Positions 1 to 64,000 of a stretch of DNA of 64,000 nucleotides are shown here, one piece after another. Under the pieces are notes generated by a model that was given only the letters and a program-made list of their open reading frames with translations, was not told where the DNA came from and ran no database searches. The translations under genes and the position numbers were made by a program. The stretch covers positions 416,001 through 480,000 of the forward strand of contig CAVXKA010000003.1 in the NCBI GenBank assembly GCA_963762255.1. The letters run 5' to 3'. The DNA is from Candidatus Eiseniibacteriota bacterium (GTDB lineage: Bacteria; Eisenbacteria; RBG-16-71-46; JABDJR01). Position 1 is the first letter of the stretch. Each line of letters opens with the position of its first letter.

Positions 1-883
1 GCTGATCCGGTCCCGAAACCGATTGCCCAGGATCAACGCCGCATCGCGTAGGCTCGTCTTGCCCTCGCAATGCACCAGAAACCGCCCCCCCGGATACGCT
101 CCTGCGAAAGCGTGGGCATAGGTGAACGCGAGCTCGGTCTTGCCGATGCCGCCCAGACCGTGCACGCCGGTGATGACCCCTGCCCGGTCGTCCTTGAGTC
201 GCTCGCGCAGGTCGAGTAGCTCGTCCAGGCGCCCGGAGAAGCGCCTGTTGTAGGCGGGTACATCGCTTTCGCTCTCGGCCGCAAGATGAACCTGCGTGGC
301 GCGCTCATCGAGGTCGCGGGCCAGTGCGGCCAGAACGCAGCGCAAGTCGTCCTGACGCAACGCCTCCAACCCAGTGCGGTAGAACGGTTGCACGGCATTG
401 AACTGCCGCCGGCGCAGCTGCTTCACCACCGGCGCGGCGGTCTCGATGAACGCCTCGTGCGGTAGCGGCCGCCCGCACAGCTTCGCTACCTCGCGCGCAA
501 CCTCGTGCTCGTCGATCGCGCTGTCGAGCCCCGGTACCTCGACGATGTAGATGGGCGCCGCACCGGCGGAGAGGATGTGCTTAGCGATCTCCAGGTCGAT
601 CCAGGTGCGCCACTCGCGCCGGCACCACTCGCTGGCGAAGTAGTTCGGCGAGAGGAAGGCAACGAACAGCCGCGAATGCGCCAGTCCGTCGTGGATGCGG
701 AGCCGCCAGTCGTCCAGGCCGTGGATGTCGATCCTTGTCGAAGAAGCAGGTCAGCGAGCGTCCACCGGTGAACTTCCGGTGCTCCGCGAGCAGTTCCTCG
801 ACAAAACCGCTGATCCATCCCTCGCGGTTGTCAGCGCGGGCGTAGGAGACGAAGAGATCGTAGCGATCGTGGTCAAGCGGCAT
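1..883 (-). CDS. TIR-NB-ARC (STAND/NLR-like) protein, 5' part; one frameshift near 731; continues beyond the window
   Basis: ATG at 883 with GGAGG RBS. Reads YDLFVSYARAD...CFFDKD, then after a 1-nt shift DIHGLDDW...FVAFLSPNYFASEWCRREW (TIR with catalytic-position Glu), then in frame VPAYNRRFSGRLDEL...GVHGLGGIGKTELAFTYAH (NB-ARC Walker A at ~136-160). Confidence 0.85.
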
Positions 884-974
884 GGGCGACGGCCTCCAAC
901 GTTAACGACCTGCGCTTCTTGGACTACACGCACCGCCCTGGCAAGCGCGTCCACTGGCGTCGCATGTTCACAGG

Positions 975-1847
975 TCACAGGAATGCCAGCAGCGTCGCGA
1001 CCCCTTGACTCTGGAAGTACTGCAGGATCGTCCTGGTGCCCGGACTGTACCCGTCCCATAACAGGATCGCCAGATCCGACTTCACGCAGAACAGAGCGTC
1101 TCGTTCGCTCGGCCCCTTCATGCCCCTTGGAATCTGTTCCAGGGAGGCATCAAGAAACCCGAGCTTGCCTCCCCTGACAAGCTCTCGAAGTTCTGGCGCA
1201 CAGTCAAAACGATGGTAACCGACGGTAGTGACCCGCTGACTCTGCTCGACCAGGAAGCGCGCCGCGGCAATGTCTATGGTTCCAACCGCCCCGACGAGCC
1301 ACTTAGTCGTCTCCGAGAGATACGGTGTCAGAACGCGTTCCACCCTCCGACGCGTGACCACTTCGTCTGCGGTCATCGTGCCGGTCACAGAGATCGTCCG
1401 CTGCTCCGCAGCCTTCACCGACGCCAGTTCTGTCGCGCCCGACCCCTTCAGTGCATAGCGGGAGAGAGTTTGCCGAACGGCTTCAGCCAGTCTCTCCGCA
1501 AGCCGGGCCTCGCTTCCGATCGAGTACTTCAGGACACGGTGGGACTTCAGATCGAAGGGGAGTTCGTCTATGTCTTGCCCGATGAGGATCGTCGGCTTGC
1601 CCAGGGCCATTGCATAGCCTGTCTCCCACATCACGTTCGGGGTGTGGCCGCTGACGTTGGCTATGCAGAACGCGGCTTCATGGAGACCGATGAGGATATC
1701 ATCGGTGATGCGTCCCGCCGACTTCACGTCCTTCAGCCAGTAACACTCGAAGACCGCCCCCGGAACCGCCGAAGTCGCCACCTTCTTGACAACGTCGAAC
1801 ACGGGATCAAAAGCCGTTGCGAAAGGCATGATGACAAAGCACTTCAT
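975..1847 (-). CDS. Nucleoside 2-deoxyribosyltransferase-like (N-glycosidase) domain fused to a C-terminal SLOG (YspA/DprA-like) domain
   Basis: N-term CFVIMPF...CIANVSGHTPNVMWETGYAMALGKPTILI...LPFDL is the NDT/DRHyd-like signature. C-term ISVTGT...GAVGTIDIAA...RDALFCVKSDLAILLWDGYSPGT is a SLOG-type signature. Confidence 0.75.
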   Translation of the reverse strand: MKCFVIMPFATAFDPVFDVVKKVATSAVPGAVFECYWLKDVKSAGRITDDILIGLHEAAFCIANVSGHTPNVMWETGYAMALGKPTILIGQDIDELPFDLKSHRVLKYSIGSEARLAERLAEAVRQTLSRYALKGSGATELASVKAAEQRTISVTGTMTADEVVTRRRVERVLTPYLSETTKWLVGAVGTIDIAAARFLVEQSQRVTTVGYHRFDCAPELRELVRGGKLGFLDASLEQIPRGMKGPSERDALFCVKSDLAILLWDGYSPGTRTILQYFQSQGVATLLAFL

Positions 1848-1978
1848 GTTAGCTCCCGCGAAGAGCCGATTCGGTGGTCGACTACTTCATCAATGCACAC
1901 CGAGGACCCCGCCTGTGATCTTCCCCAGAATAGCCATCCGTGCAGCATCGTTCGTGACCACCTGCGCATGCGCCTCCC

Positions 1979-5313
<3,335 letters not shown>

Positions 5314-5316
5314 GGC

Positions 5317-8228
5317 TTATTCCTCGGTCTCCCCGAACAGTGCCGCCCTGCTCGGCTCTCGGCTTGCCGCCCTCGCGGGCGAGCCGCGCGATCTCCGGCC
5401 AGCTCTGGACGAGGCCGTTGTAGGCGAGCGCCTCGGCCGCGCGCTTCTTGCGCTCGCAGAGGGTGTAGAGGCGGTAGGCCAGCTCGCGGGCGATCTCGGC
5501 CTTGGCGCCGAGCTTGGCGACGAGCTCCGCCGCCGCGCCTTCGCCGCCGCTTCGAGCACGCGGATCAGGTGGTGGACGATCTCCCACGCGGTGAGGCGCG
5601 GGTCGGTCGCCGGGTCCCAGTCGGCGGGCAGCTCGTCGGGCTCGCAGCAGCCGCACCTTGCCGCGGCTTCGATTCGAGGATGCCGGCCTCGACCATGCCG
5701 GCGACGCTCGTGTTCTTGGCCTTGGAGAGCTGTTCGGCCACGCCGTACTCGCCCTCGGCGAAGCCCGACTGCTCGAACCAGGCCAGCGCCCAGCGGCTGT
5801 CGGCGTCGAAGTCGCCCTCCTGCTCGGCCAGCGCCTCGTCGAGGGTCTGGTTGATGAGCGCCAGCGCCTCGCGCACGGTGAGCGGCTTGCCCTCGGCGTC
5901 GAGCACCTTGGCGTAGCGGGTGTAGACCGCCATGCCCGGGCCGATGGCCGCCTGCGCCAGGTCCACCGGCGCGATGTTGCCGCGCTGCAGGTGGGCGAGC
6001 GCCGCGGGCAGCTCGGCCTTGAGCGCGGTGACGAACTCGCGGCGCGTGGCGGTGGGCGCGTCGGCGGCGCGCGGGCGGCAGACGAGGACGATGCTGGAGG
6101 CGAGGGCGTTGGTGTCCGATGCCGCTCATGCGGTCTGCCAGTCTCCGTCCGCATCGGCCAGGTGCCGCTGATGGCGAAGCCGGCGCGGATCACCGCGTCG
6201 AGGAAGGTCTCCCAGCCGGTGCTCGCGGTGCCGTCGTCGCCGTCGCTCTCCGCCTGCTTGAAGGCGTAGTAGATGGTGACCGGGAAGGCCGGGTGCGCCT
6301 GCTCGGCGAGGCGGTGCATCGCCTGCGTCATGCCGTCGAGGAAGAACGCCTCCGCCTTCTCCTTGCTGCCGTGGCGGTAGGGCGTGGCGACCAGCTCCTC
6401 GGCCTTGGGCACGGCGAGCGTGGCGAAGAGGTCGGGGAAGACGGGCCTCAGCGAGCGGCGCAGCCAGACGTAGAAGAAGTCCGACAGGTCGGCGTAGCCG
6501 ATGTTGTCGTAGTAGGGCGGATCGGTGGAGACGACCTTGTCCGCGACTGATCGTCTGGTGCTGCGCATCGGCTTGCTGACGCGATGCCCGGCGACGTGCG
6601 CCGGCAAGCGCTTCGAAGCACCTTCGCGATCCACTCGACATGCTGCCACGAAGTTCCCGCTCGAGCTCTGCAGAACGGATTCGCCTCCGCGAAGTCCCAG
6701 GTCATCGGAATCGCCTGCCGGCCGAAACGTGCTGCGACGATGCTCGTCCTGTCTGGCATCCAACGTGCAGAGCGACGTGTCCGTAGTCGCAGCCTTGCTC
6801 AACGCGCGAACGCCAGATACACCGCCACCGCATCGGCGTAGGCGGTGGCGCCGGTGCCGCCGTCGCGCAGGGGCTTGCCGTCGTCGGGCAGGCCGGCGGC
6901 GAGCGCGTCGCGCTTCACCCGCTCGCGCGCTTCCTGCACCAGGTCGGAGAAGGTCGTCAGCGCCACGAGCTGGCGGGGGGTGAAGAGGTCGCCGCACGTC
7001 GTCATCCCGTAGTGGCTTCACGCCGAGATACTGCGTGCTGCCGGAGATCGTCGACCTCCGGCTTCCACGTCCGGCTTCGCCTTGCGCGCAACCGCCTCCA
7101 TGCTCCGGCGTCGGCGCGAGATAGACCCGCCCGCGCTCGCCCTCGGCGACGATCGCCATCAGCCGCGCGCCCATGCGCCCGGCCTTGCCCTCGGCCTTGA
7201 TGTAGTCGCCCGCGATCGGCGCGCCCGACATCAGGCACCGGAAGTTCGCGCCGCGCGCCAGCTTGGTGCCGCTCTTCGCCGCCTCCGCATCCTTCGGCTT
7301 CCCCACCTTCACCGTGAAGCGGTAGCCGCCGTCCTCGATCACCGGCTCGACGTACGCCTCCTTGCCCGCCTTGGTGGAGAGCATGAAGGTCGAGGCGAGC
7401 GGCACGTCCACCTGCGCGAAGGCCGGGTTCGGGCTCTTCACCGTGCGCGCCCAGAGCCAGGCGATCACGGTGAGCTTCTGGCCGACGTACGGCTTCAGGT
7501 CCGGCCGCTCCTTCGCCATCTCGGCCGTGACCTCGACCTTCGGGTAGAGGTGGCCGATGCGCTTCTCGGCCTCGTCGCGCATCCACTGGCCGTAGTAGCG
7601 CACGTCCTCGGCGAGCCCCTGCGCGCCCTTCCACTCCCGCGCGATGAGCGTCTTGTCCTCGCGCGCCTCGGGGTTCACCGGCGGCTTGCCCGCGAACTTC
7701 GGCGGGATCTCGATCATCGCCTTGTTGATCAGCACCGCCACCGGGTTCAGGTCGCTGGCGTAGCTCTCGAGCCCCAGCCGCTGCGCCTCCAGCGGCAGCG
7801 CCCCGCCGCCGGCGAAGGGGTCGTGGAAGGCGGGCAGCTTGTGCCGGTCGAACAGCTCCTTCGCCCGCGGATGGTCGGCGTTCTCGGCGCAGGCGCGCCG
7901 CCAGCTCTGCCAGATCTCGTCGCGCGCCTGCCTGCAGCACCGTCTCGTTGGTGGTGTTCTCCCACAGCACCAGGTCTTCGATGATGCGGAAGAGCCGCTG
8001 CCGCTCCTTCTCCTGCTTCTTCTCGGTCGGGAAGAGGTCCGGGTGCGCCGACGGGTCGTCCACCATCTGCGCGAAGATCACCGCCCGCGCCGCCGCCAGC
8101 GGCCGCCGCGCCCACCACAGGTGCAGCGTGCTCGGGTGCCCGTGGCGGATCGACTTCTCCCGCGCCGAGGCCTTGTTGATGGCCTCGAGCGGCAGGGCGA
8201 CTTCGATGAGCTTCTTCTTCGGGGTCAC
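5317..8228 (-). CDS. DUF1156-family adenine-specific DNA methyltransferase (frameshifted)
   Basis: [14 protein letters not shown]...[10 protein letters not shown] (DUF1156), DPFAGGG SAM motif near 7800-7825, TDPPYYDNI catalytic motif near 6500-6530; split over ORFs 7002-8228, 4649-7741 and 5565-5966. Confidence 0.9.
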
Positions 8229-9952
8229 GCGTTCTCGTCCCGACGCGGCCGAGCCTGGGTGGCGGCAGTGACGATGCGATCAAGCTTCTCGCCGACCTCG
8301 GGATCCAAATCCTCCACCGCGACGAACCGCGCCAGGGTGTGGTAGTCCGTCTTACGCATGAGGTTTGGCAGTTTCAGCTCTTCGTAGAATCTCTTGAAGA
8401 GCGGATCCAGAAACTCGTCGCTGATCTTCGTGTTCAACCACCACTCGTGTGCTGGGTCGCGAAGCGCGATCGGGGGGACGAGGTCCATGATGGTCCGATC
8501 CATCGTCGCGCGCCAAGATGCTGCGAACAGATCCCCGGCCTGCTCTCGCCCCTGAGCCTCGGCCCAGCTGAGGAGTGTCGCCCGCTGACATAGGTAGTTC
8601 TCGACTTCCCGTCGTCGCCAAGCGTGCTGCTGAAGATTGGGGTCCGCGGGAGGGGGCTGATCGAGGCGGTCGTAGACAGCGATCCCGACCAGTTCTGGCA
8701 TCGCCTCCCGCAGCGCATAGAAGTGATCCTGGGCCTTCTTGGGCTGGTTGGAGACGTAATGGACGAAAGGCCTTTCGAGAATGGCCTTGGCCGAATGCCC
8801 AAGCGTTGCAGCGAAAGCCCGCAAGATGGCCAGATCGGTGGATCCCTCCAGGTAAAGTACCCAACCCGTCTCCTCGGCCTGGACGTAATCCTCGAACCCG
8901 ATGTCCTTCAGGGCCTTGAGCACCTGGCTGCCCCGGTCATCGATGCGATGCGGCTTGCCGACGAACGCAACCACAGTGTCTCGATCCGCCGCTTCGTTGA
9001 GGATGACCTCGGAATGGCTAGCGGCGATGATCTGGCTACCGGTCTCGGCCGCGGTCTCGGTGAGCACTTGGTAGATCTGACGTTGGCGCAGAACCTCGAG
9101 GTGAGCGTCCGGCTCATCCAACAGCAGCACGGCGCCAGGGTTCGCGACCATGTGCGCGAGGAGGAGCAGGGTCTGTTGCTGCCCGCGCCCGCTAGCTGAC
9201 AGGTCGAGCCTCACGCCATCGGCCGTACGGAAGGACATCACGATCTCCCCACGCTCCTTGACGTACTCGGGCCGGTCAATCTGAACGCCAAAAAACGTCT
9301 CCATTCGCCGCGCGATCCCATCCCACGCCGACTCGCCCTCGCTTTGCTGTGCCACCTGCCAGCACAGATTGCGCAGAACTTCGGCTGTCCGGCCCTCACC
9401 AAGCCGCACGTTGATCGCACCCTCGTCGAGGCGCGTCTCGGTGGCTGCGAGACCCGACATGGGGGGTAAGTAGGCCAAGTGCAGCCGGCTCGCCTGCTCC
9501 GGCACCTCCATCCGCCCGCCGCCATCAAGGCGTGGTGGTCGGCAGTAGAACGACTCCTCGTTCGCGTAGTCGAACTCCAGCGCGCAGCGCCAAGACTTGC
9601 CATCGTCAACGCCTTCAACCTGGACTTCGATGAGAACATTCTGTGTCTTGGTCTTGCCCGCGTCGCGGAAGCCCTTGCGCACGTGGAGGCCGCGCCAGAG
9701 GAGGTTCGCCGCCGGCACCGGCACTGCCAGTAGATCCCGGCGATTGATGGTGATCCCAGGGCGTGTCTCGGGGACGTCACCTGAGCCTCGTTTCTCGACC
9801 CAACGCTTGGCTCCGATGTCCCACAGGGCGAGTGCCTGAAGCGCAGAGGTCTTTCCTGAATTGTTGGGCCCCACGAAGACCACGCGGTCAGCTAGTTCGA
9901 TCTCGACCTCGTTGAAGAGCTTGAAGTTCCGAATGATTAGTTTGGTCAACAT
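8225..9952 (-). CDS. OLD/GajA-like ABC ATPase with C-terminal TOPRIM-like domain
   Basis: [15 protein letters not shown] (Walker A), SASGRG signature, [10 protein letters not shown] (Walker B/D-loop), ASHS (H-loop); then [20 protein letters not shown] typical of OLD-type TOPRIM regions. Intact 575 aa. Confidence 0.75.
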
Positions 9953-10016
9953 CAGCGGTTCCTCCGGGTTGCCGGATCTCTGGCTGGCCCAGTTGCAGGC
10001 CTATCTTGCACGTCTC

Positions 10017-11240
10017 TCACAGCACCCTCCACCACGGCACGGCCAACACGTCGGGCGTGAGCCACTCGACCGTGCTCCCGGTGTGGAGCAGGAGGCCAGC
10101 GCGGGCCTTCTTGCCGTACTCGCTCCGGAAGGTGCGTAGGTGCGCAGCATCGTTTAGACGCGGTCGCGCCGCGCCCTTGACCTCGATGGGCAAGAGCCGC
10201 CCGCCGGCCTCGATCACGAAGTCCACCTCCTCACCGATCGCCGTACGCCAGTAGAACACGTCCGCGCGATCGAGGCGTGCGTCGCGCCAAGCCAGCAGAT
10301 CGTTGAGCACGAGGTTCTCGAAATCTGCGCCGCCGGGCTCGTCGCCTTCCCCGAGATGCAGAGCCACCCCCGTGTCGCCCCAGTAGAGCTTCGGCGACTT
10401 GATCAGCCGCTTGGTCCGGTTCACCGCATAGGCAGGAAGCCGCACAAGCAGGTACGAGGTCTCAAGCAGATTGAGGTACCGGTGCACGGTGGGTTGCGCC
10501 AGTGCCACGTCACGGCCCAGCTCCGTCTGATTGACGAGTTGGCCGATTCGCAGGCAGGCTGCGCGCATCAGACGACGGAAGTCGGGTAGCGCCGCGATAG
10601 AGGAAAGCTCCTGCAGGTCACGCTCGAGGTAGGTGCGCACGTAGCCGTCGAACCAGATCGCTCGCTCGCGGGCCGTTCGCATGTGGACCGCCGGGGTCGG
10701 GAAACCGCCTCGGCGAGCAAGAACGCGCCAGTCTTCGGGTTTGTCCGGCTCCGCTGAGAGCAGGTCCAGCCAGTCCTCGTCGCGGGCCGCGAGTAACTCC
10801 TCCCAGAGGCCGCAACGTCCGAGTCCCATCTGCTCGCGGCGCGTCATCGGCCAGAGGGTGAGATAGCTCGCGCGGCCGGCCAGCGACTCTGAGACCTGGC
10901 GCATGAGAAGCAGGTTAGCGGAACCGGTGAGCAGGAACCGCCCGGGTCGTCGGTCCCGGTCAATCGCCCGCTTCACAGCACGCAGCAGATCAGGCTCGCG
11001 CTGCACCTCGTCCAACGTGACCGGCTGGGCGCCACCCACCAGCGCTTCCGGATCGCGGCGCGCGGCGTCGACCACGTCGAGATCATCCAGCGAGAAGTAG
11101 CGGCGGTCACCCGGCGCGAGATTCTGAGCCAAGGTGCTCTTGCCCGTCTGCCGCGCGCCCGTCACCACCACCGCGGGCATGACGCGGAGACGGTCTTCCA
11201 GGCTACTTGCGACCAGACGGGGAAGAGTGGCGGCATCCAT
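10017..11240 (-). CDS. AAA_14 + DUF4143 ATP-binding protein with C-terminal PD-(D/E)xK motif
   Basis: GARQTGKS, LDEVQ, FLLTGSAN, SESLAGR, GGFP, KSPKLYWGDTG, EVDFVIE...PIEVK. Start 11240 chosen because TATCAT lies 7 nt upstream. Confidence 0.9.
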   Translation of the reverse strand: MDAATLPRLVASSLEDRLRVMPAVVVTGARQTGKSTLAQNLAPGDRRYFSLDDLDVVDAARRDPEALVGGAQPVTLDEVQREPDLLRAVKRAIDRDRRPGRFLLTGSANLLLMRQVSESLAGRASYLTLWPMTRREQMGLGRCGLWEELLAARDEDWLDLLSAEPDKPEDWRVLARRGGFPTPAVHMRTARERAIWFDGYVRTYLERDLQELSSIAALPDFRRLMRAACLRIGQLVNQTELGRDVALAQPTVHRYLNLLETSYLLVRLPAYAVNRTKRLIKSPKLYWGDTGVALHLGEGDEPGGADFENLVLNDLLAWRDARLDRADVFYWRTAIGEEVDFVIEAGGRLLPIEVKGAARPRLNDAAHLRTFRSEYGKKARAGLLLHTGSTVEWLTPDVLAVPWWRVL

Positions 11241-11432
11241 GGCGTGCATGATAATCATTCACGTAAAGAATGGTCAACCGAGAAGAGTCGTCGTTGGGAA
11301 TTGTCATTCTGGCGAGGACAGAATCCGGTGAATTTGTCCTTCCTGGAAGGACAATTGGCTGGGCCGCCCGTCCGAGGAATCGGATGATTCCAGCGGAGCG
11401 TCGGTCGATTATCGGATGATTAGGGGCCGCCG

Positions 11433-15021
<3,589 letters not shown>

Positions 15022-15251
15022 GGGGGGCAGGTTCCTATGGGTGAGGGGCGCACGTGCAGCCCGGTCAGCTCAAGTTGAGGCTATATCGACTCACGTCAGT
15101 TTGTGCTTGGCACCCGCCAGCACCCGAACATTGGACGGCGTGACGAAAGAGCACTGCCTCTTCCTGTCCTTGTCGCGGTCGCCGGCAGGTGCCGCGCGGC
15201 ATGGCCTCCGCGCAAGTGGCCATCCTCGGCAAGGCGCTTGGGCGGCGCATC

Positions 15252-18200
15252 TCACGCTTCTGTTCTAGCCGGGAGACGATCGAGGACTTCTCGGAATCCG
15301 TCCTTCACGATCTCCTCAAAGCCCCGCTTCATGACAATGTCCTTGAGAGCTCCCAGCATGGCCGGAAGGCGTGGGCACATCTCTTCCATCAGGTCCACAA
15401 ACACCCAGAGGTCGGTCGACTTCCTAGTCGGGTCAACATCCTGCAACTCTGCGCGGAACTTCTCAAGCCGCCCTTGCCATACCTTCGTGAGCGCGACAAT
15501 GGCGTGATTGTCATTCAGCAAGGGCGTTGCGTCGTCCATCACGAGTGCTATGACCTTCTCCTGAAACTCCGCCCGGTGGTAGGCACAGCGGCGGAACGCT
15601 TGGAACAACTCGTGCGCCATGCAGAATTCCGAGTGCAGCGACTTCTCACTGATCACTGCTACAATCCGCTTGGCTCTTGCTACTTCTTGCGCGAAATGCT
15701 CAATCGAGTCACCGCCACGCATCCGCTCCTTGTCACGACCGATGACGCGACCACTCTTCTCCACAGCGGCACAAAGGCGGTCGACAATCTCCTCGCGCTG
15801 ACGACCAGACGCACTCGAATCCTCGCCCCAGGCGTAGGACACATATATTTCGGGTGCTGTCGTTCGGGCGACCGGCGCTGGGGGAAGATCACTGACCGTG
15901 ATCAGGCCGGGTTGAAATGGTAGGACAGGCGCAGCGAATGGAAATCGACGAACGTCTTGCTTGAGCCCAGTCAGGGAAGCGGGGATGATTGGGAAGTGGA
16001 AACACAGCCGGCCGTCTTCACGGCTGGTTTCTTGTTGGTCCCATAGCCGTAGGAGATAGGTCTCACTAAGTTCCTGCCGTTCATCTGCGGGCCGGCCCAG
16101 ATACGCCGCCAAGGCATCGCAGGCTTCAGAGCGGGCGCCGCGTCGCAGGTGGATGAAGGCCGCCAGCCAACCGCTAGTCTCGCCCCTGCCGAAGGCGGCG
16201 TGTGGGAACTCGGATAGAGCGCGATGAGCGCCCTCGGAATCGCGACTTGCGAGCCGGGAGAGTGCTTCTTGCGCTGCCAGCGCGAAATAGCGGGGAAATT
16301 CCACACGAGCGGACTTGGCGAGCTCTGCGGCACCGGCCCAATCGCCACGGTCCTGGCACTCCAGTACTCTTCCCAAGGTCACTTGGGAACGCGAAAGCGC
16401 AGCAGGACCAGACTCGGCAAGAAGGTTTGCCAACTGGGTGCTTTCTCCTGCGCCAACACAGAGCAATAGAGCGCCCTCGACTACCTGCTGCCTCCCAAAC
16501 TGCTCAGGAATTCGCTTCAGCCCTTCGATCTGAACGGCGATGGCTTCACTTGGTTTGCCCGCACGGCAGAAGACCTCACCCAAGCTCTGGTAGAGCGAGA
16601 AAAGGTTCTTGTCCGCCGGAATGACCCTCAAGCCTTCCTTGAGCAGCACCACCGCCTCGTCCGTCTTGCCCGCACGCCCCAGTATCTCCGCGCAACTCTG
16701 GTAGAGCGAGGAAAGGCTCGTCATCCCCGGAACCTTGATGCCTTCCTTGAGCAGCGCCACCGCCTCGTCCGTCTTCCCCGCGCGCCCCAGCATCTCCGCG
16801 CAACTCTGGTAGAGCGAGAACAGGTTCTTGCCCGCCGGAATGACCCTCAAGCCTTCCTTGAGCAGCACCACCGCCTCGTCCGTCTTGCCCGCGCGCCCCA
16901 GTATCTCCGCGCAACTCTGGTAGAGCGAGGAATGGCTCGTCATCCCCGGAACCTCGATGCCTTCCTTGAGCAGCGCCACCGCCTCGTCCGTCTTGCCCGC
17001 ACGCCCCAGCATCTCCGCGCAACTCTGGTAGAGCGAGAAAAGGCTCGTCATCCCCGGAACCTTGATGCCCTCCTTGAGCAGCACCACCGCCTCGTCCGTC
17101 TTGCCCTCCAGCCCCAGCATCTCCGCGCAACTCTGGTAGAGCGAGAACAGGTTCTTGCCCGCCGGAATGACCCTCAAGCCTTCCTTGAGCAGCGCCACCG
17201 CCTCGTCCGTCTTGCCCGCACGCCCCAGCATCTCCGCGCAACTCTGGTAGAGCGAGGAAAGGCTCGTCATCCCCGGAACCTTGATGCCCTCCTTGAGCAG
17301 CACCACCGCCTCGTCCGTCTTGCCCTCCAGCCCCAGCATCTCCGCGCAACTCTGGTAGAGCGAGAACAGGTTCTTGTCCGCCGGAATGACCCTCAAGCCT
17401 TCCTTGAGCAGCACCACCGCCTCGTCCATCTTGCCCGCGCGCCCCAGCATCTCCGCACAACTCTGGTAGAGCGAGAATAGGTTCTTGTCCGCCGGGATGA
17501 CCCTCAAGCCTTCCTTGAGCAGCACCACCGCCTCGTCCGTCTTGCCCGCGCGCCCCAGCATCTCCGCGCAACTCTGGTAGAGCGAGAAAAGGCTCGTCAT
17601 CCCCGGAACCTTGATGCCCTCCTTGAGCAGCACCACCGCCTCGTCCGTCTTGCCCTCCAGCCCCAGCATCTCCGCGCAACTCTGGTAGAGCGAGAACAGG
17701 TTCTTGTCCGCCGGAATGACCCTCAAGCCTTCCTTGAGCAGCACCACCGCCTCGCCCGTCTTGCCCGCACGCCCCAGCATCTCCGCGCAACTCTGGTAGA
17801 GCGAGAAAAGGTTCTTGTTCGCCGGGATGACCCTCAAGCCTTCCTTGAGCAGCACCACCGCCTCGTCCGTCTTGCCCGCTCCAGAAAGCAACTCAGCTCC
17901 GAGACGGTAAAGCGGCGCTGCATCGGTGCGATGATGTCTCGTTCGCAACGCGTTCCGAATTGTCCGCATTGCCGCATCTACGCCCACCGCCTGGTGCTGC
18001 AGCTTCACCAGCAGCGTCCAGCTGACTTCCGGCCCCCCCCCACTTGCCGCACGCTCTGCGTGAATGATCGCGCGCTCAATATCTCCGACTCGGCCGCGTG
18101 TCTGCAGACATCGTGCGAGATGGTACTCGAGTCCCTTCGCTCCACCGCCTTCCAGTAGGACGGAGAGAACACCGATTCGCTCGTCCAATTCCTCAGGATG

Positions 18201-19466
18201 CCTAGGGACAGGAGAGACAGCCCTGATTTCGTGCTTTAGGTGGTCGGTGAAACGATGCCCGATCTCGCGGATCTCGGCCTCACGCCCGGCTTGGACCAAG
18301 TGATAACGGACTTCCGCGAACGATTCCCCTAGCGTAGCTTGACTGCCAACAATGTGCTTCGCCTTGAAATGGCGCAGATGGTAATCGGCCGCCCCCGAAT
18401 GAGCCTGCTTGTATTCCGCAGGCTCCTCCTTCAGGTGACTGAGGGAGATTTCCCGAACGATCGGATTCAGGGATAGCACACCACTTCGGAAGTTGATGAG
18501 GTAGCGAGTGATCAGAATCGTCCGCAGTCGCGCCGCCTCGTCTTTGCTGCCGCAAGTCCTTTCAAGCGCCTCGCGCTTGAAACTTCGCCGGTGGACCGCG
18601 AGACGCCAGAGTTTCTTCTGGTGAGCCATATCCAGGTGCTTCAGTGTCCGCTCCAACAAGTCGCGCTCAAGAGTATCGAGAAACTCCCGTGACACTACCC
18701 GGTCTTTGGTTTCCCAGAGGCCTGGTTTGCTGCCCATAATCTCGTCCAGAGAATCGTAGGCAAGCGCGCCGACCAATGCCTCGATTGCCCTCGGGTTGTA
18801 GTCCAATGCCTTTACCAAGTCCTGTTTGCGCTCCGGCAGCTCATCCAACACCACATCGGAGTCCTCGAGTTTGCTCTCGAGTGCTTCGATTGCTTCCTCC
18901 GGCTCGAGCTTTGTCAGAGTCCGTTTCGGAATCCATTCTGACCATCTTGCATTCTCCACGAGACGGTCACTGAGCAGTAGTAGGCGACCTGGTAAGTTCT
19001 GGCGATTGCGGAGGAAGGAAACAACGTTGTTCAGCTCAGGCAAGGGGCTCCCTGAGTCTGGCATGAAGAACCTCTGGGCTTCATCCAAGATGATGACGAC
19101 CGGGCGGCTAAGCGCCTCCTCCAGTGCAAAGGCAAGGTTCGGACTCGTCTCTTCGAAGAGCACACGTTCCATCTCGGGTAGTCCTTGACGGCTTAGGCTT
19201 GCTGATAACTCCATCAAGCCCTCAATCACCGATGGCGTCGGCCGGTCGGAGATCTCATTGATGACGGTATGCTCCCAGCATTCCCTCTTCTGTGCCGCGT
19301 CGCGCAGGTCTCGAGCAAGATCAGTCTTCCCCACACCTGAGAAACCCTGGAGAAAACACACGGGCGGCCCGGTCGTGAGCCACACGTTCACCAACCAGTC
19401 GAGATTCTCGGCGCGATTACGACCGATGTACTTCTTCAGCATGAAAGTCACACCCATCTGGATCAT
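15252..19466 (-). CDS. STAND-like NTPase - TPR repeat - TIR protein (NLR-like, C-terminal TIR)
   Basis: GFSGVGKT Walker A, VIILDE Walker B, YNPRAI (GxP-like position), ~12 TPR-like repeats, C-term IYVSYAW...VAVISEKSLHSEFCMAHEL TIR. Intact 1404 aa; start may be 19442. Confidence 0.85.
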   Translation of the reverse strand: MIQMGVTFMLKKYIGRNRAENLDWLVNVWLTTGPPVCFLQGFSGVGKTDLARDLRDAAQKRECWEHTVINEISDRPTPSVIEGLMELSASLSRQGLPEMERVLFEETSPNLAFALEEALSRPVVIILDEAQRFFMPDSGSPLPELNNVVSFLRNRQNLPGRLLLLSDRLVENARWSEWIPKRTLTKLEPEEAIEALESKLEDSDVVLDELPERKQDLVKALDYNPRAIEALVGALAYDSLDEIMGSKPGLWETKDRVVSREFLDTLERDLLERTLKHLDMAHQKKLWRLAVHRRSFKREALERTCGSKDEAARLRTILITRYLINFRSGVLSLNPIVREISLSHLKEEPAEYKQAHSGAADYHLRHFKAKHIVGSQATLGESFAEVRYHLVQAGREAEIREIGHRFTDHLKHEIRAVSPVPRHPEELDERIGVLSVLLEGGGAKGLEYHLARCLQTRGRVGDIERAIIHAERAASGGGPEVSWTLLVKLQHQAVGVDAAMRTIRNALRTRHHRTDAAPLYRLGAELLSGAGKTDEAVVLLKEGLRVIPANKNLFSLYQSCAEMLGRAGKTGEAVVLLKEGLRVIPADKNLFSLYQSCAEMLGLEGKTDEAVVLLKEGIKVPGMTSLFSLYQSCAEMLGRAGKTDEAVVLLKEGLRVIPADKNLFSLYQSCAEMLGRAGKMDEAVVLLKEGLRVIPADKNLFSLYQSCAEMLGLEGKTDEAVVLLKEGIKVPGMTSLSSLYQSCAEMLGRAGKTDEAVALLKEGLRVIPAGKNLFSLYQSCAEMLGLEGKTDEAVVLLKEGIKVPGMTSLFSLYQSCAEMLGRAGKTDEAVALLKEGIEVPGMTSHSSLYQSCAEILGRAGKTDEAVVLLKEGLRVIPAGKNLFSLYQSCAEMLGRAGKTDEAVALLKEGIKVPGMTSLSSLYQSCAEILGRAGKTDEAVVLLKEGLRVIPADKNLFSLYQSLGEVFCRAGKPSEAIAVQIEGLKRIPEQFGRQQVVEGALLLCVGAGESTQLANLLAESGPAALSRSQVTLGRVLECQDRGDWAGAAELAKSARVEFPRYFALAAQEALSRLASRDSEGAHRALSEFPHAAFGRGETSGWLAAFIHLRRGARSEACDALAAYLGRPADERQELSETYLLRLWDQQETSREDGRLCFHFPIIPASLTGLKQDVRRFPFAAPVLPFQPGLITVSDLPPAPVARTTAPEIYVSYAWGEDSSASGRQREEIVDRLCAAVEKSGRVIGRDKERMRGGDSIEHFAQEVARAKRIVAVISEKSLHSEFCMAHELFQAFRRCAYHRAEFQEKVIALVMDDATPLLNDNHAIVALTKVWQGRLEKFRAELQDVDPTRKSTDLWVFVDLMEEMCPRLPAMLGALKDIVMKRGFEEIVKDGFREVLDRLPARTEA
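16585..17879 (-). repeat. Intragenic tandem array of 108/111-bp units (36/37-aa TPR-like repeats)
   Basis: Eleven full units plus partial flanks of xxSLYQSCAExLGxxGKxDEAVxLLKEG, each followed by LRVIPAxKN or IxVPGMTS; near-identical at DNA level. Confidence 0.95.
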
Positions 19467-19651
19467 GTCCTATGCGCGATGTCCGTGCTCATGCATCTTA
19501 CTGGCCCCCCTCGCCGGCGGGCACTACCCTGGAGCCTGTTGTCTGAGGCAGCATAAGCTCTGCCGAATGGCGCCGTCCTCCCCAAATGCACGCACCGCCG
19601 GTACAAGTCCAACGTTTACTAACGCTTGCCTTGCTGGCTGAGCTGCGACCG

Positions 19652-21376
19652 TCAGTGAAGCAACCAGACAAAGACAACAGAACCCCACCAAACCCCCACC
19701 ACCCCCACCCCCACCACCGCCCTCCTCAACTTCTCGTGCCTATCGAACAACCGCACGAACTCCGACTCGTGCCTTCCGCCCTTGGCCTTCACCACCACCG
19801 CCAGCGCCCGCCGCTCGGCAGAAGACCACCCCTCAACCCCCTCCAGCGCCATGACCAAGGGACTCCACCGCTCCCACGCCTGCCGCTCCCCCGCATCGAA
19901 GCCGCGCAGCGACTTCAGACCCAGCAGCTTCATGGCCTCGCGGGAGCAGACGCGCAGACCTTCCTCGCGCGAGGAGCCAAACCGCCCAGCCAGATACCGC
20001 GACACCCCCACCCCGATCTCCCCCAGCGGCAACCGCCCCATCACATCGGCCCGCGGTCGCCCCGTGTAGTAGAAGACGCTCTTCGCCGAGAGCCGCTGTA
20101 ACGTTCGCGTATCGGACCGGTGCCGCGGGTCATGCTTCATGGCGCGAAGCTCCCCCTCCAGCACCCGCAGCACCTCGGCATCATGCGGCCGGAATCCCAA
20201 CTTGTAGTAGAACCACCACGCACCGGACTTGAGCCCCTCGGCGTTGTCATGCCCGAGCTGATACGGATCGATGGTGAACGCTTCCGCGCCAAAGACGTGC
20301 CGCGCCGCCGCAAGCACCCGCCCGTAGACGTACCCGCTCTCCCCGCCGCGAAACGTCTCGAATACGTTGTACGCGATCTCCGACGAGTTGAAGAGCGAGC
20401 TCACCAGCACGTAGCCCAGCGGCACCCCGTTCTTGAGCATGAGAAACGCGTACACCGCCTCCAGCATCAACCGCCGCTCGGGCATGAGCCCGATACATGC
20501 GAACTGGAGTCCGTCGCCGCACTCGATCATGCGGACGTCGCGCGGGTCGGGGTACTTGAACGAGTAGAGGTCGCGCGCTCGGGTCACCATCGACTCGCGA
20601 GCGAGATCGATCAACGCCTCCGCCTCGCGGGGTTCCACGTCCACCACCGCCAGGGGCGTGCGACGCAACTCTCGACGCAGATCCGGCCGCTCTAACCGCA
20701 ACGCGCGCCGCTGAAACGAGACTCGCGATCCCGCGAACCGCGCATGCGTGCGGTTGGGTGTGCCCGGCCCGGGCCTGAGCCGGTACGGCACGTCGAAGTC
20801 CTCGTAGTGCTTTTCGCGGGTGAACGCGTCGCCGGGCTCGGTCTCGAACCGCTTCACAAGGAACGCGCCGTCCGTCGCCTGGGGCCCCCGCAGCAACTCA
20901 ATCCACTTGCGCGGCCCAGCGGAGTAGTTGTCCAAAGCAACCGTCTCCGTGAACGGCATGATCAACGACAGGTACTCGGTCAGCCCATCCGACTTCGTGA
21001 ATGCCGGCCAGTCGATGCGCAGGCTCTCCGGCCATCGATGCGCGAGCCATCGCGCGGTCGGCCAGTAGAACGAGTAGTTGATGACCGTCCCCGCGACACC
21101 GGTGTCAGCGAGCTCGCCGCGCAGCCGACGCAGGTCGCGCCGCTTCTCGAACTCGGCCAGAAGGCGCTCCGCCTCGGCAAGCACCTTCGGCCCGTCCGGA
21201 TACGCGCGCAGGAAGCAGAGCAGTTCGTGGAATCGCAGGAGCGCGCTCGCCCGCGCGAAGCTCGCCCGATCGAGCGCGCGCAACAGCGCGACCTTCTGCG
21301 CTGCCGCATCCCCACCATAGGCGAACTTCAGGGCCTCGAGGTCCTTGAGCAGCGCGATCGGCGATTTCACGGCCAT
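19652..21376 (-). CDS. Hypothetical protein, 574 aa, with possible GNAT-like C-terminal region
   Basis: Long ORF with native codon usage and RBS; motif NVFETFRGG...AWWFYYKLGF. Confidence 0.7.
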   Translation of the reverse strand: MAVKSPIALLKDLEALKFAYGGDAAAQKVALLRALDRASFARASALLRFHELLCFLRAYPDGPKVLAEAERLLAEFEKRRDLRRLRGELADTGVAGTVINYSFYWPTARWLAHRWPESLRIDWPAFTKSDGLTEYLSLIMPFTETVALDNYSAGPRKWIELLRGPQATDGAFLVKRFETEPGDAFTREKHYEDFDVPYRLRPGPGTPNRTHARFAGSRVSFQRRALRLERPDLRRELRRTPLAVVDVEPREAEALIDLARESMVTRARDLYSFKYPDPRDVRMIECGDGLQFACIGLMPERRLMLEAVYAFLMLKNGVPLGYVLVSSLFNSSEIAYNVFETFRGGESGYVYGRVLAAARHVFGAEAFTIDPYQLGHDNAEGLKSGAWWFYYKLGFRPHDAEVLRVLEGELRAMKHDPRHRSDTRTLQRLSAKSVFYYTGRPRADVMGRLPLGEIGVGVSRYLAGRFGSSREEGLRVCSREAMKLLGLKSLRGFDAGERQAWERWSPLVMALEGVEGWSSAERRALAVVVKAKGGRHESEFVRLFDRHEKLRRAVVGVGVVGVWWGSVVFVWLLH

Positions 21377-21410
21377 CCCGAGCCCCTCCCCTGGGTAGGA
21401 TGGCTGGACT

Positions 21411-22820
21411 TTACTTCAAGTTCACCGCTTTTGACAGAACGTGCGCCGTGCAGCAGGTCAGCTTCTTTGCCGCCGGGATGTGCAGGAACTCGTTCGGTCC
21501 GTGCGCGTTCGACTGCGGCCCCAGCACGCCGGTGATGAGGAACTGCGCCTTGGGGAACTTCTCCCCCAGCATGGCCATGAAGGGGATCGAGCCTCCCTCG
21601 CCCATGAAGCACGCGGGCTTGCCGAAGTACGTCTTGGACGACTCGTCGAGCGCCTTATCCAACCACGGGGCCAGCGGCGGCGCGTCCCACCCGCTTCCCG
21701 GTCCCTCGGGATCGAACCGCACGGCGGCGCCGTACGGAGGATCGCTCTCCAGGACCTGCTTCACCTTCGCCAGCGCCCGCACCGGATCCGCGCGCGGCGG
21801 AAGCCTGAGCGACAGCTTGAGCGTGGTGAAGGCGCGCAGCACGTTCCCCGCGCCGGCGGAGGCCGGCAGACCGTCCCCGCCCACCACTGCGAGGTTCGGA
21901 CGCCACGTGTTGTTGAGAATAAGCTCGGCGAGGTCATCGCCCATCGGCTTCATCCCCGGCATCATCGGCCAGTCGCTGTAGACGGTATCGCCGAGGACCT
22001 TCGCCACCTCCGTGATTTCCTTCCTGCGCGCGGCAGGGATGTCCACGTGGAACTCGGGCAGGAGGATCTCACCGGTGTGCTCGTCTTCGATGCGGCTCAG
22101 AAGCGCGCGCGCGATGCGGAAGCTGGAAGGGACCACGCCCCCCGCGCCCCCCGAGTGCGCGCCCTCGCGCAGCACCTGCACGGTGAGCCTTCCGGCGACG
22201 AGACCCCGTAGCGAGGTCGTGGACCAGAGCTGATCGTAGTTGCCGGCACCGGAGTCGAGGCAAACGATGAGGCTCGGCACGCCGATCCGCGCCTTCAGGT
22301 GCTCGATGTAATCGGGAAGATCGGGGCTGCCGCTCTCCTCCGACGCCTCGATCAGGACTACGCAGCGCGCGTGCGGGAGACCCTGCGCTTGCACCGCCTC
22401 GATCGCCGCCAACGCCGTGTAAGCGGCGTATCCGTCGTCGGCGCCCCCGCGCCCGTAGAGCTTCCCGTCTTCGATGACCGGCGTCCACGGCCCGAGGCCT
22501 TCGCGCCAACCGGTGACCGGCGGCTGCTTGTCCATGTGCCCGTACAGCATGACCGTCTCCGCGGTCTTGCCCGGGATCTCCATGAAGAGGAGCGGTGAGC
22601 GGCCGGGGAGTTTGACGATCTCTAGCTTCATGCCCGGGATCTCGCGGGCGCCGCACCATTCGGCGATGAGGCGCATGGCCCGATCGATGTGGCCGGTCTT
22701 CTCCCACTCCTTGTCGAAGTCGGGGGAGAGCGCGGGGATGGTGATGTACTCCTTGAGCGAGGGAAGGATGTCCCGATCCCACATCGCCTCCACGAAACCC
22801 TGCGTCTTCTTCACGTCCAT
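21411..22820 (-). CDS. M20 family metallopeptidase (dipeptidase-like)
   Basis: YGHMDKQP, GRGGADD, EASEESGS, HSG, NAHGPNE. Confidence 0.92.
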   Translation of the reverse strand: MDVKKTQGFVEAMWDRDILPSLKEYITIPALSPDFDKEWEKTGHIDRAMRLIAEWCGAREIPGMKLEIVKLPGRSPLLFMEIPGKTAETVMLYGHMDKQPPVTGWREGLGPWTPVIEDGKLYGRGGADDGYAAYTALAAIEAVQAQGLPHARCVVLIEASEESGSPDLPDYIEHLKARIGVPSLIVCLDSGAGNYDQLWSTTSLRGLVAGRLTVQVLREGAHSGGAGGVVPSSFRIARALLSRIEDEHTGEILLPEFHVDIPAARRKEITEVAKVLGDTVYSDWPMMPGMKPMGDDLAELILNNTWRPNLAVVGGDGLPASAGAGNVLRAFTTLKLSLRLPPRADPVRALAKVKQVLESDPPYGAAVRFDPEGPGSGWDAPPLAPWLDKALDESSKTYFGKPACFMGEGGSIPFMAMLGEKFPKAQFLITGVLGPQSNAHGPNEFLHIPAAKKLTCCTAHVLSKAVNLK

Positions 22821-23036
22821 CGTCGCACCCCTTCCCTTGGAGAAACCGGCCGGCCGGGCCCGATCCCCGGGTCTTTCGGGGGCTCGGCCGTAGGAGGCAG
22901 CATAGCCTGGGGGCTATCCCCCCGGGCAAGCGGATCGTGCTACAGTATTGCGCTTGTTGAGCCGCCAGTTCATTCGGTTCTCGTTCATTGGATTATCCAC
23001 GGCGGCGCTTTGTCCCCAGCAAAGGATTGTCACCGG

Positions 23037-24695
23037 ATGCGGATTTCAGGCCGACTTTGCTTTGTCGTTGTATTTTCTCTAGCGCTCGGCGTCGGGCTGG
23101 CTGCCGCGCCGGGTCAGGTCGCCGCGCAGGCTCAGGCTGCCGCGCCGCCCGACGCGCAGACTCAGGCGCCGGGTGACGCTCAGCCCCAGGCCCTCTCCTC
23201 CGGCGCCAACCCGGACAGCGCCCTTGCGGTGACGCTGGCCGGGATCGCCGGCGCTCCCCTCACGCTCGCCGACGCGTTCCGCTCGGCGGAGGAGAACGCC
23301 ACCTCGCTGCGGGACGCGGAGGCCGTTCTTGAAGGAGCGCGCGCATCCGTGCGCCGCGAGCGCGGCGGTTTCGACCCCGAACTCTTCGCGCGCGGCACGA
23401 TCGCGAGCGACGACAGCCCCACCGCGTCGTTCTTCTCCGGGGCCGACGTGCTGAAGACCGAGGAGACCTCGATCGAGGGGGGCGCGCGCATGCGGCTTCC
23501 CCTGGGCACCGAGCTCGAAGCGTCCCTCAACACGACGCGCGCGAAGACGAATTCGTCGTTTGCCTCGCTCGATCCGCAGGTCAACACGCACGGAGAACTC
23601 TCGCTTCGCCAGCCGCTGTTGGCCGGGTTCGGGCCGGCCGCGCGGCAGGCTCTCTCCGCGGCCGAGCGCGCGCTGGCTGCCGCCGAAGCACGCGAGCGCG
23701 ATGCGCGGCTGGCCATCGAGTCCGACGTGACCGCGGCCTACTGGGAGGTGTACGCGGCCGAGCGCGATCTGGCGGTCCGGCTCCTTCTGCGCGATCAGGC
23801 ACGCGCGCTCCTGAGCGACGCGGAGACGCGCGCACGGGCCGGCCTCGTGGGTCCGAACCAGCCGGCCAATGCGCGGGTCTTCCTCGCGGAGCAGGAGATC
23901 GGCGCGCTGGATGCGGAAGAGCGTCTCGACCGCTTCTCCGACACGCTGGCGTCGTTGATCGGCGAGCGCCCCGCCGAGGGCTCGGCGCGCTTCCGCCCCA
24001 TCGACGAACCGCCCGCCGACTACCCGGCCCCGCCGGTCGATGAGGCGGTCGCGGAGGCGGTACGCCGTAACTACGAGCTCCAGGCCCAGCGCGCGACGGT
24101 GGAGCAGGTGCGAGGCCTGGCCGGCGCCGCGCGATGGAACGCGCTTCCCACGCTGGACCTGGTCGGCGCCCTGGGCGGTAACGGTCTCTCCGGCACCGGG
24201 CGCGACGTGATCTTCGGCGCCGACACGCTGCGCACCGACGTGCGCGGCGGCTTCAGCGACACCTGGGCGCAGGTCCGCGAGCGCAAGTACCCGACCTGGA
24301 GCGTGGGGCTCGAGCTCACCTTCCCTATCGGGCTCCGCGAGGGGCGCGGCGAGCGCGATCGCTTGCGGAGCGAGGTGGCGCGCGCCGAGCAGCAGGTGAC
24401 GGCGAGCGAGCGCTACCTCGAGGAGCGCGTCCGCGAGTCGCACCGAGAACTCGTGCACGGCGCCCGACGCCTCGCCGCGGCCCGCGAAGGAGTGGCCGCC
24501 TCGCAGGATCAGGTCCGCATCGGCCTCGTTCAGTACCGCCACGGCCAGACCACCGCCTTCGAGCTGGTGCGGTTGGGGGCCGACCTCGCTTCCGCCCAAC
24601 AGCGCTACTCGCAGGCCCTGGTGAGCACCGCCAAGGCCGCCGCTTCGCTTCGTTATCTGACCTCGGGCGCCGACTTCGCCGCCCAAGAACCATAG
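23037..24695 (+). CDS. TolC-family outer membrane efflux protein
   Basis: Signal peptide from ATG 23037, OEP-type motifs (LSLRQPLL, LPTLDL, LELTFPIG), directly upstream of MFP and RND genes. Confidence 0.88.
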   Translation: MRISGRLCFVVVFSLALGVGLAAAPGQVAAQAQAAAPPDAQTQAPGDAQPQALSSGANPDSALAVTLAGIAGAPLTLADAFRSAEENATSLRDAEAVLEGARASVRRERGGFDPELFARGTIASDDSPTASFFSGADVLKTEETSIEGGARMRLPLGTELEASLNTTRAKTNSSFASLDPQVNTHGELSLRQPLLAGFGPAARQALSAAERALAAAEARERDARLAIESDVTAAYWEVYAAERDLAVRLLLRDQARALLSDAETRARAGLVGPNQPANARVFLAEQEIGALDAEERLDRFSDTLASLIGERPAEGSARFRPIDEPPADYPAPPVDEAVAEAVRRNYELQAQRATVEQVRGLAGAARWNALPTLDLVGALGGNGLSGTGRDVIFGADTLRTDVRGGFSDTWAQVRERKYPTWSVGLELTFPIGLREGRGERDRLRSEVARAEQQVTASERYLEERVRESHRELVHGARRLAAAREGVAASQDQVRIGLVQYRHGQTTAFELVRLGADLASAQQRYSQALVSTAKAAASLRYLTSGADFAAQEP

Positions 24696-24705
24696 GAAGA
24701 AAACA

Positions 24706-25836
24706 ATGGTCGCGATCCTGAAACAGCACATTGCACTGCGTACTGCATCGTCGGCTCTCGCCGCCGGTGCTCTCGTTCTGACCCTCGCCCTCGTGCCCGG
24801 ATGCGCGAAGAAGGCCGGAGGCGCCGGCGGCGGGTTCGCCATGCCGCCCACCCCGGTGGAGACGGCGACCGTCTCACCGCGCTCGGTGATCGACCGCTTC
24901 GAGACGGTGGGCACCATCGAGGCCGGCGAGGCGGTCACCATCGTGGCCGAGATCGACGGCACGGTGGAGAGCATCCCCTTCCATGAAGGGGATACCATCG
25001 CCCGCGGCGGCTTGATCGCGCGGATGGACGACCGGCAGCTTGCCGCCGACCGCGACCGCGCCGAGGCGATCCGCGACCAGGGCCGCTCGACCTTCGCGCG
25101 CGTGAAGGCGGTCGTGGATCAGGGCGCGGGAGCCCCGCAGGATCTCGACGACGCCGCCGCGAACCTGAAGGTGGCGGAAGCGAACCTCGCGCTGGCCGAG
25201 GCGCGCCTCGACAAGGCACGCGTGACCGCGCCGTTCTCGGGCATCATCGGCGCCCGGCGCATCAGCCCCGGCGCGTATCTCCGCACCGGCGACGCGATCA
25301 CCGATCTCGCCCAGATCGAGGAGATCCGCGTCACCTTCTCCGCACCGGAGCGCTACCTGGGCAAGCTGCAGCAGGGCTCCACGGTGCAGGTCAGCACCAC
25401 CGCCTATCCGGGGTACGCGCTGGAAGGCGTCATCAACGTCATCGATCCCGTCCTCGACCCCGGCACGCGCAGCGCGCGGGTCGTCGCCCGCGCGAAGAAC
25501 CCGGAAGGCAAGTTCCGCCCCGGCATGTCGGCCAACATCACGACCGTGCTCGCGCAGCGTGAGGGCGCGCTCACCGTGCCGAGCGAAGCCGTGGTGGTGG
25601 AGGGCAACCAGGCCTTCGTCTACGTGGTCAACGCCGACAGCTCGGTGGTGCGTACGCCGCTCACTCTCGGGACACGCATGTCCGACGCGGTCGAGGTCGT
25701 GGACGGAGTGACCGCCGGAACCGTGGTGGTGCGCGCCGGCCATCAGAAGCTCTACCCCGGCGCCAAGGTCATGCCGGTCCAGAGCGGTGCCGCGCCTTCG
25801 GGAGGCGCGCCCGCGGCGGAGGGGGCCCGCCCATGA
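24706..25836 (+). CDS. RND efflux periplasmic adaptor (membrane fusion lipoprotein)
   Basis: Lipobox-like VPGC, AEIDG, APFSG, FRPGM motifs; overlaps the RND start codon. Confidence 0.92.
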   Translation: MVAILKQHIALRTASSALAAGALVLTLALVPGCAKKAGGAGGGFAMPPTPVETATVSPRSVIDRFETVGTIEAGEAVTIVAEIDGTVESIPFHEGDTIARGGLIARMDDRQLAADRDRAEAIRDQGRSTFARVKAVVDQGAGAPQDLDDAAANLKVAEANLALAEARLDKARVTAPFSGIIGARRISPGAYLRTGDAITDLAQIEEIRVTFSAPERYLGKLQQGSTVQVSTTAYPGYALEGVINVIDPVLDPGTRSARVVARAKNPEGKFRPGMSANITTVLAQREGALTVPSEAVVVEGNQAFVYVVNADSSVVRTPLTLGTRMSDAVEVVDGVTAGTVVVRAGHQKLYPGAKVMPVQSGAAPSGGAPAAEGARP

Positions 25837-28800
25837 AGCTGACCGAAACGTCTATCCAGCGCCCCGTTCTCGCGACGGTCTTCAGCCTCGCCATCATTCT
25901 TCTGGGGGTGATCGGGTTCACGCGGCTCCCCGTGCGCGAGTACCCGGACATCGATCCCCCGGTCGTCTCGGTGACTACCTTCTATCGCGGCGCGAGCCCG
26001 AGCGTGGTGGAGACCGAGGTCACCAATATCCTCGAGGAGCAGCTCGCTACCCTCGCTGCGGTCAAGACGCTCACCTCCTCCAGTCTCGAGCAGGGCTCGA
26101 GCATCACCATCGAGTTCGAGCTGAACCAGGACGTGGACGAGGCCGCCAACGAGGTGCGCGACAAGGTCGCGCGCGTTCGCGGCCGGCTCCCCCGCGAGGC
26201 GGAGGACCCCATCGTCGCCAAGGTGGACGTGAACGCGCAGCCCATCATGTGGCTCGCCCTTCACGGCACCCAGCACTCCGACCTGGAGATGTCCGACGTC
26301 GCCGACCGCGTGCTCAAGGAGCGACTCCAGCGGCTGGACGGCGTGGGCTCGGTGTTCATCGGCGGCGAGCGCCGTTACGCCATGCGCGTCTGGCTCGATC
26401 CGCTGCGCATGGCGGCGCGCGGCCTCACCACTCAGGACATCGAGAGCGCGATCCGCGCCGAGAACGTGGAGATCCCGGGCGGGCGCGTCGAGGGCGATCA
26501 ACGCGAGTTCGCGGTACGCACCCGCGGCGATCTCTCCAGCGCCGAGGAGTTCGCCTCCATCATCGTTTCCCGCAGCGCGGACGACGTCGTACATCTCGGC
26601 GACGTCGCCGAGGTCGAACTGGGGGCGGAGGACTACCGGACGCTGGCCCGCTTCAACGGCGAGCCGGCGGTGGGTCTCGGCGTGGTCAAGCAGTCCAAGG
26701 CCAGCACGCTGGACGTGGCCGCACAGGTACGCAAGGCGCTCCCCGACTTGCTTGCGGCCGTCCCCCCCGGCATGGTGCTCGACGTGGCCTACGACTCCTC
26801 GCTCTTCATCCAGGAGTCGATCCACGAAGTCGGCATCACGCTCCTCATCGCCATGGTGCTGGTGGTGCTTGTCGTGCTTGCCTTCCTCAAGAGCTTCCGC
26901 GCAACCCTCATCCCGGTGGTGGCCATTCCGATCTCCATCGTGGGGACCTTCGCCGTCTCCTACTTCGCCGGCTACACGATCAACATCCTCACGCTGCTGG
27001 GGCTCGTGCTGGCCATCGGCCTTGTGGTGGACGACGCCATCGTCATGCTCGAAAACATCGTCCGCCACATGGAGATGGGCAAGTCGCGGTGGCGGGCATC
27101 CATCGACGGCGCCCGCGAGATCGGCTTCGCGGTGCTCGCCACAACGATTTCTCTGGTGGCCGTGTTCATCCCGGTGGCGTTCCTGACCGGCACCGTGGGC
27201 CGACTCTTCAACGAGTTCGGCATCACGCTGGCGGTGGCGGTGGCGATCTCCGGGTTCGTCGCGCTCACCCTGTCGCCGATGCTCTGCTCCAAGGTCCTCG
27301 GCCGCATCCATGGCGGCAACGACCGCTGGACGACGCGGTCCTTCGACGCGTTCTTCGCGTGGCTCGATCGCACCTACGAGCGCAGCGTGCGCTACGCCAT
27401 CCGGCATCGGGGACTGGTGATCGGGGCCGCGCTCGGGCTCGTAGCGGTGTCCGTCGTGGTGTTCCGCATGCTCCCTCGCGAGTTGGTCCCCGTCGAAGAC
27501 CGCGGCGTGGCGTTCGGCATCGTGATCGCCCCCGAGGGCTCCACGCTCGACTACACCGACCGCTACATGCGTGAGGTCGAGGCAAAGCTCCTCCCGCTGC
27601 CCGAGCGGAACGCGCTCTTCACCGCCACCGGTCTCGGCTTTGGCGGTCCCGGCCGCGTCACCGACGGGTTCGTATTCCTCAACTTGAAACCGCGGGGCGA
27701 GCGCGATCGGTCGCAACAGGAGATCGTCCAGTCTCTCTTCCCGCAGCTCCTCTCGATCCCCGGCGTGCTGGCGTTCGTCATCAACCCGCCCAGCCTCGGC
27801 GGGCGGTTCTCATCCAGCCCGGTGGAGTACGTGCTGGAGGCGGAGAGCTACGAGGAACTGGCCGCCGCCACCGGCATCATGATGCAGAAGGCGTCCGAGC
27901 TGGGGTACCTGATCAACCTCGACACCGACCTGCGCCTCAACAAGCCGCAGCTCGACGTGCGCATCGATCGCGAGCGCGCGTCCGGGCTCGGAGTGTCGGT
28001 GGACGACATCGGCTCGGCCCTGGAGATGTACCTCGGCGGGCGCGTGGTCGGCGAGTTCAAGCGCGGGGCCAAGCAGTACGACGTCATCGCCCAGGTGCGC
28101 CCGACGGACCGCGCCACGCCGGACGTGATCGGCGATCTCTACCTGCGCGGGACGGGAGGCCTGGTGCAGCTCGCGAACGTGGTGCAGGTGGAGGAGACGG
28201 TGGCGCCGAAGGAACTCAACCACTACAACCGCGTGCGCTCGGCGACCCTGACCGCGAACCTCGCGCCGGGGGTGGACCTCGGCACCGCGCTCGACGACAT
28301 GGACCGGATCGCGGGCGAGAGCCTCCCGGCCGGGGTCAAGCGCGAGCTTGGCGGTCAATCCCGGGAGTTCCGCTCGTCCAGCTCGAGCCTCTACTTCCTC
28401 TTCGCGCTCTCCGTCGTGTTCATCTTCCTGGTGCTGGCGGCGCAGTTCGAGAGCTTCGTCCACCCGTTCACGATCCTGCTTTCCGTGCCGCTGGCGGTGG
28501 TGGGGGCGCTGGTCTCGCTCTTCGTCTTCCGGCAGAGCCTCAACGTCTACTCGCAGATCGGGCTCATCATGCTGATCGGGCTCGTGACCAAGAACGCGAT
28601 CCTCATCATCGAATACTCGAACCAGCTCCGCGCGCGCGGGCTGGAGGTCATCGAGGCCACGGTGGAGGCGTCGCGCATCCGGCTGCGCCCGATCCTCATG
28701 ACCTCGTTCACCACGATCTTCGGCACGTTGCCGATCGCGCTCGGGCTGGGCGCCGGCGCGGAATCGCGCCGACCGCTCGGGATCGCGGTCGTGGGCGGGC

Positions 28801-28919
28801 TCTTCTTCTCGACGTTTCTTACCCTGATGCTGGTGCCGGTGGTCTACACGCTGGTGGCACGGTACACCAAGGTGCGCGCGGCCAAGGTGGACGAAGAGGA
28901 GATGCCGGCGGCGGCGTAG
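25833..28919 (+). CDS. AcrB/AcrD/AcrF-family RND transporter permease
   Basis: 1028 aa; RPVLA, GLVVDDAIVMLENI, GLVTKNAILI, RLRPILMT. Confidence 0.96.
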   Translation: MKLTETSIQRPVLATVFSLAIILLGVIGFTRLPVREYPDIDPPVVSVTTFYRGASPSVVETEVTNILEEQLATLAAVKTLTSSSLEQGSSITIEFELNQDVDEAANEVRDKVARVRGRLPREAEDPIVAKVDVNAQPIMWLALHGTQHSDLEMSDVADRVLKERLQRLDGVGSVFIGGERRYAMRVWLDPLRMAARGLTTQDIESAIRAENVEIPGGRVEGDQREFAVRTRGDLSSAEEFASIIVSRSADDVVHLGDVAEVELGAEDYRTLARFNGEPAVGLGVVKQSKASTLDVAAQVRKALPDLLAAVPPGMVLDVAYDSSLFIQESIHEVGITLLIAMVLVVLVVLAFLKSFRATLIPVVAIPISIVGTFAVSYFAGYTINILTLLGLVLAIGLVVDDAIVMLENIVRHMEMGKSRWRASIDGAREIGFAVLATTISLVAVFIPVAFLTGTVGRLFNEFGITLAVAVAISGFVALTLSPMLCSKVLGRIHGGNDRWTTRSFDAFFAWLDRTYERSVRYAIRHRGLVIGAALGLVAVSVVVFRMLPRELVPVEDRGVAFGIVIAPEGSTLDYTDRYMREVEAKLLPLPERNALFTATGLGFGGPGRVTDGFVFLNLKPRGERDRSQQEIVQSLFPQLLSIPGVLAFVINPPSLGGRFSSSPVEYVLEAESYEELAAATGIMMQKASELGYLINLDTDLRLNKPQLDVRIDRERASGLGVSVDDIGSALEMYLGGRVVGEFKRGAKQYDVIAQVRPTDRATPDVIGDLYLRGTGGLVQLANVVQVEETVAPKELNHYNRVRSATLTANLAPGVDLGTALDDMDRIAGESLPAGVKRELGGQSREFRSSSSSLYFLFALSVVFIFLVLAAQFESFVHPFTILLSVPLAVVGALVSLFVFRQSLNVYSQIGLIMLIGLVTKNAILIIEYSNQLRARGLEVIEATVEASRIRLRPILMTSFTTIFGTLPIALGLGAGAESRRPLGIAVVGGLFFSTFLTLMLVPVVYTLVARYTKVRAAKVDEEEMPAAA

Positions 28920-28946
28920 CGTTGGTTCGGCTCGGGGCGGCGCGGC

Positions 28947-30080
28947 TCAAACCGGTCGCGTCGCCCCCAGCACCGCCTTCAGCGCACGCATGCACAGCGC
29001 GATGTTCTCGGGGCGCGACGAGTGCCCCATGAGTCCGATGCGCCAGATCTTGCCGACCAGCTCGCCGAACGCCCCGCCGATCTCGAGGTTGAACTCGTTG
29101 AGGATGCGCGTGCGCACCTGCGCCTCGTCCACGCCCTCCGGCACCAGAACCGGGTTGAGCTGCGGCAGCCGATAGGCCGGCGGCACCATGAGCGTGAGCC
29201 CCATCGCCTCGATCTCTTCGCACAGCACGAGATGGTTGCGGCGATGCCGTTCCCACGAGGCCTCGATGCCCTCCTCGTGCAGCATGACCAGCGCCTCGTG
29301 CAAACCGTAGAGCGCGTTCGACGGCGCGGTGTGATGGTAAGCGCGCTTCACCCCGCCGCTCCAGTAGCCGCGGATGAGGCTCATGTCGAAGAACCAGCTC
29401 TGCATCGGCGCGCGGCGGCGGTCCATGACTTCGAGCGCGCGCGGGCCGAAGGTGATGGGGGCTAGGCCGGGAGGCGCCCCGAGGCACTTCTGGCTCGCGG
29501 CGAAGGCGACATCGATCCCCCACTCGTCCACGAGCAGCGGCACCCCGCCCAGCGACGTCACCGCGTCCACCACGACGATCGCGCCGTGGCGATGCGCGAT
29601 CTCGGTGAGGGCCTTCGCGTCGGAAAGCACCCCGGTCGATGTCTCCGCGTGGACAAACGCCAGGACCTTCGTCCCCGGGTTGTCGCGAAGGGTGGCCTCC
29701 ACCCGAGCCGGATCCACCGGGCGACCCCACGGCTCGTCGAGGCGAACGACCTTGGCCCCCTGCCGGACGGCCATCTCGTGCATCCGCCCGCCGAAGTAGC
29801 CGTTCACGGCCACGATCACTTTGTCGCCCGGCTCGATCACGTTGGCCAGCGCCGCTTCCATCCCTGCGGAGCCGGGACCGGAGATAGGCAGCGTCAGCGC
29901 ATTTGACGTCTGGAAAGCGTATTGCAGAAGTTCCTTCACCTCGTTCATGAAGCCCACGAAGGCGGGATCGAGGTGCCCGAGGGTGGGTTTGGAGAGCGCG
30001 GCGAGGACGCGCGGGTGGACGTCGGAGGGCCCGGGGCCCATCAGGGTGCGGTGGGGCGCATTGAACGAAGTCGGGGTCAT
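28947..30080 (-). CDS. Alanine-glyoxylate/serine-pyruvate aminotransferase (class V PLP)
   Basis: LMGPGPS, HAETSTG, VDAVTS, SQKCLGAPPG, YHHT, WRIGLMG; ATG at 30080 with AAGGAG RBS. Confidence 0.93.
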   Translation of the reverse strand: MTPTSFNAPHRTLMGPGPSDVHPRVLAALSKPTLGHLDPAFVGFMNEVKELLQYAFQTSNALTLPISGPGSAGMEAALANVIEPGDKVIVAVNGYFGGRMHEMAVRQGAKVVRLDEPWGRPVDPARVEATLRDNPGTKVLAFVHAETSTGVLSDAKALTEIAHRHGAIVVVDAVTSLGGVPLLVDEWGIDVAFAASQKCLGAPPGLAPITFGPRALEVMDRRRAPMQSWFFDMSLIRGYWSGGVKRAYHHTAPSNALYGLHEALVMLHEEGIEASWERHRRNHLVLCEEIEAMGLTLMVPPAYRLPQLNPVLVPEGVDEAQVRTRILNEFNLEIGGAFGELVGKIWRIGLMGHSSRPENIALCMRALKAVLGATRPV

Positions 30081-30241
30081 GGATTCTCTCCTTGGATGTG
30101 CTGCGACACGCCGGGGAGCGTAGCGCACCCGACCCCCCTGTGTCTTGGGGGGGGACTGCGCGCCTCCCACTCCCTGGTCCCCCCGGCGCCGTGCCATAAT
30201 TCCGTCACCCTCACCCTTATCCCCTTGAGGAGGAACCACTC

Positions 30242-30712
30242 ATGATCGCTCATCAGCTCGCAGAAGAACTGCGCCGTAGCAAGCAGTACTTCGATCGCTC
30301 CACGTCGGCTCTCCAGGAAGAGGATGCGGGTTACGCTCCCGCGGACGGTCTCATGCACACGGCCGGGATGATGGCCCACGTCGCGCAGACGGTGGACTGG
30401 TTCGCGGACGCCGCCTTCACCGACAAGGGATTCGTCATGGACTTCGAGGGCATGGGGGCGCAGGCCATGGCGGTGACGTCGCTGGCCGATGCTCGCAAGT
30501 GGGTGGACACGTCCTTCGCGCGCCTGATCGAGGCGGTGGACAAGTGCTCCGACGCCGAGATCATGACGCCGTTCGCGCCCAACGAGATCATGGGGCCGAT
30601 TCCGAAGGCAGGGTTGGTCTCGGCGGTCACCGACCACACCGCGCATCATCGCGGCGTGCTGGCCACCTACGCTCGGCTCTGCGGCCGCGTGCCGCCGATG
30701 CCGTACATGTGA
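30242..30712 (+). CDS. DinB family protein
   Basis: 156 aa; AHVA and HTAHHRG His motifs; GAGGAGG RBS. Confidence 0.85.
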   Translation: MIAHQLAEELRRSKQYFDRSTSALQEEDAGYAPADGLMHTAGMMAHVAQTVDWFADAAFTDKGFVMDFEGMGAQAMAVTSLADARKWVDTSFARLIEAVDKCSDAEIMTPFAPNEIMGPIPKAGLVSAVTDHTAHHRGVLATYARLCGRVPPMPYM

Positions 30713-30741
30713 TCGACTGATCGGTGTCGGTCAGGTACGGC

Positions 30742-30832
30742 AGCGCGTAGCGGATCGCGGGTCGACCGCAGTCCGAAGGGCCGCGAAGCGGGGGCCCCTT
30801 CGGCGAGGACGACCCGCGATCTGCGAAGCGCT
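30742..30832. repeat. REP-like long stem-loop between convergent genes (possible bidirectional terminator)
   Basis: Arms gcggatcgcgggtcg (30750-30764) and cgacccgcgatctgc (30810-30824), inner ccgaagggcc/ggccccttcgg stem, GCGTAGC and GCGAAGC motifs. Confidence 0.6.
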
Positions 30833-30854
30833 TACGCTCCCTCGTCGCGCGGCG

Positions 30855-32402
30855 TCACCGCAACGCCAGCATGATCTCCTGCGGCGATTCGATCGGTAGC
30901 CGCATCGGCGCGCCGTAGCCGAGCCAGTAGGACTCCGCCCGCTGATACACCTGGACTCCGACGCGGCGCCCCATCGCCCGGGCGTTCAGATCGGCGTCCC
31001 TGAAGTGGATGCCGCCCAGACGTCGCGAGACTCCAGCAGCATCGGCCGCCTCGGTGAACGTGGCGTAGGTGAATGCGACGTCGGAGTGCGGGGAGATCCC
31101 CGGCTCCGCCTTGAGCGATCCCGCCGGAACCACGTGCGAGAAGCCGAAGGCGTCGCTGCCGGTGAAGCGCTTCAGCACCTCGGCAGCCGCCGCGCTGAAG
31201 GTGCTGTGACCGGACGGGTACTCGGGGAACGGTGGGGTCGGGAACCACGTCGGCTGGTAAGGCTTCCAGGCCGCGCCGTCGATGAGCGCGTTGTCCTGCC
31301 CGGGGCCTGCCCAGGAGTGGATCGGCTGGCCGTTGTACAGGTACCGGATGGCGGTCACCGGACGCGCGTAATCGTAGAACCGCTTGGCATCCCAGCACGC
31401 GATGCCGCCATCGAACACGGCGTTGGCCACCGCGAAGAACATCTTCGCGTCCTGGTCCAGGGTGTTGTGATCGCGGCGCGAGACGACTTGCGCGAAGAGG
31501 CACCAGTGGCCGGGAGGAAGCTCCGAGGCGGGACCGTCCGCCCAGTACTCGGCGATGCACTTCTCCCGATCGGTCAGGTTCGCGCTCAATGAAACCAACT
31601 CATCGCACTGCGTGGCGAACGCGGGCGTGCCCAGCACGGCTGGGGGGACCGGCCGGAACTGGCTCGTCGAGGTCAATGCGAACGGGATCACGTTCCCCCA
31701 CTGGGGCGCGATGAAGTTCGGTGTGACCGTTTGCCCGGCGAGGTTCACGAAGGTGAGCGGTTGCCAGCGATCGGGGTATGGGATCTGAGCGAGCGTGCTC
31801 GGAGTCTCGACCGCGATCGGCGGGTTCATGGCCACATACCCGGTATAGTCCGCGTACGCGCCCGGCATGAGATCGCCCAACTGATTGGATCCGTCCGCGT
31901 GGCGCAACGCAAGCACCGCTGCCGCGCAGCGGTTCCCGATGCCGGCGGGGGTCTCGGGATCGAGCGAGTCGTCTGCCGGATCGTAGCCCAGCTCGATCAT
32001 GAGCGCGTCCAGGTCCGGCTTCTCGGAGGGGAAGAGATCGACGATGGCTCGATAGGCGGCGTAGCTCATCGCCTTGCTCTGGTGCCCCGGTGTCCGCTCC
32101 CCCTCGGGCCGGCGCACATCCGGGCCGAAGCGCGTGCCGACGGCCACGTCGTCATATGCGGCCCAGGCGTCGAAGATGCAGGTGTGCACCACGGCGAGCG
32201 CGCGCGCGGTCATGGGTGGTCCGGGTCTCGTGTCCCGAATGGCCTGGAGTGTGGCCTCGTCCCACCGCAACACGACGTTCTCGCCGGGAGGAACCGAATC
32301 GTCCACCGGCGCGGTGACGCCGTCGTCGCCGCATCCGACCATCGCGAGCGACCACCCGGACAACGCAATCAAGAGCAACCCGGACATGGACAGGCGCCTC
32401 AT
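30855..32402 (-). CDS. Vanadium-dependent haloperoxidase / PAP2-family lipoprotein
   Basis: WDAKRFYDYARP, PPFPEYPSGHS, SRRLGGIHF motifs; lipobox-like MVGC. Confidence 0.88.
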   Translation of the reverse strand: MRRLSMSGLLLIALSGWSLAMVGCGDDGVTAPVDDSVPPGENVVLRWDEATLQAIRDTRPGPPMTARALAVVHTCIFDAWAAYDDVAVGTRFGPDVRRPEGERTPGHQSKAMSYAAYRAIVDLFPSEKPDLDALMIELGYDPADDSLDPETPAGIGNRCAAAVLALRHADGSNQLGDLMPGAYADYTGYVAMNPPIAVETPSTLAQIPYPDRWQPLTFVNLAGQTVTPNFIAPQWGNVIPFALTSTSQFRPVPPAVLGTPAFATQCDELVSLSANLTDREKCIAEYWADGPASELPPGHWCLFAQVVSRRDHNTLDQDAKMFFAVANAVFDGGIACWDAKRFYDYARPVTAIRYLYNGQPIHSWAGPGQDNALIDGAAWKPYQPTWFPTPPFPEYPSGHSTFSAAAAEVLKRFTGSDAFGFSHVVPAGSLKAEPGISPHSDVAFTYATFTEAADAAGVSRRLGGIHFRDADLNARAMGRRVGVQVYQRAESYWLGYGAPMRLPIESPQEIMLALR

Positions 32403-32574
32403 AGGCCCTCCTGGATAAGTGATGAACGAGGCATAAACGCAATGGGGGGAGCGCACGCCGATCGCACTACGCCCCCCCGAAACGAACCCCAAGCCGTCAA
32501 GCAGGAGGAGACTAGCACAGATGGAGGGGAGAACTCGCGGTCCCTCTCGCCGGCCCCCTATGTCGCGCCGGCCG

Positions 32575-33930
32575 CTAGTCCTCGTCGCGCCGCCCGCTGC
32601 GGTAGATCGACCGAATCGTCGAGTGGATCGGCCGCCCCAACCCGCCTTCCCACGGCCGGACCGAGATCGTCCGCACGATGAGGCGCACGACCGGCACGTC
32701 GATGCCGGTGACGCGCACGAGCAGGATCATCGCCACCGCACGCGCCAGGGTCGACGCGATGAAGAGCGCGCGATAGCCGTCGATGCCCTGCCCCAGCGCC
32801 GCGAAGAGCGCGCCACCGGCGAGCGACCCTCCCACCATGGCCAGCGAGTTGGCGAAGTTGTGGATCGTGAGGAGGCTCGTGCGCTCGTCCTCGCGGATCG
32901 TCTCCAGCAGCAAGAGGAACGTCGCGAACTCGCTGATGCCCCAGCACACGCCGGAGAACACTTGCAGCGCGACCAGATAGTAGTACTGCGACGAGATCAG
33001 CCACAGAGCCGGGGTGATCATGATCCCGAACCCGCCCGCGCGCAGGAGCCGCCGCGGCCCGACCTGCACCGAGACCTTGCTGAGCACCGCCAGAGCGACG
33101 ATCTTGGCCACGAACGACGCGCCGATCAACCACGTGTAGTCCGTATAGCTCAGCATGAGTTGCTTCAGCATGTACGGGTTGAAGTACGGCCCGGCGATGT
33201 TGACCGTGGCGGTGAGCGAGATCAGGTAGAGGATGAGGCGGCCGTCGGGGCTGTGCCGGAAACGCTTCAGCAGTTCCAGCACACCCACCCGGCGCTCTCC
33301 CCCCACCGGCGGGTGCTCCTCGCTCTGCGAGCCGATCCAACGCGCGGAGAGCGCCCGCGCGAGGGCGGCGATGGTGAAGAGCGCCGCGAATCCCCATAGC
33401 GCGCGCCCGGCCGCGCGCGTCAGTTCCAGGAGCACGCCGCCCAACAGCAATCCGCCCAGCGTCCCCACTTGCGTCGCCCAGGTTCGCCACGCGAAGTAGC
33501 GCGAGCGGATGCGCTCCGGCACGAGCTGCCCCACCCACGCGTTCCACGCCGGTCCGGCGGCCATCCCCACCGCCCAGTAGGCGGCGGCGGTGATGAAGAC
33601 GAGCACGCCCGGCATGGCTCCCACCAGCGCACCGATCACGAAGGGAAGAAAGGTCACCGTCTGGATCGTGGCGCAGAGCACCACCCAGCGCCGACGCGAG
33701 CGGAGCCGCGTCACTCCCCACGGGGTGAAGAGCTGCAGGACGCCGCCGGCCAGGAGCGGCAGCGTCGCGATGAGGCCCGACCACACCTCGCGCATGCCGA
33801 GCGCAAGCACGAACGCGGCGAAGTAGGTCTCGCCGATCCCCACCATGACGCTCCACGCCACGCCGTCGAGAAAGATGGCGCGCAGGTCGCGCTTGAGGAT
33901 GGAGTCCTCGCGGGTGGCAGCGGTCATCAC
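32575..33930 (-). CDS. MFS transporter
   Basis: 451 aa with about 12 hydrophobic segments; VPERIRSRYFAWR loop motif. Confidence 0.85.
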   Translation of the reverse strand: MMTAATREDSILKRDLRAIFLDGVAWSVMVGIGETYFAAFVLALGMREVWSGLIATLPLLAGGVLQLFTPWGVTRLRSRRRWVVLCATIQTVTFLPFVIGALVGAMPGVLVFITAAAYWAVGMAAGPAWNAWVGQLVPERIRSRYFAWRTWATQVGTLGGLLLGGVLLELTRAAGRALWGFAALFTIAALARALSARWIGSQSEEHPPVGGERRVGVLELLKRFRHSPDGRLILYLISLTATVNIAGPYFNPYMLKQLMLSYTDYTWLIGASFVAKIVALAVLSKVSVQVGPRRLLRAGGFGIMITPALWLISSQYYYLVALQVFSGVCWGISEFATFLLLLETIREDERTSLLTIHNFANSLAMVGGSLAGGALFAALGQGIDGYRALFIASTLARAVAMILLVRVTGIDVPVVRLIVRTISVRPWEGGLGRPIHSTIRSIYRSGRRDED

Positions 33931-33973
33931 CGGCCCTCCTTAGGCCGGCCATGAAGGTACATCAGGCGGCGGG

Positions 33974-35473
33974 TCAGCGCCCTTCGAACTGCGCGAGGAC
34001 GGTGTCGAGGAGCGCGGGCGGGAAGACGCCGCCCGCTTCGAACACATCCCGATGGCTGCGCAGCGCGGCGGCCACCTGCGCGGGGCGGTGCGCCACGCTC
34101 CGTGCTTCGTCGCGCGGCGCATGAGATTCGTCTGCGGTGCTCGCCGCACTCTCTCCGGTCACCGCGCCTTGCCCCGCTGCGGTCCCACGCCCCGACGCGG
34201 TCTCGCGCAGGATCTCGGCGAGTCCCTCGGTGCGCCGACCCTGCGCCATCGCCTGCGCGATGGCCGCGAGCAAGAGGTGCGGGTGCGCGGAGCCGTCGGC
34301 CAGGCGAAACTCGATCGTGGGCGGAGTCACCGGCTGCCCGTCGGGGCCCAGCGCGACGATGGGCAGCCGCACCAGCGCCTGCCGGTCGTAGCGCCCCCAC
34401 GTCACCGACGTCGGCGCTTCCTTCCCCTGCGTGAGACGCAGGAACGAGGTGTGCTCGCGGTTGCCGAACGCCATCAGCGCGCCGCCGAACTGCACGAGCC
34501 CGCCGATCAGCCACTGCGCGGACGGTGCGAGCGAGCCGGTCTCGTCCATCCCGCCCATATGCTCGCCGTCCACGCGCGGCGAGAAATGGAAGTGGAGCCC
34601 GTTGCCCGCGTGCCCTTCGCGCACGACCGGCGCGAACGTGCACTGGAAGCCTTGCCGCCGCGCGAGGTTCTGTAGCACCCACCGCGTGAGCATCACCGAG
34701 TCGGCGGCGCGCGGCAGCGGGGTCAAGAGAAGTTCGATCTCGTGCTGCTCCCAGATCATGCCGTCCACGGGCCGCGTGTCGATGGCGCCCACCTCGCTGT
34801 GGCCGTACTTGATCGGCACACCCATGTCGGCGAGCAACACGAGCGCCTCGCGGCGCAGCGCCTCCCCGAACACGAACGGCGAGCTGGCGTGATACCCGCT
34901 GTCGGCGACCCCGTAGACGTCCTCATCGGAGGCCCGCTTGCCGAGGAAGAACTCCACCTCGCCCAGCGCCCAGAGGTCCACGCCCAGCTCGCCCAGCACG
35001 CGCTCGTACGCGCGATGCACGATCGTATCCGGCGATTGGGCAAGGGGTTCCCCCTCGCGATTGAAGTGAGAACTCAAGAGGGCAAGGGTCGGGAACGGCG
35101 AGAACGGATCGATGAACGCGGTCTCGAGCCGCGGGCGCAAGACGATGTCCGAGGCTCCCCGGGTGAGGCCGCTCATGAGGCTCGACCCGTCGGCGCGCTC
35201 GCCGCCGGAGAGGATGTCGGCCAGGTGCGTCGGGCTCTCGGGCACGAAGTCGAGGGTCTTGATCCAGCCGTCGCCGCCCACGTGCATGAGGGTGACCAGA
35301 CGAATGCCGCGCTCCTGCACGAAACGGACGAGATCGTCCGCGGTCCATGTTGCGCGGGGCTTGCCGAGGGCCCTTTCCAGGTGCCCGATGGGCACGGCTC
35401 TTCGGTCGGGGATGCCCTGAGAAGGAACGCCCGACACCGCGGAAGCTCTCGGATCCTTGGCCATCGTCTTCAT
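33974..35473 (-). CDS. glnA: Glutamine synthetase family protein
   Basis: DGSS, EVEFF, HSEVG, QHEIE, GNGLHFH, EAPT, IEFRLADG motifs. Confidence 0.82.
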   Translation of the reverse strand: MKTMAKDPRASAVSGVPSQGIPDRRAVPIGHLERALGKPRATWTADDLVRFVQERGIRLVTLMHVGGDGWIKTLDFVPESPTHLADILSGGERADGSSLMSGLTRGASDIVLRPRLETAFIDPFSPFPTLALLSSHFNREGEPLAQSPDTIVHRAYERVLGELGVDLWALGEVEFFLGKRASDEDVYGVADSGYHASSPFVFGEALRREALVLLADMGVPIKYGHSEVGAIDTRPVDGMIWEQHEIELLLTPLPRAADSVMLTRWVLQNLARRQGFQCTFAPVVREGHAGNGLHFHFSPRVDGEHMGGMDETGSLAPSAQWLIGGLVQFGGALMAFGNREHTSFLRLTQGKEAPTSVTWGRYDRQALVRLPIVALGPDGQPVTPPTIEFRLADGSAHPHLLLAAIAQAMAQGRRTEGLAEILRETASGRGTAAGQGAVTGESAASTADESHAPRDEARSVAHRPAQVAAALRSHRDVFEAGGVFPPALLDTVLAQFEGR

Positions 35474-35662
35474 GAATTCGCTTTCCCCCGCGGGCATTGT
35501 AGGCGCCCTCGGGCCCGCCTGCCAGCGGGCGGGCGCACCGGTGCCGGGCGATTCTGGCAGGTCGCATGCGGAGCGGGCGCTTTCACATTCGGGATAAGGG
35601 ATATCCGGGAAGAAGGGACTGTTCCGTTGTTTGGGGGACTCTACTCACCCCGGTGCTCACGG

Positions 35663-35977
35663 TTAGTCCGACTTCTCGCGGATTGTGGGTGGCGGAGGAG
35701 AGGGCCGGTCGCGATGCCCCTCGCTGACAAGGGGAAACCGGTCCGGGTGCCGCACGCTCTCGACCGTCAGATCGACGTCGAGCTGCGGCCAGTGCAGATG
35801 CTCCCCGTGCAGCAGCGTCACATCGAGCAGTTGGCCGAGCCGGGCTTCCTTGAACCACGGGAAGTCCGCAAACGGCAAGTACAGTTCCTCTCCCCGCACC
35901 AGCATCCAGAACCCGTGTTTCGAGACGTTCGTGACCTCAGCGTCCGAAGTGTCGTTTCCAGGCTTTGCGGACTTCAT
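35663..35977 (-). CDS. DUF2442 protein (putative antitoxin, DhiA-like)
   Basis: EVTNVSKHGFW...LPFADFPWF...HLHWPQLDVDL...HPDRFPL signature. Confidence 0.88.
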   Translation of the reverse strand: MKSAKPGNDTSDAEVTNVSKHGFWMLVRGEELYLPFADFPWFKEARLGQLLDVTLLHGEHLHWPQLDVDLTVESVRHPDRFPLVSEGHRDRPSPPPPTIREKSD

Positions 35978-36077
35978 CCTCGTGTTCCCTCAGCAATTCC
36001 AGGGCAGTCGCTATCTGCCGGTCGCTCAGGCCGTGGCTAGTAGCGTACCTGCGCGCTTGGAAGACCGTCGGACTCAC
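35937..36077 (-). pseudogene. DUF4160 (HicA-like putative toxin) with in-frame internal deletion
   Basis: GTG start, 46 aa: SPTVFQARRY joined directly to ATSHGLSDRQI...EVRKAWKRHFG; the usual central FFFS..E...HVHV...AKFW block is absent. Overlaps the DUF2442 gene. Confidence 0.75.
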
Positions 36078-36102
36078 AGACAGATTGTACCGCATCGCCC
36101 AA

Positions 36103-36241
36103 GTGCTCACCCGGGTGAGCACCCCGTGTGTACCCGGGTACACACGGTGCGTGTTAACCGCTCAACGGCGTCGACCTGCTACGACGCGGGATGCTCACCC
36201 GGGTGATCACGGTCGCACGTGGAGTCCAGCCGGCTGGACTC
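36103..36241. repeat. Cluster of palindromes centred on CCCGGG/CCGG
   Basis: Perfect: gtgctcacccgggtgagcac (36103-36122), ccgtgtgtacccgggtacacacgg (36124-36147), tcacccgggtga (36195-36206), gagtccagccggctggactc (36222-36241). Confidence 0.9.
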
Positions 36242-36638
36242 GCGTGCAGTGTAGCGCGCGGTGCAGTCGGCGCGGCGCGGCGCATCGCGGCCCACCGTGG
36301 CGCGTGTGCGCGCGGGCGCGGCGCAAGCCGGATCGCCCCGCGAACGACGAAGGGCCTCTGAGGCGCGGCGGGCGCGACGCGGTGCCGTTGAATCAACGCC
36401 GCGCGGCACGACACCGAGGCGTGAAGATGCGTCACTTTCCCCGGGTAAAGTGCGCCGCGGAGCGGGGGCCCGCCGCGGCGAAGGAGCGAGCGATGAACGC
36501 TCCAGTGGAGCGTTCGCGCGAGCGCGCCCGAGGAGGGCGCGGGGCGAGACGGCGAGAGCCGCGCCCGCGCACTGCGCGGGGCGAGCGCGCGCGGCGACGC
36601 GAAGCGAAGCCGCGCCGCGACACGCGAAGCGCCGCGTC

Positions 36639-38222
36639 CTAAACGCGCTCGACGCGCGCCACCAGCACCGTGATGTTGTCCGGCCCGCCCCGCTCTCGCG
36701 CGGTCTCCACGAGGAACCGGCATGCATCGGCCGGCGCGCGCTGGCGCACCGCCGACTCGATCTCCTCGTCGTCCACGACGCCGCTGAGACCGTCCGTGCA
36801 GAGCACGATCGCGTCGCCTTCCACGAGGGGAATCGCGTCATGCGACACGTCGCAGCGAAGCTCCCCTCCCCCGCCAAGACAACGCGTGAGGACATGCGCG
36901 TTACCCGCCAGGCCCTCGGCGCCCGCCACCCGCTCGAACTCGCCGGCCAGCGTGTGGTCCGTCGTGAGACGCGCGATCCCCTCCGTCGCCACCAGGTACG
37001 CGCGGCTGTCCCCCACGTGCCCGATGACCAGAGCATGACCGTCGATGGCGGCCGCGGTGCAGGTCGTCCCCATGCCGAGCGTGGCCGGCCCCTCGTCGGC
37101 GGCAGTGCGCACCGCGGCATCCGCCGCGCCGAGCGCCTCGGTGAGTGCCGCGCCCATGCCGCAACCCCCGACCGCCGTGAAGTACGTCCCCTGCATCATT
37201 TCCACGGCGAGGCGGCTTGCCGTCTCGCCCGCGGCATGCCCGCCGAGACCGTCGGCGACCAGAAGCAGCGTTCCCGGGCCGCGCGCGTCGTCGCCGAACA
37301 TGCCGAACGCGTCTTCGTTGTTGAGCCGCACGCATCCGGTGTCGCTGAGCGCGGCGCCCACGAGCTTCAAGTCCCGACCGGGCGCCAGCGCGAACTCGGC
37401 CTCCTGCGAGCCGGTGTCCCCGGGCAACGGGAGCATGGCGAGCATCGGAATACCGTACTCCTCGCCATTCGCGGACGCATCCTCGCGCGAGGGCTCGAAG
37501 CCGACGCGCGCGATGTGCGCCTCCACCGCGCGTGAGCCGTAGTCGCCGCGTGCGTAGGCATCCAGTTCCTCGGGGGTGAACCCGGCGAGAAGCTCGTTGC
37601 TCGCGTACAGGTCGATGATCGCTTCCACCACATCTGGGAAAAACTGGGTGCCGCTGTTGGCGAGCAGTTCGTCGAAGGCCGCTTCGGGAGAGAGCCCGCG
37701 ACGGTAGGGTCTGTCCGAGGTCATCGCATCGAAGGCGGCGACGGCCATGACGATGCGGCTCCCGAGCGGGATCCGCTTGGCCGAAAGCCCGCGCGGATAC
37801 CCCTTCCCGTCCATGCGCTCGTGATGCGCGAGGACGATCTCCGCCGCCCGCGGATAGAAGCCCATGCTCCGCACCCAGGCGTGAGCGACCGCGGGATGCG
37901 CCCGAAGCGCGTTGCGCTCGGACGGATCCAGCGACCCCGGCTTGTCGAGGATCGCGCGCTGGAGCGCGGTGCGTCCGAGATCGTGCAGCAGTGCGGCGCA
38001 CTCCAGTTCCCGGATCGCGCGTCCGCGCAGCCCGAGCCGGCGTCCCACCGCGACGCACATGACCGCCACCCGACGGCTGTGCCCGCGAGTGAGCGAATCG
38101 CCGGCGTCCACCGCGTTCATGAGCGCGCGCACGGTGGCAAGGTGATGGCGCTCCGACCTGCGCCACACGACCCATGCGGTACCCAGCGCGAGAAGCGTGA
38201 TCAGGACGAGTGCGCCGATCAT
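36639..38222 (-). CDS. Membrane-anchored HD-GYP phosphodiesterase - PP2C (PPM) phosphatase fusion
   Basis: N-term TM; GHSRRV, LLHDLG, HHERMDGKGYP, DRPYR; then NNEDA, VADGLGGH, HVGDSRAY, LCTDGL, GGPDNIT. Confidence 0.92.
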   Translation of the reverse strand: MIGALVLITLLALGTAWVVWRRSERHHLATVRALMNAVDAGDSLTRGHSRRVAVMCVAVGRRLGLRGRAIRELECAALLHDLGRTALQRAILDKPGSLDPSERNALRAHPAVAHAWVRSMGFYPRAAEIVLAHHERMDGKGYPRGLSAKRIPLGSRIVMAVAAFDAMTSDRPYRRGLSPEAAFDELLANSGTQFFPDVVEAIIDLYASNELLAGFTPEELDAYARGDYGSRAVEAHIARVGFEPSREDASANGEEYGIPMLAMLPLPGDTGSQEAEFALAPGRDLKLVGAALSDTGCVRLNNEDAFGMFGDDARGPGTLLLVADGLGGHAAGETASRLAVEMMQGTYFTAVGGCGMGAALTEALGAADAAVRTAADEGPATLGMGTTCTAAAIDGHALVIGHVGDSRAYLVATEGIARLTTDHTLAGEFERVAGAEGLAGNAHVLTRCLGGGGELRCDVSHDAIPLVEGDAIVLCTDGLSGVVDDEEIESAVRQRAPADACRFLVETARERGGPDNITVLVARVERV

Positions 38223-39293
38223 CTATGCCGCCTCCGCCCGAACGAACGAGCGCTCGAATTGGGATCGATCCACCGCATGGTCGTAGGCCTCCCCGCCGGT
38301 GATCGCGCCGGTCCGCACCAGCTCGCGCAGGCCCGCGTCGAGGCTCTGCATCCCGACCTTCCGCCCGGCCTGGATCACCGAATTCAGCTTGTGGCTCGCC
38401 CCGCCGCGAATGATGGAGGCGGAGGCGGTGTTGTTGATGAGGACCTCGACCACGGCCAGACGGCCCGAGCCATCGGCGCGGGTCACCAACTGTTGCGACA
38501 CGACCATGCGCAGGCTGTCGGCAAGCATGGTGCGGATCTGCTCCTGCCGCCGCGCCGGGAACACGTTGACGATGCGGTCGATGGTGCGGGCGGCGCCGTT
38601 CGTGTGGAGCGTGCCCAGCACCTGGATGCCGGTCTCGGCCGCGGTCAACGCCAGCGAAATCGTCTCCAGGTCGCGCAATTCCCCGACCAGGATGACGTCG
38701 GGGTCTTCACGCACCGCGGCCGCGAGCGCCTCGGAGAAGCTGGGGGCGTGAACGAAGACCTCGCGTTGCGTCACCACGCACTGCTTGTAGCCGTGCACGA
38801 ACTCGATCGGGTCCTCAATCGTGACGATGTGCCCGCGACGCGTGGTGTTGATGTGATCGACCATCGCGGCCAGGCTCGTGGACTTGCCGGAGCCGGTGGG
38901 CCCGGTGACCAGCGTGAGCCCCTTGGGTTGGGACACGGCGAGCTTGAGCGACGACGGCAATCCCAGGCTTTCCCAGGACGGGATCTCCGTCGGGATCACG
39001 CGGAAGGACGCGCCGATCCCGCCGTGGTGGCGGTAGAGGTTCACGCGGAATCGGCCCAGCCCATCCACGTCGTAGGCGAAGTCGGTCGAGAGCTGGGCGC
39101 CGAGGCGCGCGCGCACCTCCGGGGTCGTGAACTCCTCGATGAGGCGCTCCATGTCCTCCACCGAAAGCTCGCGGAAGCGCACCTGGTGGAGAACCCCGTG
39201 GATGCGGATGCGGGGAGCCTCGCCGGAGATCATGTGAAGGTCGGAGCCCCCCTGCTTGACCGCGAGTTCGAGGAAGGTGTCGATGCGGCTCAT
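38223..39293 (-). CDS. pilT: PilT/PilU family type IV pilus ATPase
   Basis: SDLH, GPTGSGKS, TIEDPIE, REDPDVILVGELRD, AETG..VLGTLHT, GMQ; ATG overlaps the upstream TGA. Confidence 0.93.
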   Translation of the reverse strand: MSRIDTFLELAVKQGGSDLHMISGEAPRIRIHGVLHQVRFRELSVEDMERLIEEFTTPEVRARLGAQLSTDFAYDVDGLGRFRVNLYRHHGGIGASFRVIPTEIPSWESLGLPSSLKLAVSQPKGLTLVTGPTGSGKSTSLAAMVDHINTTRRGHIVTIEDPIEFVHGYKQCVVTQREVFVHAPSFSEALAAAVREDPDVILVGELRDLETISLALTAAETGIQVLGTLHTNGAARTIDRIVNVFPARRQEQIRTMLADSLRMVVSQQLVTRADGSGRLAVVEVLINNTASASIIRGGASHKLNSVIQAGRKVGMQSLDAGLRELVRTGAITGGEAYDHAVDRSQFERSFVRAEAA

Positions 39294-40411
39294 CGCGTTT
39301 CCTCGGGCTCCGCGATCTCGGCGGCGCTTCCGCCGGCGAGCGCAAGCAGAGCGGGCTGCGTCACGAAGGGGGCCAGCTCGCGCTTGTCCCCCGCGCGCAG
39401 GAACGCGTCGTCGGGGTCGATCGCTCCCGAGCGCACGAGACCCACCAGCGCCTGATCCATGAGTTGCATGCCGAGGCGCCGCCCGGTGGCGATCGTCCCG
39501 GGAATCTGAAACGTCTTCCCCTCGCGAATGAGCTGCGCCACCGCCGCGTTCACAACCAGCACCTCGCACACCAGCCGCCGCCCGCGACCGTCGGCCACCT
39601 TGAGCAGATCCTGCGTCACCACGCCGCGCAGGTTCTCGGCCAGGGTATGCCGCACCTGGTTCTGGGCCTCGGTGGGGAACACGTCGAGGACGCGATGAAT
39701 GGTCTGATGCGCGCTGCGGGTGCTGAGGGTCCCGAAAACGAGGTGCCCGGTCTCGGCGGCTTCGATGGCCAGCGAGATCGTCTCGCGGTCCCGCATCTCG
39801 CCGACCACGATCACGTCGGGATCCTGCCGAAGCGCCGCGCGCAACCCCTCCTGGAAGGTGCGCACATCGCGTCCCACCTCGCGCTGCACCACGAGCGACA
39901 TGCGGCTCGCGTGCACGAACTCGATCGGCTCCTCGAGGGAAACGATCGTGAGGTTGCGCGTCTGGTTCAGTCGCTCCACCAGCGCGGCCAGCGTCGTGGA
40001 TTTACCCGTCCCGGCGCCGCCGGTGACCAGCACCAGCCCGGAGTGCAGCGCGGCGAGTTGCGCGACGATCGGAGGCAACCCGAGATCGTCGAGATCTGGA
40101 ATCTTGTCGGGAATGAGCCGCGCCACCAGCGTGAACCCGAGCCGCTGCCGGCACACATTCATTCGGAATCGTCCCGCCTCGGGCTCTGCGTGACTGAAGT
40201 CCACCGCGCCGCGCTCCTCGAGGCGTTTCCGCAACTCGGGGGGGAGCACCTCGGCGACGAGAAGATCGACTTCACCTTCGCTCAACCGGCGCTGATCGAG
40301 GGCGATCAACTCCCCGTCGAGCCGCATCATCGGCGGCAGACCCGCGCTCACGTGAACGTCCGAGCCTCCGCGCTCGCGGCCCTGCAGGAGATACGGGGTG
40401 ATCCTCGTCAT
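39290..40411 (-). CDS. pilT: PilT/PilU family ATPase (second paralogue)
   Basis: SDVH, GGAGTGKS, SLEEPIE, LRQDPDVIVVGEMRD, AETGHLVFGTLST, QLIREGK, GMQ. Confidence 0.9.
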   Translation of the reverse strand: MTRITPYLLQGRERGGSDVHVSAGLPPMMRLDGELIALDQRRLSEGEVDLLVAEVLPPELRKRLEERGAVDFSHAEPEAGRFRMNVCRQRLGFTLVARLIPDKIPDLDDLGLPPIVAQLAALHSGLVLVTGGAGTGKSTTLAALVERLNQTRNLTIVSLEEPIEFVHASRMSLVVQREVGRDVRTFQEGLRAALRQDPDVIVVGEMRDRETISLAIEAAETGHLVFGTLSTRSAHQTIHRVLDVFPTEAQNQVRHTLAENLRGVVTQDLLKVADGRGRRLVCEVLVVNAAVAQLIREGKTFQIPGTIATGRRLGMQLMDQALVGLVRSGAIDPDDAFLRAGDKRELAPFVTQPALLALAGGSAAEIAEPEETR

Positions 40412-40418
40412 GGCGCCT

Positions 40419-42611
40419 CTACGCGGCCTTTCCCGGCCGGGCCAGCGCGTCCGCGATCTCGCGGCGGAGCGCCTCCGCGCTCTGCGGGCGATCGGCGGGA
40501 TCGAGTGCCATGGCGTGACGCACGATGGCCTCCACCGCTTCGGGGATCTCCGCGCGAAGGTCGCTCGGGCGTCGCGGCTCCCCCTTCAAGTGCTGGAGGA
40601 GAACGGCCGCCGCCGCGTCGCTCGCACACGGAACCTGTCCGGTGAGCATCTCGTACAGGAGGATCCCCAGCGCATAGATGTCCGCGCGTTGATCGACGGC
40701 GTCGCCGCGAATCTGCTCGGGGGCCATGTACTCCGGGGTGCCGACCATGAGTCCGGTTTGTGTGAGGCGCGCGCCGAGACTCTGTCCCGCCCACGCGAGC
40801 CCGAAGTCCACGATCTTCACCGCGTCCTCATCCCCCACCAGGATGTTGTCGGGTTTGATGTCGCGATGGATCACGCCTTCCGCGTGGGCGGCACCGAGAC
40901 CCTCGCATACCTGGAGTGCGAGGCGCAGCGCGCGTTCGATCTCCAGGACCCCGTCCGCCGTCAACACCTTGGCGAGATCGTGTCCCGGGAAGTACTCCAT
41001 CGACACCGCGTGGGCGCCGCCGAGGTCGACGAGATCGAAGACGCGGATCACGTTCGGGTGGGCGATTCGGCGGGTGAGCTTCACCTCCTGCACGAACCGC
41101 TGCACCGCGATCGGGTCCTCGTCGAGCTGCGGGTTCAAGACCTTCAAGATGATGTTCTCGCCCACCGCGAGGTCCTCGGTGAGGTAGATCGCGCCGAACC
41201 CGCCGCGCCCGATCCGCTTCACAATGCGATAGCGATCCAGAAGTTCGGTGCCGGGCGGGAGGTTGCGGAAGTCGGCAGGGGCGAGTCGCTCCGTGGCCCG
41301 CGCCGCGACCGGGGCGGTCTCGTGGAGCGCCGCCCGCGCCTCGCGTGCGATCTCGGGATCGGAAGAGGCGGCCAACGCCCGCAATGTTTCCAGCGCCCGC
41401 GGATCGGCGAAGACCCCCAGGGCGCGCGCGCACAGCGCGGTCGTCGCGTTGTCGCGGCCGACGAGCGCGAGCAGCGGTTCCACCGCGCGCGGATCCTTCG
41501 TCTTGGCGAGCGCGTCGATGGCGCGTTCCCGCACCCACCAGTCCGGATCCTCGACCGCGCGAATCAGGAGCGGCACGGCGCGCTCGCTCGGCACCGCGTT
41601 CAGGATCTCGACCGCGTAGCGGCGCAGCGACTCGTCCTGCTCGGAGAGCAGTCCCATCACCGCCTCCACCACGCGCTCCCCGCCCAGCGTCCCCAAGGCG
41701 TCGGCGGCGCGCACGCGAACCCACCAGTCCGCGTCGCGCAGCGCGCGAGCCAGATCCTGCACGGCGGCCGGGGTCGCGAGCGCGTTCAGCACTTCCACAG
41801 CCGCTCGCCGCACGTGCTCGCTCTCGTCGGTGAGCAGATCCAGGAGCGACGGCACGGTGGAGGCGTCGCCGAGCGCGACGACCGCGTCGATGGCGGCCGT
41901 CTGTACTTTGAGATCGCGATCTCGCAGCGCCGTGAGGAGCGCGGGGATCTCGGAGCGCACCCGCGCCGACCGGAGCCCCTGGACCGCTTCGAGGCGCACG
42001 CTGCGATGCTCGTCGCCGATGCAGCACGATATGGCCGCGGCGCTGTCCGGAAAGCGCGCGAGGAGGCGCGCCGCCTGAAGGCGCACCCACCACTGCGGAT
42101 TCTTCAGCGCGCGCACCAGGTTCGGCACCGCGCCGCCTTCGATGGTCGCGTCGAGCAACCGCGAGACCACACCGCGGGTCTCGCCGCCCTGTTCGGGCAA
42201 CAGAGCCAGGAGCCGCGCGGACGAGAGCGAGGATGCCCGCGCCATCAGAATGGATTCCAGCGTTCGCTTCGAGTAGCGCGCGTCCTTAAAGAGCGGCAAG
42301 AGCGCGAGCGGGTCGTAGTGGGTGCTGCGCTCCAGCACCTTCGCCGCGCCGGAGACAACGGCAGGGTTGGGCGAGGTGAGGGCCTCCAGGTACAGCGGCA
42401 TCGAATCCTCGTCGAGGATCCGCGCCAGAACTTCGAGCGCGGGGCCGCGCGCCTCGGCATGTCCCAGGCATTCGAGCAGCGAGGGGACAGCGCCGGAGCC
42501 GGCCTCGGCGAGGCGCCCTTGAAGCGCTTCGAGTTCGTGCGGAGCGAGCCCCCGCGCGTGCTTGAGTTTGCGCGAACGGCGCGAGGCCGTCAGACGCGTC
42601 AGAAGACCCAT
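40419..42611 (-). CDS. HEAT-repeat + Hanks-type Ser/Thr protein kinase
   Basis: PBS-lyase HEAT repeats (DADWWVRVRAADAL, DPDWWVRERAIDAL); C-term GRGGFG, HRDIKPDN, DFG, GTPEYMAPE. Confidence 0.93.
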   Translation of the reverse strand: MGLLTRLTASRRSRKLKHARGLAPHELEALQGRLAEAGSGAVPSLLECLGHAEARGPALEVLARILDEDSMPLYLEALTSPNPAVVSGAAKVLERSTHYDPLALLPLFKDARYSKRTLESILMARASSLSSARLLALLPEQGGETRGVVSRLLDATIEGGAVPNLVRALKNPQWWVRLQAARLLARFPDSAAAISCCIGDEHRSVRLEAVQGLRSARVRSEIPALLTALRDRDLKVQTAAIDAVVALGDASTVPSLLDLLTDESEHVRRAAVEVLNALATPAAVQDLARALRDADWWVRVRAADALGTLGGERVVEAVMGLLSEQDESLRRYAVEILNAVPSERAVPLLIRAVEDPDWWVRERAIDALAKTKDPRAVEPLLALVGRDNATTALCARALGVFADPRALETLRALAASSDPEIAREARAALHETAPVAARATERLAPADFRNLPPGTELLDRYRIVKRIGRGGFGAIYLTEDLAVGENIILKVLNPQLDEDPIAVQRFVQEVKLTRRIAHPNVIRVFDLVDLGGAHAVSMEYFPGHDLAKVLTADGVLEIERALRLALQVCEGLGAAHAEGVIHRDIKPDNILVGDEDAVKIVDFGLAWAGQSLGARLTQTGLMVGTPEYMAPEQIRGDAVDQRADIYALGILLYEMLTGQVPCASDAAAAVLLQHLKGEPRRPSDLRAEIPEAVEAIVRHAMALDPADRPQSAEALRREIADALARPGKAA

Positions 42612-42683
42612 GCTCCGCCTACTCCTTGGAAAACCCCAGGTGATTGGTTCTCAGGGAGTTATCGGCGGCGGGCGCCCCGGATC

Positions 42684-45719
<3,036 letters not shown>

Positions 45720-45799
45720 GGCGCGTAGTCTAGCCGAACCGTACCCCTCGCGCGCGCCGTTCGCGCGGGCGCGCTAGACTCCCCCGCGAAGGAGGCTTC

Positions 45800-46288
45800 A
45801 TGCCCTACACCCCCATCGTCGCCACGCTCGGCTACATCCTCTCGCCCGACCGCACGCGGACGCTCCTCATCCATCGCAACGCGCGTGAGGACGATCAGCA
45901 CCTCGGCAAGTACAACGGCCTCGGCGGCAAGATGCACCCCGATGAAGACATCGTGACCTGCATGCGCCGCGAGATCCGCGAAGAGGCGGCCATCGAATGC
46001 GAGGACATCCGCCTGCGCGGCACCATCAACTGGACCGGGTTCGGGCCGAACGGCGAGGACTGGCTCGGGTTCATCTTTCGCATCGACCGCTTTCGCGGAA
46101 CGCCCCTGGAGAAGAACCCGGAGGGCACGCTGTTGTGGCACCCGGTGGACCGCATCCTGGAGCTACCGCTCTGGGCGGGCGACCGCCACTTCCTGCCGCT
46201 GGTCTTCGACGACGACCCGCGCGCCTTCCACGGCGTGATGCCCTACGACGGGGACAAGCCGCTGGGCTGGAGCTACGTCCGGATCTAG
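45800..46288 (+). CDS. NUDIX hydrolase (8-oxo-dGTP diphosphatase-like)
   Basis: Nudix box GGKMHPDEDIVTCMRREIREEA; AAGGAGG RBS. Confidence 0.88.
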   Translation: MPYTPIVATLGYILSPDRTRTLLIHRNAREDDQHLGKYNGLGGKMHPDEDIVTCMRREIREEAAIECEDIRLRGTINWTGFGPNGEDWLGFIFRIDRFRGTPLEKNPEGTLLWHPVDRILELPLWAGDRHFLPLVFDDDPRAFHGVMPYDGDKPLGWSYVRI

Positions 46289-46292
46289 CGCT

Positions 46293-47042
46293 CTAGCTTT
46301 CCGCCGCGACCGCCCCCGCCTCCGCTTCGTGGATCAACTCCCCCGCCGTTTCCTTGCCCAGATAGAGATCCATCACCCAGTGCGCGCCGTAGATGACCGG
46401 CGTGATGACGATGGCGATCACGAACTTGTAGGCGTAGTTGAACAGGGCGATGGCGGTGATCTGTTGCACGCTGAGCTGTCCGGCGAAGGCCACGGTGAGG
46501 ACGATGAAGGTGTCCATGAGCTGCGAGCCGAAGGTGGAGCCGGTGGCGCGGATCCAGAGGTGGCGACCCTTCGTCAGGTGCCGCAGCCAGTGGAAGAGGG
46601 TGATGTCCACGAACTGGCCGATCGCGTACGCGGTGAGGCTACCGAGGATGACCCGCCCCGAGGCGCCGAACACCGACGTGAACGCCTCCTGCGGCACCGG
46701 CGACATCGAGGCGACCGGCGCCGCCATCGCGATCTGGATGAGCCCGAACTCGAAGACGATCATCACCACGCCTAGGAGCGTGATGAACCGGATGCCGGGC
46801 TTGCCGTAGTACTCGTTCACGAGGTCGGTCACGATGAAGGTGATCGGAAACGCGATCACCCCCGCGGTCATGATGACCTCGTTGAAGGAGGTGCCGAAGA
46901 TCGAGATCGTGAAGGGAAGGTCGAACGCCTTGAAGAACTTGCTGGCCGTGGCCTCGGCCACGACGAGCGCGGTCAGAAAGATGGCGGCGCAGACCACGTA
47001 GAGCTTCTGCGGACGGCTTAGCGTGTAGGCGGTGGCTCGCAT
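46293..47042 (-). CDS. yhhQ: Queuosine precursor transporter (YhhQ/VUT family)
   Basis: AGVIAFPITFIVTDLVNEYYG, GSLTAY..GQFVD, LWIRATGST..SQLMDT; ATG at 47042. Confidence 0.88.
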   Translation of the reverse strand: MRATAYTLSRPQKLYVVCAAIFLTALVVAEATASKFFKAFDLPFTISIFGTSFNEVIMTAGVIAFPITFIVTDLVNEYYGKPGIRFITLLGVVMIVFEFGLIQIAMAAPVASMSPVPQEAFTSVFGASGRVILGSLTAYAIGQFVDITLFHWLRHLTKGRHLWIRATGSTFGSQLMDTFIVLTVAFAGQLSVQQITAIALFNYAYKFVIAIVITPVIYGAHWVMDLYLGKETAGELIHEAEAGAVAAES

Positions 47043-47231
47043 GACGCGGCAGTATAACGCACGCACCGGATGCGCGGTCGGCATTATAGATATGCCAATT
47101 CTTGGTCTTGTGAAATGCCCCACGTTGTTTAAGCTGGCCAACGGTTTGCGCCAATACCGCAAGAGCGGCGGCATCCCCGGCCGCCTCGGGGGGCTTCCGG
47201 CAACACCAACCGGAGAGGCAGGAGTCGAGGC

Positions 47232-47909
47232 ATGGGTGGTCTGAAGACCTTTTACGGGTCCTCCGTCGGCAAGAAGATCACGGTCGCCGTCACCGGCGCG
47301 CTGATGGTCCTGTTCACGCTCGGGCACATGATCGGAAACCTTCAGATCTTCGAGGGACCTGGAGAACACGGCGGGAAGGCCAAGCTCGACAAGTACGCGG
47401 AGCTCCTTCGGATCGAGCCCGGGTTCCTCTGGCTCATCCGCATCGTGCTCCTCGTCACAGTGATCGTGCACGTGATCACGATCATCCAGCTCACGCTGGA
47501 GAACAAGCGCGCCCGCGGCGGCGCCTACGCGATGAAGAAGGCGCAGGCGGCCACGATCTCCTCCCGGACGATGTTCTGGGGCGGGCTGGTGCTCGGCGCC
47601 TTCGTCGTCTTCCACCTCCTCCACCTCACGACCGGCACCGTATTCCCCCAGTACTACGAGCATCTGCGGGTCTACACGAACGTGGTGACCAGCTTCCAGA
47701 ATCCTCTGGTCGCCGGGATCTACATCGTGGCGATGGCGGTGATCTTTCTGCACCTTAACCACGGCATCAAGAGCGGGTTCGAGACCCTCGGCGTCACCCA
47801 TCCCACGTACGTGAACCTGGTCCGCAGAGGCGGTCCCATCCTGGCCTTCCTCATCGCCGCCGGCTTCATGCTGGTGCCGGTGGCGATCCTGGCCGGTTGG
47901 GTGAAGTAG
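47232..47909 (+). CDS. sdhC: Succinate dehydrogenase/fumarate reductase cytochrome b subunit
   Basis: SSVGKK..AVTG, HMIGNL, five TM segments with His ligands; directly upstream of sdhA. Confidence 0.92.
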
Positions 47910-47923
47910 AGGGGAATGAAACC

Positions 47924-49836
<1,913 letters not shown>

Positions 49837-49840
<4 letters not shown>

Positions 49841-50613
49841 ACTTCAAGCTCAGGATCTGGCGACAGGCGGGCCCGAACGCGAAGGGGCGCTTCCAGGACT
49901 TCTCGGTCAAGGATGTCAGCCCCGACACGTCCTTTCTCGAGCTGCTCGACCAGATCAACAACGGGCTCATCGAGGAAGGCAAGGAGCCGATCGCCTTCGA
50001 TAGCGACTGCCGCGAGGGGATCTGCGGCACCTGCGGAGTCATGGTGAGCGGGGTCGCCCACGGGCCGCTCCCCGGCACGACCACCTGCCAGCACCACATG
50101 CGCCACTTCAAGGACGGCGACACCCTGGTGGTCGAGCCGTGGCGGGCGCGGGCGTTCCCGATCGTGAAGGATCTCGTGGTCAACCGCAGCGCGCTCGATC
50201 ACATCATTCAGGCCGGCGGGTTCATCTCCGCCGACACCGGGAGCGCCCCCGAGGCCAACGCGGTCCCGATTCCCAAGGAGAAGGCGGACACGGCCTTCGA
50301 GTCGGCGGCGTGCATCGGCTGCGGAGCCTGCGTGGCCGCATGCCCGAACGCGAGCGCGATGCTCTTCACCGGGGCCAAGATATCTCAACTCGCCGTCCTC
50401 CCGCAGGGGCAGCCCGAGCGGTGGGTCCGCGCGTTGAGCATGGTTCACCAGATGGACAACGAGGGGTTCGGCGGGTGCACCAACCACGGCGAGTGCGAAG
50501 AGGCCTGCCCCAAGAGCATCAAGATGTTCAACATCTACCGGCTGAACGCTGACTACTTGAAGGCGGCGTTGACGGAGCGCCCACCTAGCGTGGGGGCGGA
50601 GTCGGGGGGCTAG
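49837..50613 (+). CDS. sdhB: Succinate dehydrogenase/fumarate reductase iron-sulfur subunit
   Basis: [33 protein letters not shown]; ATGA overlap with sdhA. Confidence 0.96.
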
Positions 50614-50626
50614 AAGTCCCTCGCGG

Positions 50627-50664
50627 AGCGGGCTAGAAGAACCCCAGCGGGCTAGAAGAACCCC
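50627..50664. repeat. 19-bp tandem duplication agcgggctagaagaacccc
   Basis: Exact copies at 50627-50645 and 50646-50664; the second contains the sufT stop codon. Confidence 0.9.
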
Positions 50665-51209
50665 AATTCCAGCCGCGCCGGCTCGGACATGCGGCTCTGG
50701 TCCCAGGGCGGGTCCCAGACGATTTCCACGATCGCTTCGTCCACGCCGGGCACGGTCCGGATCCGCGACTCGGCGTCGGCCTTGAGAACATCGCCCATGC
50801 CGCATCCGGGCGCGGTCATCGTCATCTGGACTTCGACTCGGAAGCCGCGCTCGATCGGAGTGAGCACGCACCCGTAGATGAGCCCCAGATCCACGATGTT
50901 CACCGGGATCTCCGGGTCGTAGACCCTCTTGAGTTGATCCCACACGCCCCGCTCCACCGTCTCGCGGTCGCAGGGCTGCCCGTCGGGACACGGTTCGGCG
51001 GGTGCCGCTTCCACTTCCTTGCCCAGCGCGTCGGCGTCGCGTCCATCCACGCGGGCCATGTAGCCCTGGGGCGTGATCACGGTGTAGGCGCCGCCGAGGG
51101 ACTGCGTGATCGTGACCGTCACCCCCTCGGGGATGAGGATGCGATTCCCGGCCGGGATGACGGTTGCCTCCACGTCGCGGGTGACCTTCGCGTCTTCGGA
51201 GACTCTCAC
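50652..51209 (-). CDS. sufT: Fe-S cluster assembly protein SufT (DUF59)
   Basis: ITQSLGG, YDPEIPVNIVDLGL, TMTAPGCGMG, VWDPPW. Confidence 0.92.
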   Translation of the reverse strand: MRVSEDAKVTRDVEATVIPAGNRILIPEGVTVTITQSLGGAYTVITPQGYMARVDGRDADALGKEVEAAPAEPCPDGQPCDRETVERGVWDQLKRVYDPEIPVNIVDLGLIYGCVLTPIERGFRVEVQMTMTAPGCGMGDVLKADAESRIRTVPGVDEAIVEIVWDPPWDQSRMSEPARLELGFF

Positions 51210-51264
51210 GCGCGTCGACCCTCCCTGGCGTTGCTCGATCGAACTAGGGATTGCATGCCCGCCC

Positions 51265-51717
51265 TCATTCCGTAGAGCCCGACGTGTCCGGCTGGTGAAG
51301 GGCTGCCACCGCCGTGTGCCAGCCCAGCGTGGCGCACTTCACGCGCGACGGGAACTGGCACACACCCGCCATCGCGATGCTGTCGCCGAGATCTTCGACG
51401 GGGGCCCCGGGTTCCAGCTTGCCGGTGACCAGCTTCTGGAACCGATCGACGAGCGCCTCGGCCTCGGCTCGCGTCTTCCCCTTCATCACGGTCGTCATGA
51501 CCGACGCGGACGCCTGGGAGATCGCGCACCCCGCGCCCTCGAAGCCGACTTCCTCGACCCGATCGCCGTTCATGCGCAAGTACACGGTGAGGCGGTCGCC
51601 GCAGAGAGGGTTGTACCCCTCGGATTCCCGGTTCGCCCCTTCCGGGCGCCCGTGGTTGCGGGGGCTGCGGTTGTGATCGAGGATGACCTCCTGGTACAGC
51701 TCCGAAAGATCCGACAT
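51265..51717 (-). CDS. sufU: SUF-system NifU-family protein SufU
   Basis: LYQEVILDH, NPLCGD, GCAISQASAS, RVKCATL, with the SufU-type insertion. Confidence 0.93.
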   Translation of the reverse strand: MSDLSELYQEVILDHNRSPRNHGRPEGANRESEGYNPLCGDRLTVYLRMNGDRVEEVGFEGAGCAISQASASVMTTVMKGKTRAEAEALVDRFQKLVTGKLEPGAPVEDLGDSIAMAGVCQFPSRVKCATLGWHTAVAALHQPDTSGSTE

Positions 51718-51718
51718 C

Positions 51719-53026
51719 CTAGAACCGCTCCTTCACGAACTCGGTCAGGGCCTCGCGCAGCGACGTCACACCGATGCGGTCCAGCATCTCGCCGGCAAAT
51801 CCCTGGATCAAAATGTGCCTCGCGGTCTCCTGGTCGATGCCGCGCGAGCGCAGGTAGAACAGCTCTTCGTCCTCGATCTGCCCGATGGTGGCGCCGTGGG
51901 TCGCCTTCACGTCGTCGGCGAAGATCTCCAGCTCGGGGTTGGTGTTGACCAGCGCCTCTCCAGACAGGAGCAGGTTGTTGTTCGTCTGAGCGGCGTCGAT
52001 TTTGGCCACTCCCTCGCGGATCATGACCCAGCCGTTGAAGACGCCGGTGGCCTTGCCGTCCAGAACGCCCTTGTAGAGTTCGCGGCTGGCGGTGTGGGAG
52101 GCCGCGTGGTCGACGCGGGTGTGATGGTCCACGTGCTGGCCTCCGGCAACGATGTAGAGGCCGTTGAGGGTGCACTCCGAGCCTTCGCCGGCCAACATCA
52201 CCCCGATGTCCTGCCGGACCAGCCGCCCGCCCAGCGAGACGGAATGCCCGGTGAAGCGGCTGTCCCGCCCCTGCCGCACCGCGATCTCCCCGAAGTGCAT
52301 CGTGCGTTCGTTCTCTCGCTGCACGCGGTAGTGATGGAGCGATGCGTTGGCGCCCAATTCGATCTCCGTGACCGGGTTCGTGAAGGCTTCCCCGTCGCCG
52401 AGCGAGACGTACTCCTCGAGCACGACCGCCTCCGCGCCATCGCCCACGAGAACGACCACACGCGGATGGACGCGAGGCGCGCCGTCCGAGGGTGCGCTCG
52501 CGAACAGAAGGTGGATCGGACGATCGAGCGCGCGGTTGGCCGCCACCTGCACCACCACGCCATCTCCGAGAAATGCGGCGTTGAGGGCGGTAAACGGGTT
52601 GGCCTCGCCCGGCGCCAGACGGCCGAGCACGTTCTCCAGAGCGCCACTGTCACGGGTCAGCGCCTCGGCGAGCGGCCGCACGACGCATCCGTCCGCGGAC
52701 TTCGCAGACAGTTCGGGAACCGGCCGGCCGTTCACGAAGACAAAGCGAAGCGCGCCGGTGCCGGCCATCGAGAGCCGGTCGATTTCGCTCGCAAGCGGGA
52801 TGCGCGCGGCCGTCGGCGCCGAGAAGACGAGTTTATAGAGCGGCTTCAGGCTCGTGAAACGCCACGCCTCTTGGTCCGTCGTCGGGAGTCCCATGCGCTC
52901 GAACCGCGCACGCCCCTCGCCGCGCAACGCCGCGGCCCACGCGGGCAAGAACGACGCGGAGGCGCCGGCATCGCGCAGGCACGCAGCGGCGAACGAACTC
53001 ACGGCGGGCAAGGTCTCGACCATCAT
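51719..53026 (-). CDS. sufD: Fe-S cluster assembly protein SufD
   Basis: LPT...EAWRFT, PELEIFADDVKATHGATIG, LFYLRSRGI. Confidence 0.94.
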   Translation of the reverse strand: MMVETLPAVSSFAAACLRDAGASASFLPAWAAALRGEGRARFERMGLPTTDQEAWRFTSLKPLYKLVFSAPTAARIPLASEIDRLSMAGTGALRFVFVNGRPVPELSAKSADGCVVRPLAEALTRDSGALENVLGRLAPGEANPFTALNAAFLGDGVVVQVAANRALDRPIHLLFASAPSDGAPRVHPRVVVLVGDGAEAVVLEEYVSLGDGEAFTNPVTEIELGANASLHHYRVQRENERTMHFGEIAVRQGRDSRFTGHSVSLGGRLVRQDIGVMLAGEGSECTLNGLYIVAGGQHVDHHTRVDHAASHTASRELYKGVLDGKATGVFNGWVMIREGVAKIDAAQTNNNLLLSGEALVNTNPELEIFADDVKATHGATIGQIEDEELFYLRSRGIDQETARHILIQGFAGEMLDRIGVTSLREALTEFVKERF

Positions 53027-53036
53027 GCGACGCGCC

Positions 53037-53822
53037 TCACGAGCGCCCGGCGGCGCCCGCCGCCTCGGCCTCGATCCAGCCGTACCCCTTCTCCTCCAGC
53101 TCCAGCGCCAGGTCCTTCCCTCCGGACTTCACGATCCGCCCGTTGTGGAGCACGTGCACGAAGTCGGGGATGATGTAGCTCAGAAGCCGCTGATAGTGGG
53201 TGACCACGATCATCGAGCGGTCCTCGCGGCGATGGAGGTTGACCCCCTTCGACACGATCTTGAGCGCGTCGATGTCGAGCCCGGAATCGGTCTCGTCGAG
53301 AATGGCGAGCGTCGGGTCGAGAAGCCCGAGCTGCAGGATCTCGTTGCGCTTCTTCTCGCCCCCGGAGAAACCGGCGTTCACGGGACGGGTGAGGAGCGCC
53401 TCGTCCAATTCCACGATCTTCGCCTTTTCCTTGAGCAGGCCGAGAAACTCGACCGCGCTCACTTCGGGCTCGCCCCGGTGCTTGTGCAACGCGTTCAGCG
53501 CGGCCCGCAGGAAATAGCGGTTGCTCACCCCAGGAATCTCGACCGGGTACTGGAACGCCAGGAAGATCCCCTCGCCCGCGCGCTCTTCCGGCGACAGCAG
53601 CAAGAGATTCTTGCCGCGATAGAGCACCTCGCCGCCGGTGACCTCGATCGAGGGATGCCCGGCCAGCACCTTGGCCAGGGTGCTCTTACCGGACCCGTTG
53701 GGTCCCATGATCGCGTGCACCTCGCCCGGGCGCACGGTGAGATCGATCCCGCGGAGGATCTCCTTCTCTCCGGCGCGGGCGGTGAGCGCCCGCACGACGA
53801 GCATCGGTTCTTTCTCGGCCAT
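53037..53822 (-). CDS. sufC: Fe-S cluster assembly ATPase SufC
   Basis: GPNGSGKS, FQYPVEIPG, GFSGGEKKR, LDETDSGLDIDA, THYQR. Confidence 0.96.
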   Translation of the reverse strand: MAEKEPMLVVRALTARAGEKEILRGIDLTVRPGEVHAIMGPNGSGKSTLAKVLAGHPSIEVTGGEVLYRGKNLLLLSPEERAGEGIFLAFQYPVEIPGVSNRYFLRAALNALHKHRGEPEVSAVEFLGLLKEKAKIVELDEALLTRPVNAGFSGGEKKRNEILQLGLLDPTLAILDETDSGLDIDALKIVSKGVNLHRREDRSMIVVTHYQRLLSYIIPDFVHVLHNGRIVKSGGKDLALELEEKGYGWIEAEAAGAAGRS

Positions 53823-53837
53823 GATGATCTGTCCCTC

Positions 53838-55328
<1,491 letters not shown>

Positions 55329-55378
55329 CGTTTCCTCGTACGTACCCCTTCTGACCAGCTAAGTGATTGTCCTACCTA

Positions 55379-55403
55379 ATACATGACAAGATTACTCGCA
55401 TTT
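55379..55403. promoter_or_regulatory. Putative Rrf2/IscR-type operator upstream of sufB
   Basis: ATACATGACAAGATTACTCGCATTT resembles the 25-bp IscR-type imperfect palindrome; sits in the AT-rich sufB leader. Confidence 0.4.
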
Positions 55404-55532
55404 CATGCCCACCGCAAGAGCGCCCCGACATTTCAAAGGACGCCGAACTCCTAATTAGGTTACGACGCCCCGCTCGGGTCGCCCAGGGTGAAATGGCGTA
55501 TCCATGAAACAGCCTCCCACGGGCCCTGGAGG

Positions 55533-56615
55533 TCATGGCGCCGCGTCGATCACCCCGCCGCCAAGGAGGACGTCCCCACGGTAGAACACCGCCGACTGGC
55601 CGGGGGCGACCGCCCGCTGGGGCTCCAGGAAGGCCACGGTCGCGATGCCGCCCGCTCCGGGACGCACCAGCGCGGGCGCCGGGCGCGAGCGGTAGCGCAC
55701 CCTCACGTCCGCCTCGATCGCCTCGCCGGGCGCCTCGCACGAGACCCAGTTCACTTCCCGCACCGTCATGCCGCCCGCGAGCAAATCGGACTCGCCCCCC
55801 ACGACCACCCGGTTGTGCGCGGCGTCCACGCGCACCACGTAGAGCGGTTCGCCGCCGGACACGCCGAGGCCTCGGCGCTGCCCCACTGTGTAGTGAATCG
55901 CCCCACGGTGCTCTCCGAGCACGCGGCCCGAGACGTCCACGAGCTCACCCGGCCCCGTCACCGCCGCACCCCCCGCGCGCGCGGCCACGAACTCGGCGTA
56001 GCGTCCCCCTTGCACGAAGCAGATGTCCTGGCTCTCGACCTTCTCCGCGAGCGTCATGCCCGCGCGCCGGGCCGCCTCGCGCGCCTCCGCCTTGGTCGAG
56101 TTGCCGATCGGAAACCGCGTGTGCGCGAGATCCTCGCGGCGAAGCCCCCACAGCACGTACGACTGATCCTTCGCAGTGTCCACCGCGCGCCGCAGCACGG
56201 GCCCCTCCGGGGTCTGCTCCAGGCGCGCGTAGTGCCCGGTGGCCACCGCGTCGAATCCGAGCCGCCGCGCGCGGGCGAGCAGGCTCCCGAACTTGAGATG
56301 CGTGTTGCAGCGTACGCAGGGGTTGGGCGTCTCGCCGGCAAGATAGGCCTCGACGAACGGACGCACGACCTCGCGATCGAAGTCGGCTTCCTCGTCCAGC
56401 ACGTAGTGGCGGATGCCGAGCGTCGCCGCCGCCGCGCGTGCATCTTCGATGTCGCGAAGCGAGCAGCAGGAGCGCGCCGAGGCCTCGGCGCCCCCGTAGC
56501 ACCAGAGCTTGAGCGTCGCCCCCACGACCTCGTGTCCTTGCTCGACCAGAAGGGCGGCGGCGGCGGCGCTATCCACGCCGCCCGACATGGCCACCATCAG
56601 ACGCTCGCGCGTCAT
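55533..56615 (-). CDS. mnmA: tRNA 2-thiouridylase MnmA
   Basis: AMSGGVDS, CC, TPNPCVRCN, ATGHYA, KDQSY, ESQDICF, YTVGQR, APGQ. Confidence 0.96.
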   Translation of the reverse strand: MTRERLMVAMSGGVDSAAAAALLVEQGHEVVGATLKLWCYGGAEASARSCCSLRDIEDARAAAATLGIRHYVLDEEADFDREVVRPFVEAYLAGETPNPCVRCNTHLKFGSLLARARRLGFDAVATGHYARLEQTPEGPVLRRAVDTAKDQSYVLWGLRREDLAHTRFPIGNSTKAEAREAARRAGMTLAEKVESQDICFVQGGRYAEFVAARAGGAAVTGPGELVDVSGRVLGEHRGAIHYTVGQRRGLGVSGGEPLYVVRVDAAHNRVVVGGESDLLAGGMTVREVNWVSCEAPGEAIEADVRVRYRSRPAPALVRPGAGGIATVAFLEPQRAVAPGQSAVFYRGDVLLGGGVIDAAP

Positions 56616-57760
56616 CGCGGGGTCCGATTCGCCGGGGCGCGCGTCAACCGCGCGCATGCCTCCACGAACGCATCGACTTCGGCCTCGGTGTTGCCAGGGC
56701 CGAGGCTCACACGCACCGCGGTGCGCGCGCGCTCCGGTGAGAACCCCATGGCCAGGAGCACGGGGCTCGGCGTCTCGGCGCCCGACGCGCAGGCGGAACC
56801 GGCCGACACCGCGAAGCCATCGAGATCGAGCGCGGTCACGAGATCCGCGCCGACGCTCTCATCGAAGGTGAAGTGCGCGGTGTTGGGGAGACGGGGACTC
56901 GATGCCCCGGTCACGCGCGCGGAGGGCATCCGCTCGATCATCCGCTCCTCGAGCCGCTCCCGCAGCGCAGCGATCTCGACAGCGGAACGCGCCATCGACG
57001 TCATCGCCGCCTCGGCCGCAGCCGCAAACCCCACGATGCCGGCAACGTTGATGGTCCCCCCCCGCCGGCCCTGCTCCTGCGTACCGGGAATCAGGGGTTC
57101 GATGCGCAGACCGCGCCGGATCCAGAGGGCACCCACCCCCTGGGGTCCTCCGAGCTTGTGCGCCGCCAGGGATACGAGATCTGCATTCCAGGCTTCGGCC
57201 TCCAGCGGCACTTTGCCGGCACTCTGAACTGCGTCGGTGTGGAAGAGCACGCCGAGGCGCCGGCACCGCGCCCCCACCTCGGCCACAGGTTGTAGCACAC
57301 CGGTCTCGTTGTTGGCGTGCAGGAGCGAGACCATCACCGTGTCCGGTCGGATCGCCCGCTCGATGTCCTCGACCGAGACCCGTCCGGTCATGCCGAGCGG
57401 AGGGACTCGCGTGATCTCCCACCCCTCGCCCTCGAGGATCCCTTCGGCAGCGCGCCCCGCTGCGTGCTCGATGGCCGAGACGACAAGGTGGCGGCCCTTC
57501 CCGGCGCCGGCTCGGCAGGCTCCCGTCACGCCGGTCACCACCGCCTCGGTGCCCGAACCGACAAAGATCACGTCACCGTGTGTGCCCCCGGCTAGATCGC
57601 GAATCACGCGCCGGGCGCGGTCCGCCGCCGACGCCGCGCGCTGTCCATAGAGGTGCGCGCTGGCGGCGTTACCTACCCACCCCGCGAGGTACGGCCCCAT
57701 GGCGTCTAGTGCGCGAGGCCCGAGCGGAGAGGTGGCATTGTGGTCGAAGTAGACGTTCAT
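56612..57760 (-). CDS. iscS: Group I (IscS/NifS-type) cysteine desulfurase
   Basis: YFDHNAT, ANNETG, HTDAVQ, AHKLGGP, SAGSAC; TGA overlaps the mnmA ATG. Confidence 0.9.
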   Translation of the reverse strand: MNVYFDHNATSPLGPRALDAMGPYLAGWVGNAASAHLYGQRAASAADRARRVIRDLAGGTHGDVIFVGSGTEAVVTGVTGACRAGAGKGRHLVVSAIEHAAGRAAEGILEGEGWEITRVPPLGMTGRVSVEDIERAIRPDTVMVSLLHANNETGVLQPVAEVGARCRRLGVLFHTDAVQSAGKVPLEAEAWNADLVSLAAHKLGGPQGVGALWIRRGLRIEPLIPGTQEQGRRGGTINVAGIVGFAAAAEAAMTSMARSAVEIAALRERLEERMIERMPSARVTGASSPRLPNTAHFTFDESVGADLVTALDLDGFAVSAGSACASGAETPSPVLLAMGFSPERARTAVRVSLGPGNTEAEVDAFVEACARLTRAPANRTPR

Positions 57761-57780
57761 CGGCGCGGACGAACCGTGCG

Positions 57781-58494
57781 CTAGGGTTGCGCCTGCACTT
57801 TCACGGTCGTCATCTCCACGCGTTGCAGTGCGCGCCAGGTGTCCGGTCCCGCGCTCTTCACGCGCGAGATCTTGTCCACCACGTCCATGCCCTCCACCAC
57901 CTGGCCGAACACCGTGTAGCCGCCGCGATCCAAGGCAGGGAGATCGGCGAGGCAGATGTAGAACTGGCTGCCGTTCGACTCTCGATCGGGGTTCACCGCA
58001 TCGCTGTGACGCCCGGCCGCCACCGCCCCCCGCACGTGCTTGCGCACGATCTCGGGAGCGGTGCTGTACCCCGGCCCGCCCGAGCCGAGCCGAGGGCTCC
58101 TCCAATCGCTCTTGGAGATGGGATCGCCTCCCTGCACGATGAACGACGGCACGATGCGATGAAACGTGGTGCCGTCGTAGTAGCCCCTCTCCACCAGCTT
58201 CAGGAAGTTCTGGACGTGCAGAGGGGCATCGCCCGGGTACAGCTCCACGACAAAGGTCCCGAGGGAGGTGCGCTTGCCGTCGTCGCCATCCAGCGACACC
58301 GCAATCGACACCCGCGGATTCCCGCCCGCAACAGCGCCGGCAGGGGTTCCGGCGCTATCCGAGGCGGCCTCGCCCTCGCCCTGTGCCAGGGCCGTGCCCG
58401 AACCGGCAAGCGCCAGCACGCCGCCGAGCATCCCCACCGTGAGGAGACCCCGTAACACCGAAGCGCTACCCCCCACCGTCTGCCTCGTTCTCAT
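57781..58494 (-). CDS. Exported cyclophilin-type peptidyl-prolyl isomerase
   Basis: Signal peptide; FHRIVP, QGGD, GSQFYI, YTVFGQV. Confidence 0.92.
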   Translation of the reverse strand: MRTRQTVGGSASVLRGLLTVGMLGGVLALAGSGTALAQGEGEAASDSAGTPAGAVAGGNPRVSIAVSLDGDDGKRTSLGTFVVELYPGDAPLHVQNFLKLVERGYYDGTTFHRIVPSFIVQGGDPISKSDWRSPRLGSGGPGYSTAPEIVRKHVRGAVAAGRHSDAVNPDRESNGSQFYICLADLPALDRGGYTVFGQVVEGMDVVDKISRVKSAGPDTWRALQRVEMTTVKVQAQP

Positions 58495-59763
58495 TTCGTG
58501 CCGCCCTGCTGGGCCTTGGCCTTGGTCTGCTTGGCGATCTCGATCAGTTGGTCGAGCCGGGCCATGCGTTTGCGCGCGTATTCGCCGAAGTTCGCGTCGC
58601 CGAGCGCGGTTTGGAGCTTGAGCTTGGCATCGCCGTAGGTGCTGATGCTCCGATCGTAGTCGTAGGCGTCTCGCAGAAGCGAGTCGCCCTTGTACTCGAG
58701 CCCCTGGCCCCAGATCACGTAGAGACATCCGGTGACAGGCGCGTTCTCCGAGATGCCCCGCTTCGCGATCTCGATGGCTTTCTCGTAGTTCTTCACTTCG
58801 AGGTACATGAAACCGAGATTGCAGAGCAACGTGTTCTTGGACGGGTCGGCCTCGATCACCATGAGCAGTTGGTCCGCCGCCTCCTGCGTCTTGCCGAGCT
58901 TCTGCAGCACTTGAGCGTAGATGGAGCGGTCATCCAGCCGCTCGGGGTCGATGTCGAGCAACCGTTTGTACGCCTCGGCTGCCTTCGGCCAGTTCTCCGC
59001 CTTGTAGTAGATGAACGCAAGCCGGCTGGCGACGCTCACGTTCTCCGGATCCTTGACCATCATCTTCTCGTAGACCTGGGCCGCCTCGTCGCGCCGTCCC
59101 AGACCGTAGTAGATCTCGCCAAGAACGTTGTGAACGACAATGTCATCGGGGCAGAACTCCATCACCTTGGTGTAGGCATTGATCGCCTCGTCCATCCGTG
59201 CCTTGTACTCCGGCGATGCGTCGCCCTTCTCCGTCTTCATGCGGTCGGCCATGACGCGCTGGGCGTCCCCGACCTGCGTCCACATCGCGCAGTCCTCCGG
59301 CGTGATGGTCAAGATTTCTTGATAGGTGGTGATGGCATCGTCCATGTCTCCCATCGCCGCTTGGACGTAGGCCACGTTCTTGCGGACCTCGACATCGGTG
59401 GGAGGAAGGAGTTTTTCCAGATCCATATACGTGTCGCAGGGCGTCCTGGTAGTACTCCGCATCCGACTTGGCCATCTCGGCGTAGGCCAGGGCCAAACGC
59501 CGGTAGGCGTCGACGTAGTTGGCGTCCTCGTCGATGGCGAGTTGGAAGGCCTCGACGGCGTCGAGATACTTGAGGTTGTTCATCAACTCCACGCCGCGGA
59601 GGTAATACCGCTGGGCCTTGGTGAGATCCTCCCCCACGTCGCCCTGACCCTGAGCCAGCAGGGCAGGCGACACGGAGGGGGGCGCCGCGTGAACGGCCGG
59701 AGCCGAGACGGTCACAATGCACACCACACCCAGGACGGCCAGCGCCCATGCGGGTCGGTTCAT
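58491..59763 (-). CDS. Exported TPR-repeat protein (single frameshift near 59437)
   Basis: ORF 59143-59781 (signal peptide, TPR, ...EYYQDAL) joins ORF 58491-59462 (DTYMDLEK... TPRs) by removing 1 nt. Confidence 0.82.
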
Positions 59764-59844
59764 GTTCTGCTCCTTTCGCAAGCCACTCTGTCGTCCGGGT
59801 CCATCGGGGAACGGGATCGACGCACTGCGCGGACCGCGAGACCG

Positions 59845-60546
59845 CTACTTCTTCGGACTCTCTCGCTTCGCCGGCGGGATGGGCGCTTGGATGAAGCGCT
59901 CCAGAATCTTGATGTTATCGTCGGCGTTACGGGCCGCATCGGTCCCGGGAGCCACCTGGACCACCTTGCGCCACCAACTCACCGCTTCGCGGAAGAGACC
60001 GGCATCGGCGAACGCCACCCCGATGTTGTACAGAGCGGAGTGGCATTTCGGATCGATGGCGATCGCCCGTCGATACTCGTACATCGCCTCCGAGTAACGG
60101 CTCATGGCGTAGTACGCGTTGCCCAGGTTGCTGCGGGCGTTGCAGTCCTCGGGGTTGATCGCGAGCGCCTTCTCGAAGGTCAGGATGGCCTCGGTGGACT
60201 CGCTGAGATCGCCGAGGGCGATGCCCAGGTTCACCAGAGCCTCGATGTACTTCGGGTTGAGACGGAGCGCCTCTCCGTACGCGTCCCTGGCCTTCTCGGC
60301 GAAGCCCGCGTCGTAGTAGGCATTCCCGAGCTGGTAGTGGAGGCGGTAGTTTCCAGGGTCCGCCTTGACCTGCTTCTCCAGCTTCGCGATCTTGGCCTTG
60401 TGCTCGGCCTCGGTGCCCGGCGCCTTGGTCACGCCGCTCCCAAGAAGCCCCCCACCCGGCTGGGCGAGAGCGGTGGAAGCGAGCAAGGTCCCGGCAGCGA
60501 CGAGCACGCAGCACACCCCGCGCGCGCGTTGGAACACCCGATTCAT
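59845..60546 (-). CDS. Exported TPR-repeat protein
   Basis: Signal peptide followed by 4-5 canonical TPRs (NLGIAL, NLGNAY, NIGVAF). Confidence 0.9.
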   Translation of the reverse strand: MNRVFQRARGVCCVLVAAGTLLASTALAQPGGGLLGSGVTKAPGTEAEHKAKIAKLEKQVKADPGNYRLHYQLGNAYYDAGFAEKARDAYGEALRLNPKYIEALVNLGIALGDLSESTEAILTFEKALAINPEDCNARSNLGNAYYAMSRYSEAMYEYRRAIAIDPKCHSALYNIGVAFADAGLFREAVSWWRKVVQVAPGTDAARNADDNIKILERFIQAPIPPAKRESPKK

Positions 60547-60620
60547 GGATTCACTCTTTCCCCTGTGGAAGCCCGGAAGAGGTCGAGGAAGGGATGCGCT
60601 CTTACGATTCGCAGGGTTGG

Positions 60621-60649
60621 ATTCTAGGTGGCACCCCGAGGGGTGTCAA
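60621..60649 (-). promoter_or_regulatory. Sigma70-type promoter for the TPR-TPR-PPIase-iscS-mnmA run
   Basis: Minus strand TTGACA (60649-60644), 17-nt spacer, TAGAAT (60626-60621). Confidence 0.75.
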
Positions 60650-60789
60650 CCGAGAGGCCTCTGCAGCGCGCTCCCAACTTCCGGCCTTTTCTGGCGTTAC
60701 CGGCCCCGTATACGGGACGGGATACCCCCCCTCAGGAGAGGCTATTCCTAACCGCTCGCGCGCCGGGAAGGGGCTGGCGGCCCGAGGCG

Positions 60790-63345
60790 TCAGTACCAGG
60801 CGATCAGGTTGATCTCGTTGGGGACGAGAGCATCGGGGTGAACGGGGCGCACCCGCACCGCGTAGCCGTACAGACCGCTCTCGGCGCACGGGACGACGCC
60901 CTCGTACCACCAGGAACCGCCCTCCTGACGGGCCATCTTGAGCGCGGTGGCGTTCCCATCCTTGACCTCCCGGTCCACCGACGCCAAACCGTGGTACAGC
61001 TCCACGCTCACCTGATCCGGCTTGAGGGAACCGAGCTGGAGCTTGACCCGGACCGACACCTCGTTGCCCACGTGGAGATCGTTCTGCGTCCCCTGCTCGA
61101 CCGCCTCGATGCGCACTTCGCTCCAGTGCTGGGTCACGAACCGCTTCCACGCCACCAGATCCTTCACGCGGCGCAGATCGCCGCGCAGAAAGTCCCCGGA
61201 GCGCGCCGCGGCAGGAATGTAGAAACGCTCGACGTACTCGCCCACCATCCGGTTGGTGTTGAACACCGGCAGGAGCTGCATCATCGCGGTCTTCATCTTG
61301 GCCGCCCAGTCCGCGGGAAAGGCGTTACCCGAGCGCTTGTAGTAGAGCGGCACGACCTCCCGCTCCAGAAGCTGGTAGAGGGCGTTCGCCTCCACGTCGT
61401 CCTGGTACTCGGGATCGTCGTACGTCTCTCCGTGCCCGATCGCCCACCCGACCTCGTTGTTGAATCCCTCATCCCACCATCCGTCCAGGATGGAGAGGTT
61501 GAGGATCCCGTTGGCGGCGGCCTTCATCCCGCTCGTGCCACTCGCCTCGAGAGGCCGGCGCGGCGTGTTGAGCCACACGTCCACACCCTGCACCAAATAG
61601 CTGGCCACGTTCATGTCGTAGTTTTCGATGAACGCCACCGAGTTGCGCATGTCGACGCCGCGGGCGAAATTGGCGAGCTGCTTCACCAGTTCCTTCCCCG
61701 CGCTGTCGGCGGGGTGGGCCTTGCCGGCGAAGATGAGCTGCACCGGCATGTCCGCGGAATGGATGATCCGCTTGATGCGATCGAGATCGCGCAGGATCAG
61801 GGTGGCCCGCTTGTAGGAGGCGAACCGGCGGGCGAAGCCGATGGTGAGCGCCTCCGGGTTCAGGATCTTGCGCGCTTCCTCGATTTCCTTGCCGGGAGCG
61901 CCGCGGCTGCGCATCTGCTGCGCGACCCGCCCCCGTGCGAAGTTCACCAACCGCTCCTTCGCGGCCATGTGAGTGCGCCAGAGTTCCTCGTCGGGGATCT
62001 CCCCCACCCGCTGCCACACCGACATGTCGACCGGATTGTCCGACCAGCCGGGCCCCAGGTAGCGGCGGAAGAGCTCGAACATCTCGGGTGAGAGCCAGGA
62101 GCGGGTGTGGATGCCGTTGGTGATGCTCTCCACCGGCACCTCGGCCTCGGGATAGCCCTTCCACTCCCCCTCCCACATGCTCCGCGACACCTCGCCGTGG
62201 AGACGGCTCACCGCGTTGCGGTAGGTGCTGTTGCGGACGGCGAAGAGAGCCATATTGAACGGCTGGCCGGCGTCGTCCGGGTTGGTGCGCCCGAGCCGGG
62301 CCAGCGCGTCGAAGGAGATGCCGAGCTCGGCGGCGTAGGACTCGAAGTAACGGCGCAGGAGCTGCGGATCGAAGATGTCGAAACCCGCCGCCACCGGAGT
62401 ATGCGTCGTGAAGATCGAAGACGCCGAGATCACCTCGCGCGCGGTCTCGAAGTCGAGCTTGCGCTCGCTCATGATCTGGCGGATGCGCTCGAGCATGAGA
62501 AACGCGGCGTGGCCCTCGTTGATGTGGCACACGTCGGGGTTGATGCCAAGAAGCCGGAGCGCGCGCATCCCTCCGATGCCCAGCACGATCTCGTGCTGGA
62601 TTCGGGTCTCCTTGTCGCCGCCGTAGAGCTGACGGGTGATCCGCTGATCCTCGGGGGTGTTCTCCGGAATGTTCGAGTCGAGGAGATAGAGCGGCACGCG
62701 TCCAACCTGCGCGGTCCAGATCTGGAGCTTGACCTCCCGGCCGGGGAAGGGCACCGAGACCAGCGCCGCCTTCCCCTGGGCGTTGAGTTCCAGCTCGAGT
62801 GGCATGTTGTAGAAGTCGTTCTCGGGGTAGGCTTCCTGTTGCCATCCGTCGGCGTTGAGGTATTGATTCAGGTAGCCGACCTTGTAGGCCAGTCCCACGC
62901 CGACCAGCGGCACGCCGAGCTCGCTCGCCGACTTCAGGTGATCGCCGGCAAGGACGCCCAGGCCGCCTGAGTAAAACGGCAGACACTCGGTGAGCCCGAA
63001 CTCCGCGCTGAAGTAGCCCACGGTCAGGTCGTTGAAGTCGCGATGGTAGCGTTGGAACCACGCGGAGCGGGCCAGAAGCTCCTGCAGGGCCTGGTGGGCC
63101 TGGTCGAGATGCGCGAGGAAGACGGGGTCGTCCGCCGCCCAATCGAGACGCCGCTGGCTGATCGTGCCCAACATGCGCACCGGGTTGTGCCCGGTCTGCT
63201 CCCACAGATCCCGGTCGAGGCGCTGGAAGAGCTCCGCGGTCTCGGGATGCCAGACCCATCGAAGGTTGAACGCCACACGGCGGAGCTTGTCGAGGCGCTC
63301 GGGGAGCGCCGGCTTTACGTGCAGAAGCTGGAAACGCGGGGCCAT
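60790..63345 (-). CDS. glgP: Alpha-glucan (glycogen/maltodextrin) phosphorylase
   Basis: YFSAEFG, YSGGLG.LAGD, NEGH, FARRFASYKR, EASGTSGMKA. Confidence 0.96.
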   Translation of the reverse strand: MAPRFQLLHVKPALPERLDKLRRVAFNLRWVWHPETAELFQRLDRDLWEQTGHNPVRMLGTISQRRLDWAADDPVFLAHLDQAHQALQELLARSAWFQRYHRDFNDLTVGYFSAEFGLTECLPFYSGGLGVLAGDHLKSASELGVPLVGVGLAYKVGYLNQYLNADGWQQEAYPENDFYNMPLELELNAQGKAALVSVPFPGREVKLQIWTAQVGRVPLYLLDSNIPENTPEDQRITRQLYGGDKETRIQHEIVLGIGGMRALRLLGINPDVCHINEGHAAFLMLERIRQIMSERKLDFETAREVISASSIFTTHTPVAAGFDIFDPQLLRRYFESYAAELGISFDALARLGRTNPDDAGQPFNMALFAVRNSTYRNAVSRLHGEVSRSMWEGEWKGYPEAEVPVESITNGIHTRSWLSPEMFELFRRYLGPGWSDNPVDMSVWQRVGEIPDEELWRTHMAAKERLVNFARGRVAQQMRSRGAPGKEIEEARKILNPEALTIGFARRFASYKRATLILRDLDRIKRIIHSADMPVQLIFAGKAHPADSAGKELVKQLANFARGVDMRNSVAFIENYDMNVASYLVQGVDVWLNTPRRPLEASGTSGMKAAANGILNLSILDGWWDEGFNNEVGWAIGHGETYDDPEYQDDVEANALYQLLEREVVPLYYKRSGNAFPADWAAKMKTAMMQLLPVFNTNRMVGEYVERFYIPAAARSGDFLRGDLRRVKDLVAWKRFVTQHWSEVRIEAVEQGTQNDLHVGNEVSVRVKLQLGSLKPDQVSVELYHGLASVDREVKDGNATALKMARQEGGSWWYEGVVPCAESGLYGYAVRVRPVHPDALVPNEINLIAWY

Positions 63346-63518
63346 CGTTTCTCCTTACACCAGGGATCGGCGGGAGGCGCGATCTGCCGGACACGGGGGC
63401 CTCGCCGCCGGGGGCATCCGTGGGAACGGCCATCCAGTTTAGACCGGTCTACCCCTCCTCGGGCACCCCTTGCTTCTCATTATCGGACGGGCGCCCCGCG
63501 GCGTGAGGGGGGGCCTTA

Positions 63519-64000
63519 TCACCCCACCCGCGCTCGCAGGTCCAGAAGAAGGCCGTCCAGAACGCCGACTCCCGGGACCAGGATGACCCCTGCCTCCGCG
63601 ATCTCGGCGAGGCGGGCGTAGACGAGGGCGGCGGGGACGATCACGTCGGCGCGGTCCTCGGGCAGGCCAAGCTCCTCGACGCGCCGGCGCAGGGACAGAC
63701 GGCTGAGATCCTCAGCCAGACGGCGTACCTCCTCCACCGGCAAGGTGGCAACACCGCGGCTGTCCGGGGAGAGCCCCGCGAGGATCGCCAGCGATGTGAT
63801 ACCGCCGCCGATTCCGACGCATCCGCGCGGGGGCATCCCGGCGGGTAAGAGCGTGATGGGAAGATGGTGAGCCACGATCTCTCGCAGTCGCCCGAGGTCG
63901 GCAACTCCCGTCGGCCGGGCCGCGCCGAGGCGCACCGCCCCCAGAGCGCGGGAGACGGTCCAGAGGATCTCCTCTCGGGTCGCGAGCGACACTTCGAGGC
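63519..64000 (-). CDS. ppx: Ppx/GppA phosphatase family protein, 3' part
   Basis: LGAVRL, GIGGG, LPEDRADVIVPA, GVLDGLL; 5' end lies beyond the window. Confidence 0.8.
   Translation of the reverse strand, partial: LEVSLATREEILWTVSRALGAVRLGAARPTGVADLGRLREIVAHHLPITLLPAGMPPRGCVGIGGGITSLAILAGLSPDSRGVATLPVEEVRRLAEDLSRLSLRRRVEELGLPEDRADVIVPAALVYARLAEIAEAGVILVPGVGVLDGLLLDLRARVG

Follow-up and report, generated by a model that had tools for sequence, protein, structure and literature searches.

The locus analysed here raises the question of whether a 290-aa protein that couples an NDT-like domain to a SLOG-like domain, and whose gene stands beside a TIR-NB-ARC gene, is the effector of a Thoeris-like signalling system. 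It is probably a Thoeris-type antiviral signalling variant, because it unites a predicted nucleotide-cleaving domain with a predicted nucleotide-sensing domain, and because members of its family are often encoded beside TIR immune genes. Coordinates refer to the window, i.e. the whole stretch of 64,000 nucleotides that was analysed, in which the following features are relevant.

975-1847, reverse strand: gene of the NDT-SLOG protein, intact (list of open reading frames; stop codon at 975-977)
1443-1847, reverse strand: putative NDT/DrHyd-like N-glycosidase domain, approximately aa 1-135, with Glu75 in NVMWETGYA (PF05014, alignment with DNPH1/Rcl, PDLC00733)
978-1409, reverse strand: predicted SLOG-like (YAcAr-like) domain, aa 147-290, with the motifs TG(S/T)M, WxxGxxGxxD, RD and WDGxSxGT (hhalign against YAcAr)
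884-974, reverse strand: 91-bp spacer from the NDT-SLOG gene to the TIR-NB-ARC gene, without a terminator-like site (ORF coordinates)
734-883, reverse strand: first 50 TIR codons (MPLDH...CFFDK), in the frame set by the ATG at 883 (identity to the L069 homologue, 67% over this stretch)
730-733, reverse strand: frameshift site, four bases in the place of a single codon of intact homologues (sequence; L069 homologues)
1-729, reverse strand: remainder of the TIR domain (containing SEWCRRE), a linker and the first part of NB-ARC with the P-loop GLGGIGKT (TIR_2 and NB-ARC matches)

An intact gene beside a frameshifted TIR-NB-ARC gene

The open reading frame at 975-1847 (reverse strand; ORF list of the window) encodes 290 aa with no internal stop, and its two halves were matched to NDT-like and SLOG-like domains, as expected from the original prediction of a two-domain protein. 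Also as predicted, a co-oriented TIR-NB-ARC gene lies 91 bp downstream, the stop codon at 975-977 being followed on the same strand by an ATG at 883. Positions 1-2300 were scanned for promoters, of which none was seen, and for terminators, of which a single candidate lies at 1161-1184, inside the NDT-SLOG gene; shuffled sequences contained as many.

The frame of the TIR gene continues past the window to G000:C3:414018, with NB-ARC followed by KLC-like TPR repeats (ORF L002 10018-12429). TIR_2 matched the part of this gene after the frameshift (1.9e-10, 41.7 bits), NB-ARC scored 25.6 bits at a cut-off of 23.5, and TPR_12 matched the continuation beyond the window (2.5e-58); kinesin-light-chain TPR structures likewise match the TPR part of the protein. 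The Glu of SEWCRRE, held from the outset to be retained at the catalytic position of the TIR domain, aligns with a Glu in five out of five other TIR domains. Searching with this NLR by tblastn gave no match at the 13 genome loci.

The frameshift that had been noticed in the TIR gene is present in the assembled sequence: four bases at 730-733 stand in place of one codon in two L069 homologues, which are 67-72% identical to the TIR-NB-ARC of the window and in which FFDK[H/N]DI[G/H] is unbroken. Contigs from one soil-metagenome run (word share 0.06, no RNA) cover 342-492 and a further 35-base piece, outside the frameshift site. The pair may be inactive in this genome because of the frameshifted TIR, unless the interruption was introduced by an error of assembly.

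A putative NDT/DNPH1-like domain at the N-terminus

Residues 45-96 of the 290-aa protein matched PF05014 (Nuc_deoxyrib_tr) with an E-value of 7.1e-5 and 23.4 bits, against a cut-off of 28.8 bits, and the same family was matched by all 41 aligned members (E ≤ 10, best E 5.5e-7). A profile of the family aligned NVMWETGYAMALGKP with GVGYELGRAVALGKP of the DNPH1/Rcl structures 2klh and 4fyh (E 0.014-0.044), such that WETGYA of the NDT-SLOG proteins came to lie over YELGRA of DNPH1/Rcl. The Glu of the strand-loop motif of the NDT family (xxE.G) is the nucleophile, and E75 is invariant in 41/41 NDT-SLOG sequences. These weak but consistent matches suggest that the N-terminal half is an NDT/DNPH1-like domain that has kept its catalytic Glu, in line with the NDT/N-glycosidase-like N-terminus first proposed from NVMWETGYA. 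In the search of PADLOC models recommended at that stage, the best match of the N-domain was to the effector domain of PDLC00733, a CBASS 'Effector, TIR' model (4.3e-11); version 2 contains no full-length model for the 290-aa protein.

A predicted YAcAr-like SLOG domain at the C-terminus

In HMM-to-sequence searches, none of the 41 members gave a Pfam match in the C-terminal half, PF10686 itself included, and a search of PDB sequences with the C-domain returned nothing meaningful, the matches (e.g. RACK1 and an aminotransferase) being at chance level. Profile-profile comparison by hhalign matched the C-domain to YAcAr/PF10686 SLOG proteins with a probability of 96.4% (E 1.2e-9), and with 95.9-96.0% when 122 YAcAr proteins were used. 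The 30 column-shuffled profiles of each run scored no higher than 16-17 and reached a probability of 1.4% at most. DprA, compared with YAcAr as a positive control, gave 87-89%, and the N-domain as a negative control 0.4-0.7%. The confident part of the C-domain/YAcAr alignment comprises only ∼45 columns (R[DN]...WDGxSxGT...strand). Direct comparison of the C-domain with DprA was not significant (0.4%), with a register that looked sensible. As judged from these profiles, residues 147-290 are predicted to form a YAcAr-like domain of the SLOG superfamily, and the SLOG-like C-terminal half of the original prediction is thereby upheld at the level of sequence.

The LOG catalytic motif has an acidic residue after GT, and such a residue is absent from the C-domain. 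STALD (PF18185), the Pfam family that takes its name from SLOG domains associated with Sir2 and TIR and to which we assign the ThsA SLOG, was found in 0/6 genomes carrying the gene (six-frame search, E ≤ 0.01 or 0.001), with control genomes likewise at 0 and no true member recovered. Matches to PF10686 occurred in only three of 121 genomes of the phylum that were searched.

The C-domain also occurs outside the NDT-SLOG arrangement. Among the 150 representatives listed, nine carry it behind another domain (six Pkinase, two TIR_2 and one weak CHAT), and TIR-NDT-SLOG fusions were seen in P0077 and at L006. By sequence, the family appears to define a SLOG clade that has no Pfam model and recurs C-terminal to kinase, TIR and NDT domains. 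Modularity across partner domains is typical of a sensor domain, and a small nucleotide is the most likely ligand of the C-terminal domain. At L065 and L050, the N-terminal regions of the sigma54-type regulators were unlike the C-domain, YAcAr, the N-domain and DprA (0.1-0.3%).

A rare and horizontally acquired gene

Homologues of the 290-aa protein numbered 413 at E ≤ 1e-3, most of them 288-292 aa in length. Full-length homologues of the gene were found at only 11 loci in a genome scan of 185,579 species, and the titles of these 11 genomes name at least seven phyla, with identities of 47-77% among homologues across phyla. In the phylum of the window, the full-length gene was present in one of 206 genomes, namely the window's own, where its GC content is 0.59-0.61 compared with 0.67-0.75 in the flanks. 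Because of this isolated occurrence in the phylum, the low GC content and the spread of homologues over at least seven phyla, we conclude that the gene was horizontally acquired.

A proposed model for TIR-dependent activation

We give an about even chance to the reading that the NDT-SLOG protein is a ThsA-like, TIR-signalled conflict effector, composed of two modules and acquired horizontally. Infection would be sensed by a TIR-domain protein, which would convert NAD+ into an ADP-ribose-derived signal; this signal would be bound by the SLOG module, and the bound SLOG would switch on the N-glycosidase module, whose destruction of NAD(P)+ or another nucleotide would stop phage replication. The candidate signal generator in this genome is the adjacent TIR-NB-ARC-TPR (STAND/NLR-like) protein. 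The sequences themselves establish the domain composition, the family and its fusions, the neighbourhood statistics and the frameshift, and ligand binding, the identity of the signal, the substrate and activation by a TIR product are all predictions of this model.

The Thoeris-like reading with which the analysis began is partly supported, namely by the NDT plus SLOG-like build, by the TIR-NB-ARC-TPR neighbour and by repeated TIR linkage and fusions, while facultative linkage, the frameshifted TIR and the STALD count of 0/6 weigh against it. A more specific proposal, which we regard as doubtful, is that the TIR-NB-ARC-TPR protein serves as signal generator rather than as terminal NADase, its TIR product activating the separate NDT-SLOG effector next door. 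If true, this would parallel in prokaryotes the way in which TNL receptors of plants signal to executors further downstream, and NDT-SLOG would be a promiscuous receiver that is also used with X-TIR, with fused TIRs and possibly with cyclases.

Linkage to TIR genes is repeated but facultative

The neighbourhood set comprised 34 dereplicated loci with 108 neighbour ORFs, and the 25 loci with at least 3 kb of flank were considered informative. TIR_2 was the commonest Pfam family among the 108 ORFs (seven; next family, three). A TIR domain was adjacent or fused to the NDT-SLOG gene in 8/25 informative loci, plus one weak case, and the TIR partner proteins showed at least four different architectures. 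For comparison, the 11 genomes with full-length homologues contain 112 TIR_2 matches in ∼74 Mb; in the 5.4-Mb genome of L005, the sole TIR_2 match lies directly upstream of the NDT-SLOG gene. The 850-aa X-TIR of L005, a type of partner that L063 has as well, had no PDB sequence relative and no PADLOC match. L069 combines a TIR-NB-ARC 67-72% identical to that of the window with an NDT-SLOG protein 47% identical, and two TIR genes are present at each of L063, L069 and L014. TIR_2 matches that coincided with the locus coordinates at L007-L010, L012 and L015 were rejected by open-frame length.

On the other side of the ledger, TIR was absent from the available flank in 17/25 informative loci. The clade of the window has eight members (support 100/100), and the other seven, five of them with at least 3 kb of flank, are without a TIR neighbour; the 2.9-Mb genome of one relative of the window (L003, completeness not given) had zero TIR_2 matches. 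Placed on the tree, the TIR label required six changes compared with a mean of 5.9 for shuffled labels, i.e. it is scattered with no extra clustering. It follows that the TIR association arose repeatedly, and equally that chance co-location in defence islands would fit. The chance of TIR adjacency is raised in the window, because the latter lies in a TIR-rich island, where ∼25 kb contain three of the 11 TIR_2 matches in the genome. Housekeeping neighbours were frequent (CLC channel, ThuA, GlcNAc 2-epimerase and methyltransferase), DUF4062 and RyR-AAA proteins recurred near NDT-SLOG genes, and at L060 a protein with an adenylate/guanylate-cyclase domain is encoded upstream, instead of a TIR. 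Collectively, the TIR linkage of the NDT-SLOG family is real, repeated and facultative; the TIR partners expected from a neighbourhood survey were found by count, by rank and as fusions, but not at most loci nor elsewhere in the window clade.

The loci without TIR bring in another explanation, which we consider possible though unlikely. Here, the 290-aa protein would be a single-gene defence or stress protein, whose SLOG domain senses a nucleotide not made by TIR (phage- or stress-derived, or a cyclase product) and activates the N-glycosidase, and nearby TIR genes would reflect defence-island clustering. The 17 loci, including the five informative relatives in the window clade, the gene-carrying genome with no TIR_2 match, the common housekeeping neighbours, the cyclase-domain protein of L060 and the recurrence of DUF4062 and RyR-AAA all agree with such autonomy, as does the uniform stand-alone architecture of 290 aa. 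What it explains less well is that TIR_2 leads the neighbour families (7/108) with no other defence family close, that TIR-SLOG and TIR-NDT-SLOG fusions are known, that the only TIR of a 5.4-Mb genome is found directly upstream of the gene, and that two NDT-SLOG lineages, though distant from each other, have the same type of TIR-NB-ARC as partner.

The reaction of NDT/DNPH1 enzymes is the cleavage of N-glycosidic bonds, and the alignment of the N-domain with DNPH1/Rcl is thus also compatible with signal processing, in which NDT and SLOG would bind TIR-made ADPR derivatives and cleave their N-glycosidic bond, making the protein an off-switch, a threshold setter or the maker of a second signal. 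An action of SLOG on the 1'-ribosyl N-glycosidic bonds of cADPR-like molecules has been proposed by Aravind's group in the available part of their article (PMC9503650). The TIR association fits this explanation as well as it fits the effector reading. Nevertheless, we judge signal processing to be improbable: the same C-domain sits behind output domains (kinase and TIR) in sister architectures, it is devoid of the acidic residue that follows GT in the LOG motif, and at loci without TIR there would be nothing to process. Least of all do we expect an ordinary nucleotide enzyme with no conflict role, e.g. in nucleoside/nucleotide salvage or LOG-like base release, since the name 'nucleoside 2-deoxyribosyltransferase' given to some homologues by their sources, the high conservation across phyla and the housekeeping neighbours at several loci are outweighed by the rarity of the full-length gene (1/206 genomes of the phylum, 11 loci overall), its scatter over at least seven phyla with low GC here, and its TIR, DUF4062 and RyR-AAA neighbours and fusions.

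If NDT-SLOG is a receiver of TIR signals, as we favour, a compact and widely transferred effector would be added to the Thoeris repertoire, in which the sensor type of types I and III is joined to the enzyme type of type VIII and Retron-Eco1, and TIR-STAND (NLR-like) proteins would be tied to second-messenger signalling in bacteria, as in plants. The predicted SLOG clade, which follows kinase, TIR and NDT domains alike, would provide a handle on the ligand that such modules read. If the protein is autonomous instead, it would be a new single-gene candidate defence protein.

Comparison with known systems

The available text of a 2025 preprint lists Thoeris types I-XI and further putative effectors (10.64898/2025.12.03.692087). 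In the literature searched, we found no described NDT-SLOG or DrHyd-SLOG effector, although Table S1 and Figure 1C of the preprint may list the family. The earlier remark that no described system with this combination was known holds to this extent, but the combination is less unprecedented than it seemed, given that SLOG effectors are described for types I and III and an NDT-like effector for type VIII. The Thoeris survey, as outlined in the same text, removed the TIRs of Avs/STAND proteins and would for this reason miss an NLR-linked pair (10.64898/2025.12.03.692087).

With the effector of Retron-Eco1 and the TIR-like effectors of CBASS/Pycsar, the NDT-SLOG protein shares a putative NDT/TIR-like N-glycosidase domain, which in those systems destroys NAD(P)+; specifically, the Retron-Eco1 N-glycosidase effector is described in the accessible part of its report as hydrolysing NAD(P)+ (PMC12673091). 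This agrees with the N-glycosidase activity on NAD+ that had been invoked for that effector under the name RcaT. In those systems, control lies with an RT-msDNA filament or with a sensor domain for cyclic nucleotides rather than with SLOG, and the Retron-Eco1 effector was not among the matches (E ≤ 10) of a PDB profile search with the family. The best profile-profile match of the C-domain, the stand-alone SLOG of YAcAr/DUF2493 (PF10686), has the same R[ND]...WDGxSxGT C-terminal core, whereas YAcAr is a single-domain protein of ∼115 aa and the C-domain contains an extra strand-helix insert, with an ambiguous alignment of its N-terminal half.

Type VIII ThsI is described in the available preprint text as a 'CMP hydrolase' with TPR that is activated by canonical cADPR (10.64898/2025.12.03.692087). 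Its 'CMP hydrolase' is NDT/DNPH1-related, and both proteins accordingly have a nucleotide N-glycosidase-type domain of this kind, putative in NDT-SLOG, beside a TIR gene. Compared by description, NDT-SLOG has a SLOG-like domain in place of the TPR, the presumed sensor of ThsI, and a Pfam search found no TPR match in the 290-aa protein nor in 41/41 relatives. Type III Thoeris consists of several TIR proteins and a SLOG-containing effector (10.64898/2025.12.03.692087), an arrangement resembled by the putative SLOG effector and TIR genes seen here and by the paired TIR genes of L063, L069 and L014. The type III effector, for which the preprint cites van den Berg et al. 2024, may itself belong to the NDT-SLOG family.

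In type I Thoeris, SLOG binds 3'cADPR according to the same preprint text (10.64898/2025.12.03.692087), consistent with the cADPR isomer named in the original prediction. NDT-SLOG differs from ThsA in having an NDT-like effector domain rather than SIR2, in its much shorter length (290 aa) and in a YAcAr-like SLOG module with no match to STALD PF18185. The TIR proteins partnered with it are large and have several domains (850-aa X-TIR, TIR-NB-ARC-TPR), unlike the small ThsB, and most NDT-SLOG loci, unlike type I Thoeris, are without a TIR neighbour. What the family has in common with type I ThsA/ThsB is a NAD- or nucleotide-destroying enzyme domain, putative here, that is fused to SLOG, with TIR genes as preferred neighbours. 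As in ThsA, the effector domain is N-terminal and SLOG comes after it, and the proposed order of events would be the same, with a TIR signal leading to SLOG binding and thereby turning the effector on.

The NDT-SLOG gene and its frameshifted TIR-NB-ARC neighbour

The window (C3:416001-480000) lies in a host genome of 4.1 Mb in three contigs. The relevant features are:

975-1847, minus strand: intact NDT-SLOG ORF, 290 aa
883 (ATG), minus strand, 91 bp downstream of the NDT-SLOG gene: start of the TIR ORF, N-terminus MPLDHDRYDLFVSYARADN...
2188-8228, minus strand: DUF499 anti-phage ATPase and putative DUF1156-type methylase, both split over several overlapping frames
8225-9952, minus strand: intact ABC/AAA-type ATPase, 575 aa, with an N-terminus like MADS3, PtuA and RecF (2.7e-9), adjoining the broken DUF499/methylase genes
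15252-19466, minus strand: 1404-aa TIR ORF, the third within about 25 kb, with TIR_2 at 15486-15848 (7.6e-9)

The NDT-SLOG gene is not native to the lineage of its host. The full-length gene occurs in only one of 206 genomes of the phylum, the host genome itself, and its GC content (0.59-0.61) is lower than that of its surroundings (0.67-0.75). It was absent from the other seven genomes of the family, the single same-genus genome being 75% complete. A 90%-clustered collection held 413 homologues at E ≤ 1e-3; among the 120 matches listed of these, nearly all were 288-292 aa long at 47-77% identity, and the protein is a member of a tight family. By source names and record titles, the homologue-bearing MAGs belong to Planctomycetota, Chloroflexota, TA06, Acidobacteriota, Hydrogenedentota, Bacteroidota and Armatimonadota.

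ORFs, Pfam matches and alignments bore out every sequence detail of the original prediction: the 290-aa NDT-SLOG ORF, the 91-bp gap, the co-oriented TIR-NB-ARC gene and the TIR glutamate. This TIR partner is broken or mis-assembled in this genome. Its ORF leaves frame after 50 codons, and the TIR sequence picks up in a different frame at about 729 (IDIHGLDDW...SEWCRREW...); the second frame crosses the window start, runs through the P-loop GLGGIGKT and ends at C3:414018. At the frameshift site (730-733) the window has four bases where two homologues at locus L069, 67-72% identical, have one codon and read FFDK[H/N]DI[G/H] unbroken. The Glu of SEWCRRE aligned with a Glu in five of five other TIR domains compared. 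Pfam matched the pieces to TIR_2 (1.9e-10, 41.7 bits), NB-ARC (25.6 bits; cut-off 23.5), weakly to DUF7779, and to a long TPR_10/TPR_12 array (2.5e-58), which resembles the kinesin-light-chain TPRs in the PDB.

The frame-split genes at 2188-8228 lie in a stretch of 70-75% GC, and because both are split, multiple frameshifts are suggested there as well. The DUF499 match (NF042962, 4.4e-31) reached just 108 of the required 1200 bits, and the second gene is presumably a DUF1156-type methylase, a label taken from its N-terminal motif alone. Decay or an indel-prone assembly may account for both broken genes, which bears on the TIR frameshift too.

An NDT-like domain joined to a SLOG-like domain

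The predicted NDT-like N-terminus found support. PF05014 matched residues 1-135 weakly, yet did so in all 41 members aligned (E 5.5e-7 at best; at 23.4 bits, the window protein stayed under the 28.8 cut-off). A search with the family profile retrieved structures of DNPH1/Rcl at E 0.014-0.044; their GVGYELGRAVALGKP aligned with the invariant NVMWETGYAMALGKP, and E75 was invariant across the aligned family. The top PADLOC match of the protein was the effector part of the CBASS 'Effector, TIR' model PDLC00733 (4.3e-11), which groups the N-domain with the signal-activated N-glycosidases of the TIR/NDT assemblage.

For the C-domain (residues 147-290), hmmscan gave no match, with no SLOG family hitting any of 41 members, and PDB sequences gave no meaningful match. 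Profile-profile comparison by hhalign of a 17-sequence C-domain alignment with seven PF10686 (YAcAr/DUF2493) proteins returned a probability of 96.4% (E 1.2e-9), and 95.9-96.0% was obtained with 122 YAcAr proteins. Thirty column-shuffled templates per run scored ≤ 17.1 (probability ≤ 1.4%), a reversed template gave 0.1%, and the N-domain against YAcAr 0.4-0.7%; DprA and YAcAr, both accepted as SLOG families, gave 87-89% against each other. Confident alignment is confined to a core of the last 45 columns (R[DN]-helix-strand-WDGxSxGT-helix-strand); over the first half the register is ambiguous. DprA itself did not match the C-domain significantly (0.4%). The Pfam family STALD (PF18185), whose name refers to SLOG domains associated with Sir2/TIR, had no match to the gene in the host genome and five other carrier genomes, control genomes being equally without a match. 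We conclude, with sequence profiles as the sole support, that the C-domain is probably a member of the SLOG superfamily nearest to YAcAr, as the prediction of a SLOG-like half had it, and probably not a STALD member.

The two halves were also met separately in other architectures among the 150 matches listed of 10,719 proteins found at E ≤ 1e-3 in an exhaustive representative search. The C-domain stood behind another domain in nine of these 150; all nine were scanned, and the partners were a Ser/Thr kinase (six), TIR_2 (two) and a weak CHAT domain (one; 16 bits, below cut-off). An N-terminal TIR precedes full-length NDT-SLOG in P0077 (414 aa) and at locus L006, and a weak vWA-like extension does so in P0121 and at L010; the N-domain alone pairs with GAF, HTH, AAA and other partners. 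Such reuse of the C-terminal module behind TIR, NDT and kinase domains would be expected of a ligand-sensing regulatory domain. The Ser/Thr protein kinases with the C-terminal SLOG-like domain form a family (P0203, P0215, P0222, P0259, P0260 and P0261).

Association of the family with TIR genes

We gathered 13 loci from reference genomes and 57 from metagenomes; local HMMs found a full-length gene in 41, and these collapse at 90% identity into 35 clusters, of which the window's is one. Of the 35, 25 were informative (at least 3 kb of flank). The predicted linkage to TIR genes held for a part of the family. A TIR was adjacent or fused in 8 of the 25 (window, L005 group, L006, L059, L063, L065, L069, L072), with one further weak case by local HMM only (L070, 2.6e-5), whereas 17 had none in the available flank. 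TIR_2 was also the top family when the 108 ORFs closest to the gene in the other 34 clusters (at most two per side within 3 kb) were compared with Pfam; it had seven members, followed by TPR_10 with three and rve, DUF4062 and RyR with two each. The 11 reference genomes that carry a full-length homologue total about 74 Mb and hold 112 TIR_2 matches, a background at which roughly 0.02-0.03 would be expected per 16-kb locus; 2 of the 11 reference loci had one. The L005 genome has its sole TIR_2 match in 5.4 Mb directly upstream of the NDT-SLOG gene.

The partners are of several types: proteins of 850-870 aa encoded directly upstream whose TIR is C-terminal (L005/L061/L062 and L063, with a form of 636 aa in L059), N-terminal TIR proteins (L065, L072), a fused TIR (L006) and TIR-NB-ARC (window, L069). 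Between L069 and the window the TIR-NB-ARC proteins are 67-72% identical but the NDT-SLOG proteins just 47%; one receptor type thus accompanies two widely separated effector lineages. The L069 arrangement is:

L069 5076-9076: TIR-only copy that breaks off ahead of the P-loop, NDT-SLOG gene, second NDT-domain protein (363 aa, PDLC00733 3.5e-11), TIR-NB-ARC gene running off the contig end

Several findings speak against an obligate pairing. In a maximum-likelihood tree the window protein groups with L050, L003, L056, L058, L055, L004 and L054 in a clade of eight that has 100/100 support. The other seven, five of them with at least 3 kb of flank, have no TIR neighbour; the 2.9-Mb L003 genome (completeness not given) has no TIR_2 match anywhere. 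TIR presence requires six changes on the tree, no fewer than with shuffled labels (mean 5.9), and many NDT-SLOG neighbours are housekeeping genes. The window itself lies in a TIR-rich island, where a stretch of about 25 kb holds three of the 11 TIR_2 matches in the genome. Because TIRs are missing from most loci and from the rest of its own clade, and because of this island, adjacency at the window could be secondary. Taken together, the data agree with a receiver module that is frequently but not invariably accompanied by a TIR; a self-contained protein that only shares its location with TIRs fits somewhat less well.

Further genes of the locus and recurring neighbours

Beyond the window start, the genes downstream of the TIR-NB-ARC gene are all co-oriented with it (coordinates of the extended locus, L002):

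8893-9942 (C3:412893-413942, just outside the window): sigma54 regulator, Sigma54-interaction AAA plus HTH_8
6291-8493: two ORFs (260 and 279 aa) without a Pfam match, then a ThiF/E1-like protein (5.8e-15), flanked by the sigma54 regulator and the AAA-RyR gene
3303-6239 and 761-3286: AAA-RyR protein (978 aa), then TIR protein (842 aa)

The regulator matched PADLOC RtcR_PspF2 CARF_AAA_HTH (7.9e-85) without the CARF part. Its homologues near NDT-SLOG genes are 44% identical in L065, where the two genes are adjacent, and 34% identical in L050, at a distance of 4.7 kb. An AAA-RyR protein lies directly upstream of NDT-SLOG in L068, a RyR protein and a TIR lie downstream of it in L063, and in L014 an NDT-only gene is followed by AAA-RyR and two TIR genes; RyR-AAA/TIR is thus a possible conserved module. 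Proteins with DUF4062, reported to be a TIR-like NADase (10.64898/2026.05.01.722283), occur near NDT-SLOG in L005 and L065. In L060, an adenylate/guanylate cyclase-domain protein (2-1543, 2.8e-8) just upstream of the NDT-SLOG gene is a possible alternative signal generator. Separately, ORF fragments just downstream of the 842-aa TIR protein (L002 1-1005) hold several copies, 65-88% identical, of its last ~100 aa, which suggests a repeated or duplicated segment.

Comparison with known systems

The mechanism originally proposed, in which a TIR signal acts through SLOG on an NDT effector, is in our view the best single reading; it is not established, and we hold the chances to be about evenly balanced. 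According to a preprint survey of Thoeris (10.64898/2025.12.03.692087), Thoeris comprises types I-XI with 29 putative effector types in total. It describes in type I a SIR2-SLOG effector whose SLOG binds 3'cADPR, in type III several TIRs with a SLOG-containing effector (signalling unknown), and in type VIII the effector ThsI, a 'CMP hydrolase' domain plus TPR activated by canonical cADPR, the former cited together with work on DNPH1 and on CMP N-glycosidase; the survey left out the TIRs that belong to Avs/STAND proteins. Further sources report that the Retron-Eco1 N-glycosidase hydrolyses NAD(P)+ (PMC12673091), and that TIR, DrHyd (NDT) and SLOG are one Rossmannoid class recurring in such systems (Aravind's group; PMC9503650, PMC7159879). 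No description of an NDT-SLOG effector was found in the literature searched, though supplements or primary type III Thoeris/SLOG papers may contain one. The proposed mechanism is not categorically new: it joins a sensor class (SLOG) to an enzyme class (NDT-like), each of them already known in Thoeris. The most interesting possibility is that of a TIR-STAND protein signalling to a separate effector.
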